From positions 21,414 through 85,413 of IMG/VR virus record IMGVR_UViG_3300004481_000333: DNA of 64,000 nt; one strand, written 5' to 3'. Position 1 is the first letter of the stretch. Each line of letters begins with the position of its first letter. Both the position numbers and the translations under genes were made by a program. Under the pieces are notes generated by a model, which did not search any database, had not been told where the DNA came from, and was given only the letters and a program-made list of their open reading frames with translations. This stretch comes from a virus. Shown piece after piece: positions 1 to 64,000 of the stretch.

Positions 1-8857: not shown

Positions 8858-9172
8858 ATGACCTTCCGCTTCAGCCGGATCGGCGTCCTCATTGCCCAGA
8901 ACCCGCCCCAGGCCGCCCGTGAACTCGAGCGCCTGTTCACCCGCTACGGAACCCGTCGCGCCGTGGCACACGCGATCCCTTGCAGCCCCGAGACCATACG
9001 CCGCTGGATCCAAGCTCTTCAGCACCTCGGCCTGGAGGTCCAGAACCGACACGGGCCCGGTCGCCCTCCCAAGCCAATCCCAGCGCCACCACGCAAGCGA
9101 CGAACCAAAACTGGGCCCAAGGCCGGCCCCTTCAGCGATCCGGCCCCGCGTGGTCCCGAAAAATCGACCTAA
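8858..9172 (+). CDS. helix-turn-helix protein
   Basis: RRAVAHAIPCSPETIRRWI. Confidence 0.65.
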   Translation: MTFRFSRIGVLIAQNPPQAARELERLFTRYGTRRAVAHAIPCSPETIRRWIQALQHLGLEVQNRHGPGRPPKPIPAPPRKRRTKTGPKAGPFSDPAPRGPEKST

Positions 9173-9299
9173 AAATCGACCTCGCAGCCGTTTCGCTGCG
9201 GTCCCGCCACCACCAATCTGGCCGAAAAGCGGACCTGAACCTGGCAGAAGTTGCCCAAAGCTGGCGCCCGTCCGGAGAGCATACGTGAGGGGATAGAAA

Positions 9300-9704
9300 G
9301 TGGCGAAGCCCCAAGGTCCGGAGAAGGCGTCGTTCCGCCAGCTTTCCAAGCGAATGCCTACGTGGAAGCTTGAGAAGGCTCACGAAATGCGTCTGAATCA
9401 GACGCTTACGGAACGTATTCTGTGGCATCGGCTGAGAGCCCGAAAACTGGGAGTGAAGTTTCGGCGTCAAGTACCGTTGCTCGGTTACATCGCAGACTTC
9501 GCAAGTCTTAGGGAACGAATTGTTGTCGAGGTCGACGGCAAGACTCACGATGACCAAGTTGACTACGATGCCAACCGTGACGACGCAATGCGTCGATTCG
9601 GCATCAAGGTAGTACGGATCCCTTCGTGGTTGATCTTGTCGAATCCGGAAGGAGCCGTGCGGATCATCCAGAACGCCATCAAAGATCGGAGTCTGGACTC
9701 CTGA
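9300..9704 (+). CDS. DUF559 / Vsr-like endonuclease
   Basis: TERILW, KFRRQ, YIADF, VEVDGKTH, YDANRD. Confidence 0.85.
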   Translation: MAKPQGPEKASFRQLSKRMPTWKLEKAHEMRLNQTLTERILWHRLRARKLGVKFRRQVPLLGYIADFASLRERIVVEVDGKTHDDQVDYDANRDDAMRRFGIKVVRIPSWLILSNPEGAVRIIQNAIKDRSLDS

Positions 9705-10149
9705 CAGGTATCCAGACTCTGCTGGCCGGATCGGTCTGTCAACAGAAAAGCGACACAACCGAATTTTGACGCTTGGCTGTTTGGCCTACGGTACGCAGAG
9801 TCTGCGAGCCTCTTCCACCTCCCCAGCGGAACCACCTGAAAGCTCGCGATGGCGGCAACGACACTACCGGCTGGGAGTAGGGCTAACTCCGGCCAGCCAG
9901 ATCGGGTCCAGACTCCCCGCACCCGACTAGGGGACCGCGACCCACAATCTTGGGACGTCGTGCCTGACCAATACTGGGACAGGTTGCTCCGATTGATGGC
10001 GCTCCTGCCTCCGGCGCAGGAGGAAGACGGGCCGGATCCGGAGCCGTTCGTCTAGGGACGAATGTAGGCCGGCCGGAAGCACTAGATTCCGCGCATTTGT
10101 GCGCGAAACCCCGGGTGACGACCCGGGATCTACCAGAAAGGGATTCCCA

Positions 10150-10227
10150 ATGGTAGCTCGAAAGTTCTCTACCCGCGCTGGTGGCGGCAGGATCAAGTTC
10201 CGAGCCGGTCTCGGCGGAGCAGGCTGA
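10150..10227 (+). CDS. 25-aa basic peptide ending LGGAG
   Basis: AAGGGA RBS; MVARKFSTRAGGGRIKFRAGLGGAG*. Confidence 0.65.
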   Translation: MVARKFSTRAGGGRIKFRAGLGGAG

Positions 10228-10230
10228 GGC

Positions 10231-10356
10231 GTGGCCATCTCGGTGCCTGCCGTGACCGGGATGCTGGTGAGCCAGGGCGCGCGGAACATAGCGCGCCTTG
10301 GCAGAAGCCAGGCGGCCCGTGGGCGTTTTAGTGCTTGGCTTGGCGGGTCTGGCTGA
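10231..10356 (+). CDS. 41-aa basic peptide ending LGGSG
   Basis: GTG start; ...ARGRFSAWLGGSG*, same C-terminal motif as previous peptide. Confidence 0.6.
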   Translation: MAISVPAVTGMLVSQGARNIARLGRSQAARGRFSAWLGGSG

Positions 10357-10358
10357 GC

Positions 10359-11057
10359 GTGCGGGCTCTAGAGTCGACATTACACCAACTAGAGGAGGCA
10401 CGTCGCGGTAGTGCCGCGTGCCTTCTGGCCTTCAGTGGCGGCAAGGACTCGCTGTGCTGTGGGGAACTGGCGCATCGCGTGTTTGAACGCGTTGAGGGGT
10501 TCTTCATGTACCTCATTCCGGGCATGGAATGTGTGGAAGAGGCGCTGGAGGTTGGGCGCAAGCGATGGGGGATGCAGATTCGGCAGTATCCGCACTGGGT
10601 ATTGAGCAAGCTGTTGAACTCGGGCGTCTACCGGTTGACGCACGATCTCGACACCCGGTTGTTTGATAAGCAGTTTCCAGATCTAAAGCTGAAGGACATC
10701 TACGCGCTGGCTCGAGCAGATTCTGGGATTCAGCTTCTCATGACTGGGGCTAAGAAGGCGGACTCGATTTGGCGGCGCAAGATGCTAGGCAACTGGGGCA
10801 GTCAGGAAGACGTGCTGTATCCACTGATCGAGTGGAGCAAGGTGGACGTCTTGGCTTTCATGAAGGCCAACGATCTACCGGAGCCCAGTAGTTCGGAGAA
10901 GAACGCGACGGGAATCGATTTGACTCCTGCGTCGCTCTTGTGGCTACACGACCAGCATCCCCGGGACTTCGCGCGGCTCTGTGAGGTGTTCCCATTGGCG
11001 GAGGCGATAGTGTGGCATCGGAAGTTCTATGGCGGCGAAGAAGCATCGGCAGCCTGA
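10359..11057 (+). CDS. PAPS-reductase-like PP-loop protein
   Basis: AFSGGKDS, GAKKADSIWRR, YPLIEWSKVDV; no C-terminal ECGLH. Confidence 0.85.
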   Translation: MRALESTLHQLEEARRGSAACLLAFSGGKDSLCCGELAHRVFERVEGFFMYLIPGMECVEEALEVGRKRWGMQIRQYPHWVLSKLLNSGVYRLTHDLDTRLFDKQFPDLKLKDIYALARADSGIQLLMTGAKKADSIWRRKMLGNWGSQEDVLYPLIEWSKVDVLAFMKANDLPEPSSSEKNATGIDLTPASLLWLHDQHPRDFARLCEVFPLAEAIVWHRKFYGGEEASAA

Positions 11058-11796
11058 ACCGGCATCAGAACCGGTTGTGGAAGAGGCGGCCGTACTGCAT
11101 CCGCTTCAGCGTTTCGAGTTCGTGACGATTCATCGGCGCGACATCCAGAAGGCGCCGTACAATCCTTGTCGCATCACCGATAAGGCGCGCGAACAGCTGC
11201 GTATCAGTCTGGAGAAGAACGGGTTGGTGGAAGGGCTGGTGTGGAACGTGCGCACCGGAAACCTTGTGGGAGGACACCAGCGGCTGGAAGAGTTGGACGG
11301 GTATTTTGGGTCCGACAACTATCTACTGACGGTCTGCAAAAACGACGTGTCGGAAGCGAAGGAAGTAGAACTCAACGTCGCATTGAACAACGAGGCTACC
11401 CAGGGCGAATGGGTTCCTGAGTCACTGAAGGTTTTGCTGCAGCGCAAGGACGTAGACCACGCCGCCATGGGGTACGATACCGCGGATGTCTTCACGATGT
11501 TCGGAGGATCCGTCTTCAACGGACCACAGGCAGCTGAGCAACTGGAGAAGCTGGCTGATCGCTTGAAGGACACCCAGGCGGCCTATGACAAGATCGTCAA
11601 AAAAGACGCCGGCAAAAGCGAGAAGGACGACGACCAGTACTACATGGTGATCGTTTTCCGAAACACGCGCGACCGTTTGGACTTCAGCGAGCAACTCGGG
11701 CTCGAGGAAGGGCGTCTGTACGTGTCGGGGACGCAGATGCGAGGCCTGTTCAAGCTTGTGGCGAAGCAACCAAGCGAAGATGCGGCAGCGGAGTAG
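11029..11796 (+). CDS. ParB/Srx-like N-terminal domain protein
   Basis: PYNP, GLVEGLVWNVRTGNLVGGHQRL. Confidence 0.85.
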   Translation: MAAKKHRQPEPASEPVVEEAAVLHPLQRFEFVTIHRRDIQKAPYNPCRITDKAREQLRISLEKNGLVEGLVWNVRTGNLVGGHQRLEELDGYFGSDNYLLTVCKNDVSEAKEVELNVALNNEATQGEWVPESLKVLLQRKDVDHAAMGYDTADVFTMFGGSVFNGPQAAEQLEKLADRLKDTQAAYDKIVKKDAGKSEKDDDQYYMVIVFRNTRDRLDFSEQLGLEEGRLYVSGTQMRGLFKLVAKQPSEDAAAE

Positions 11797-11799
11797 TGG

Positions 11800-12420
11800 A
11801 TGCCTCCCAGTGACATGGACCCTCCGAAAAGGAACGGAGGACAGAAACCAAAGCTCAACAAGGCGTTGACCGAAAAACTGTGCAAGCTCGTGAGCAGCGG
11901 GATCCCCAAGACCACGGCGGCCGGTACGGTAGGGATTCATTCCATCACGCTCTACCAGTGGCAACAGAAGGGCCGCGCTCATCTCGAGAAGGGTGAGCAA
12001 TCCCGTTACAGCAACTTCGTGGAGCAGCTGTACCAGGCCGAAAGCATCGCACGCGCCACCATCTTCGCACAGTGGCAACAGTGCTCCCGATACAACAGGG
12101 GTTCCCCAACTGTCATCCAGATCGATGAAAAAGGAAAGCAGAAGGTCCTGGAAAAGGGCGTTCCAAGCGGACCAGAAGGCGACTGGCGTTCGTATCGAGA
12201 AATGCTGCGTTGCATGGACCCGGACAACTGGGCCGAACGGGTCAAGACCGAGCTCACGGGTAAGGATGGTGGACCTGTGCGGGTAGAGAAAACATCCCCC
12301 GCTGCCCTTGCGGCCGAGGCGCGCAAGCTCATTGCCGAGACGTTCCGATCTGGTGACTCGACTCAGCAGACGGAAAACACAGATTCGGAACCAGAAGATC
12401 CGGACGAAGGGGAAAAATGA
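11800..12420 (+). CDS. terS: terminase small subunit
   Basis: N-term HTH, ELTGKDGGPV motif, upstream of terL. Confidence 0.7.
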   Translation: MPPSDMDPPKRNGGQKPKLNKALTEKLCKLVSSGIPKTTAAGTVGIHSITLYQWQQKGRAHLEKGEQSRYSNFVEQLYQAESIARATIFAQWQQCSRYNRGSPTVIQIDEKGKQKVLEKGVPSGPEGDWRSYREMLRCMDPDNWAERVKTELTGKDGGPVRVEKTSPAALAAEARKLIAETFRSGDSTQQTENTDSEPEDPDEGEK

Positions 12421-12698
12421 ACCAAGAAGCCGAAGCTACGGAAACCGTGAGTTCGGGCGGAGTACCTGGGAAGACGCATCAAATCTCAGCTATGGTCTTG
12501 AGAGTTGGCGGTAGATGCTTCATGAAGTTCTCCATGAACTACACCCCGGAATCGAAAGACTTCGAGGTGCGCTTCGCCATCTCGGACGACCCGATCAACT
12601 CTAACGATGGAGTCTCATGGCGCATCAGCGAATCTGAGATGAAGCAGATCCTGGCCAACGCGGCGGCGCTTGATGCAATGGCCGTTGCCACAGAGTAA
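12417..12698 (+). CDS. hypothetical protein
   Basis: Coupled ORF. Confidence 0.55.
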   Translation: MNQEAEATETVSSGGVPGKTHQISAMVLRVGGRCFMKFSMNYTPESKDFEVRFAISDDPINSNDGVSWRISESEMKQILANAAALDAMAVATE

Positions 12699-12706
12699 CC
12701 ACCCCC

Positions 12707-13195
12707 ATGCCCGCGAACCTGATCGACACCCTGAACGAGATCCTGGCGGCCGAGCGGGTCGCGGAGGACCAGTACCGCCTGCAGAGCAAGCTGGCGGATA
12801 TTCAGGGGTACTCCAGGCTCGCGACCAAGTTCGCGGAAGAGCAACAGGAAGAGTCGGGGCACGCGGACCGCGTTGTGGCCCGGATCGACTTCTTGAGGGG
12901 ATCCCCAGTGCCGTTTGGTCCAACACCAACTGTGCCGCGTGAGCTCCCCAACCTAGAGCAGGTGGGCGCGACCCCAGAGGCCATGCTGGCTGCCAACAAG
13001 GCGGCGGAGCTGCGTGCCATCGCGCTCTACAACGGCGCAATCGAGCTCACGCTATCGCTGAAGGACCACGGAACCAGACTCGTCCTGGAGCCAAACCTGC
13101 GGGACGAGGAGCAACATCTCCTGTGGGTGGAACAGCAGCTATCGCTCATCCAGTCGTTGGGCGTCGAGAACTGGCGCCAAACGCTGGTGGTATAG
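12707..13195 (+). CDS. bfr: bacterioferritin-like protein
   Basis: LNEILAAE..A.DQY, EESGHAD, E..AIALYN, DEEQH..W.EQQL.LI..LGVEN. Confidence 0.85.
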   Translation: MPANLIDTLNEILAAERVAEDQYRLQSKLADIQGYSRLATKFAEEQQEESGHADRVVARIDFLRGSPVPFGPTPTVPRELPNLEQVGATPEAMLAANKAAELRAIALYNGAIELTLSLKDHGTRLVLEPNLRDEEQHLLWVEQQLSLIQSLGVENWRQTLVV

Positions 13196-13209
13196 GTGAG
13201 GAGGACTCC

Positions 13210-13368
13210 GTGCCGTTCAAGTCACAAGCACAACGCGGATTCATGTACGTCCATCACCCCAAGCTCGCGAAGAAGTTCGAGAAGGAGACGCCCAAAGGCA
13301 AGCTCCCCGAACACGTGAAGCCCAAGAAGGGTGGATCGGGAAGCAAGCCGGGCCGGAAGCGATTCTGA
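13210..13368 (+). CDS. small basic phage protein (MPFKS-type)
   Basis: GAGGA RBS; PFKSQAQRGFMYVHHPKLAKKF. Confidence 0.7.
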   Translation: MPFKSQAQRGFMYVHHPKLAKKFEKETPKGKLPEHVKPKKGGSGSKPGRKRF

Positions 13369-13390
13369 GAAAACTGAAAGGGGCACGAAT

Positions 13391-13741
13391 ATGCAACTTG
13401 AGTGGAATGCTCAACAAATCGAGTGGGATGAAAATCAGCAAGTGATCACGAAGTGGTACGCTACGATTGCTGGTCCCGATATGATGAGCGGGACAGTGGG
13501 TGTTGTGCTGTCCGGGGTCATTGCAGAGAGAGCGCGAAAGCAAGGAAAGCACTTGCCAGGGTTCATGCGCGAAATTCAGCGCAAGCAGTTCGCAGCTGGA
13601 ATCAAAGACTTGTTCAGTGATTCGGGGGCGCCTGTCGACATGCTACGAGAGCCATTCGCGTCTCTGGATGACGCTAAGGCCGGAGTCTTGGCTGCATTGC
13701 AGGCTCAGTACCACCAAAGAGCCAAAGGGGTATTCCAATGA
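13391..13741 (+). CDS. hypothetical protein
   Basis: AAGGGG RBS. Confidence 0.55.
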   Translation: MQLEWNAQQIEWDENQQVITKWYATIAGPDMMSGTVGVVLSGVIAERARKQGKHLPGFMREIQRKQFAAGIKDLFSDSGAPVDMLREPFASLDDAKAGVLAALQAQYHQRAKGVFQ

Positions 13742-14232
13742 TCGTGCTCGATGAGGTTCATGTTCAGTCAGCGGAGCAAGCGAAGAAAACCTGGGAAGCT
13801 GCAGAGACGCTCAATCCATACGACGCCAAGGTGACGTCCAGCAACAAGCTTCCCGAAGCTCCGAAGAAGAAAGAGCGGTCCACCGAGCAGCCGTATCCAA
13901 TCGACACTTCCAAGATCGATGCAAAGCAGCGCGAATTCTGGGGACGAGAGGGCTGGCACAAGACCCAGGCTAGGCTCGTCCGAGACGTCGCCGTCATCAT
14001 CGGAGCCCGCGTGCCAGAGGCTACTTCCATGGCGTTCAGGACAGAGTCGTGGGCAGGCTATTGCCCCATGATGTGCGTCCTGTGCCCCAATGGTATCAGT
14101 ATAGCTTCCCACGACATGGCTCAGCTTCTGGCTGAACGGAATGGCATCGTTTTCTTTTGGACCGACGACGAGGACGCGGCCGACTTCGAGATCCAACTCC
14201 GGGAGCCGCGCTCCGTCGCCAAGAGGCCGTGA
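13738..14232 (+). CDS. hypothetical protein
   Basis: ATGA-coupled ORF. Confidence 0.55.
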   Translation: MIVLDEVHVQSAEQAKKTWEAAETLNPYDAKVTSSNKLPEAPKKKERSTEQPYPIDTSKIDAKQREFWGREGWHKTQARLVRDVAVIIGARVPEATSMAFRTESWAGYCPMMCVLCPNGISIASHDMAQLLAERNGIVFFWTDDEDAADFEIQLREPRSVAKRP

Positions 14233-14678
14233 TGGCCCACCAGAGCAGAGACCTAAGGAACCGTCAGCAGTATGGGGTGAGGACGAATCCTGCCCCAGCG
14301 GTTCGGCCACCGGATGTCCAGGCGGCACCAAAGGCCCCTGAGCCCTCTACTGTGACCCAGCCAGCGGCCCCGCCGCGTGTGGAGATCGAGACGAGCAAAG
14401 CTTCCGAGACTCCGGCACGTCCAGCGGTCACGAAACCTGTTCCTCAGGCGAGATCAACACGGTCAATATCTCCAAAGCCTTCCACCGTCGAGGAACCGCG
14501 TTTCCGCTTTGGAGGCCCGGTAAAACATGTGCTTCGTCGTGACATCGCGGGGTTCATCACCGTGTCGAAGTACGGGCCGAACGGGAACACGCGACACGAC
14601 CACTACTTCGAGTTCGATCCCATGACGGGCAAGGTGGGCCAGGAGATTCTGCTAGATCGAATCGATGATTCATACTAG
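14232..14678 (+). CDS. Pro-rich hypothetical protein
   Basis: TGATG-coupled ORF. Confidence 0.5.
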   Translation: MAHQSRDLRNRQQYGVRTNPAPAVRPPDVQAAPKAPEPSTVTQPAAPPRVEIETSKASETPARPAVTKPVPQARSTRSISPKPSTVEEPRFRFGGPVKHVLRRDIAGFITVSKYGPNGNTRHDHYFEFDPMTGKVGQEILLDRIDDSY

Positions 14679-14752
14679 GGGCGCAATCACATTGGGACGC
14701 GAGTCCCCATCCTCCCGCGACGCCGGCGGACAATCGGGCGAACGAGGATCAG

Positions 14753-16093
14753 ATGTTCCTGCGCTCTGCAGACGACAACGCACACGAACGCGTGCGCGAC
14801 ATACTGCTCAAGACATATGACCGAGAACTGCCACAGGAAGCCGCAGCTCTGGAGGCTTGGTCCAGCACGTTTCACCGATATCAGCTCCGGTGGCTCTTTG
14901 AGCCCGCTCGGTATGCCATCTTCAACAAGTGCCGACAAATCGGTGGTACCTACACGATTGCGGCCTGGACGCTACTGCGCGCTGCCTATTTCGCACAACC
15001 GAACTATATTGTATCGAAGGGCGAGGACGAAGGCCTGATCGCGCTAGAATATGCGCGAAAGCACGCGGAAGTTCTGGGCGTACTGGGGTCCAGATTGGTC
15101 CAAGTCACGCGAGCGCGAGCCACATCCTTGGAGTTTGCCAGCGGAGGCATGATTGATGTTCGACCCTCGACATCCGGTGCTCGCGGATATCACGGGAACG
15201 TAGTCCTGGATGAGTTTGCGTACCATCAGCACCCAGATCTGGTGTGGGAATCAGCAGCGGGAGCGACATTCCACGGCTACGACCTGAGAATGCTAAGCAC
15301 CCCAAACGGGATAGGAAATCAGTTCCACGGCTTCTGGAAAGATAAGAAGAAGTCGCGGGACTGGGCAGGACATTCTGTCACGGTTTGGGATGCGCAGCGC
15401 GACGGAATGCAGGTAGATCTTGACCACTGTCGGAAGATGGCGCGCGGTGACAAGCGCCTATTCGGGCAGATGTTCGAGTGCAAGTTCCTGGACGCTGACG
15501 ACCAGTACTTGCCGACCGACCTCCTGCAGGACGCCCAGCAGGACATGATCTGGACGAGCAATGGCGCGACCTATGCCGGGCTCGACATCGGATCCACTGT
15601 GGATCGGACAGAGCTTGTGGTTGTGCGTGTCACGCCGGACGGAACCCGCAACGTCATCGCGACACAAACGTGCAAACGTACAGAATATGGCGACTTGGTT
15701 CGACTCGTCGAGACAGCGCTACATCAACATCGATGCGTTCGTATTTGCATCGACGCGACCGGAATCGGCATTTTCCCAGCGCAGCAGCTCCAGGCCCACT
15801 TCGGTCGCACGAAGGTGGAACCAGTCATGTTCACAGCGTCGGTCAAGGAAGAGCTGGCGGGCGTGCTGTTCCAGGTGCTGCAAGATCGAAAACTGAAGCT
15901 ACCGCCGGACGACGAGCAGATGTTCGACGACCTCTGCTCCTTGCGTCGCATCGTGACGACCGCGGGTAACATCCGGTACGACGCGCCACACACGGATGAG
16001 GGTCACGCTGATAAAGCGTGGGCCCTGGCTCTGGCCCTCCACGCTTGCGCAAAACCCATCAGCTACCGCCACGAGAGCGAAACCAGCAGATAG
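14753..16093 (+). CDS. terL: terminase large subunit (Mu gp28-like)
   Basis: KCRQIGGT Walker A, VVLDEFA Walker B, STPNG, GLDIG and IDATG nuclease, HADKAWALAL. Confidence 0.95.
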   Translation: MFLRSADDNAHERVRDILLKTYDRELPQEAAALEAWSSTFHRYQLRWLFEPARYAIFNKCRQIGGTYTIAAWTLLRAAYFAQPNYIVSKGEDEGLIALEYARKHAEVLGVLGSRLVQVTRARATSLEFASGGMIDVRPSTSGARGYHGNVVLDEFAYHQHPDLVWESAAGATFHGYDLRMLSTPNGIGNQFHGFWKDKKKSRDWAGHSVTVWDAQRDGMQVDLDHCRKMARGDKRLFGQMFECKFLDADDQYLPTDLLQDAQQDMIWTSNGATYAGLDIGSTVDRTELVVVRVTPDGTRNVIATQTCKRTEYGDLVRLVETALHQHRCVRICIDATGIGIFPAQQLQAHFGRTKVEPVMFTASVKEELAGVLFQVLQDRKLKLPPDDEQMFDDLCSLRRIVTTAGNIRYDAPHTDEGHADKAWALALALHACAKPISYRHESETSR

Positions 16094-16099
16094 AGCCCA

Positions 16100-17899
16100 A
16101 TGGCAGACGACGCAGGACTGGATCGAGCGCATCATACCGCTCAAAAGTACCTGACGCCACGCTATCGGCATCTCGACAAGCTGAAGCGCTACGTCAAGGG
16201 TACGCAGTACAGCCACCTGAAGGACTGGTGGGATGATTGCCCCCTGTGGGAAAAGGCCCCGTGTCTCGTCTACCCTGTTGCCGATCTCGCAATCGGGTCG
16301 AACAAGGAACTGCTGCTTGGGGATGAGCGGTTTCCCACGATCACAAGCCGACCCGAGCAGGACGAGAAGGACGAGGGGCTAGACGAGCAGTCGAGCGCGG
16401 AATTGGACAAGCTGATCAAGAAGATTGAGAAGCAAGTCCGGTTCAAAGCCAGATGCCGACAAGCGTTCGAATCTGCTCAGGGGACGTGTGACGCCATCGC
16501 GATCCTGGGCGCACGTCGCGGAAAACTGTTCATCGAAATCCAATCCCCGAAGCGCTGCACGCCCACGTTTGACGCCAACGGAGATGTCGCTCGTCTAGAA
16601 ATACGATACCCGTTCTTGCGCAAGGACAGCCAGAACCAGTGGCAGTGCTACTTGTACAGAAGGGTCATCAATGATCAGCTGGATATCCTGTACCAAGAGG
16701 CGATTGGGAACCCCGATGGGACTGAACCTGGGTGGACGGTAAAGCAGAAAGTGCCCCATGGCTTCGGCTTTTGCCCCGTAATCTGGCACAAGAACTCGGA
16801 GTCCGAGGACGACGATGTCACTCAGTTCGATGGCCATGCGATTCATGAAAACGTGCTGGGTGAGATTGATGGACTGAACTACACGATCTCGCAACGACAC
16901 CGCGCCGTCCTGTACTGCGGAGACCCGCAGGTTGTGGAAATCGGGGTGGAGCCTGGCTATAGCCCGACCGAAGTCGCGACCCAGAACATGGTTGAGGCCA
17001 CACTCGATGGAGGACTGGCGACGGGACCTGATGGCGGCAACCCGCAGATTGGATCCTACGGACCGAAGTGCCGACGCAGCAAACTCGCTGGAGGGCGCAA
17101 GAAGGGCCCCGGGTACCCGTGGCAATACGCTGACCCAAACGTCAAGGTGTTCTACCTGACCCTACCCCCTGAAGCCCTGAAGGCCGTTTTCGACCACTGT
17201 GAGGACCTGTACAGCAAGCTTTGCGACTCCATGGCGGTCGTGATCCCGGGGCCTCAGATGGGGAAGCTCCTGCAGGTAATCACGGGCAAGGGCATCGAGG
17301 CCCTGAGGGCCAAGCAGCTGGATCGGTGCGACGGATACCGCGACGACTTCGGTGACGGCTTCATCCTGCGCGCGATCGACATGCTGCTAAGGATCGCTTA
17401 CCAGTTGGGTAGTCAGAGCCCGAATACTTTGCCTGGACTCGTGGGCCTCGATTCAGCGCTGCAAATACTGCAGAAGTCCGCCATCGGTGGCGATGGAATC
17501 TGGATGGGACCGCGCCTGACGCTCAAGTGGGGCAACTACTTCCGTCCCGACGCGGAAGACGAGCAAAAGACGGTTGCGACTGCGAACGATTCGAGGTCTC
17601 TCACGACGCTGCGCAGCAAGGTGCAGAAGATCGCGCCCACGTTCGGCATCGAAGACCCCGATGCTTACCTGAAAGACCTGGAGAAGGAAAATGCGGACCG
17701 CGAGGCCAAGGAGGCCCTGCGGATGCATGAACTCCAGAAGACGCTAGTCCCAAAGGAAAAGCCTGGTGAAGGAAGATCAAGAAACCCAGCAGTTCCTGAG
17801 GGAGGAGGCGAAAACGAATCGTCGCCGTCAGGCCCTGGTGGCGGCGGTCCTGCTGCTGCTAAAGCGTCGGGGAAGAAAGCTCGCGAAGCAGCAGATTGA
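16100..17899 (+). CDS. portal protein
   Basis: 599 aa after terL; HGFGFCPVIW motif. Confidence 0.8.
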   Translation: MADDAGLDRAHHTAQKYLTPRYRHLDKLKRYVKGTQYSHLKDWWDDCPLWEKAPCLVYPVADLAIGSNKELLLGDERFPTITSRPEQDEKDEGLDEQSSAELDKLIKKIEKQVRFKARCRQAFESAQGTCDAIAILGARRGKLFIEIQSPKRCTPTFDANGDVARLEIRYPFLRKDSQNQWQCYLYRRVINDQLDILYQEAIGNPDGTEPGWTVKQKVPHGFGFCPVIWHKNSESEDDDVTQFDGHAIHENVLGEIDGLNYTISQRHRAVLYCGDPQVVEIGVEPGYSPTEVATQNMVEATLDGGLATGPDGGNPQIGSYGPKCRRSKLAGGRKKGPGYPWQYADPNVKVFYLTLPPEALKAVFDHCEDLYSKLCDSMAVVIPGPQMGKLLQVITGKGIEALRAKQLDRCDGYRDDFGDGFILRAIDMLLRIAYQLGSQSPNTLPGLVGLDSALQILQKSAIGGDGIWMGPRLTLKWGNYFRPDAEDEQKTVATANDSRSLTTLRSKVQKIAPTFGIEDPDAYLKDLEKENADREAKEALRMHELQKTLVPKEKPGEGRSRNPAVPEGGGENESSPSGPGGGGPAAAKASGKKAREAAD

Positions 17900-18440
17900 T
17901 CCCATGCAGGCGCTGGCTCAGCTGGCGCGCGATTTGCGAGACTACATCTATCTTGGGCGCCGCGAGGCACGCAGGATCGCGATCGAGACACTGGAACGCG
18001 AGCTCAAGGCTGCGGGATATCAGGGCCGGATCAACTGGTCCGGAATCTTGAGCGAGAACGCGGACCTGGACGACGCCACAGGCGCTGGGCGCGGATACCT
18101 CGGCATCGTGTGGAAGCGGTACGAGGAAAACAGAGCGCACGGACTCGACGAGCAAGAGTCGATCTTGACTGCACTCAAGGATTCGGATCGACGCCTAAAG
18201 GTTGTGGCGGCGACATCGGTCCTGGCCGCGTTTGCGGAAGAACGCACGGAAGTGCAGGAGCAGATCGCCCCGGAGGCGGGACTCATCCAGGTCTGGAACG
18301 TCTCGTGGTGCAAAGGAACGTGCGCCACGTGCGCAAGCCTGGACGGGACTTGGCGCCCCCTTGGTTGGCAGTTCCCTTACGGGCCCCCAACGCTGCACCC
18401 GAATTGCGGCTGCTACATCGACTTAGTTCCGGCCAGTTAG
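17766..18440 (+). CDS. minor head morphogenesis protein (Mu F / SPP1 gp7-like)
   Basis: C-term CATC..LDG...PPTLHPNCGC. Confidence 0.8.
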   Translation: MKEDQETQQFLREEAKTNRRRQALVAAVLLLLKRRGRKLAKQQIDPMQALAQLARDLRDYIYLGRREARRIAIETLERELKAAGYQGRINWSGILSENADLDDATGAGRGYLGIVWKRYEENRAHGLDEQESILTALKDSDRRLKVVAATSVLAAFAEERTEVQEQIAPEAGLIQVWNVSWCKGTCATCASLDGTWRPLGWQFPYGPPTLHPNCGCYIDLVPAS

Positions 18441-18474
18441 GCGAGCGCCCTCGCGGCCTAGACAAGGACCCCCA

Positions 18475-19170
18475 ATGTCCATCATTCCCTCGACTGCCAG
18501 CAACTCCCTGTGGCGCGCAAGTGCACGAGACCAAGCTACCCTTGGAGCCGTCTGGGACGACCCCATCGCGCTCAATGTGGCCGTGGCAGATGGGGTCATG
18601 GGCAGCACCGACACGGAAGTGACGGAACAAACGTATGTCCTCACGGACTTCACGGGGGATCTGGTAGGAGCGGCAGGGGAACTCCTGGACGTCGCTTCCG
18701 GTACGAACGTTCCCCGTAGTCTGTCCATCACGACTACCGCGCAGTCGGCCGCCTACAACGTTACGGATCCCATTTTGGTCACGGGGACGTGGTGGTGGAC
18801 CGGAGTCGCGGTCACGTTGTCCGTCTATCTTACGGAAACGAATGGCAACGAGACGGTCTATTCACCCGACCTTTTGCTGGACCTGACCAACATCGTGGTG
18901 CCAGCACAGCTGCTCGACACCGGGTCCTTTACGGTGGGGTGTGGAACAGCTGTCGCAATGCTGGGAAACTTGTCTCCACACCGGAAGAATGGCGGAGGAT
19001 CACGCGGGATCTACGTTGGAACAACGGGAGTCTTGTCCGTGAAGTTGATGGAAAAGGCGTTTGCCGACGCCCCCGTCCCCTACACAAACTTCCCCGCCGG
19101 AATCGAGTCCCTGTGGATTCGGTCGATCCATGAGGCCACGACCGCCACCGGGTTGGTGAGGGTCTTGTGA
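18475..19170 (+). CDS. probable virion structural protein
   Basis: Thr/Val beta-rich, head module. Confidence 0.6.
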   Translation: MSIIPSTASNSLWRASARDQATLGAVWDDPIALNVAVADGVMGSTDTEVTEQTYVLTDFTGDLVGAAGELLDVASGTNVPRSLSITTTAQSAAYNVTDPILVTGTWWWTGVAVTLSVYLTETNGNETVYSPDLLLDLTNIVVPAQLLDTGSFTVGCGTAVAMLGNLSPHRKNGGGSRGIYVGTTGVLSVKLMEKAFADAPVPYTNFPAGIESLWIRSIHEATTATGLVRVL

Positions 19171-19649
19171 GCGAGTCGGCAGTCCCGACGCATTGCCCCG
19201 CATGTGGGCATGAGGTGCGGCGCGCCTCGTTCCAGATAAGCGAACAAGGGATGCAGCAGATTTGCAACAACTGCGCGCATCCGCTGGCACAGGCGCCCAT
19301 GATCGCAGATGTCCAGATGTTTGCCGATCCGCATCGGAAGGAACAGCTGCGCCAGACGAATCTTCCGTTCGTGATCCCAGAGGATGAAACACCCCAGGAG
19401 CGCCGCTTGGCGTCCCGGACGGAAAAGCAAGGAAGTCCTCCGCAAACGCTGCAACAAGCATCCAAGAAACGATTCACCCCTCGTAACTTCATCAAGGAAG
19501 CGAGGGCGGAGTTGAAGGCGCTGGACATCGAGATCAAGCGTCTGGAGTCCCTGAAGTCCCACCGGGCAGAGGTGGCGAGAATGCTCGAGGCGGCGAAGCA
19601 AATCGCCACCGAGAAGAAACCAGCGAAGCCGCTTAGGGCTATCGCGTAA
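19167..19649 (+). CDS. zinc-ribbon/coiled-coil protein
   Basis: CPACG...CNNC. Confidence 0.6.
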   Translation: MSESAVPTHCPACGHEVRRASFQISEQGMQQICNNCAHPLAQAPMIADVQMFADPHRKEQLRQTNLPFVIPEDETPQERRLASRTEKQGSPPQTLQQASKKRFTPRNFIKEARAELKALDIEIKRLESLKSHRAEVARMLEAAKQIATEKKPAKPLRAIA

Positions 19650-19677
19650 TCCCAACCACCCGAACCAGGAATCCCCA

Positions 19678-20121
19678 ATGGCGACTAAGTACGCAGTCCT
19701 TCGTGGCATCCAACTGCTCCAAGAGAACTTTTCCGGAAATGGCGTGCGACAGTGCGCGCTATGCACGTTCGATACGCCGGCCTACACGGCCAGCACGGAC
19801 CTCGACACCATGACGTTCAGCGGAGAACGCGACACCGGAACCGACGGGTCCCCAACGCTCGCGACCGCGATCCAAAACCAACGGCGCGACGGCAGGACCG
19901 TGACTCTGCGTGGCGGCATGTGTGTTCAAGCCGGGCTGAGTACCGCGGCTGCAGCGGTCTATGCCGGCTTCGTGACAACCAACCCGATCGGGTTCATGCA
20001 GGTGAGCAGTGGGAACCTGTTGGCCTCACTGACGAACGCCGCGGGGGCCGACACCACCGCAGCCGCTACCGCTGCACCCATCAGCATCGTGGTCGCTTAC
20101 GACCTCTCAGCCCAAACGTAA
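19678..20121 (+). CDS. probable structural protein
   Basis: AGGA RBS, head module. Confidence 0.6.
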   Translation: MATKYAVLRGIQLLQENFSGNGVRQCALCTFDTPAYTASTDLDTMTFSGERDTGTDGSPTLATAIQNQRRDGRTVTLRGGMCVQAGLSTAAAAVYAGFVTTNPIGFMQVSSGNLLASLTNAAGADTTAAATAAPISIVVAYDLSAQT

Positions 20122-20203
20122 CAGCGTGAATCGCTGGGCGCACGGTGCACCCGGCGTTCTCCCACCGCGACGACGGCGGAAAATCGGTCGATAGGAGACA
20201 CCC

Positions 20204-20992
20204 ATGCCCGAACCCAATGATCATCCTGGACGCGCACCCGCTACTTCTGAGACTCCAGTCGGAGGGGCGCCGCCTGCTGCGCCTCCTGCTGGAACTACCG
20301 CCGCTGGTGCGGCTCCGCCAGCAGCCGCGCCCCCTGCTGCGCCTCCCGCCGTGCCTCCCCCGGGGCAGCCAGTCCGGGTCGACGACATCCCGGAAGAGGC
20401 ACTGAAGCCCCGCCTGGCGAGGGAACGCGCAGCCGCCGAAACAGCGTTGCTGAAGAAGCTTGGAGTCAGCAAGCCCGAGGAACTGGACGCGATCGCGACC
20501 GAGCTGAAGGAACGGCGCGAGAAGGAAAAGACCGAGGCCCAAAAGGCCGCGGAAGCGACGCAAAAGCTGACAGAAGCGGAACAGAAGCTGGCGTCCAACT
20601 CCGAGACGATCAACTTCTATGCCCAGCACGAGCTGAAGCAGCTGACAGCGGAGCAGCAGACTGCCGTAAAGCAGCTGGCAGGGGATGACGGTGCATCACA
20701 GCTGCGTGCCATCGCGGCCCTGAGACCCACGTGGGGCGCCACGGCGGGCGTAACAGCTCCCCCAGGATCCCCACCGGGTGTTCCAAACCCGATCCCTGTT
20801 CCTCCACCGATGGCACCCGTTGTGCCCGCCACGACGGCCGTCCCCCCCGGAGCCCCGGCGCCAGCGGCCGCGCAACCTCCGGACCCACGCAAAGAGTACG
20901 AGCGTTTGTCGTCAAAGGACGGAAATCCGTTCCTTGCCGCCATGCACGCACAGCAACATTCACCCGACGTCATTTACGGACGTCGCACATAA
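20204..20992 (+). CDS. capsid scaffolding protein
   Basis: Pro/Ala ends, RLARER and KTEAQK coiled coil, directly before capsid. Confidence 0.75.
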   Translation: MPEPNDHPGRAPATSETPVGGAPPAAPPAGTTAAGAAPPAAAPPAAPPAVPPPGQPVRVDDIPEEALKPRLARERAAAETALLKKLGVSKPEELDAIATELKERREKEKTEAQKAAEATQKLTEAEQKLASNSETINFYAQHELKQLTAEQQTAVKQLAGDDGASQLRAIAALRPTWGATAGVTAPPGSPPGVPNPIPVPPPMAPVVPATTAVPPGAPAPAAAQPPDPRKEYERLSSKDGNPFLAAMHAQQHSPDVIYGRRT

Positions 20993-21060
20993 ACGGTCAC
21001 AACAACACAAGATCCCGCCTCCGTTCAAAGGGGCTCGGTTGCGGGTGAGAAGGAATAGCC

Positions 21061-22152
21061 ATGCCGCTTCTGACACGTCTGCACGTCCCCGAGGAATTCT
21101 ACGATCGCACCTCGGACATTCTTCTCGTCCAACCCGAGCCCCAATACACCATGGCTCAGCTGTGGCGCGTCGCCCTGATGGCGGCGATGCCAAACGTCGG
21201 CGACCTCATGAATCCTGGTCGCCCAGCGCTTCTGCAGAATGGGGCCCCGTACAGCCAGTTCGAACGCGACCAGCTCATGCTCGCCACCGGTTTGCCGGCG
21301 GAGATGTTCGCTACGCGCGTCAAGTGGGATGCGGAACCGGGTGACACCATCAGGTTCAACCGGCCCCAATATGCCAACACAACCTATACGCTGTCGTCTC
21401 GGCAGATCGGTCGTGGGGTAACGATCAGCACGACCCCCATCGCGATCAACTCCGAGCAAGCGGCGCTGACGCTGGGCCGATTCGGTGGACCCTACGACCA
21501 GGAGAACGGACGCGTCGCTCCTCTTGGCCTCGATACGTTCGATTGGTCCATGGGCGTCCACAAGGTGGAAGACATGGTTGGGTCGCAGATGCGTCGCGAC
21601 TTCACGCGGTTTATCGACACTGCGTTGACGCTCCTGCTGGACAACGGCTCGGTCCTGCGCCCGGCTGGTATGACGGACGACAATACTCCGACTACTGCCG
21701 ACGATTTCGGTCTGGACGTGGATGTTTGCCAGAAAACCCGCCAGTCACTGGTGGACGGCAACGTCGCATCGTTTGCTGACGGCCGGTACATCCTGAAGAT
21801 CACGCCGACGCAGCGGCGCCAGATCGAGGCCACGCGAGACTGGCAGACTTTGTCGAAGTTCCACCCAGAATACAACGCCCTGTTCCCCAAGACCTATGTT
21901 GGAGACTTCCTGGGATTCCACGTGCTGGAGTGCACGACCAACACGACTGCGGCCAATACGAGTTCCATTACGATCAACTACGCACAGGCGTTTGGTCGCG
22001 ACGTCTTCTTGGCGGGTCTTGGCAAAGCCATGCCGGGCGTCTATCCCGCGTCGGACGACAACTACGGCCAGACACCGAAAGCCATCTGGCTCGCGTTCCT
22101 CGCCTTGGGGCTCGCGGATTCGCGACTCTGCCGCAGCATCCACACCGGATAA
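21061..22152 (+). CDS. major capsid protein
   Basis: 363 aa; PGDTIRF, YGQ..KAIW; synteny. Confidence 0.8.
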   Translation: MPLLTRLHVPEEFYDRTSDILLVQPEPQYTMAQLWRVALMAAMPNVGDLMNPGRPALLQNGAPYSQFERDQLMLATGLPAEMFATRVKWDAEPGDTIRFNRPQYANTTYTLSSRQIGRGVTISTTPIAINSEQAALTLGRFGGPYDQENGRVAPLGLDTFDWSMGVHKVEDMVGSQMRRDFTRFIDTALTLLLDNGSVLRPAGMTDDNTPTTADDFGLDVDVCQKTRQSLVDGNVASFADGRYILKITPTQRRQIEATRDWQTLSKFHPEYNALFPKTYVGDFLGFHVLECTTNTTAANTSSITINYAQAFGRDVFLAGLGKAMPGVYPASDDNYGQTPKAIWLAFLALGLADSRLCRSIHTG

Positions 22153-22190
22153 CGGCAACCCCATCAGGTTAGAGACGAAGGAAAAGCAAG

Positions 22191-22592
22191 ATGAACGCAA
22201 GAGTCCGATTCCAGGTCTCGGGGTCTACCGGGACCGCAAACACACAATCGGTTGGCTACAACGTCGACGGCACCGCGCTGGCCGTCGGCACCGACCGATC
22301 CGGGAGACCCAAGCCCGGAACGCTTGCCGCCTACGTGGAGGCAGACTGCACCGGAAGCGTCACATGGACGCCGGCGTGGCGTGTCAGCGACGACAATACC
22401 ACGTTCTACAACCTGGCGGTGGAGGGCAATGTGGCCGAGACCGCGATTAGCGTCACGACTACGGGTCGCATGTTGTCTGCCCCGCAGGCGGTGCATGGAT
22501 TCCGCTACGCGCGGCTTCGGTTGACCACCGGTGGCGCGACTGGCGTCACGGCAAACGTCTGCGAAATCTCGTACTGCTACACCGTCGAGTAA
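22191..22592 (+). CDS. probable head decoration protein
   Basis: Beta-rich, FRYARL motif, after capsid. Confidence 0.55.
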   Translation: MNARVRFQVSGSTGTANTQSVGYNVDGTALAVGTDRSGRPKPGTLAAYVEADCTGSVTWTPAWRVSDDNTTFYNLAVEGNVAETAISVTTTGRMLSAPQAVHGFRYARLRLTTGGATGVTANVCEISYCYTVE

Positions 22593-22605
22593 GGCCCGAT
22601 CCACG

Positions 22606-23214
22606 ATGCCGCTCTCGACCGCCGAACTGGACCGGATCCGCACCGAGCTTGGGGTCAACGCCCTGTTGATCGGTGCGGAGCCCTACATCGGCGTCTATGC
22701 GGTGTTCGAGCAGGTGATCCAGCCATACCTTAGGGAGGGAGCCGATACGACTTCCTCAACCGACGTCACGGCATCCCCAGCAGGGGAGGTCGTGACCTTG
22801 ACGCTCGCCAGCGCGACGGGCTTCTCGGCGCATGACCAGGTCGTGATCGATGTAGACGACTTCGAGGAGAGAGCGACCATTCGAGCCGTCGGGGTGCCGA
22901 CCATTTCAGTGATCTTACGCAAGGCCCACAGTGCCCCGTTCCCCGTGACCGTTGACGGTGGGCTTGTGATTGTACGTGAGTGCCTGAAGCGCATTCGCGA
23001 GGCCAAACTGAAGATCAGCCGTCTACACCCCGGCTCCGGAGCCCTCAAGAAGGTCGACGAGATCGAGTTCCATGCCCCCGGCAACAAGACATCTATCGGG
23101 ACCGCAACCGAGATGTTGACCCTGTGGAGGCAAGAATTGGCGTTGGCTTTGGGACTCGATGGAATCCTGAAGCAAAAACGTAGGGGCTCCGGAGGATCGG
23201 TCGTCCTCTACTGA
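22606..23214 (+). CDS. probable head-tail adaptor
   Basis: LKKVDEIEF; synteny. Confidence 0.6.
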   Translation: MPLSTAELDRIRTELGVNALLIGAEPYIGVYAVFEQVIQPYLREGADTTSSTDVTASPAGEVVTLTLASATGFSAHDQVVIDVDDFEERATIRAVGVPTISVILRKAHSAPFPVTVDGGLVIVRECLKRIREAKLKISRLHPGSGALKKVDEIEFHAPGNKTSIGTATEMLTLWRQELALALGLDGILKQKRRGSGGSVVLY

Positions 23215-23226
23215 ACAACAGACTCT

Positions 23227-23268
23227 GGCCGGCCCGGCGAAGTCTGCCCCTTCTTAGCCGGGCCGGCC
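23227..23268 (+). terminator. strong intergenic hairpin (terminator or processing site)
   Basis: GGCCGGCCCGGC/GCCGGGCCGGCC 12-bp stem, no T-tract. Confidence 0.45.
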
Positions 23269-23278
23269 GAGAACCACC

Positions 23279-23728
23279 ATGGCGACCCTCCTGGATGACC
23301 TGCGCGAGCTGGCGGACGAGACGCGCGGTATCGCTGAAACCGACATCCCGATCCGCACGACCCAGGTGACGGTCCGGCGTCGTGTGTGGGACACAGCCAT
23401 CGGGACTGGCAGCTATCGAGACTTCGACCTTGTGATGCCGCAGCGCTACCCAGTGCGGAACATGACGTCCAAGGAGATCAGTGCAAGCGGTGGCCGATAC
23501 TCGACTGAAGACCTGAAGTGGGGCCCCATCACGCCGAGCTTCGAGGGCGGCGGCGGCTATGCCCTGGCGGACATTTGCCCCCGCGCTGAACCGGGATTAG
23601 AGCACCGGACCCAGATTTTCTACCTCCTAACAGGCGCTGTGACGGGGGAATACAAGCTGGATTCGTTCAGCAGTACCAGACCGTTCCGCTACATGGTAGT
23701 TTTGCTTCGGTCACGCAGAACACCCTAG
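23279..23728 (+). CDS. probable head closure protein
   Basis: Size and synteny. Confidence 0.55.
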   Translation: MATLLDDLRELADETRGIAETDIPIRTTQVTVRRRVWDTAIGTGSYRDFDLVMPQRYPVRNMTSKEISASGGRYSTEDLKWGPITPSFEGGGGYALADICPRAEPGLEHRTQIFYLLTGAVTGEYKLDSFSSTRPFRYMVVLLRSRRTP

Positions 23729-23757
23729 GAAGAACGCCAACCGGGCAGAGGTTGAGC

Positions 23758-24939
23758 ATGGAAAAGCCGAGCATCTGCCTCGTCATGATGGTCAAGGACG
23801 AGGCCAACGTAATCGAGCGCGCCCTGGAATCGTGCCGCAACGTAGTTCAGGACTTCGTCATCACGGACACCGGGAGCCGGGACGGCACTCAAGACGTGAT
23901 CCGCAGTTGGGCGGCCCGTCATGGGGTCCCGGGCACAGTGGTGGATGGAGAATGGTTGGGATGGGGAGGGAGCCGTACCAGGGCATGGGGGAATGCTCAA
24001 TCCCAATCCAAGTCCGTCTATGGCCTTATCCTTGACGCGGATGATGTCGTTGAGGCGTCCGGCCCCATCAACTTCCGAGACCCGGCAGACGGGTACTACG
24101 TCCGGATCACGAAGGACGTGTGCTCGTGGAGGCGGCCCGACATCCTTCGGATCCAGCATCCGTGGAAGTGGGAAGGTGCGGACCACCCAAAGCTCCTGAG
24201 CCCGTCCCAGGTGGGATTCGGCAAGTGCCCGGAGTTCAGAATTCGTGTCTACCCCGATGGGTCGCGGACAACCACCCAACCCAACCCGTGGAGTAAGTTC
24301 ATCCACGGAGCCGACCTGTTGCGGCACGACCTGGAGGACAACCCTGGGGACGAACGCGCAACCTATTACTTGGCGCAGAACCTGCGGGACGCAGCTTTGG
24401 CGGCCCTATCCCTGGTTGAAGGAACACGCCAAGAAAATGGCGTCGAAGCGGGGACTCAGGCGGCTATCAACCTGGGCCGGCAGTGGTTCACCGAGTCATT
24501 GGCCTGGTACAAGAAGCGGATCTTGCTGGGCGGCTTCGAAGAGGAGCGCTGGCAGGCCATGTGGGCCATCGGCTGCATTCTGGACGAGCTGGGACGTGAC
24601 ATCGAGGTTCCCAGTACGCTCCTGGCTGCCTACCAGATGCGCCCATGGCGTTCGGAGCCCCTGGTCTGCCTGGCAGAGCACTACCGGAATCGGGGGTGGA
24701 ATGACGCGGCCCTGCTGGTGGCCAAGCAGGCTGTGACGCTGCCGTATCCCGAAGACGATCTGCTCCCCGTGCGGGATGACTTCTACGAGTGGGGCGCGCA
24801 GTTCGCCTATGCCCACGCGCTGGCCTCCACGGGACAGAAGGATTTGGCGTCGGCCATTCGGAAGTGCGGGCATGGGTGGCCGGCAGAGGCCCAACAGGAG
24901 CTGGACGAGCTGCTTGCAGGGGGATCTCATGGGACTTGA
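23758..24939 (+). CDS. family 2 glycosyltransferase with TPR
   Basis: ICLVMMVKDE, DTGSRDGT, ILDADD, YYLAQ, AYQMRPWRSEP. Confidence 0.9.
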   Translation: MEKPSICLVMMVKDEANVIERALESCRNVVQDFVITDTGSRDGTQDVIRSWAARHGVPGTVVDGEWLGWGGSRTRAWGNAQSQSKSVYGLILDADDVVEASGPINFRDPADGYYVRITKDVCSWRRPDILRIQHPWKWEGADHPKLLSPSQVGFGKCPEFRIRVYPDGSRTTTQPNPWSKFIHGADLLRHDLEDNPGDERATYYLAQNLRDAALAALSLVEGTRQENGVEAGTQAAINLGRQWFTESLAWYKKRILLGGFEEERWQAMWAIGCILDELGRDIEVPSTLLAAYQMRPWRSEPLVCLAEHYRNRGWNDAALLVAKQAVTLPYPEDDLLPVRDDFYEWGAQFAYAHALASTGQKDLASAIRKCGHGWPAEAQQELDELLAGGSHGT

Positions 24940-25059
24940 GACCTTCTCGTGGTACCAGAGGATATGGTGCTACGTTCGGTATCGGCTCGGCTTGTCTATT
25001 CGGCTTCCGAAGCGTTTCTTCGACGAATGCTCATCGGCGATGCGGCGACTGGGGGTACC

Positions 25060-25395
25060 ATGATCCGAAGCTGCACGATCCACAAGGGACCCATGGTGCT
25101 CGAGAAGCACCGATCAGGAAGGACGAACGCGGACCGATATGTAGAACGCCTGGTACTTGATGTGCGACTACCACTCGAGCTGCGGGTCACCAGTACGTCC
25201 AAGCGCATTGGCGACCACTTCGAGTGCGACATCCACACGCGGTGGACCCCCAAAACAGTGAACCTTGCGCGAACAGCGCTGGAACTGTTGAGCACGATTG
25301 CGCACTCCAAAAAAGGAAATACAACCATGTGCAACACCAAAGGCAAGGTCGGAACCAAGGGCAGCAAGGGCGGACGTAAGGGCAAGGGCAAGTAG
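25060..25395 (+). CDS. hypothetical protein (possible internal 22-aa Lys/Gly peptide from 25327)
   Basis: AAGGA before in-frame ATG 25327. Confidence 0.45.
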   Translation: MIRSCTIHKGPMVLEKHRSGRTNADRYVERLVLDVRLPLELRVTSTSKRIGDHFECDIHTRWTPKTVNLARTALELLSTIAHSKKGNTTMCNTKGKVGTKGSKGGRKGKGK

Positions 25396-25416
25396 TCGAG
25401 ACAGCAAGGGGCAACC

Positions 25417-26133
25417 ATGGAAATCGAACTGCTGGGTCAGAAGGTAGAGGGAGAATCCGAGTTCACGGCATCAAGAGGAGGATACCAAATCCTTCTTTCC
25501 CCTGGAGTTGGGACGTTGTTTTACGGCACGTCACCGTGCATGACGGTGAGAAGCGATGACATCCACGAAATGGCTCGCCAGCTTGAGGCGAAAGCACGAG
25601 AACTCTGGTCAGAGGAACAGGACTGGTTCGGCGGTAGAACACCCAGCAAATCTCCGGAGTTCCCAAATCCCGATGACGTGGTCGTAAAGAACCACAATGG
25701 TCTAGAGGTCACCTGCACGCGAGATCCGAATCCGAACCGCATCGCCCGCACGATGGTTGATGACATGAGTAAAGTCATCAGGGTTCGTGGGAAGCCAGCG
25801 GCGGCGCCGGTGAATCCTCAGTTGCTTCCAGAGCGGTCAGAAGAGATCTTCGCGAAGACGGCACCTCAGTGTCAACATGACCTCAAGCTCTTTGAGGACG
25901 ACATGATTCGGAGGTTGGATACGTCTCAGATCGACAAGCTAGCGACATTCCTCCTGGCGCACGATCTGATGCCCAAGGGATTCGAAGGCGGAGCGATCGA
26001 CTGCGCGATCGAACTGCTCAAAGCGTTCTATCTTCACCCTCCTGCCGCATCCAATCCGAGTACCATAGCCCCAAGTGACCGAGTATCGCGTCAAGAGCTT
26101 CGGAGAAGCCTACCGGCTGATGAACCGGCATAA
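25417..26133 (+). CDS. mosaic hypothetical protein
   Basis: Contains NPNRIARTMVDD, shared with tape measure C-terminus. Confidence 0.6.
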   Translation: MEIELLGQKVEGESEFTASRGGYQILLSPGVGTLFYGTSPCMTVRSDDIHEMARQLEAKARELWSEEQDWFGGRTPSKSPEFPNPDDVVVKNHNGLEVTCTRDPNPNRIARTMVDDMSKVIRVRGKPAAAPVNPQLLPERSEEIFAKTAPQCQHDLKLFEDDMIRRLDTSQIDKLATFLLAHDLMPKGFEGGAIDCAIELLKAFYLHPPAASNPSTIAPSDRVSRQELRRSLPADEPA

Positions 26134-26638
26134 CCGGCAGCGGGAACGTCGGATCCAGAATGCCATTGCGGCGACTGCGCGGGAAGGCGCGAATCATGTC
26201 CGGCACAACGTTCCGGTGGCGTTCAGCGAACTCCGGGACAGCGTGCACGCTGAAGGGCACCGGATCGTGGCAGACGCCCCCCACGCGGCCCCGGTAGAGA
26301 CCGGAAGCCGCCCCCACTGGCCCCCCCTGGCCCCCCTGATCGCTTGGGTGAAGCTCCGGGGAATGCAGGCCCTGAACGCTCGAGGCGAGGTGAAGCCCAG
26401 CAAGCGCTTGGCCGGCACCACTAGCCGCCGGCACGCTCTGGCCGTGGGTTTTCAGCTCGGACTACTGCGGGTCCAGCGGGGCGTGGCGGACATTGGGGAC
26501 CCGGTTCGGGTAGCGAAACGGATCCAGCTAGCGATCGCACAACACGGGACGAAACCTCACTGGTACATGCGGAGCGCGGTGCCACACGTGGTTCAGGTCC
26601 TGGACCGTCTGATTCAAGCGGCGATGCCGGACAAGTAG
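26075..26638 (+). CDS. tail completion protein (HK97 gp10-like)
   Basis: PVAFSELRDS, HAAPVETGSRPH, HGTKPHWYMR. Confidence 0.75.
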   Translation: MTEYRVKSFGEAYRLMNRHNRQRERRIQNAIAATAREGANHVRHNVPVAFSELRDSVHAEGHRIVADAPHAAPVETGSRPHWPPLAPLIAWVKLRGMQALNARGEVKPSKRLAGTTSRRHALAVGFQLGLLRVQRGVADIGDPVRVAKRIQLAIAQHGTKPHWYMRSAVPHVVQVLDRLIQAAMPDK

Positions 26639-26703
26639 ACACCGGCGAAAGGGGCAAAATGAAAACAACGAAAGCGCACTTCGCGCTGCTCCCGTAGTAC
26701 ACC

Positions 26704-27351
26704 ATGCCAGAAGCCATCCAGGAAGTGGTCGTGAACGCGCTAGTGCGCTTCATCGCGGCCCAGATGCCGGATGCGCAAGTGACGGCTCATTGGCCAGAGG
26801 CCGACCAGGACCTGCCGCCTCGTGGCATCACGGTCCTTGCCGCCGGGGATCCCGTGACGGACCCCATGGCTCCGCAGGTCGAGGACTACACGGCCGTTGA
26901 CGCCACGACGGGACTCTACACGTGGTCTTTCAGTTTCTGCACTCAGCCGTTGCAGATCGAGATCTGGACCCAGAGTCGCATGGAGCGGGCACACATGAAG
27001 GACCAGCTCAACACGACGCTGCACCTGGGTGAGCTCTTCACGCTGGGCAGCGGCGATCCGGTACGGCACGGGGTCCTACTCCGGCTCGAGCCGAGCCTGG
27101 ATGGATTCGAAGGGTTCGTCGACTGCGATTTCGACCTAGCAACGGACAACGATTCGCCATTTGCGGTACGAGCCGACGAACGTCGCGCGACCGTGACGGG
27201 CGAGGCAAACTTCATCGTTAGCATCCAAGCACAGAGTCCGCGACTTCTGGCGGACGCGATGGGTCGCACGCAGGCCCGGCTCCGGATGCTGATCGACGGA
27301 CAGAGCGCGGATAACGCCACGAGTGGCGAGCGCACAAGCGTCCCGGGCTGA
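26704..27351 (+). CDS. tail/sheath terminator protein
   Basis: LQIEIWT; directly before sheath. Confidence 0.6.
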   Translation: MPEAIQEVVVNALVRFIAAQMPDAQVTAHWPEADQDLPPRGITVLAAGDPVTDPMAPQVEDYTAVDATTGLYTWSFSFCTQPLQIEIWTQSRMERAHMKDQLNTTLHLGELFTLGSGDPVRHGVLLRLEPSLDGFEGFVDCDFDLATDNDSPFAVRADERRATVTGEANFIVSIQAQSPRLLADAMGRTQARLRMLIDGQSADNATSGERTSVPG

Positions 27352-27446
27352 TCCGCTAACCCTCCTGCCAACCAAAAGTCATCATCTCGGGCTGGGGCAC
27401 CCCGGGAATGTGAGCAAAGCACCCAACCCACACACGAGGGCTTTCT

Positions 27447-28982
27447 ATGGCTCTATTCGTGACCTCGACTTCTAGCATCTCGATGCATGGCGCCTACGCC
27501 ATCGAGCGAGAACCACCGGCACTCATCCGCGGTGCCGGGACCGCGGTGGCTTGCATTGTAGGGCAGTTCCCATGGGGACCAAGCTATCGAGACACGACCC
27601 CTACCCGGGCCCCCTACATCTCGACCGACATCAACGACTTGGTCTTGACGTTTGCGCCGCCCGGTATGGACCGCACGGGGTCGGGGTACTTGGCGTTCAT
27701 TCGCAAGTACTGGCCGGATCTGCGACCCATCCGGGTTGTGGGCACGACCGCCGCCGCCGCATCAGCCAACCTGGTAGATGGCGCAACAACCATCTGTGTC
27801 GCGACGCTGAAGTACTGTGGAACCGCTGGCAACTCCGTCACGTTTGACGTCACGGACGCGAGTGATGGAGACGCAACCCACTTCAACCTCGTAGTTACAA
27901 TCACAGGCGCTAGCGGCACCTATACCGAGACGGTACACAACATCAACGCTTCGGGAGGGACGTTCGTTTCCCCGACTGAACTCACGACGTGTCGTCTTCT
28001 GGGCACCATCACGCGATCCAACACGGGTCGCCCGGACAACATCACAGGAAGCGCGTTCTCGGGTGGTGTGACAGGCACAATCAACTCCACGCAGTACATC
28101 GGTACTGCTGGAAGTGGTGACTTCGGCATCGCTGGCGCCGAAAACGACGATTCCGTGTCCGTCATCTTCGCCGATGACCCTGGCGACACGGACCGCGCGG
28201 CCGTCATGGCCGGGATCGTGGCACACGCGACCCTCATGGGAGACCGACGCGCTATCATCCACGTGGACTCCGGAATCACGGTCATCGCGACTCTGCGGGC
28301 GGACGCCATCCTGACGGGAAACCGAAACTGGCAGACAGCTTTGGTTGACCCGTGGGTGACGATCAAAGACGACATCGACAGCACGGCCCGCACGGTTCCG
28401 GGTGACTCGTTCTTGGCCAGCGTGTTGTGCCAACTGCCTCCGTCCACATCGGCAGCGTTCAAGAACTCGATGGTGCGCGACATGCTGCGCCACATCGTGA
28501 GCCTAGAGACACCGCGTGGTCTCGCAGCCGGAACAAACGCTGACTATGGCATCACAACCATCCGGCCCCACAAGAAAGGTGGTTGGTGCTTCGAGGCGTG
28601 CGTCACCACGCTGGCTCCATCCAATCCTGCGAAGCGGCTCTTCACTCGGACTGGCATGGGGATCTACATCGCCAAGTCGTGGTCCGACAGCGTGCAAGAG
28701 TGGGTCGACGCCCCGAACGTGCAGGCTATCCAGGACGAGCTGATCCTGAGCCTCGATGCCTTCATGCAGACGCTGAAAAAGAACGCGACGACGGACCCCA
28801 TCCATCTGCCGCACGTCATCGACTACGGCATTCTGGACCCACAGGGGTTCAATGACTCACAGTCAATAGCGAACGGGTTCTACTACATCCCGCTGGATGT
28901 CCAGACGTCGTCCGGCATGGAGAAACTGATTCTGACGTTGCGCTTCGGCGAGAACGTCACGATCGATGCCGCCAACCGCTAA
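27447..28982 (+). CDS. tail sheath protein
   Basis: GAYAIE, IVGQFPWGP, KYCGTAGN; 511 aa. Confidence 0.9.
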   Translation: MALFVTSTSSISMHGAYAIEREPPALIRGAGTAVACIVGQFPWGPSYRDTTPTRAPYISTDINDLVLTFAPPGMDRTGSGYLAFIRKYWPDLRPIRVVGTTAAAASANLVDGATTICVATLKYCGTAGNSVTFDVTDASDGDATHFNLVVTITGASGTYTETVHNINASGGTFVSPTELTTCRLLGTITRSNTGRPDNITGSAFSGGVTGTINSTQYIGTAGSGDFGIAGAENDDSVSVIFADDPGDTDRAAVMAGIVAHATLMGDRRAIIHVDSGITVIATLRADAILTGNRNWQTALVDPWVTIKDDIDSTARTVPGDSFLASVLCQLPPSTSAAFKNSMVRDMLRHIVSLETPRGLAAGTNADYGITTIRPHKKGGWCFEACVTTLAPSNPAKRLFTRTGMGIYIAKSWSDSVQEWVDAPNVQAIQDELILSLDAFMQTLKKNATTDPIHLPHVIDYGILDPQGFNDSQSIANGFYYIPLDVQTSSGMEKLILTLRFGENVTIDAANR

Positions 28983-29001
28983 CCGCTGAGGGTAAAGAAC
29001 G

Positions 29002-29445
29002 ATGGCAACCAGTAGCCGAATCCTGCCCCGGTGGAAGGGCAAAAACGACAAGATCATCTTCAGCTGGAACGATACACAGCTGGCACTTCCGGCCTTGAAG
29101 TCTTGGGACTTGGCGCCACAGGCGGAAGTCGCAGAAGACGACTACCACGACCAGGATCGCACCGATACGGTCGTGGTCTTGAAGTACTACGAACTCAACT
29201 TCGAGTACTCGCAAGAGGGACTGGAGCTCTTGGAAGTCTTCCTGGACAACCAGGAGAACGAGGATCAGAACGCGATTCCGCAAGACGGTTGGATGGGAAT
29301 TCGGATCAAGAAGAACGACGGCACAAGCGTCCGTCTTGCCGGATCCGGAATGACGCTCATGCCGTGGAAGATGGGTTCGCCAGCGCGCGCGCAGAACAAC
29401 ACGTTCAACGCGACGCTGCGGATCAAGTATCTGAAGCGCGCGTGA
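29002..29445 (+). CDS. tail tube protein
   Basis: 147 aa directly after sheath. Confidence 0.7.
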   Translation: MATSSRILPRWKGKNDKIIFSWNDTQLALPALKSWDLAPQAEVAEDDYHDQDRTDTVVVLKYYELNFEYSQEGLELLEVFLDNQENEDQNAIPQDGWMGIRIKKNDGTSVRLAGSGMTLMPWKMGSPARAQNNTFNATLRIKYLKRA

Positions 29446-29501
29446 TCAAGTAGCGAAACGACAACTGGACGGCACGTGGGGGGAAACCAAAAGGGAGCAA
29501 G

Positions 29502-29984
29502 ATGGCAAAGTTGGAAGTCGATGAGGTCAAGGGAGCGGATGGGCAGGAGTGCTACCAAGTGCACCTCACGGGGTTCGGACATTCGGGCCGAGCCGTCCAG
29601 TTTCGCGAGCTATCGGAAGACAAGATCGAAGACATCGAGCGTCGGGCCGCTGAGATCGCTGGACCCGACTCGGACATGAGGGAACTCCAGAGGACGATCC
29701 AAAGAATTGGGGCCTGCACGTTCGTAATCGCCATCACGGAGCATTCCATCATGCCGGCTCTGCCACCTGGAGCAAAGCAGGATACTTCGGGACCTCGGTA
29801 TCCAGACTGTTCCGGTACCAAGTGGGTCAAGATGACGTTCCAGCTGATGGAGAATCGTGGTGGCAATCGCCTGAAGGCCAAGGACTTGAGCGCCCTTGAT
29901 CAGCTCTACATGCACCTCCACACCGTCACGATGGGCGAGGTGCAGGACCTCATGGGAAAAGTCCAACCAGTTTCCATGGTCTGA
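29502..29984 (+). CDS. tail assembly chaperone (G); -1 frameshift product extends to 30229
   Basis: G GGA AAA at 29954-29960; -1 frame open to TGA 30227-30229. Confidence 0.8.
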   Translation: MAKLEVDEVKGADGQECYQVHLTGFGHSGRAVQFRELSEDKIEDIERRAAEIAGPDSDMRELQRTIQRIGACTFVIAITEHSIMPALPPGAKQDTSGPRYPDCSGTKWVKMTFQLMENRGGNRLKAKDLSALDQLYMHLHTVTMGEVQDLMGKVQPVSMV

Positions 29985-30200
29985 GCTGGGCCTACTGGGA
30001 GCGGCGTCTCGCGCGGCTCTCAGACCAGGTATTTCGAGCCCGCTATGGGAACATCCCGCCTCCTCCGCTTCGAACGAGCTTCGAACGCGCCGCTTTTACC
30101 TACTTTCTACGAGAGCACTTGAAGCGCGAGGTGGGAGAACGCGAAGAACCCGATACACCAGTACATCAAATCCACAGCGAACTTGACGAGCTAGACACCG

Positions 30201-31409
30201 ATGGTCGACCAGATTCCCCGCTTGGCTGACCTCAGGGGCGCGGCTTGGTGGTTCCTCTACCAAAATCGCCGTAAGGCGTACCAGCATCTCTATAGTGGCC
30301 GCTGGGGTGACGTCGTCGAAGGATGGGTCGCCCAGGCGGCCATTTGTCGTAGCCGGCTCGGCCATGAGATGCTATCGGCACGGCTACCCCTGTCGGCTGG
30401 GTCGCCGCTGCGCGATCTGGCACTCAGCGAGTTCTTTGCTGAGATCCCGTCAGGATCCACCAGGGCCGTAGGAGAAGTCATTCTGACCCGTACTGCTGGG
30501 TCGATGCCGGGTGGCATCATCCGAGCTGGACATCGGTTCCAGAAGACTGCCGACACGACCGCTCATCCACCGGTTCCGGGAGCTGAGTATACGGCTGAAG
30601 TTACGGTCTCGGTCGCACCTGCAACAATATCCGCCATCATCCCTGTCATCGCGACTGCTCCCGGTACTGAGGCCAATACGTATATCGACCTAGCAGATCC
30701 ATCAATGGAAACGGAGCTATCTCCGGCGAGTTCCAGCGACGCTTTGTTCGACACCAACTTCTCCGTCACAGGAGTACGGGCGGCAGGAGGTAGCGTATCC
30801 ATCAGTGATACCTTGATCCGTGCCATCGCGCGATCCTGCTATACAGGACGGCAAGGTCCCAATTCATGGGCAGCCGTGGCGGGTGTTTTGACGGCGGGTC
30901 GAGGTGTCGAGTGCGCGCAGTACTTTGAAGACCCCGCAAACTCACGGGGTGTCGTGTACGTAGCGGATGCCAGTTGGGCATCTTCGGACCGACTGTGCGA
31001 ACTGCTAGCCCAGGACTTGAGGGGACAGCCAGGGCGTCGGGAATGGTTAGGGTTTGGGTCGAAGGTCGATGTTTTGGGAGTTCGCAACTACTCGATCTCG
31101 ATTGTCGCAACCTTGCAGACACGAGAGGCCGTAGACGAGACTAGTATCATACCGTCCTTGGTCAAAGCGGCTCGGTACTACTTCGATGAACGTCTAGGCT
31201 GGTGGAACTACCGTACCAACACGCTTGCTGCCGCACTGTGTGCTGCTGACAGCAGGATCATCGGCTGCACGATGGTCTCGATACAAAACACGAACGGAAG
31301 TTCCACCTTTCCGCAAAATGCTAGCAAGTGGGTGCCACATGACGACGTGTGGCTTTTGCACTACCTCGTGGCGGATGACGGTATGCGCATAACGTTCGTA
31401 ACGGTCTAA
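30201..31409 (+). CDS. baseplate J-like protein, copy 1
   Basis: GEVILTR, IRAG, IPVIATAPGTEAN, AGGS..SD. Confidence 0.7.
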   Translation: MVDQIPRLADLRGAAWWFLYQNRRKAYQHLYSGRWGDVVEGWVAQAAICRSRLGHEMLSARLPLSAGSPLRDLALSEFFAEIPSGSTRAVGEVILTRTAGSMPGGIIRAGHRFQKTADTTAHPPVPGAEYTAEVTVSVAPATISAIIPVIATAPGTEANTYIDLADPSMETELSPASSSDALFDTNFSVTGVRAAGGSVSISDTLIRAIARSCYTGRQGPNSWAAVAGVLTAGRGVECAQYFEDPANSRGVVYVADASWASSDRLCELLAQDLRGQPGRREWLGFGSKVDVLGVRNYSISIVATLQTREAVDETSIIPSLVKAARYYFDERLGWWNYRTNTLAAALCAADSRIIGCTMVSIQNTNGSSTFPQNASKWVPHDDVWLLHYLVADDGMRITFVTV

Positions 31410-31417
31410 GTCGCCTC

Positions 31418-33256
31418 ATGTCGACCAAGTACATTGTCGAGATAGACCTCCGGAAGACCGGAGACTTTGGCACGCAGCAGATGGGTCATGCGGCCCGGGC
31501 GGCCTCGCATCTCGACTCCCGTATGGCGCGCCTGAAGGAGGGATGGTCCAATCTGAGGGCGGGAGCTGACAAGTTCTTGGGCATGGCGGACCGGATGGCT
31601 AACTTCGCCGTTGGGATTGGGAAGACGGCAATCATTGGGGGAACCATCGCGGCCATCGGAGGGCTGACGTATGCAGTTGCTGGACTGAACAAGGCGGCAG
31701 AGGGAGCACAGGTGGCGCTGGGAGCCATCTTCAACGCGCAGGGCATCAGCTCCAACATCGATACCGGAATCGCGCGAGCTGGCGACGTGGTGCAGCAGAT
31801 GCGGAAGGACGCGGCATCGCTACCAGGTGAATTCGAGGACCTGCGCAACATCTTCGTCACAGGTGCCATCCCGGCGTTCCAAGCAGGTCTGACCCCGGAT
31901 GCTTTCCGGAATCTTTCAAGTCAGATCATGGCTGCGGGAGCTGTAAGCCAGTTGCCGATGGACATGGTGGCGCGCGAGGCGGCGCAACTACTGAGCGGTA
32001 GATCTGGAGCACACAACGTCTTCGGTACCCGCATCATGGGCCTTACGGGAGGGGCGGCGGAAGAGTTCAACAAGCTATCTCCCGAGAAGCGAATCTCGCG
32101 CATCCAGGAGGCGATGGGGAAGTATCAGCCCGTCATCGCCAAATACGCCAACACGTTCGATGCTATGTGGACGACCGCGATCGATAACGGTAAGCAGTTT
32201 GCGCGTGTGCTATCCGAGCCGCTGTTCAACTTGGCGAAAGATGGGCTGAGCAGCCTCAACAACCTGTGGTCCGAAAACCAGCCGGCAATCGAGCGGTGGG
32301 CGGGAGTCGTGGGCCTGAGGATCCGTAACGCTTTCCAGTGGGGCTGGGACAAGATCCAAGAGTGGTGGCCAGCCGTATCGGCATTTGCCGAGAACGCGTG
32401 GACCAAGATGGCGGCCATCTGGGTGGAACTTGAGCCATACGTGGCGCGGTTTGCCAAGTGGCTGCAAGAAGCCCTGAAGGACCCCGGCACGATCGACAAG
32501 CTCATCACGCTGGCCAAAATGTACATCGGGTTTAAGCTCGCGACGGGCATCGGCGCCCCGATGGCGCAGGGCTTTATGGGACTGAACCAGATGATGGGCG
32601 GAGCGGGCGGGATGTTGGGCGGAGCCGGTGCGGCGGCAGCCCCCATGGCGTTTGGTGCCCCCATGGCCGCCACGGCACCTGCTATGTCTGCCATCCTTGC
32701 ACTTGGCGGCGTGGCGGCGGCGGCCTGGCAGTTCAGTGAGCTCTTGAACGACTTGGCACAAGAGGAAAAGAAGAACGCGGAGGCGACGGCCGAATGGGCG
32801 GACCGCATGGTGTCGGCATACACGTCCGAGGAGGAGCTGATTCTGGGAGTCACGGCGTCATTCCAGGATCTTGATATCGCGACCAGCGAACTCAAAACGT
32901 CCATGCTGGGCGCGGCCGCAGCGGCGGCCGATGTCAGGCTCTTCAACGAAAACGTGGTGAAGCCGGACCGGGAACGCCGGGCAGAACAGCTTTGGGGAGG
33001 ATTCGATCTGGTTGCCGAGAGCGCGAAAGTTTTGGCAGATACCATGGCCGAGACGGCCCAAAAACCAAAGAAGGGTGGCGTCAAGCATCCAGGAGGAGGG
33101 GGTGGCACTAGCATTGCCAAGGTCGAGATCGTAGTCACGTCGAACCATAACCCGAACCGAATCGCCCGCACGGTGGTTGACGAGCTTGGACGGATATCGC
33201 GCATCAAGCACTACAGTCCTGGCGCCACCAACTATGCGGCAGGTCGACCTACATGA
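31418..33256 (+). CDS. tape measure protein
   Basis: 612 aa Ala/Gly helical with periodic Trp; SLPGEFEDL. Confidence 0.85.
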   Translation: MSTKYIVEIDLRKTGDFGTQQMGHAARAASHLDSRMARLKEGWSNLRAGADKFLGMADRMANFAVGIGKTAIIGGTIAAIGGLTYAVAGLNKAAEGAQVALGAIFNAQGISSNIDTGIARAGDVVQQMRKDAASLPGEFEDLRNIFVTGAIPAFQAGLTPDAFRNLSSQIMAAGAVSQLPMDMVAREAAQLLSGRSGAHNVFGTRIMGLTGGAAEEFNKLSPEKRISRIQEAMGKYQPVIAKYANTFDAMWTTAIDNGKQFARVLSEPLFNLAKDGLSSLNNLWSENQPAIERWAGVVGLRIRNAFQWGWDKIQEWWPAVSAFAENAWTKMAAIWVELEPYVARFAKWLQEALKDPGTIDKLITLAKMYIGFKLATGIGAPMAQGFMGLNQMMGGAGGMLGGAGAAAAPMAFGAPMAATAPAMSAILALGGVAAAAWQFSELLNDLAQEEKKNAEATAEWADRMVSAYTSEEELILGVTASFQDLDIATSELKTSMLGAAAAAADVRLFNENVVKPDRERRAEQLWGGFDLVAESAKVLADTMAETAQKPKKGGVKHPGGGGGTSIAKVEIVVTSNHNPNRIARTVVDELGRISRIKHYSPGATNYAAGRPT

Positions 33257-34320
33257 CGTCCCTGACGGAGAAGTTCGACGAGTCGGGCCGGAGTGCCAAG
33301 TGGTCGTTTCGGCAGCTGGGAGGCCCCAAGAAGACGCTGGAACTCTTCGGGCGCTTCGGACCCCTGGGTCGAGCCAGGCGTGGCACGGTCGTGAAAGATG
33401 GGATGCGTGTCGCACAGGAACGCGTCTTCTTCTCTGGCGATACGCCCCCGACCAGAAGCGAATTCGGGTTGCGGTTTGACGACTACGAAATTCATGGACG
33501 ATGGTCGGACCGCTACCTCGGTACCGGGGTCGCGATTGCGAAGTGCCGAGAGGTCAAGACATTCGTTGCGGATCGGCAGGAGTTGTTGATCAGCTGGGGC
33601 GATATCGTGTCGGCTCACGGCTATATCGAGCAATTCTTGCCAGAACGCGAGGGACGTGGAGAGATCCCTTGGTCGATGGTGCTCAACATCGATTGGGACA
33701 ACCAAGTGGGTAGGATGCCCACCGACATCCCAGACGAACGGCAACCCCGGGACTTCATGGCGGAGATCCGAAAGGCGCTGGATGAGAAGACGGCCAAGAT
33801 GGCGAACTTCCCACCGACCCTGAAGGGCTCGATCGCGGACTTCATCAACGGCGTACTGGGTAGCCTGAATGGCGTCTCGAGTTCACTGGCAAATGCGGCG
33901 GACCAGATCAACGATCTGGCAAACGCGCCTTTTGCTGCCCTGCGGGGACTCCGTGCGGCGATTGGGCAGTTCAGAACCGTGCTGGTGAAGCTGCACACGA
34001 CCTATGATGACTTCGAAGCCAACTTCGCCCTGGAGGTAGAACGCGCCGACGACGTGCAGTCGTTCCTGGGATTCAAGGCAGACTTCAGTGATGGTTGCTA
34101 CCGAGCACTGGCGGTTCTGGCCGAGATGGATCGCCAGGCCGCCCTGGCGGAGCGCGGAAACATCAAGCAGCTGTACGAGGCGCGAGAAGGCGACACGTGG
34201 GAATCCATCGCGGCCTCGACGTTGGGATCCTCAGAACGGGCAAAGGACATCCGGGAGGCGAATGGGCTCGAGTCTGGACAGCCCCCGATTGTCGGTACGA
34301 CCTACGTCATTCCGAGGTGA
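33253..34320 (+). CDS. tail tube initiator with C-terminal LysM-like domain
   Basis: REGDTWESIA...IREANGL...GTTYVIP. Confidence 0.8.
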   Translation: MTSLTEKFDESGRSAKWSFRQLGGPKKTLELFGRFGPLGRARRGTVVKDGMRVAQERVFFSGDTPPTRSEFGLRFDDYEIHGRWSDRYLGTGVAIAKCREVKTFVADRQELLISWGDIVSAHGYIEQFLPEREGRGEIPWSMVLNIDWDNQVGRMPTDIPDERQPRDFMAEIRKALDEKTAKMANFPPTLKGSIADFINGVLGSLNGVSSSLANAADQINDLANAPFAALRGLRAAIGQFRTVLVKLHTTYDDFEANFALEVERADDVQSFLGFKADFSDGCYRALAVLAEMDRQAALAERGNIKQLYEAREGDTWESIAASTLGSSERAKDIREANGLESGQPPIVGTTYVIPR

Positions 34321-34323
34321 TGC

Positions 34324-35700
34324 GTGACGATCCAGCGTCCTCGGATGCTCGCCACTCTGTCGGTACCAGTTCTTGGTACACGGGAGCAGAGAATCGGGCA
34401 GGCAGCATCGACCGAAGAGCAAACCATGACGGTTCGGCCCAAGGAAATCACCTTGGAACGCACGGACCACAACACGTCTGACGAGTTGTCTATCACGCTC
34501 GACTGGGCGGAATGCGGTATCGATGCCCGCCTACTCGATAACGCGCGGGTCACGCTCTACCTCGGGCAAGCCAACGAGTTCAACGTCTGGAAGCCGGGTC
34601 CCGACCACTGCCTATTCATCGGTCTGGTGAAACTGCCAGAAAGCACTCGTGAAGCCGAGACCCCTGGCGAGATGAAACTCGAGGCCGTGGACTACACGAC
34701 GCTGTTCATCAACGCCAAGCCGTTTGGCAGCAGTGGCGTACCCCTCTACAGCGACACCCTGCGGGGAGCCTGGAAGCGCGTCTGCTCCCAGACGCCGGGG
34801 GCCGACATTCTGGCGGAGCGCTTGGTGGGTAAAGACGTCGATCTGGGAACGCAGGTCGGAAAAGGCGTGGCGGAACGCTTCCGGAAGCTCGGGAAGATCA
34901 CGACTAAGCCAGATGATGACGCCTGGGCGGTGTGGCAACGATGCGTCGGCATGTTGGGACTAGTGAGCTGGATCGATCTGGACCAGTGCATCATCAGTAC
35001 CGCCACCAACCTCTACACGGAAGAGGACCCGCCAAAGCTCATCTGGGCACGTAACTGCACGACCTGGAACGAACGCCGGGGTGACTACTTCTCCCACAAG
35101 GGGGTTGCGGTTACGAGCTACGACCCATTGACGGCAACGGTCAAGGAATCGTTCTACCCACCCATCGGGGACCCGAGAACCAAGCGGAAGTCCCTGAAGG
35201 CGCTGCCGGTCAAGAAAAAGGCCAGCGAAGCCAAGGCGCTGCAAAACGAGGACCGTGAGTGGCTGTCGATCCCGGGCGTCACGGAACAGGCAGAGCTTGA
35301 CGTCATCGCTCAGCGCGTCTGGGAAGAGAGAAGCCGGCAAGAACTCTCGGGTCATGTCGAGACGCCTAACATGGAGACCGAAACCATGGCAGGCGCGCCG
35401 TTTGACCTCCTGCGGCTCAAGGCAGGGGATTCGATTTCGGTATCAATTGAAGGACAGGACCGAGCCCTGTTGGCTCGGATGCCCATGGACGAACGGATTC
35501 AGTTTCTCCGGGAGCGCGGATATCAGGAAGACGTGACACGTCTCATTGCGTCCAATGCCGGCATCATCGCCGGCCTTCCATCAGTCTTCATCACCAAGAC
35601 GGTTCGGATCAACATGACGGTCAGTCGCGAGATGCCGCACTTTAGCATCGGGATCGACTACGTGAACCGGATATCGATCGATGGGAGTGCGAACCCATGA
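34324..35700 (+). CDS. baseplate hub (gpD-like)
   Basis: LFIGLV, LEAVDYT; synteny. Confidence 0.75.
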   Translation: MTIQRPRMLATLSVPVLGTREQRIGQAASTEEQTMTVRPKEITLERTDHNTSDELSITLDWAECGIDARLLDNARVTLYLGQANEFNVWKPGPDHCLFIGLVKLPESTREAETPGEMKLEAVDYTTLFINAKPFGSSGVPLYSDTLRGAWKRVCSQTPGADILAERLVGKDVDLGTQVGKGVAERFRKLGKITTKPDDDAWAVWQRCVGMLGLVSWIDLDQCIISTATNLYTEEDPPKLIWARNCTTWNERRGDYFSHKGVAVTSYDPLTATVKESFYPPIGDPRTKRKSLKALPVKKKASEAKALQNEDREWLSIPGVTEQAELDVIAQRVWEERSRQELSGHVETPNMETETMAGAPFDLLRLKAGDSISVSIEGQDRALLARMPMDERIQFLRERGYQEDVTRLIASNAGIIAGLPSVFITKTVRINMTVSREMPHFSIGIDYVNRISIDGSANP

Positions 35701-36524
35701 CGTTGGTGGAGCAACTGAGGCGCGTCATCGAGGCCTTCATGCCTGCCCCTCCCCCGACCGGTAGCTTGGAGCTCGGAACTGTGGGGTGGGAGGATGGCAA
35801 GGACCACTACGACCTCGTGGGGGGACAGCCAACCCTCGTCAAAGTGACGCTCTGGCGCGGCGCGACTCCGGGGTCCGGCAAGGCCCGGACGAACGGCAGG
35901 GCCGGTGGAACCCAAGTGCTGTGCCGTGTGAGTCGGCCTCTGAACTTCATCCCAGAGGACGGTAGCGAGGTCATGGTGGCGTTGCCGGCAGGATACGAAA
36001 CGACTCCAGGGGCCGGGTTCATCCAGAACGTTACGGCGCCAGCGCCCGAGATCCAGCATTCCGAGACCAAGGCCAAGATGGAGTTTGGTCCCGAGGTCGA
36101 CCTCGTCATCAAGGCAAGGTCCGTCACGATCTCGGACTATCAGGACCGCTACATCACGGTCGGACCCGACTACGGGATCAAGGGGGGAGCGGGGCAGACG
36201 GCATCTGGTACCCGTCAGGACCTCAGCGGCTTCTGCCTGAAGGACGGCAAGTGGCAGTTCTACGTGGCGGACGCGGATGGCTACACGGTCTCGGCTCTTC
36301 AGCTGGCCCAAGAGGCGACGCTCATCTGCAATGTCGCAGATGACGGCAAGCAGGTGAAGATCAAGCTTGCTGGCGGGGACTCGACCTATATGTGCGCCGG
36401 AAAGTTCATGGCGCTTTACGCCACCGGACTCTTGGGGAACCCCGCGGGATTGCCGGCAGCCGTCATGGCGGGAGGGGTCCCGGTGCCATCCACAAACACC
36501 TTCATTGCCGGAGTGGCGCCCTAG
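35697..36524 (+). CDS. baseplate spike (gpV-like)
   Basis: FIPEDGSEVMV OB-fold motif. Confidence 0.7.
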   Translation: MTLVEQLRRVIEAFMPAPPPTGSLELGTVGWEDGKDHYDLVGGQPTLVKVTLWRGATPGSGKARTNGRAGGTQVLCRVSRPLNFIPEDGSEVMVALPAGYETTPGAGFIQNVTAPAPEIQHSETKAKMEFGPEVDLVIKARSVTISDYQDRYITVGPDYGIKGGAGQTASGTRQDLSGFCLKDGKWQFYVADADGYTVSALQLAQEATLICNVADDGKQVKIKLAGGDSTYMCAGKFMALYATGLLGNPAGLPAAVMAGGVPVPSTNTFIAGVAP

Positions 36525-36525
36525 C

Positions 36526-36708
36526 ATGTACGTCTACCCGCCCGCTCCACCCAAGCCTCCGGCACCACCCACCAGCATCGAGGTTGGCCTCTGCACCTTC
36601 CCCCTGCCGCCCCTGCCATTTGAGCTGCCGAGCCTCGTGTTGGAGCTACCGATCCCGGATTTGACGTGGCTGTTCGAGATCGATCCCTCATGCCCGCTCA
36701 ACGGCTAA
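36526..36708 (+). CDS. small Pro-rich protein
   Basis: After spike; LCTFPLP...CPL. Confidence 0.55.
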   Translation: MYVYPPAPPKPPAPPTSIEVGLCTFPLPPLPFELPSLVLELPIPDLTWLFEIDPSCPLNG

Positions 36709-37244
36709 GCGGCCGGGCAGCTGTCGACACAGGTCCAGCCGGACGCTGGGTCGGAACACACGGACTGCCAAGTTGACGCTACCGACTGCTGGGCACGTGA
36801 GCACGTGCATTGCCCGGTAGGGATCTGGTAGCAGGACCAGACGGATGGCTCGGTGCCGATCATGGGCAACTGGGTCGCGGGCGCGCAGATGTTGACCAGA
36901 CGCCAGGTTCCTCGATCCGACACGCCACCAGGGGCATAGAGATCCAGGAAGGCACGGCAGTCTGGGACGCCCGAGATGGCGAGCGGCTGGCACACGCAGT
37001 ACACGTCTCCCGTTTCGACTGCCTGCTCGACGCAACAGTCGGTGGGGATCGGTGGAGCGGCCGGAGTCGGTTCCGTGACGTCGGAAGGATCCGGATCCGT
37101 GATGTCACCTCCATCCCCAGTTCCCGCGCCCTGGACGAGCCAGGAAGAGGGCTCGGGACCCACGTCGGGCATCTCCCCGTCCGAGCAGGACGCGAGCGTG
37201 AGGGTCAAGAGGGGAGAGAGCCAGTAGGGTTTCGAATGGGCCAT
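36705..37244 (-). CDS. Cys-rich lipoprotein, antisense moron
   Basis: Signal peptide and LASC lipobox; 12 further Cys. Confidence 0.7.
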   Translation of the reverse strand: MAHSKPYWLSPLLTLTLASCSDGEMPDVGPEPSSWLVQGAGTGDGGDITDPDPSDVTEPTPAAPPIPTDCCVEQAVETGDVYCVCQPLAISGVPDCRAFLDLYAPGGVSDRGTWRLVNICAPATQLPMIGTEPSVWSCYQIPTGQCTCSRAQQSVASTWQSVCSDPASGWTCVDSCPAA

Positions 37245-37296
37245 GAGTTCAAGATTACCATCTTGAGGCCGGCCCGCAAGCTGAACGGTTGAACAG

Positions 37297-37971
37297 ATGG
37301 CCTACATCCGCACCATTGAAGTCCGGTCTCCGACCAGGATCCGGGTCTTTTGGGAGGGGTCCAGCGGGCTTCCCAACCTTGCGAGCGAATACCAGGTAGT
37401 TTCTTTGGACGACCGGGGTACCTCGCCGCCCGTCGTGGCGGTCGTGCTCATCACGTCCGACGCGACGCAACGCGAAATCGTGTTGGGAGTCCGGCTGGTA
37501 GGTGGGGCCCGGTACCGCCTTGACTCCAGCGCGTCCACCCGCATTTTCATGGCCCCCGAGGCCCGGCCATCGGTTTCGCTTTCCCGTGGATCCAACGCGT
37601 GGGATCGAGAGTTCTATCAGGTCGACCTCGACCTGGACGACGACCTGCATGAAGATCCGTCGGGAGATCTGGCCACCATTGCGGGCCGTCCCAACGTAGA
37701 CCGAGCCGTGATCCGGCAGTGCCTATGGGATGGTCTTCCCTGGGATCAGACGTGGGGCGCGCAGCTGAGTGAATTCATCGACGGACCGACACCCATCTTG
37801 GTGAACGTCACGGCCGCCATCACGCGCCAACTGGGTCGCGATGACCGCATCATGTCCAGCACGGTTGCACCCGATACCAGTCAGGCATCATCGGGTGTCG
37901 TGACGCTCAACGTGAGCCCCGTCTACGGGACGGGTGAACGCAGTTCTGTAGAGGTACCCTTTGCCGAGTGA
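37297..37971 (+). CDS. baseplate wedge (gp25/W-like C-terminal domain)
   Basis: SGDLATIAG..NV, WGAQL, DDRI. Confidence 0.75.
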   Translation: MAYIRTIEVRSPTRIRVFWEGSSGLPNLASEYQVVSLDDRGTSPPVVAVVLITSDATQREIVLGVRLVGGARYRLDSSASTRIFMAPEARPSVSLSRGSNAWDREFYQVDLDLDDDLHEDPSGDLATIAGRPNVDRAVIRQCLWDGLPWDQTWGAQLSEFIDGPTPILVNVTAAITRQLGRDDRIMSSTVAPDTSQASSGVVTLNVSPVYGTGERSSVEVPFAE

Positions 37972-39094
37972 TCGAGAACTCCCAACCCTGGACGACCTCC
38001 GGGCAGTGTTCCGCGGGGCCGTGGCGTCGAGGGAACTAGGGGAATGCGCGGACACGCACACGGGGGCCATTTACGACTGCATGGCCGGCATGGGCGCCAT
38101 GGTGTGGCGCGCAATTGCGGAAAGGGACCAAGCGGCGTTCCGTACCGTCTATTTGGATGGTGCGAAAGAAGACTACCTGGATGTTCGCGCCCTGAGTCGC
38201 TTGGGCGCCACAAGGATTGAATCCGTTCCCGGAACCGGAGAGGTTTGGATCGAAAGAGCTGGACTGACGGAGGGAACGATCTGGAAGGGTACGAGAATCG
38301 CACTCTCTATTGCTGGAGGAGAGATCCAATACTTTGAGGCATCCTCGGACTACGAGGTTCTGGCAAACGTGGTCGAAGTGAAACTGCCTATCCAGCAGGC
38401 AACGGCGGGGCAGTGTGGAGAGGTTGATCTTTCGGAATCCGAATGCACGATCCTAAGGATCGATGACCCGCTATGGGACACGTGGAACGTGACGTACATC
38501 GCGTGTTCGGCTGGTACGGTCTACGAACAGGATCGGGACTACCTGGCGCGAGGGAGGGCAGATGTGTTGGATGCTCGTGTTGGATTCCCGTCCGCAATCG
38601 AGCAAGCATGTCGGGATGCGGGAGCGGCGCGAGTGGTGCTGTTCGCCCCAGACTTTGGGGGAATCGATACCGGCCTGAGTAATGTGGTCGTGGGAGACTC
38701 CGGAGGAAGCACACCAGACGGACTCTTGAGTGCGTGCCGGTTAGCGCTCGCACAAACGGCTATCCTGGGAGTCAATGCCCAAATTTTGCCTATGACGCGG
38801 CAAGCGGTCGCGATCCAAATCACCGTCAGCCTCTGGACTGCCACGGCTGAGCAAGCACAGATCGCCTCCGACGTTCGGAGCTCAGTCCTGGCCTACTTCG
38901 AAACCCGCCAGAACCCGTTTTTGTGGACCTACTCGGGGATCCGCACGGCGGCTTTCAAGGCTCTACGAAACGTGCATGAAATCGTGGTCACAGGTACGGC
39001 TGAGCCAAGCGAGGCTACGCTGTTGGTTGCGCCCGTGATCGAGTGGGAAGCATTGGAATCAGGAATCGTGGTCCTGTTGGAGTTGGCGGCATGA
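37961..39094 (+). CDS. baseplate J-like protein, copy 2
   Basis: AKEDYLD, IWKGTRI, AGTVYEQD..Y. Confidence 0.8.
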   Translation: MPSDRELPTLDDLRAVFRGAVASRELGECADTHTGAIYDCMAGMGAMVWRAIAERDQAAFRTVYLDGAKEDYLDVRALSRLGATRIESVPGTGEVWIERAGLTEGTIWKGTRIALSIAGGEIQYFEASSDYEVLANVVEVKLPIQQATAGQCGEVDLSESECTILRIDDPLWDTWNVTYIACSAGTVYEQDRDYLARGRADVLDARVGFPSAIEQACRDAGAARVVLFAPDFGGIDTGLSNVVVGDSGGSTPDGLLSACRLALAQTAILGVNAQILPMTRQAVAIQITVSLWTATAEQAQIASDVRSSVLAYFETRQNPFLWTYSGIRTAAFKALRNVHEIVVTGTAEPSEATLLVAPVIEWEALESGIVVLLELAA

Positions 39095-39909
39095 CGGTCG
39101 AGATCACGGGTTTGGTTCCAGGAGGTCCCAGACTCGTCATCGCAACCCGGGAAGACGTCCTGGCCCAGTTGCCGTCTGATGTTCTGTCGGAGCAAGAACA
39201 GCCGGTCCTGGATGCGGCTGCCGATGCCTTGCTGGCGATTGCGTTGGCTTATCAGGAATATGGCGGTCGATGCGCAGCCAACTGCGATCCGGACCGTGCG
39301 GAAGATCAATCTCTTCGTGCCGTTGCAGCCGACAGAGGAAGCGAGCAAGCGGACGGGGAAGATCAGGAACTGTTCCGAAACCGGATGCTTGGCATTCAGG
39401 CGTCCGTCACGTTCGAGGCCATCCGGGATGCCGTGAATGCCATCCTGGCTAGCTGGACGGATAAGACGTGTCGCATTCTTGAGAGCGGGATGGATGGTGC
39501 CTTCCTCCTCACGGCTGTCACGGACGCGACCTCTGATTGGCATTCGTTCGTGGCGCGCACGGCGTCCTACCCGGATCGCATGTATGAAGACGATGCGGCA
39601 GTCAACGGAGGCGTCTACTTCGCGGGCCGCGGTGGTACGGGACTGCATCTGTTCTTCGCCACTACGCGACGACTATTCGTGATTCTGCTTCCCTCTCTAG
39701 CCCAGATCCGTGGCAACTTCTTCTACACGGCTGTCTCGGACGTGGGTGCTGGGACGTTCCTTTACCTGGCCGCAACTGACCCCGGCGTGACCTTCATGGG
39801 CTCCGACGGGGGTACGGCACAAGCGATCTACCGAGCCATCGCCAACAAGGTGGATTCGTTGGTCGGCCAAAGCATCAGCTACTCCATCATCGAAGACAGG
39901 AGTCTGTGA
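39091..39909 (+). CDS. baseplate I-like protein
   Basis: RG..QADGEDQELFRNR. Confidence 0.7.
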   Translation: MTVEITGLVPGGPRLVIATREDVLAQLPSDVLSEQEQPVLDAAADALLAIALAYQEYGGRCAANCDPDRAEDQSLRAVAADRGSEQADGEDQELFRNRMLGIQASVTFEAIRDAVNAILASWTDKTCRILESGMDGAFLLTAVTDATSDWHSFVARTASYPDRMYEDDAAVNGGVYFAGRGGTGLHLFFATTRRLFVILLPSLAQIRGNFFYTAVSDVGAGTFLYLAATDPGVTFMGSDGGTAQAIYRAIANKVDSLVGQSISYSIIEDRSL

Positions 39910-39913
39910 GCCA

Positions 39914-43221
<3,308 letters not shown>

Positions 43222-43257
43222 GACCCCAATGGGGTCATATGCATAAGGATCGATCTG

Positions 43258-44631
43258 ATGGCAGGAATTCGTGCACTGTCGGCGACGGTCAAAATGACGG
43301 AAGCCGAGACGGAGGCGACGGGCCTGACGAAGGCCGGGTTCGCGCGGGACGAGGAAGTGGCGCTAAGCGTCACGCCGGCATTCACGAGCTATTCGTGGAG
43401 CATGACGCGACCCACCGGGAGCTCCGCGGCGCGTTCTGCTATGTCCAGCACGTCAGTTGCAACTCCATCGTTCCGTCCAGACATCAACGGGGAATTCATA
43501 CTCACGTGCACGGACGGCACCACGACCTACGATCTTGTGGTCGAGGTCTCTACCGTTGCGCCTGCCGAAGTTGCAACCCACACGCGACGCTCCGCCATGT
43601 TGCCGGACCAGATACCCATCACGAGCGGAGGCGGCACGGAGTTCCTGAACGCCGAGACGGGACTCATGTCGGTAAAGTACGACGATGGGAGCGTCCAGGC
43701 ACTGGAGGGAAGGAGCCTCCGCCACGGTGCCGCGGCCCCCACGTCTGGCGTCGGGAGCGACGGCGACACGTACCTACGCCTCGACCCCGACACCCTAGCC
43801 CAGGACGGCAAGCTGTTCGTCAAGGCGGCGGGTGCGTGGGCGGAGGACGCAGATGCGCGGCTCGCGAGCTACGCGCAGATGGTGGCTTCTTTGGCGGAAG
43901 GGATGCCCCCTCCACCCGACGTCTCGGGTTCGGTGCTGGTAGACCAGGGAGGCGCGCTTGGGCGGACGGACCGGCGCCTGACGCTGGACGACATCGACGC
44001 CGCGTTTGCCATCAGCACGTGGGTTCGCGTAGGAGGCGTCTACACGGCTCGGCGTGGCGACACCATCAGCACCGTCACGGCGACCGCGAGCTACACCAGC
44101 ACGCCCGCGTCGGCGTCCGTGGCCAACAGCTACGGCGGCAGCTCGGACCCGGGGGACGTCAACGGCGGGGCCTGGACCCTACTGACGCCATTCACGAGTG
44201 CCAGCATGGCCGGGACGGTCAAGCGGTCTGGGGCTGACCTGGGGGCGGACCCGACCTGGACCGCTACCCTGACGGCCACGGGAGCGACGGTCAAGACGTC
44301 GCCTTGGACCGTCACGTTCACGTCCAACATCCTGTACGGCGTGGGGGCGGCGGGACTGGACACGCAGGGGGAGCTGGAGGCCGCGTTGACGAGCGTGTTG
44401 CAGGCTGCCATCCCCGCCAGCTTCACCGTCAGCCCATCCAACCAGTACGTTTACGTCGCATGGCCGAAGGGACGCGGTACCGCGAGCTACACGCTGAATG
44501 GATTCCCGGCCGCATTCGAAGCCCCGTTCGACGTCTCGTTCACGAACGTGAACGCAGTGGTCGAGACCTACTCGGTCATGCGGTCAACCAACCTACTGAC
44601 AGGCTCGGGCCTGGTATTCGTGAGGGCGTGA
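43258..44631 (+). CDS. virion/tail structural protein
   Basis: PKD-like N-term, APTSGVGSDGDTY motif. Confidence 0.65.
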   Translation: MAGIRALSATVKMTEAETEATGLTKAGFARDEEVALSVTPAFTSYSWSMTRPTGSSAARSAMSSTSVATPSFRPDINGEFILTCTDGTTTYDLVVEVSTVAPAEVATHTRRSAMLPDQIPITSGGGTEFLNAETGLMSVKYDDGSVQALEGRSLRHGAAAPTSGVGSDGDTYLRLDPDTLAQDGKLFVKAAGAWAEDADARLASYAQMVASLAEGMPPPPDVSGSVLVDQGGALGRTDRRLTLDDIDAAFAISTWVRVGGVYTARRGDTISTVTATASYTSTPASASVANSYGGSSDPGDVNGGAWTLLTPFTSASMAGTVKRSGADLGADPTWTATLTATGATVKTSPWTVTFTSNILYGVGAAGLDTQGELEAALTSVLQAAIPASFTVSPSNQYVYVAWPKGRGTASYTLNGFPAAFEAPFDVSFTNVNAVVETYSVMRSTNLLTGSGLVFVRA

Positions 44632-44632
44632 C

Positions 44633-46099
44633 ATGGCAATCGGATTGACGGATAGCGTCGGATCCTTAGGAGCTTTTCCTTCCGCCATCGGGACAACGCA
44701 ACCAGCCCTGGACAATGTCGCCGCCATTGCATCTCTGGATCCTACAGGATTCCATGACGGAACGAGATGGTGGATCACAACTCTTCGATGCTATGGGATG
44801 CTACGAACCACCGAAGATCCTCCGGTTGCGATGGAGCGTTGGTCTACAGCCACGGCTGGTCGCATTTTGGAACGGTTGCCTTACCCGGAATTCACGTCGA
44901 ATCCGTGGAATACGCAATCTGATTGGTATGTAGACGATATTTCCGGAAGCGACGAATTCTCAGGATCAGATCCTTCTGCTGCACTCAAGACATTCTCAGA
45001 ACTACGACGTCGCACATGGAAATATCAGCCGGCACAGCCAACAGTAGTGCATATCATGTCAGATATGGCAGAAGATCTGTTGTTATCTATTGCATCTAGC
45101 ACAGCTGCGTCGTTTACTCTCGATGGCTCTGGGTATTCTGTCGCGTTACATTCTGGAACGATCTCGACATTTACCAACAGAAATTCTTCAACGCCAGAGT
45201 GGAGTCTTCTTACTGACATTGGAGTTGCGGATTGGACACCATATCGTGGCAGAAGAATACGTTTGACGAGCGGCTCGAACACAGGAGCCGTTGCTGGAAT
45301 AATGAAGGAAAATCCTGGAGGTCTTGGAAATAATGTGGCCCGCGTTGGTCCGTTCGCTAGTGGGACAACGGCGACTCATACGGAAGTGTTCCCGATAGCA
45401 ACAGATCAGTATGTCATTGAGAATTTAATCGCTGTGCGCTCGATGAGCATAGAGGCAACCGATCCAGATAAAACCGGTGTCGTTGGTTACGATTCGATTA
45501 GAATACGGTCCTTGTATGTAGCAAGCGGGCAGTACCAGTTCCTCAACATACGAGATGGAACCGGTTCGTCACAGTGCGTAACTATTGTGGGGTGCGAGCT
45601 TGGGCCATATGCGCTTATGGGTAATCCGGTGATCCATAGTTCGATCATAACCAACAGGAATGGCCAAATACTCTCTTTAGGCAACCTCTCTCCGTCTAGA
45701 CTATCCATTACAGTGTCGATGCTATATAATGTTCCAGGAACTATAGTGGAGTGTTATATGGGTTCGTGCGTTGTCAACAAGTGCGCATCTCAAAACGTAA
45801 GGATAGCTGTGTTTGGTTCCGCTGTCATGCACGTATATGATACAGGTGTTTTTGGCAGTGCATCAGCAGGGATAGAACTAGATTCCGGAGGCCGGATAAT
45901 ACTAGCGGGTTTGGTTTGGGGAGCAGAGAACACTATTGGGGTACGGATCAATTCCAACACAACTGCAGTATACATCACCAAGCCAACGATTTTGGGAGGG
46001 ACGGGAGCAGATTGCAGAATAGCTGGTGTTGACTACGTTTGGGGAAATGTTCCGGTATGGGACAGTGTGCACGCTTGTGGAATTGTAGCGCGCGTATAA
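44633..46099 (+). CDS. tail spike-like protein (beta-helix-like)
   Basis: WYVDDISGSDEFSG....ALKTFSE; visibly lower GC. Confidence 0.7.
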   Translation: MAIGLTDSVGSLGAFPSAIGTTQPALDNVAAIASLDPTGFHDGTRWWITTLRCYGMLRTTEDPPVAMERWSTATAGRILERLPYPEFTSNPWNTQSDWYVDDISGSDEFSGSDPSAALKTFSELRRRTWKYQPAQPTVVHIMSDMAEDLLLSIASSTAASFTLDGSGYSVALHSGTISTFTNRNSSTPEWSLLTDIGVADWTPYRGRRIRLTSGSNTGAVAGIMKENPGGLGNNVARVGPFASGTTATHTEVFPIATDQYVIENLIAVRSMSIEATDPDKTGVVGYDSIRIRSLYVASGQYQFLNIRDGTGSSQCVTIVGCELGPYALMGNPVIHSSIITNRNGQILSLGNLSPSRLSITVSMLYNVPGTIVECYMGSCVVNKCASQNVRIAVFGSAVMHVYDTGVFGSASAGIELDSGGRIILAGLVWGAENTIGVRINSNTTAVYITKPTILGGTGADCRIAGVDYVWGNVPVWDSVHACGIVARV

Positions 46100-46135
46100 T
46101 AATGGAAACGGCACCGTAGTTTCGAAGGAAACAAC

Positions 46136-46486
46136 ATGACGACCGAGATTATGATCCTGACGAGCCTGATGGCGTTTCTGGTAGGTCTGCACCACCTGCT
46201 GGGAAAAGACGTTACGTGGTGCAGGACGCTTGATCCCAAGTTGCGCATCGTGCTAACGAACATCATCGGGATCCCGATTGGACTCGTGGTGTCGCGCCTG
46301 TCAGGATCCGAGTGGGTGCAGGCAGCCTATCAGACCGGGATGGTGGTCGGGATTCCGACCCTGCTGGGAGTCCTGAGTGTGCTGGGCGGCAGCGACAAGC
46401 CGCCGGCTGTCGTGGACCCGCCCATCCTGGCGAAGGCGAAGGACGACGCGGCCAACCTGGGCATTGCCGAGGAGAAAATCCGATGA
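46136..46486 (+). CDS. holin-like membrane protein
   Basis: Three hydrophobic segments, charged tail. Confidence 0.6.
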   Translation: MTTEIMILTSLMAFLVGLHHLLGKDVTWCRTLDPKLRIVLTNIIGIPIGLVVSRLSGSEWVQAAYQTGMVVGIPTLLGVLSVLGGSDKPPAVVDPPILAKAKDDAANLGIAEEKIR

Positions 46487-46514
46487 CTATCTACTCATCG
46501 CCTAAGGAAATCCA

Positions 46515-46931
46515 ATGACCCATCGTCGCTATCTGCGTCGCTCTGACGCGCCTGGGATCGTCCTGCTATCCCTGCTGCTGCTCGGTGGATGCCGTGCCAC
46601 GCTGGAGGAGACGCGGCCCCGGGCCCCCCTTGCCGGCCTCTCGGTCGTGGGCGTGGTGCTGCTCGAGCCCGGGTCCCCTGAGTGCCAGCGGCTCTCAGAG
46701 CTTGAAGCCACCTGGGGCGGGCTCGCGCTGGCGGGCGGGGCCCTAGGGACGGCCGGCACGCTCGGGACCGTCCTGGAGGTGCTGGCGCGCCAGGACGACC
46801 CCGGTGCGGCGGAGTACGTGGCCCTGCTGGTGGCCGGTGCCATCGACGCCGCGGCCGTGTTCGCCCAGACCCGGGCCACGGCATATGGGCGTGACTGGGC
46901 GGGGGCGGGATGTGGTAGGATTGGACCATAA
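46515..46931 (+). CDS. lipoprotein with hydrophobic helices
   Basis: LLLGGC lipobox. Confidence 0.55.
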   Translation: MTHRRYLRRSDAPGIVLLSLLLLGGCRATLEETRPRAPLAGLSVVGVVLLEPGSPECQRLSELEATWGGLALAGGALGTAGTLGTVLEVLARQDDPGAAEYVALLVAGAIDAAAVFAQTRATAYGRDWAGAGCGRIGP

Positions 46932-46961
46932 CATGGGCCAACTAAGCGTCCTGGGGGTCAC

Positions 46962-47162
46962 GTGACCATCGCGGAGCTCGAGTCCGCCTTGGCGGTCGCG
47001 AGGATTCGCATCACCCAACTCGAATCCGAGAACCAGGAGCTGCGGCAGAAGATGCTGGAACTGGAACGTGAACTAGCTGGACACGCCAGCAAAAGAGTGT
47101 TTCCGGCCTGGATACCGATCTACTGGCAACCGGTCTACATAGACCCAGGTACGACCACGTGA
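46962..47162 (+). CDS. small coiled-coil protein
   Basis: Shares RITQLESENQELRQKM with next ORF. Confidence 0.55.
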   Translation: MTIAELESALAVARIRITQLESENQELRQKMLELERELAGHASKRVFPAWIPIYWQPVYIDPGTTT

Positions 47163-47341
47163 CGCTGGACGAATCCCAGGCCCGCATCACCCAGCTCGAA
47201 TCCGAGAACCAGGAGCTGCGGCAGAAGATGGCGGCCCTCCGGGCCATCCTGGACGACCCAAACAAGTGCTACGGTAGGGCAATCGATCTGGCTCAGGCCG
47301 AAGCGGAAGGAAGGCCCCTATGGCCAAACATCTACCCCTAG
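47159..47341 (+). CDS. small coiled-coil protein
   Basis: 48-bp duplication with previous ORF. Confidence 0.55.
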   Translation: MTLDESQARITQLESENQELRQKMAALRAILDDPNKCYGRAIDLAQAEAEGRPLWPNIYP

Positions 47342-47691
47342 TCGCCCTGCTGGCAGCCTTTCTGCTGGGAGCGCACTGCAACCCCAAGCCGCCCCCTCCC
47401 CCTGTCCCAACGGGCGGCGCGGGCGGGCAGGCGCCGGTTCCCGTGGGGGGCGCGGGGGGCATGGTTCCCATCGGTGGGGTTGGGGGCGCAGTTGACGAAT
47501 GCGCGGCGCCGGCGGACGCGTGTGCGGCCGCGGGCTGCAACCTACGGCGCCTCGGATGCCCGGAGCAGAGGACGGAGCGGGGAACGCCTTTCGCTATCAC
47601 GTGCCGGGATTCAGCAGCCGACGGTCGACCGTATCCGTTGGCCTGCATCACGCGGGCATCAACCTGTGACATCGCGAGGGCTTGCCGATGA
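47320..47691 (+). CDS. Cys-rich lipoprotein with GGAGG linker
   Basis: LLGAHC lipobox-like site; C-terminal Cys cluster. Confidence 0.65.
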   Translation: MAKHLPLVALLAAFLLGAHCNPKPPPPPVPTGGAGGQAPVPVGGAGGMVPIGGVGGAVDECAAPADACAAAGCNLRRLGCPEQRTERGTPFAITCRDSAADGRPYPLACITRASTCDIARACR

Positions 47692-48518
47692 CCGACATCG
47701 CACTACGACCCACCGGACTCAAGGGGCCGGATCGACCGGAGACTCGCACCGCGCAGCTGGAGAGGCGCCGGTTTTTCGCGCGTGTCGACCAGCCAATTCC
47801 CCGCATCGCCATCCAGGCCATTGCCCGCATCCGGAGGCAGCCGGTTCTTGGGGACTGCGTGGGTGAGGCGGCGGGCGGTGGGTATCACGCGCTGACGGGA
47901 TACGACTGCTCGGGTCGGGACATCTGGCGTGAGGCCCAGCGCCAGGAGACTGGAACATTCGACCCGGAGCAGGGAGCGTTCCTCGAGTTCGCGGTCGATG
48001 GCATGATTCGACGCGGGTTGACGCCCTACGTGCCGGGTGAAGAATTCGACGAGTCGGCCACGCTCGAGACTTGGGTCGAGGGCCACGCGGCGCACGACCG
48101 GAGGCAACTGGGGATGGATCACCGACGGATCGCGACCAACGATGTCCAGGCGCTTTACCAGGCATTGGCATCGGGCATGGCGGTGTTCGACGGAGGACCG
48201 CTGTTGGAGAAGTTCTTCGGCCGTGGTCCCACCAAAGCCAACACGCCAGCTGATATCGATGAGCTGGGAGGAATCACCAACGGTCATGCTCAGCGCATCC
48301 GTGGGTATTACCTGGATGCGGATCTCGAAGGCCAGCAGGTTGGGAACGTCCTCCTGTACCAGGGGAGCTGGGACGAGGGGTTCGCCGGTTGCTGGGTCCC
48401 GGTACTCAACGAGGAGAGCGTCGTCATCGACACACGCTGGCAGCCGGGGTGCTTCTGGGCCTATGAGCGGGTCATCGGATTGCGCTGGGACATCCACGCA
48501 TTCAGGCCAGTTTCATGA
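47688..48518 (+). CDS. papain-like (C1) cysteine peptidase
   Basis: Q..LGDCVGEA, GHAQ, QGSW. Confidence 0.7.
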   Translation: MTDIALRPTGLKGPDRPETRTAQLERRRFFARVDQPIPRIAIQAIARIRRQPVLGDCVGEAAGGGYHALTGYDCSGRDIWREAQRQETGTFDPEQGAFLEFAVDGMIRRGLTPYVPGEEFDESATLETWVEGHAAHDRRQLGMDHRRIATNDVQALYQALASGMAVFDGGPLLEKFFGRGPTKANTPADIDELGGITNGHAQRIRGYYLDADLEGQQVGNVLLYQGSWDEGFAGCWVPVLNEESVVIDTRWQPGCFWAYERVIGLRWDIHAFRPVS

Positions 48519-48751
48519 CCACGCGCGAGGCCGAACTCGAGGCCCAGTTGGCGGTCGAGCGCGAGAAGATCGCGAAGCTGGACGCCGCGCTGGCTCAATG
48601 CAAGGCATCGCGAGAACGCAGACCGGAGAACATACCGCGCTGCTCCCCAAAAGTTTACTGGGTGAATGGATTGCCTCTTGGTTTATCGTTGGTCGAGACT
48701 GAGGAAGATGTGGATGTCCGCCGGCAAGCGCTGAAGGACTACGAGTTCTGA
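48515..48751 (+). CDS. small coiled-coil protein
   Basis: EAQLAVEREK. Confidence 0.55.
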   Translation: MTTREAELEAQLAVEREKIAKLDAALAQCKASRERRPENIPRCSPKVYWVNGLPLGLSLVETEEDVDVRRQALKDYEF

Positions 48752-49029
48752 TGGCCATGACCTCCACCCAGCGCCGCATCGTAGACGTGGTTCGGAGCTA
48801 CGTCGGCTGCAGCCTGGCTGACAAGACGGAGGCCCAGCTGGCGGTCGAGCGCGAGAAGGTCGTTCAGTTGGAAGAGAAGGTGAGGAAGCTTGAGGAATTG
48901 GTAGCGCGGTCCGAGCTGCTGTTCGATGCGCGTATGACCATGGGCGAGATAGTCTATCCGCCGCGCCCGAGAAGGTTTTGGTGTGACCAAGGATTCTGGG
49001 GGGACTATTATGGATCGGGGGACATGTGA
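48751..49029 (+). CDS. chimeric small protein
   Basis: N-term copy of 49026 ORF joined to EAQLAVEREK. Confidence 0.55.
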   Translation: MAMTSTQRRIVDVVRSYVGCSLADKTEAQLAVEREKVVQLEEKVRKLEELVARSELLFDARMTMGEIVYPPRPRRFWCDQGFWGDYYGSGDM

Positions 49030-49571
49030 CATCTACCCAGCGCCGCATCGTGGACGTGGTAAGGAGCTACGTGGGCTGCAGTCTGGCGGACAAGACGGAG
49101 GACAAACGGATCCGACGAGCCGCGTTGGCGCAGCTGGTGGCTCGACAGGTCGACGCTCCAGAGTCCGTCGTGGGCATCCGGTCGAACTGCGGCATGTTCG
49201 CGTTGGGGCTCTGGAAGCTTCTGGGGATCGAGCACCAGCTGCTGCGCAAGAAATACGTCAACGGCATGGCGATGGCGTGGCTGGTCCGAATCGGAAATGA
49301 CCTCAGGTTCTGCCACACATACCGGGGTGATCCGTGGGAGCTGACTCCAGGGATGCTGCTGTTCTACAAGCAGGAAGCAGACGAGCACGTGGAGTGGCTG
49401 CTGGGCGACTTGGACGAACGCGGACATGCGGAGCACGCTGGTGGCGGACGGCCCAACAACGCGATTGTGGAGACCCGCGGCCCCATCCTGCACTTCGGCA
49501 CGCTACCCCTATGGTGCTGGTTCGATGTTCCGGGGATCCTGGACCGCATGGAAGACCCCGAGGCCGCGTGA
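49026..49571 (+). CDS. possible NlpC/P60-CHAP-like peptidase
   Basis: NCGMFA, PGMLLFY, EHVEW. Confidence 0.5.
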   Translation: MTSTQRRIVDVVRSYVGCSLADKTEDKRIRRAALAQLVARQVDAPESVVGIRSNCGMFALGLWKLLGIEHQLLRKKYVNGMAMAWLVRIGNDLRFCHTYRGDPWELTPGMLLFYKQEADEHVEWLLGDLDERGHAEHAGGGRPNNAIVETRGPILHFGTLPLWCWFDVPGILDRMEDPEAA

Positions 49572-50263
49572 TTCCTCGCGAGCTGCCTGACCTGCGCTGC
49601 AGCCCAAGCAAGCAGGAGGTACTGGAGGCCCTATGGCGGGCCTGGTGGGCCATGTTCGACACGGAGCCGACCCGAGAGCAGCTGTGCGTCCTGTTGGCCC
49701 AGCAGACGCAGGAATGCGGCTGGCCCGGACAGGGCGGGCTGCATTGTTGGAACTTCGGCAACGAGAAGCACGCTCGGGGGGACGGACGCTGCTGGGTTTA
49801 CTTCACCTGCGACGAGATCATCGATGGCCGGAGTGTCGTGTTCAATGCGCCCCCGCCGCATGATCCATTGGCTGAGGAGATTCCGGGATTCGGCGCCTGT
49901 TGCTTCCGCGCCTACCTGACGATCGATGAGGGCGCGGCAGACCACTTGGGGATGCTCGCCAAGCGCTTCGCCACCGCATGGCACGATGTACTGGAGGGGG
50001 ATCCCGCGGGGTTCTCGCGGCGGCTGAAGGTCATGCACTACTACACGGCGGATGAAGCCATCTACACCAGGGGTGTTGTGAGCTTGTTCCACCAGTTCAC
50101 TACCGCCAAGTTCGACTGGTCTTTCGCGGACAGATCGTCAGCGCCACCAGCGCCCGAGGTCCAGCAACTGGTCCAGTTGATCGACGCCCCGACCCTGCTG
50201 GCCAACGCGCGTGCTGGCATGAAAACCGAGCGCGACCAGACCGAGAAAGGGCTCCATGACTGA
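49568..50263 (+). CDS. endolysin, glucosaminidase (GH73/FlgJ-like)
   Basis: AQ...ECGW, WNFGNEK, FRAY, YYTA. Confidence 0.8.
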   Translation: MIPRELPDLRCSPSKQEVLEALWRAWWAMFDTEPTREQLCVLLAQQTQECGWPGQGGLHCWNFGNEKHARGDGRCWVYFTCDEIIDGRSVVFNAPPPHDPLAEEIPGFGACCFRAYLTIDEGAADHLGMLAKRFATAWHDVLEGDPAGFSRRLKVMHYYTADEAIYTRGVVSLFHQFTTAKFDWSFADRSSAPPAPEVQQLVQLIDAPTLLANARAGMKTERDQTEKGLHD

Positions 50264-50780
50264 ACGGACATCGATTCCCGGTGAACCCCCAGAGGCAGGA
50301 CGCGTGAGCCAACCTTCAGGCGAGATGGACGACTGGACGCATGGGGAACGCGCGACCATGCCTCCTGGATTTCTGGGCGTCACGGAACCGACCCCCATGG
50401 GTCTCCCGGATCCAGAGCCCATGGTCGAGATGCGCGAGACGATGGACACGGAGCCGGCTTCTCCCCTCGGGTCGTCCGTCCCTCCCGTGGGAGATGGTGG
50501 GATCGTGCCGGGGGACGTGCTGCACGACTACCTGGTCCGGATCGCGGCCTCGCTGGACGGTCTCTCGGGGCTGCCAGCGGCTGTGATGAGGCTCGAGGTG
50601 GGGCAGTTGGCATTGGGGGACCGGATCACGCACTTGCGCGAATCAGAGGGCCACTGGACCAACGAGGTCATGAGGCTGAACGAGGTCGTGTCACGACTGC
50701 ATTGCGTGCGAAACCCCGAGCCTTCAGTCCCGCCGTGCGCTCCTGTCCCCATCAGGGCAATTGGCACCGTGGGTGAGTAG
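50256..50780 (+). CDS. hypothetical protein
   Basis: Coupled ORF, Pro-rich plus helix. Confidence 0.55.
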   Translation: MTERTSIPGEPPEAGRVSQPSGEMDDWTHGERATMPPGFLGVTEPTPMGLPDPEPMVEMRETMDTEPASPLGSSVPPVGDGGIVPGDVLHDYLVRIAASLDGLSGLPAAVMRLEVGQLALGDRITHLRESEGHWTNEVMRLNEVVSRLHCVRNPEPSVPPCAPVPIRAIGTVGE

Positions 50781-50924
50781 GGGGGATTGCGGAGGCCTTC
50801 CGGCCGGGGTAAACTCTGATCGTTCTCATCCAGCGCCTGAGCGCGGCCCCGCCGCGTCGCCTTCCTCACGTGGGCCGGGCGGCCTCGGGCGCTGAATGAG
50901 AGCGACCAGCAAAGGAAGGCACCC

Positions 50925-52994
50925 ATGACCGAGATCGATCAGCGCTTTCAGCGCGACCTGGAGGAGTACCGCAGGCTGCAGACCGGGATGTTCCCTGTCA
51001 CGGAAGAGCAACGGGTACTGTACGATGACAATGCATCAGCGGGGATCTCGGATCCCCACTACTTCTACCAGGATCTTTGGGCAGCCAGTAAGATCTACTG
51101 TCACGATCCGGAACGGCATGTCGACATCGGATCACGCCTGGACGGCTTCATTGCCCATCTGCTGGTTTTCACGTCAGTGGAGGTCGTGGACATCCGGCCT
51201 TTGGAACTCCGGATTCCGTGGCTGACGTTCCATCAGGAAGACGCCACAGAATTGGCAGGCTTTGCCGATAATTCGGTGAAGTCGTTGTCGTGTCTCCACG
51301 CTCTGGAGCACTTCGGACTTGGACGCTATGGGGACCCGATCGATCCAGATGCTTGGCACAAGGCCCTGCGTGCCATGGCTCGAGTGTTGGCCCCCGGGGG
51401 TCGGCTGTACCTGTCGGTCCCGGTGGGTCGCGAGCGAGTGATCTTCAACGCGCACCGCGTGTTCTCGCCAGCGACGATGGCGATAGACGCAGCTTTGAAA
51501 GGCCTGAAACTGCACTCGTTCTCGCTTGTGGATGATCAGGGCAGGTTTCACGAGGACGTCAAGCCGGAGATGGGGTGTGGTCTGGAGTACGGCTGCGGCA
51601 TGTTCGAGTTCCGCAAGTCGGACTATCTGGCCAAGGTAGACGCCATGCTGGCCGCAACGGGCACTGCCGAGAACAATAGTCCGTTGGAGCAAGAAGGGAA
51701 GTTCAAGGTCCTGTGCGACGTCGCGGAACGTTGCGGCGCCCGTGCTTTAGTTGAGGTTGGGACGTACAAGGGGGACATGGCGCGCCGATGTGCCGACGTC
51801 TTTTGCCGAGTCTGGACAACCGAGATGGATCCATCTTTGGCGCAGGAGGCCAAGCAGTCACTAGTGCACTGGCCAAACATTACGGCTTACGGGAGCGACG
51901 GGCGAAAGTGGCTTCCAAAGATGTTCTCGCAGGACGAGAAACTCTCTGACGTCTTGGTCTACCTGGATGGCCACTACTCGGGACCCGGCACGGCGCGGGG
52001 CGATGTCCCGGAGCCAGCGGTCCAGGAGCTGGACATCTTGCTGCCTTTCACCGATCGGATCGCCGCCATCGTGGTGGACGATTTCCGATGCTTCGGAGTG
52101 GAGCCTGGATTCCCTAGCCGGGCGGAATTGCTGGAACACGCGCGGCAGTTCGAGAGCCGAGGGTTCACGTGCACGGTCGAGCATGACCAAGTGCTGATCC
52201 AGCGGGTGGATAGGCCCAATCCAGTTGCGATCGAGTCGACGGATCAGGACTGCGACCCTGCGTGGAAGGCACACTCGGACGATATGCTGAGTCGCATCGC
52301 GACCGAGGGACCAGAGAACTTCATGTCGTGGTATTCGGTCAAGCGCACCATGCTGGACCGGGACGAGACCGAGACTCGGAAGGAACTAGAATATATCGAG
52401 AAGCGCTGCGTCGAAGGTGACTTGCGATTGTTGGAGGAACTTCACGGGTTGAAGCCTCCTCCTTGCCCTTTTTTTCCTAGTAGTTCATCCAATCAGATCC
52501 ATCACGCATATCACGTGGCTCGATTCGAGGACGTGACAACAACGCTGGTCGCCGAATACCCCGATGTTCTGGAGTTCGGTGGTGGATATGGTTCCATGTG
52601 CCGGCTGTTGCGTCGTCTTGGACACCGGGGACGTTATCAGGTCTTCGACCTACCGGGACCCGCAGCGCTGCAGAGGTACTACCTTGGGCAGCTGGGATGG
52701 TCGTTCGAAAGTGTGACGGATCTGGATGCACTGAAGCCGACAGATCCGGGTGGACTCTTCATCGCCACCTGGTCTCTGAGTGAGGTACCGATTGCGTTCC
52801 GGCGCCGCCTGTTGGAGAAAGTGCGTGGATTTAGCGGGTTCCTGATCGCTTACCAGCGGCAGTTCAAGAACCTCGACAACCTGGAGTCCTTCGCCGAATG
52901 GCGTGCCGCATTCCCAGATGTCGAGTGGTTCGACTTGCCTATCCCGCACTCTCCCGGGAACCGGCACCTGTTCGGTCGTGGGAGGGTATCATGA
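50925..52994 (+). CDS. triple SAM-methyltransferase fusion (DUF268 + class I MT + putative sugar O-MT)
   Basis: DIGSRLDGF/EHFGLGRYGDPID; VEVGTYKG/YLDGHYSG; LEFGGGYG/FIATWSLSE. Confidence 0.85.
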   Translation: MTEIDQRFQRDLEEYRRLQTGMFPVTEEQRVLYDDNASAGISDPHYFYQDLWAASKIYCHDPERHVDIGSRLDGFIAHLLVFTSVEVVDIRPLELRIPWLTFHQEDATELAGFADNSVKSLSCLHALEHFGLGRYGDPIDPDAWHKALRAMARVLAPGGRLYLSVPVGRERVIFNAHRVFSPATMAIDAALKGLKLHSFSLVDDQGRFHEDVKPEMGCGLEYGCGMFEFRKSDYLAKVDAMLAATGTAENNSPLEQEGKFKVLCDVAERCGARALVEVGTYKGDMARRCADVFCRVWTTEMDPSLAQEAKQSLVHWPNITAYGSDGRKWLPKMFSQDEKLSDVLVYLDGHYSGPGTARGDVPEPAVQELDILLPFTDRIAAIVVDDFRCFGVEPGFPSRAELLEHARQFESRGFTCTVEHDQVLIQRVDRPNPVAIESTDQDCDPAWKAHSDDMLSRIATEGPENFMSWYSVKRTMLDRDETETRKELEYIEKRCVEGDLRLLEELHGLKPPPCPFFPSSSSNQIHHAYHVARFEDVTTTLVAEYPDVLEFGGGYGSMCRLLRRLGHRGRYQVFDLPGPAALQRYYLGQLGWSFESVTDLDALKPTDPGGLFIATWSLSEVPIAFRRRLLEKVRGFSGFLIAYQRQFKNLDNLESFAEWRAAFPDVEWFDLPIPHSPGNRHLFGRGRVS

Positions 52995-55750
52995 AGGACT
53001 TGCTGGTGCTGTGCTTCAGCCGGGACCGGGCGTTCCAGCTGGATGGACTCCTTCGTTCCTACCGTCTGCATTGCGGAGCCGATGCGCCCCCCGTGACGGT
53101 CCTGTTCCGGTGCTCAGATGCGCGTAGCCGCGCGCAGTACCGGACGGTTGAATCCGAGAATCCAGGACACGTATGGCTCGAGGAGACGGATTTCGGTCAG
53201 CAACTTGCGGGGCTTCTGTCCACTGCCAAGCACGTCCTGTTCCTGGTGGACGATTCGTTGTTCGTTCGTGATGTGGATTTATCACTGGCAGTCGATCTGC
53301 TGGTCTACCAAGACATCCTAGGGGTATCGTTGCGACTCGGGCTGAACTGCCAAGTCTGTTACCCACTAGGAGATCGGGCTCAGTCGACTCCCAAGATTCA
53401 GAGACGCCTACGCGGTTCGATCTGGTACGAATGGTGCAACGCTGAGCTAGACTGGGGATACCCGCTGGAGGTTAGCTCGTCCATCTACAGGACAGAGACC
53501 ATCATCAAGACATTCGGGTCTCGGGATAGAGGTGATGGGTTCTGGCTCGGTACTCCGCGTCCTCCGCGGAACCCAAACAAGCTAGAGATTCAGCTGTCCA
53601 ATGCGGCGACGAGGTTCGTGCAGCAGTACCCACTGCTGGCCTGTCCCGAGCAGTCCGCGTGCTTTGCCATCCCGTGGAATCGTGTGGCGGATGAGTGCCA
53701 GAACAATCGGGCAGCGACGGGCAACGACACGTCGGCGCAGGCGCTGGCTGACCGGTACGAGCGCGGAGAGCGTCTGGATGTCGAGTCCTACAGCGGGACG
53801 GTCCCGAGATCGTGCCACCAGGAGATGGATCTTAGGGTTCTACCGAAGGCTACGGATCCCATCGAGCCGAAGATGACGCAAACTTCTGACCGTTGTCCAA
53901 TAGTGGTTGTCAGCACTGCCCGGCATGTCCACGAATGGACGGAACGCTGCTTGGAGTCGGTCGCGACCCAGACCGTGAAGGTGCGGCACATCTACGTCAC
54001 GGACGACGCTGATGACACATACAGCCAGCGCCGCTGGCTACACGTTGACATGCCGATTGGTGCCGGGTCCCAGATCGAGAACCTGATCTCAACTATCTAC
54101 TCACTATCGCCCGAGACCATCGTGGTCTGGCTAGACGGTGACGACTTTTTGGTCCGTCCCGATGCCCTGGAGATCGTGGCAAAGGCCTACCAGGACCCCA
54201 ACGTCTGGATGACTTACGGACAGTTCCGATGGCCCTCTGGAGAGGTGGGGTGTTGTGCGGAGTATCCGTCTGGGGTCGTGGAATCGAACACGTACCGCCA
54301 ATGGTACTGGTTGGCATCGATCCTCAGGACGTTCAAGGCAGGACTGTTCCAGCAGCTGGACCGCGCGTACCTGCGGTCCACCAACGGGTCGTGTGTGGAT
54401 CAGCTCATCATGCTGCCTCTGCTGGAGCTCGCGGGTGGACGGCACCGATTCATTGGGCAGGTGTTGGCCGAGTACAACACCCACCACATGGATGAGATGG
54501 ACAACGCTGAGAAGCTGAGGGAGAGCCAGGAGCTGAAGCGCATCCGGTCCATGCCGCCCCTGAAGCGGCTGGAGTCGTGCCCATGGGAGGCACAGGAACC
54601 CCAGAAGGCGAGTGGCCCCATCGAACTTGTAGAGAAGCCCCGACATCGACTCGTGCTCAACATGATCGTCAAGGACGAGTCGGCCGTGATCCGCCGGTGT
54701 CTCGAGTCCTGCAAGCCACTCATCGACTCGTGGTGCATCGTCGACACGGGATCGACGGACGGGACGCAAGACATGGTCCGGGACATCATGGCGGGAATCC
54801 CGGGTGAACTGTACGAGCGTCCCTGGCGTGACTACGGACACAACCGCACCGAGGCGCTGAACCTCGCGCGTCCCTGGTCGGACCACGTGCTCCTCATGGA
54901 CGCGGACCATGTGCTGGATGCCTTCGGTGACATGTCGGAGATCCATCCAGGTGTTGACGAGTACATGATCTGGATCAAAAACGGGGGGTCGCGCTACAAG
55001 CTCCCCCGCATCGTGCGCTCCGATCGACCATCGCTGTTCGATGGCGCTACGCACGAGGCGCTCGTGTACGACGGCATACAGCAGATCCGCAAGCACCTAC
55101 CGTTCGAACGCTGGCAGATCCGAGAGTACGTGGATGGTAAGCGCCACTCGAGTGGAGACAAATACGCGCACGACATATACCTTTTGACCAGACAGCTCCG
55201 GGAACGTCCGGGGGACCATCGGACCATGTTTTACCTGGCCCAGAGCTACCGGGACGCCGGAATGCCGAAGGTCGCGCTGGAGTGGTACCGCAAGCGCGTG
55301 GAGGCTGGGGGCTGGGAAGAAGAGGTTTGGGTCGCGCAGTTCCAGATCGGAAATCTGGAGGAGCACCACGGCACGTGGGCTGCGGCCGCCGAGGCGTTCC
55401 TGAAGGCCTACCAGATGCGCCCAAGCCGAGCCGAATCCCTGTACCGTCTTGCCCTGCACTACCGATGTGCGCTTGAGTACTGGACGGCCTACATGTTCGC
55501 CAAAGCGGCGTCTGTGATCCCTATGACTGAGGACTCGTTGTGCGTAGAAGCTGAAGTCTACGAGTGGAAAGCGTTGGACGAGCTGGCGATCTGCACCTTC
55601 TGGATCGGGAAGTACCGGGAAGGATACGACATCAACCAACGACTTCTGGCATCGGGACTCGTGCCAGAACGAGATCGCGCACACATCGAAGAGAATCAGC
55701 GCCACCTTGCAGCAAAGTTGGGGCTGCAAGAGAAGGACGCCGCGGAGTAG
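52991..55750 (+). CDS. multi-domain glycosyltransferase (GT-A-like + GT2 + GT2-TPR)
   Basis: FSRDRAFQL/FLVDD; WLDGDD/WMTYG; LNMIVKDE/DTGSTDGT/MDAD/FYLAQSY. Confidence 0.9.
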   Translation: MKDLLVLCFSRDRAFQLDGLLRSYRLHCGADAPPVTVLFRCSDARSRAQYRTVESENPGHVWLEETDFGQQLAGLLSTAKHVLFLVDDSLFVRDVDLSLAVDLLVYQDILGVSLRLGLNCQVCYPLGDRAQSTPKIQRRLRGSIWYEWCNAELDWGYPLEVSSSIYRTETIIKTFGSRDRGDGFWLGTPRPPRNPNKLEIQLSNAATRFVQQYPLLACPEQSACFAIPWNRVADECQNNRAATGNDTSAQALADRYERGERLDVESYSGTVPRSCHQEMDLRVLPKATDPIEPKMTQTSDRCPIVVVSTARHVHEWTERCLESVATQTVKVRHIYVTDDADDTYSQRRWLHVDMPIGAGSQIENLISTIYSLSPETIVVWLDGDDFLVRPDALEIVAKAYQDPNVWMTYGQFRWPSGEVGCCAEYPSGVVESNTYRQWYWLASILRTFKAGLFQQLDRAYLRSTNGSCVDQLIMLPLLELAGGRHRFIGQVLAEYNTHHMDEMDNAEKLRESQELKRIRSMPPLKRLESCPWEAQEPQKASGPIELVEKPRHRLVLNMIVKDESAVIRRCLESCKPLIDSWCIVDTGSTDGTQDMVRDIMAGIPGELYERPWRDYGHNRTEALNLARPWSDHVLLMDADHVLDAFGDMSEIHPGVDEYMIWIKNGGSRYKLPRIVRSDRPSLFDGATHEALVYDGIQQIRKHLPFERWQIREYVDGKRHSSGDKYAHDIYLLTRQLRERPGDHRTMFYLAQSYRDAGMPKVALEWYRKRVEAGGWEEEVWVAQFQIGNLEEHHGTWAAAAEAFLKAYQMRPSRAESLYRLALHYRCALEYWTAYMFAKAASVIPMTEDSLCVEAEVYEWKALDELAICTFWIGKYREGYDINQRLLASGLVPERDRAHIEENQRHLAAKLGLQEKDAAE

Positions 55751-55754
55751 ACGT

Positions 55755-56189
55755 ATGCCGGGTTTGAGTCTGAAGATAGGACTAGAATTGTCCCGAGGTC
55801 GCGCGAGTCGACCCTATGGCACGATCGATGTCCCGTCGTCCGGGTTTGCGTGGACCGTTGGTGATGTTGTGACGATCTCGGGCACGTGCGAGGCCGTCGC
55901 GCCTGCCACGGTGGCGGACGTGGAAGTCAGGATCCGTGGCAACGCCATCGCGGAGTCGACTGTCTTGGGCCCCGGCGGCTGGACGGTAGACCACACGGTG
56001 GTGGAAGCTGACGAGTACGCAATAGCAGTCCTGACGGCCCACATCACGGACAGCGAGGGGCGTGCGGCAGACACGCTGCCCATCACGGGCATCATCTACC
56101 CCGTGGATGGCGATGGATACACGTATTTCTACGACTCAGCGACTGGAGAGTTTCTGGTCGATTCGGGCGAGTTCGTGATCGAGCCGTAG
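55755..56189 (+). CDS. Ig-like virion protein
   Basis: VTISGTC, WTV, LTAHITDSEG. Confidence 0.55.
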   Translation: MPGLSLKIGLELSRGRASRPYGTIDVPSSGFAWTVGDVVTISGTCEAVAPATVADVEVRIRGNAIAESTVLGPGGWTVDHTVVEADEYAIAVLTAHITDSEGRAADTLPITGIIYPVDGDGYTYFYDSATGEFLVDSGEFVIEP

Positions 56190-56216
56190 CTCGCGATCAC
56201 GATCCACAACAACTAG

Positions 56217-61554
<5,338 letters not shown>

Positions 61555-61558
<4 letters not shown>

Positions 61559-61983
61559 AAACTATCTATGTCGGTAGTGTCACGCAGTCCCAGTGCGTTG
61601 CCTTAGTGCAGGCTGCGATCGATATTGAGGGGGGTCCATGGCAGGGGATTCACGTAGGTTTCGGTCGTCATGTTCCGATGGCCGCTACCGTTACCGAGAA
61701 TGACATTGCCAAGGGTTCCCGGGGGTGCATCGGATGGACCTATGTCGGGCCACAGCACGGTGTGATCAACCTGACCGCCACGTTAGAAGCGAGACTCACC
61801 GGACCCGTCATCGAACCGCTACCCGGAGGAGGCCAGAATATCGTGGACTACACGGTGTTGGTGCGTTCTCCAGAAGTGCTGACTGCAGCACGTGAGGCAG
61901 TCGCAAAAGCTGTCGCGGTTTTGGATGTCGACGAAGTCGCAGTGACTGTAAATGGAGAAGAGGTGACCATTGGAACTACGTGA
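61555..61983 (+). CDS. hypothetical protein (possible fibre chaperone)
   Basis: GTGA-coupled ORF. Confidence 0.55.
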
Positions 61984-62170
61984 GACTTGCTCCGCCCAGA
62001 CGTTCACCGACGGCGCACTGGCTGCCCATGGACACCCGCTATCTAGGGCCAGTTCGTCCGAATCAGCCGGTACTTCTGATGGAACCGTGTCTCAGCCGAC
62101 ATTTAATGGCGCAAACCATGACAACATATCCCCCTATTGGGTCGTCTATTTCGGGAGTCGAACAGCATGA
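61970..62170 (+). pseudogene. orphan C-terminal fragment of a tail fibre/collar gene
   Basis: AHGH...SQPTFNG..HDNISPYWVVYF..RTA. Confidence 0.5.
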
Positions 62171-62730
62171 CTATCGACGACCACACCAAGCCCGACGCGC
62201 CTTACCCCAAGCGGTCCCTGTCGCCGTCCGGAATGCCGCGCGTGTTCGCGCCAGTGACACCCGAGCAGGAGGCGGAGCACCCTAAGATGCTGGACGCGGA
62301 TGACGATGACAGCACATGGGGGCAGATTCCCAGGCCACCGCTGCACGTTGACAGTCTGCGTCCCGACGGGGACAACGGCCTCCACTGGCAGGTGTGGCGC
62401 ACCGTGGAGGGGCTGTGCCTCGACATCAAGCGCCTGGTCCACAGGTCTGAGGAACGGAGCCGTACCGCCACCGAGATGCTTGAGGCTCGAAACGCGCAGG
62501 AGCACCTGACCATCCAGGCCGACGTGGCGAAGATCCGGGAGACTGTGGGGGGACGGGTCCATCGGTTCGTCGCGTTTTCCAGCGCGACCGCTTTGCTGAT
62601 CGGTGCCCTGACGGGGCTCGTGGTCGCGATCTCGCAGATCGCGAAGTGCGAATCAGAGCAGCAACCCCATCGAGCACTGGACCGAATGCCCGGTCGGGCG
62701 GAACTTGCCGGGGGACGCGCGACACGCTAG
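62167..62730 (+). CDS. membrane protein
   Basis: GGAG RBS; one C-terminal TM segment. Confidence 0.55.
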   Translation: MTIDDHTKPDAPYPKRSLSPSGMPRVFAPVTPEQEAEHPKMLDADDDDSTWGQIPRPPLHVDSLRPDGDNGLHWQVWRTVEGLCLDIKRLVHRSEERSRTATEMLEARNAQEHLTIQADVAKIRETVGGRVHRFVAFSSATALLIGALTGLVVAISQIAKCESEQQPHRALDRMPGRAELAGGRATR

Positions 62731-62739
62731 GGTCGCGAC

Positions 62740-63270
62740 ATGACACTCGAGCAAGCACTGCTGGCGTTACTGCTGGCTCAGCCGGCGTACCATGTCGAGA
62801 TCCCAGACCAGACGCGTCAGGATCGCCTGGAGGCGGTGGCGCACGAGTTATCGGCACTTCCGCAGACCGTCGCGGTCGCGCTGGCGGTCCAGGGCTACGC
62901 CGAAAGCGGGTGGGCCCGGTACGTGGCGGAAGGATGTACCGAGATCCCGAAGGGGTCCCCCGACTGCGACAAGGGGCGAGCTCGAGGTTACTGGCAGTTG
63001 TGGCGCAACACGTGCCCCTCCGCCTATGAGTACGCCGCTGGAACCCGAGAGAGTCTCCACGAGGAGGTCTCGTGTGCGGCCCGAATTTGGAACTCAAGTG
63101 CGCGCCGGTGTTCCGCCATGCGTGGCATCCCGGAGGCTCAGGGCGGATTTGCCGCGTTCTCCGGGTCGTGCGTGGCCCGCAGCTCGGAACGCCGCGCAAC
63201 GGCCTACAGGTCCGCGTTGGCGCGGCTGGAACGCATCCGGTCTCGCCCGGTCGCGAGGGTCGAGCCATGA
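62740..63270 (+). CDS. lysozyme-like/lytic transglycosylase with signal anchor
   Basis: YAESG...DKGRARGYWQL. Confidence 0.65.
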   Translation: MTLEQALLALLLAQPAYHVEIPDQTRQDRLEAVAHELSALPQTVAVALAVQGYAESGWARYVAEGCTEIPKGSPDCDKGRARGYWQLWRNTCPSAYEYAAGTRESLHEEVSCAARIWNSSARRCSAMRGIPEAQGGFAAFSGSCVARSSERRATAYRSALARLERIRSRPVARVEP

Positions 63271-63364
63271 CGGCGCGCTCGCCCTGGGCCGAGCTTGCGG
63301 CAATCTCATGGGGCACGGCCCTTGGGGCCGTGGGTTACTGGCTGATCGCGTGGCTCGTGTGGGG

Positions 63365-63556
63365 ATGATGTCTTCAAGACCAATCCGACCCCCCGAGGCC
63401 CAGCAGAAACGCCACGCCTGCCTGCTGTGCCAGCACGAGTGGGTGGGCCCCGCAGTGACAGTCTGTCCCGCCTGCGGGCGCCACGCTGTCAGGTGGCTTG
63501 AGTCCGGAGAGTGGCTGCGGGCGAGCTACCAGGGCGATACAGTCAGAAAACCCTAG
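63365..63556 (+). CDS. small zinc-ribbon protein
   Basis: CLLCQHEW...CPACG. Confidence 0.6.
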   Translation: MMSSRPIRPPEAQQKRHACLLCQHEWVGPAVTVCPACGRHAVRWLESGEWLRASYQGDTVRKP

Positions 63557-63599
63557 GCTGCCGAAGTCCGGCGACTGGCCGTGGCCTGTACCCACGGCA

Positions 63600-63831
63600 G
63601 GCAGGCTCGACCCCTGCCGGCAGCTCCGCGCCAACACGTTGTGCCGCCCGCCCCCCTGGTGTGCACCGTGTTGGCGCGCCTTACTCTATGGGGCCTGGGC
63701 TTCGCTTCCTAGCCCAGGCGGCCATGCTGGACCCGGACCAGTCCCCATTGAGGACCCGGGCGTCGATGTCCCCCGTTCGCTTCGGCTAGCGGGGGGCTTC
63801 GGCGTTTTGTGTCGACAGACCCAATGCGTAC
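63600..63831 (+). ncRNA. putative structured RNA next to array B (tracr-like candidate)
   Basis: Stems 63627-38/63667-78, 63693-701/63711-19, 63759-63806 with G-U pairs and cUUCGg loop; repeat-complementary segments. Confidence 0.5.
63759..63810 (+). terminator. intrinsic terminator-like hairpin
   Basis: Long GC stem, cUUCGg loop, then GTTTTGT. Confidence 0.6.
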
Positions 63832-63836
63832 CTACG

Positions 63837-64000
63837 CCTCCAATCACGTTGCACTTGCATCTCCGTTGACACCTCGAAACCAAGCTGGGAAGGTCTTGGC
63901 CGGCCTCAACCTCCAATCACGTTGCACTTGCGTCTCCGTTGACACACGGGACTTGCGAGGCCATCCGACAGAGGGTCGAACCTCCAATCACGTTGCACAC
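63837..64000. CRISPR. mini CRISPR array B: 36-bp repeats, spacers 37 and 35 bp, runs off window
   Basis: CCTCCAATCACGTTGCACTTGC(A/G)TCTCCGTTGACAC at 63837-72 and 63910-45; third copy from 63981 diverges after 18 nt. Confidence 0.85.

Follow-up and report, generated by a model that had tools for sequence, protein, structure and literature searches.

The PP-loop ATP pyrophosphatase superfamily is defined by an N-terminal SGGxDS-type motif on a Rossmann-like alpha/beta fold, and its members NadE, QueC and LarE activate carboxylates, whereas the reactions known from the PAPS-reductase clade involve sulfate, phosphate or a cysteine of the enzyme, not a peptide carboxylate. IbrA resembles PAPS reductase, has an additional C-terminal domain (about 400 aa in all) and is paired with a ParB-like protein, and the IbrAB pair is said to co-activate prophage genes; DpdB and DpdA likewise combine a ParB-superfamily protein with a DNA-modifying enzyme. 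Carriers of the ubiquitin, ThiS, MoaD and TtuB type are beta-grasp proteins of at least 65 aa, which end in Gly-Gly and are served by a ThiF-type E1. In phages and prophages, pairs annotated as 'PAPS reductase family protein' and 'ParB-like nuclease' precede the terminase genes. DndC is described as a PP-loop ATP pyrophosphatase with the ParB-superfamily protein DndB beside it (PMC10853773). According to the published accounts, Cap9 and QatC are QueC-family PP-loop enzymes acting on a partner's disordered glycine-ended tail (10.1101/2025.04.06.647259; PMC13279940), Cap9 with CdnD in type IV CBASS deazaguanylation and QatC with QatB in QatABCD defence, the partner tail being either placed in the active site by modelling or required there, and the amide being built via an adenylated carboxylate (10.1101/2025.04.06.647259; PMC13279940; PMC13376578). 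No description of a Gly-tailed peptide accompanying the phage PAPS-reductase/ParB pair was found in the literature, supplementary files lying outside the scope of this search.

The PP-loop enzyme, the ParB-like protein and the genes downstream

The window (the whole stretch of DNA analysed, 64,000 nt of the virus record IMGVR_UViG_3300004481_000333) carries in this order the two Gly-tailed peptides, the PP-loop enzyme, the ParB-like protein, the small terminase subunit (TerS), TerL and the portal protein, and the features concerned are listed in Table 1.

Table 1. Coordinates of the features at the locus (positions within the window)
Feature	Position	Strand	Remarks
Gly-tailed basic peptide 1	10150..10227	+	25 aa from ATG 10150, net charge +6
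Gly-tailed basic peptide 2	10231..10356	+	41 aa from GTG 10231
PP-loop ATP-pyrophosphatase-fold enzyme, PAPS-reductase family	10359..11057	+	232 aa, GTG start
ParB/Srx-fold protein	11029..11796	+	255 aa; invariant NP, GHQ, E...N motifs
Small terminase subunit (TerS)	11800..12420	+	phrog_4102 at 5e-16; directly downstream of the ParB-like gene

The true start of the PP-loop gene was placed at GTG 10359 by an alignment of 44 homologues (A1), across which the SGGKDS motif of the window enzyme is invariant, and the collection's own enzyme protein (P0001, 183 aa) begins downstream of the PP-loop motif. PF01507 was matched with 22.7 bits (cut-off 22.5), the NCBIfam equivalogs stayed far under their cut-offs (18.6 versus 154; 16.6 versus 235), and phrog_424 was matched at 2.9e-13 with only positions 154–324 of the 460-position profile covered. 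The AlphaFold2 model of the enzyme has a mean pLDDT of 91, and its top Foldseek matches are TtuA, LarE, TilS and APS reductase at a TM-score of about 0.5; at least 216 PDB chains match the model at E ≤ 0.001, and all of the 30 matches listed from ranks 1–49 are PP-loop enzymes. Sequence and model together place the enzyme in the PP-loop ATP pyrophosphatase superfamily. The 44-sequence alignment has no cysteine column that is invariant or reaches 90% conservation and, on this ground, the CysH C-terminal cysteine motif (ECGLH) is regarded as absent from the enzyme, whose C-terminus reads WHRKFYGGEEASAA; the earlier description of an enzyme that keeps SGGKDS and lacks the ECGLH cysteine was thus borne out. 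Identities as CysH, DndC, TtuA or QueC were considered and rejected, and the enzyme matches no model in the PADLOC library, which we take to contain Dnd, Ssp and Qat models. The family comprises about 550 clusters (50% identity) at E ≤ 1e-30 and 1202 at E ≤ 1e-10. No convincing peptide-enzyme fusion was found among the best 150 of 2797 family representatives, and no fused forms at 483–2000 aa, the latter being weak evidence; five N-terminally extended representatives from the best 150 and three C-terminally extended ones were judged not to be peptide fusions.

The ParB-like gene overlaps the enzyme gene by 29 nt, and its product has an uncharacterised C-terminal domain in addition to the ParB/Srx fold. 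The criteria for a ParB N-domain were Box I (..NPR..), Box II (G-x-x-R) and a PF02195 match. The window protein alone gave no Pfam match, and PF02195 was matched by 7 of the 39 family members; compared with the PDB, the 39-member family profile (A7) found ParB 4umk (3.9e-4) and Spo0J 6sdk (3.7e-3), the matches spanning both boxes. Residues N45, P46, G82, H83 and Q84 are invariant in the family, with R47 and R85 conserved in at least 90% of members. The window protein also matches phrog_9353 (2.3e-42) and the ParB-like phrog_620 (1.1e-17), and these PHROG families, together with the profile matches to ParB/Spo0J N-domains, agree with the ParB identity previously given to this gene. Moreover, it is matched by the N-terminal part of the DNA methyltransferase profile phrog_498 (8.9e-18) and of PADLOC MTase_II (1.1e-12), and this sharing of an N-domain with DNA methyltransferase models is an observation in favour of DNA targeting.

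The position of the set at the head of the packaging or late operon, as the earlier note had it, is right because TerS, TerL and portal come next. In 48 homologous loci, TerS accounts for each of the six most frequent PHROG families found right after ParB, and seven more families are TerL; the module, always found with ParB and terminase genes, precedes terminase genes of many different families. As a side result, no depletion of the words GGG/CCC or GGA/TCC was seen in the window, where long k-mer gaps are confined to a gene with collagen-like repeats.

The Gly-tailed peptides and their occurrence in homologous loci

The coordinates agree with the earlier account of two same-frame peptides that are separated by TGA-GGC, the second stop being followed by GC and then by GTG 10359 of the PP-loop gene (a 2-nt gap). 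Peptide 1 terminates at TGA 10225–10227 with the C-terminus LGGAG (tail RIKFRAGLGGAG), and peptide 2 terminates at TGA 10354–10356 with LGGSG (tail RGRFSAWLGGSG); the alternative starts are the upstream GTG 10099 for peptide 1, giving 42 aa, and ATG 10261 for peptide 2, giving 31 aa. Seven of 12 tail residues are identical between the two, five of these seven being written with different codons, a pattern that marks peptide 2 as a tail paralogue of peptide 1. Chance is excluded as the origin of the GGxG ends, since among the 1618 stop-to-stop ORFs of the window (at least 20 codons, six frames) only these two adjacent peptide ORFs end in this manner. Peptide 1 found no match in Pfam, PHROG, NCBIfam or PADLOC, and its 22-residue body and tail align with peptides of loci L016, L034 and L038.

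A Gly-ended upstream ORF (last residue G, at least two G in the last five residues, stop −150 to +25 nt from the enzyme start) was observed in 26 of 45 non-redundant PP-loop plus ParB loci compared with 4 of 42 ParB-less distant PAPS-reductase loci, and 2.1% of 23,048 background ORFs have such an end. Absence of such peptides from homologous loci, which the earlier note had named in advance as a refuting outcome, was therefore not observed. In a wider set, a Gly-rich-tailed basic peptide was detected at 49 of 75 loci (43 of 69 after subtraction of six peptide-fetched loci), while the remainder consists of 13 loci with a basic peptide that has no Gly tail and 13 without a peptide. The terminal residue is G in 41 of the 49 tailed peptides and A, W, K, E or Q in the other eight. 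Such peptides accompany the enzyme/ParB pair across phages of 31–69% GC; they are cationic, 25–80 aa in size, with a net charge of +6 to +18 and a Lys/Ala repeat character, look disordered, and carry Gly runs that reach 8–11 residues with mixed Gly codons. In the class of 54-aa peptides, 20 of 24 members terminate directly after the same Gly, and the fold prediction (pLDDT 58) gave two short helices and no strands. A peptide profile matched nothing among PDB sequences (E up to 10) or PHROGs, and the ESM Atlas provided no usable match.

A search started from one peptide class led back to the enzyme, which adjoins in 9 of 9 viral loci and is followed by ParB in 9 of 9, the tblastn match of the enzyme starting 3–7 nt past the peptide in eight of the nine. 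Some loci carry several peptides that are alike only in the tail, and of 12 intervening ORFs one is an HNH endonuclease and six are further Gly-ended peptides. Variants were also observed: the basic ORF upstream of the enzyme in Riemerella phage RAP44 ends in NGAI, not Gly; phage LR1 has a Gly-ended basic protein of 141 aa placed after the enzyme gene; and tail-like Gly runs are internal to longer ORFs at L016 and L019, so that a free C-terminal end is not required at every copy. Tail labels (polyG and hGxxG) cluster on the enzyme tree, with none of 500 shuffles as low, and this is not counted as evidence because kinship alone explains it. Similarly uninformative is the PP-loop motif, which reads SGGKDS in all 24 polyG-class enzymes and SxGKDS in 13 of the 17 enzymes belonging to the other class. 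There is no conserved fourth gene upstream: the commonest Pfam family, DUF488-N3a, occurs in three of the 38 upstream neighbours, ASCH and Rha occur twice each and all others once, with no protease or transporter family recurring among the upstream neighbours of the 38 loci. The RiPP-like pathway that had been offered as an option is unlikely in view of these upstream neighbours, the lack of a leader/core layout and the ParB and terminase surroundings.

The region could alternatively be a GC-rich untranslated leader in which the peptide ORFs are open by chance, arise as Shine-Dalgarno by-products or represent leader peptides. GC by codon position fails to single out their frame within the window, and on the minus strand the region is overlapped by ORFs of 120 and 172 aa; neither of these, nor a 68-aa plus-strand ORF, gave a Pfam match. 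As codon-position GC is uninformative in the window, the coding case rests on cross-locus comparison. Here the pN/pS of related peptides is 0.11–0.12 in four close pairs and 0.33–0.42 in two distant pairs, from which purifying selection on the relatives of the window peptides is deduced. An origin as ribosome-binding-site artefact was rejected, the peptide stop lying 25–185 nt upstream of the enzyme start in 22 of 49 loci, too far for such a by-product, and the long Gly runs having mixed codons. With the two adjoining GGxG ends among 1618 ORFs, this leaves the non-genic explanation scarcely credible. The two window peptides are judged to be real genes, functionally tied to the PP-loop enzyme, because homologous loci carry such peptides and the enzyme is recovered when the search begins with a peptide. 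By the same comparative evidence, a widespread and unstudied three-part set heads the DNA-packaging genes of many phages.

Possible roles of the peptide, the enzyme and the ParB-like protein

The enzyme probably works on the Gly tails of the peptides. The reading preferred here, held tentatively and at somewhat less than an even chance, is that the enzyme adenylates the C-terminal carboxylate of the peptide and that the ParB-like protein steers the product onto DNA during packaging. The flexible Gly tail would enter the PP-loop active site, where its terminal carboxylate would attack the alpha-phosphate of ATP to yield a peptidyl-adenylate, a carboxylate activation like that of NadE, QueC and LarE, and the activated tail would be handed to a nucleophile; the ParB-like protein would bring this reaction to phage DNA or the packaging complex, a role suggested by its N-domain, which also occurs fused to phage DNA methyltransferases. 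The most likely product would be a cationic peptide amide-linked to DNA or to a DNA-bound protein, and anti-restriction, charge neutralisation and packaging control are candidate pay-offs. The layout of the locus is compatible with the earlier proposal of a C-terminal Gly that is activated and then joined to virion proteins or DNA. On the side of adenylation are the locus association, the purifying selection, the free Gly C-terminus, the absence of fusion among the best 150 of 2797 representatives, the invariant PP-loop in a confidently modelled fold with no invariant Cys, the N-domain that the ParB-like protein has in common with DNA methyltransferase models, and the Cap9/QatC precedent; on the other side are the chemistry of the PAPS-reductase clade, the non-Gly ends (8/49), the NGAI end in RAP44, the 13 of 75 loci with an untailed basic peptide and the 13 with none, and the internal Gly runs.

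The main competitor, which is possible though doubtful, regards the peptides as non-covalent partners, either histone-H1-like subunits that bind DNA or neutralise charge, or else adaptors for the enzyme/ParB complex, with the Gly tail as a flexible docking or regulatory element and the enzyme activating a DNA base, a DNA end or a nucleotide, for which TilS, ThiI and DndC are the model. The net charge, the Lys/Ala repeats and the disordered look of the peptides are consistent with such a role, as are the 8 of 49 terminal residues other than G and the 13 of 75 loci whose basic peptide has no Gly tail; moreover, the ParB N-domain is common to DNA methyltransferases, and DNA would therefore be the likely target. 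However, non-covalent partnership leaves unexplained the stop right after the Gly run (41 of 49, and 20 of 24 in the 54-aa class, in different lineages), the absence of enzyme fusions among the best 150 of 2797 representatives, and the tail-only likeness of several peptides per locus.

In its most specific form, the adenylation reading would have a polycationic peptide joined covalently through its C-terminal glycine to phage DNA or a DNA-bound packaging protein by the PP-loop enzyme, with the ParB-like clamp steering, and this complete version is rather unlikely; if true, it would represent a peptide 'hypermodification' at packaging, the peptide taking the place that S-adenosylmethionine has for ParB-fused methyltransferases. 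The enzyme family is large and is regularly annotated, wrongly, as a sulfur-assimilation 'auxiliary metabolic gene', and the peptide partner escapes gene callers and is absent from Pfam and PHROGs. Should the tail be the substrate, the module could reveal a new way of modifying DNA or virions, with relevance to packaging and to the evasion of restriction, and bench testing is possible now since the cultured phages LR1, JNU_P7 and RAP44 carry relatives.

Comparison with known systems

The module shares with IbrA/IbrB the pairing of a PAPS-reductase-like with a ParB-like protein, although IbrA-type proteins are larger than the 232-aa window enzyme when compared via the phrog_424 profile. The pair could accordingly be imagined as a regulator that switches on late (packaging and virion) transcription, with the peptides as accessories, and the fact that it opens the late/packaging operon in the window, and precedes many terminase families elsewhere, accords with this. 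On the other hand, the enzyme family, at about 225 aa, covers only positions 154–324 of the 460 in phrog_424, it would be odd for a regulator to be among the first genes of the operon that it activates, and the invariant ATP-pyrophosphatase motif and the Gly tails would be left unexplained, making such regulation improbable.

Among known structures the enzyme model is most like TtuA, an enzyme that binds a small carrier protein by its Gly-Gly C-terminus (5gha, 5b4f), and DndB and DndC resemble the window pair as a ParB-superfamily protein beside a DNA-modifying enzyme (PMC10853773). These likenesses are the grounds for a sulfur relay, in which the tail would be adenylated, a host persulfide would turn it into a peptide thiocarboxylate, and the sulfur would pass to DNA, as in a miniature TtuA/TtuB- or Dnd-like system; LarE and TtuA rank highest in Foldseek, the TtuA entries including the complex with the Gly-Gly-ended carrier TtuB. 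However, the TM-score to TtuA is only about 0.5, and at no position does the family keep a cysteine in 90% or more of its members, which leaves neither the conserved Fe-S cysteines of TtuA nor a persulfide-carrying Cys. The DndC cysteine dyad is likewise absent, and no peptide component is known from the Dnd and Dpd systems. Searches of the 85-kb record (78% complete) for cysteine desulfurase (Aminotran_5), ThiF and Prok-JAB found no match; together with the missing PADLOC match and with peptides that are not beta-grasp proteins, this renders the relay highly improbable. The analogy with ThiS, MoaD and ubiquitin drawn in the earlier note also fails, as the window peptides (25 and 41 aa) share only the Gly end with such carriers, the 54-aa class shows no beta-grasp, and the record contains no ThiF-type, E1-like activator.

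Examples of such pairs in cultured phages are those of RAP44 (gp33/gp32) and Lactobacillus phage LR1, which carry the same two families, likewise arranged, immediately before TerS/TerL, their enzymes showing 25–31% identity to the window enzyme; the annotated phage pairs differ in that the Gly-tailed peptide component is unannotated there.

Cap9 and QatC are like the proposed module in combining a PP-loop enzyme with a partner that has a disordered glycine-ended tail, and differ in using the partner's N-terminal amine and the 7-deazaguanine carboxylate, and in serving host defence; the window peptide would instead supply the carboxylate, because its tail is C-terminal. The record has no match to PF06508 of the QueC family, the peptides of the window and of homologous loci begin with MV.. 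or MA.. without a Met-Gly start, and the only sequence link is a weak PP-loop-motif match of Cap9 (9nto) to the enzyme (E 1.5e-5). The window set differs further in its PAPS-reductase-family enzyme, its 25–80-aa cationic peptide and its location in a phage packaging operon with ParB. If the tail is the substrate, the module would be the C-terminal counterpart of the PP-loop protein-tail conjugations of Cap9 and QatC, used by the phage and not by the host.

Layout of the module in the window

Translation of the window bears out the sequence description of the earlier note, namely two tailed peptides in one frame, a 2-nt gap, an enzyme with the SGGKDS motif and a ParB-like gene, and the spacer between the two peptides reads TGA-GGC. 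The enzyme start was placed at GTG 10359 and not at the ORF-finder TTG 10335 because the alignment of 44 enzyme homologues begins at the GTG; since this alignment sets the start, the window enzyme's own entry in the public protein collection (P0001, 183 aa, 79% of the query), which begins downstream of SGGKDS, is a truncated gene call. The window comes from a viral contig of 85.4 kb whose completeness is put at an estimated 78%. The 121-nt stretch carrying both GC-rich hairpins showed a folding z of -3.0 against shuffles, no sigma-70-like promoter was found in window positions 9300-10600, and the hairpins may serve the packaging operon downstream as a terminator/insulator or as a late-control element. 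The DUF559 gene was observed in 1 of 38 upstream neighbours, the window's own, and the ferritin-like gene does not recur in the related loci. Elsewhere in the window, a collagen-like protein is probably a fibre; nearly all of it consists of G-T-T triplets, whose blocks are separated by non-repeat segments, with further non-repeat sequence at the C-terminus, and its repeat gene accounts for the long k-mer gaps (ATG/CAT absent for 1324 nt; CGC/GCG absent for 784 nt) and for the AT skew of 0.29-0.35.

Features of the window and of the related loci collected for comparison (L-numbers; positions within each locus)
Feature	Source	Position	Strand	Description
DUF559 endonuclease-like gene	window	9300-9704		directly upstream of the module; 4.9e-29
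GC-rich hairpins (two)	window	10091-10104 and 10110-10127		20-60 nt upstream of peptide 1
Peptide 1	window	ATG 10150 to TGA 10225-10227	+	25 aa; net charge +6; C-terminal end RIKFRAGLGGAG
Peptide 2	window	GTG 10231 to TGA 10354-10356	+	41 aa (31 aa from ATG 10261); C-terminal end RGRFSAWLGGSG
PP-loop enzyme	window	GTG 10359	+	232 aa; starts 2 nt after the peptide 2 stop
ParB-like gene	window	11029-11796	+	255 aa; 29-nt overlap with the enzyme gene
TerS	window	11800-12420	+	downstream of the ParB-like gene
Ferritin-like gene	window	12707-13195		between TerS and TerL; 3e-22
TerL, then SPP1-type portal	window			downstream of the ferritin-like gene
Collagen-like protein	window	56253-59942		1229 aa
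Second basic Gly-ended ORF	L043	4967-5248
Second basic Gly-ended ORF	L120	3320-3550
Second basic Gly-ended ORF	L138	2888-3118
Second basic Gly-ended ORF	L139	4056-4241
Second basic Gly-ended ORF	L141	3851-4081
Second basic Gly-ended ORF	L142	2929-3177
Basic Gly-ended protein	L096	3666-4091		between the enzyme and ParB genes (Lactobacillus phage LR1)
Double-tailed ORF	L016	3740-3988		single 82-aa ORF; two tail-like units; extra Trp after the final Gly
Tandem peptides	L110	57-290 and 318-455		both ending GGGGQ
Capped peptide	L031	3533-3889		ending GAGQ

Recurrence of and selection on the glycine-tailed peptides

Enzyme relatives were gathered from species-representative genomes (14 loci), IMG/VR (80 loci) and metagenomes (38 loci), and a ParB-like gene lies 3' of the enzyme gene in nearly all loci with a strong enzyme match. 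The earlier note had made its case depend on homologous loci carrying such peptides, and a Gly-ended ORF was found under a blind criterion (at least 15 codons, stop between -150 and +25 nt of the enzyme start, last residue G, at least two G in the last five) in 26 of the 45 non-redundant PP-loop+ParB loci; the same criterion picked out 4 of 42 distant ParB-less PAPS-reductase loci and 2.1% of 23,048 background ORFs from the same loci, at about three candidate ORFs per locus. A wider classification of 75 non-redundant loci, whose heuristic takes the most basic and Gly-rich candidate and is hence biased toward finding one, gave 26 poly-Gly tails, 18 hydrophobic-G-x-x-G tails, five other Gly-rich tails, 13 basic peptides lacking a Gly tail and 13 loci with none; six of these loci (L137-L142) had been collected via the peptide, and without them the Gly-tailed count is 43/69. 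The last residue of the 49 tailed peptides is G in 41, A in four, and W, K, E and Q in one each. Net charges of the peptides range from +6 to +18 and each of the four Gly codons occurs in them, in loci spanning 31-69% GC. Their stop falls within 20 nt of the enzyme start in 27/49 loci, which suggests translational coupling, and at 25-185 nt in 22/49, a distance that rules out the tail as a product of overlap with a ribosome-binding site.

Tandem pairs of tailed peptides were observed in the window, L019 and L110, and six Bacteroidota-type loci hold a second, unrelated basic Gly-ended ORF (62-94 aa) between the enzyme and ParB genes. Among cultured phages, Lactobacillus phage LR1 encodes a basic Gly-ended protein of 141 aa between these two genes, the basic ORF upstream of the enzyme in Riemerella phage RAP44 (44 aa, unannotated) does not end in Gly, and no such peptide was found at the Pasteurella phage Pm86 locus. 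The single residue capping the Gly run in the L016, L110 and L031 variants presumably resembles the situation in ubiquitin precursors and Pup.

The search was also run from the peptide side. The hydrophobic-G-x-x-G profile retrieved 60 protein clusters from a 5.8-billion-protein collection, all of them "hypothetical" or unnamed and none with a Pfam family. The stop directly follows the same Gly in 20 of 24 aligned members, the exceptions being three apparently frameshifted or truncated sequences and one ending ..DGL. Searching IMG/VR with the peptide alone returned nine loci (two on contigs already in the locus set), all nine with the enzyme and then the ParB-like gene; the enzyme match starts 3-7 nt after the peptide in eight, and in L142 the distance is 218 nt, a gap occupied by a second Gly-ended ORF. 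The three parts of the module travel together.

That the peptide ORFs are non-genes is scarcely credible. GC by codon position fails to mark the peptide frame in the window because a composition rich in Gly, Arg and Ala raises GC at every codon position alike, and coding is therefore not provable from the window alone. GGxG-ended ORFs number 2 of the 1618 in the window (six frames, stop-to-stop, at least 20 codons), both being the neighbouring peptides 1 and 2, and their 12-residue tails have seven residues in common, five of them with different codons, a pattern that would be expected of two old paralogues maintained by protein-level selection. The full length of peptide 1 can be aligned to the last 22 residues of the L016, L034 and L038 peptides. 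Between L034 and L038, 20.5 of 29.7 synonymous and 6.5 of 81.3 non-synonymous sites differ (pN/pS 0.12); in three close pairs of the hydrophobic-G-x-x-G (54-aa) class pN/pS is 0.11-0.12, and two distant pairs give 0.33-0.42. Judged from these comparisons, the peptides are proteins under selection whose C-terminus is free and ends in Gly.

The PP-loop enzyme and the ParB-like protein

The enzyme scored 22.7 bits against Pfam PAPS_reduct, at the extreme edge of the cut-off (22.5), far under the cut-offs of the NCBIfam CysH, APS-reductase and CysD models, and 2.9e-13 against PHROG 424 ("PAPS reductase", classed as an auxiliary metabolic gene); no PADLOC model matched. A profile search puts its family at 2797 representatives for E<=1e-3, with 1202 left at a limit of 1e-10 and 550 at 1e-30, nearly all of 215-245 aa. 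No recurrent fusion with the peptide or another domain was observed among the relatives examined, including the 150 best of the 2797; one relative from the public protein collection (P0098) bears an HNH domain. Across the 44 aligned homologues, the PP-loop (S26-S31), G130, R139, D203 and P212 are invariant and no cysteine is conserved, in agreement with the earlier claim that the CysH cysteine is missing, and by this alignment the PP-loop of the enzyme is intact. The AlphaFold2 model (pLDDT 91) resembles TtuA, LarE, TilS and APS reductase at TM ~0.5, a likeness confined to the shared PP-loop core. Because of this core-only match and the lack of a conserved cysteine, the enzyme is predicted to activate the alpha-phosphate of ATP without the cysteine chemistry of CysH, DndC, TtuA and LarE. 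A thiocarboxylate sulfur relay, for which TtuA-like folding would speak, is quite improbable; no TGT, QueC, cysteine desulfurase, amino-methyltransferase, ThiF or JAB gene was found in the 85-kb record.

The window's ParB-like protein by itself has no Pfam match, and PF02195 is passed at E<=0.01 by 7 of the 39 family members. In the 39-member alignment N45, P46, G82, H83 and Q84 are invariant, R47 and R85 occur in at least 90%, the acidic/Asn positions E112, N120 and N121 are also kept, and both ParB boxes of the profile align with H. pylori ParB and B. subtilis Spo0J. Models of phage DNA methyltransferases match the N-domain with their N-terminal part (phrog_498, 8.9e-18; PADLOC MTase_II, 1.1e-12). 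ParB-fold domains bind ATP when fused to methyltransferases, and phage ParB-fold fusions to other domains bind CTP (10.1101/2025.10.10.680097). The gene after the ParB-like gene encodes a terminase subunit, and the subunits fall into many different PHROG families; the module is therefore portable, and what stays constant beside it is the packaging machinery, not one terminase lineage.

Possible roles and comparison with known systems

The disordered peptide tail may enter the enzyme active site, where its C-terminal carboxylate would be adenylated and the acyl group then taken by a nucleophile, with the ParB-like protein bringing the reaction to DNA at packaging; the enzyme and a ribosomal peptide would fill the place held by a small-donor group-transfer enzyme beside the N-domain in ParB-methyltransferase fusions. 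This reading as a whole, from tail adenylation through acyl transfer to delivery to DNA, is tentative, at somewhat below even chances; it is limited by the variation of the last residue in 8/49 peptides and by loci whose basic peptides lack a Gly tail. It is possible, if rather doubtful, that the peptides are non-covalent DNA-binding or adaptor partners; their basic charge would allow this, but the placing of the stop directly behind the Gly run would then be unexplained. An IbrAB-like late-gene regulator is improbable. IbrA/B are termed co-activators of prophage genes (PMC4490671). The phage pair, already annotated before the terminase in cultured phages, goes by the name IbrA/IbrB-like, with no mechanism attached to it.

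The module cannot be assigned to a defined family, since no family tested has its defining feature clearly present here. A PP-loop enzyme with a glycine-tailed protein partner is a known kind of pairing, seen here as a variant joined to the phage PAPS-reductase/ParB pair; full-text literature searches of main texts found no description of the peptide component or of its tie to the enzyme. Cap9 and, by inference, QatC offer the closest precedent with an established mechanism: in these QueC-family PP-loop enzymes a partner's disordered glycine-ended N-terminus enters the active site and is joined to an adenylated carboxylate (10.1101/2025.04.06.647259; PMC13279940; PMC13376578). Whereas the tail in Cap9 and QatC is N-terminal, that of the present peptides is C-terminal, and by analogy the module would be the mirror image of these systems, with the protein supplying the carboxylate.
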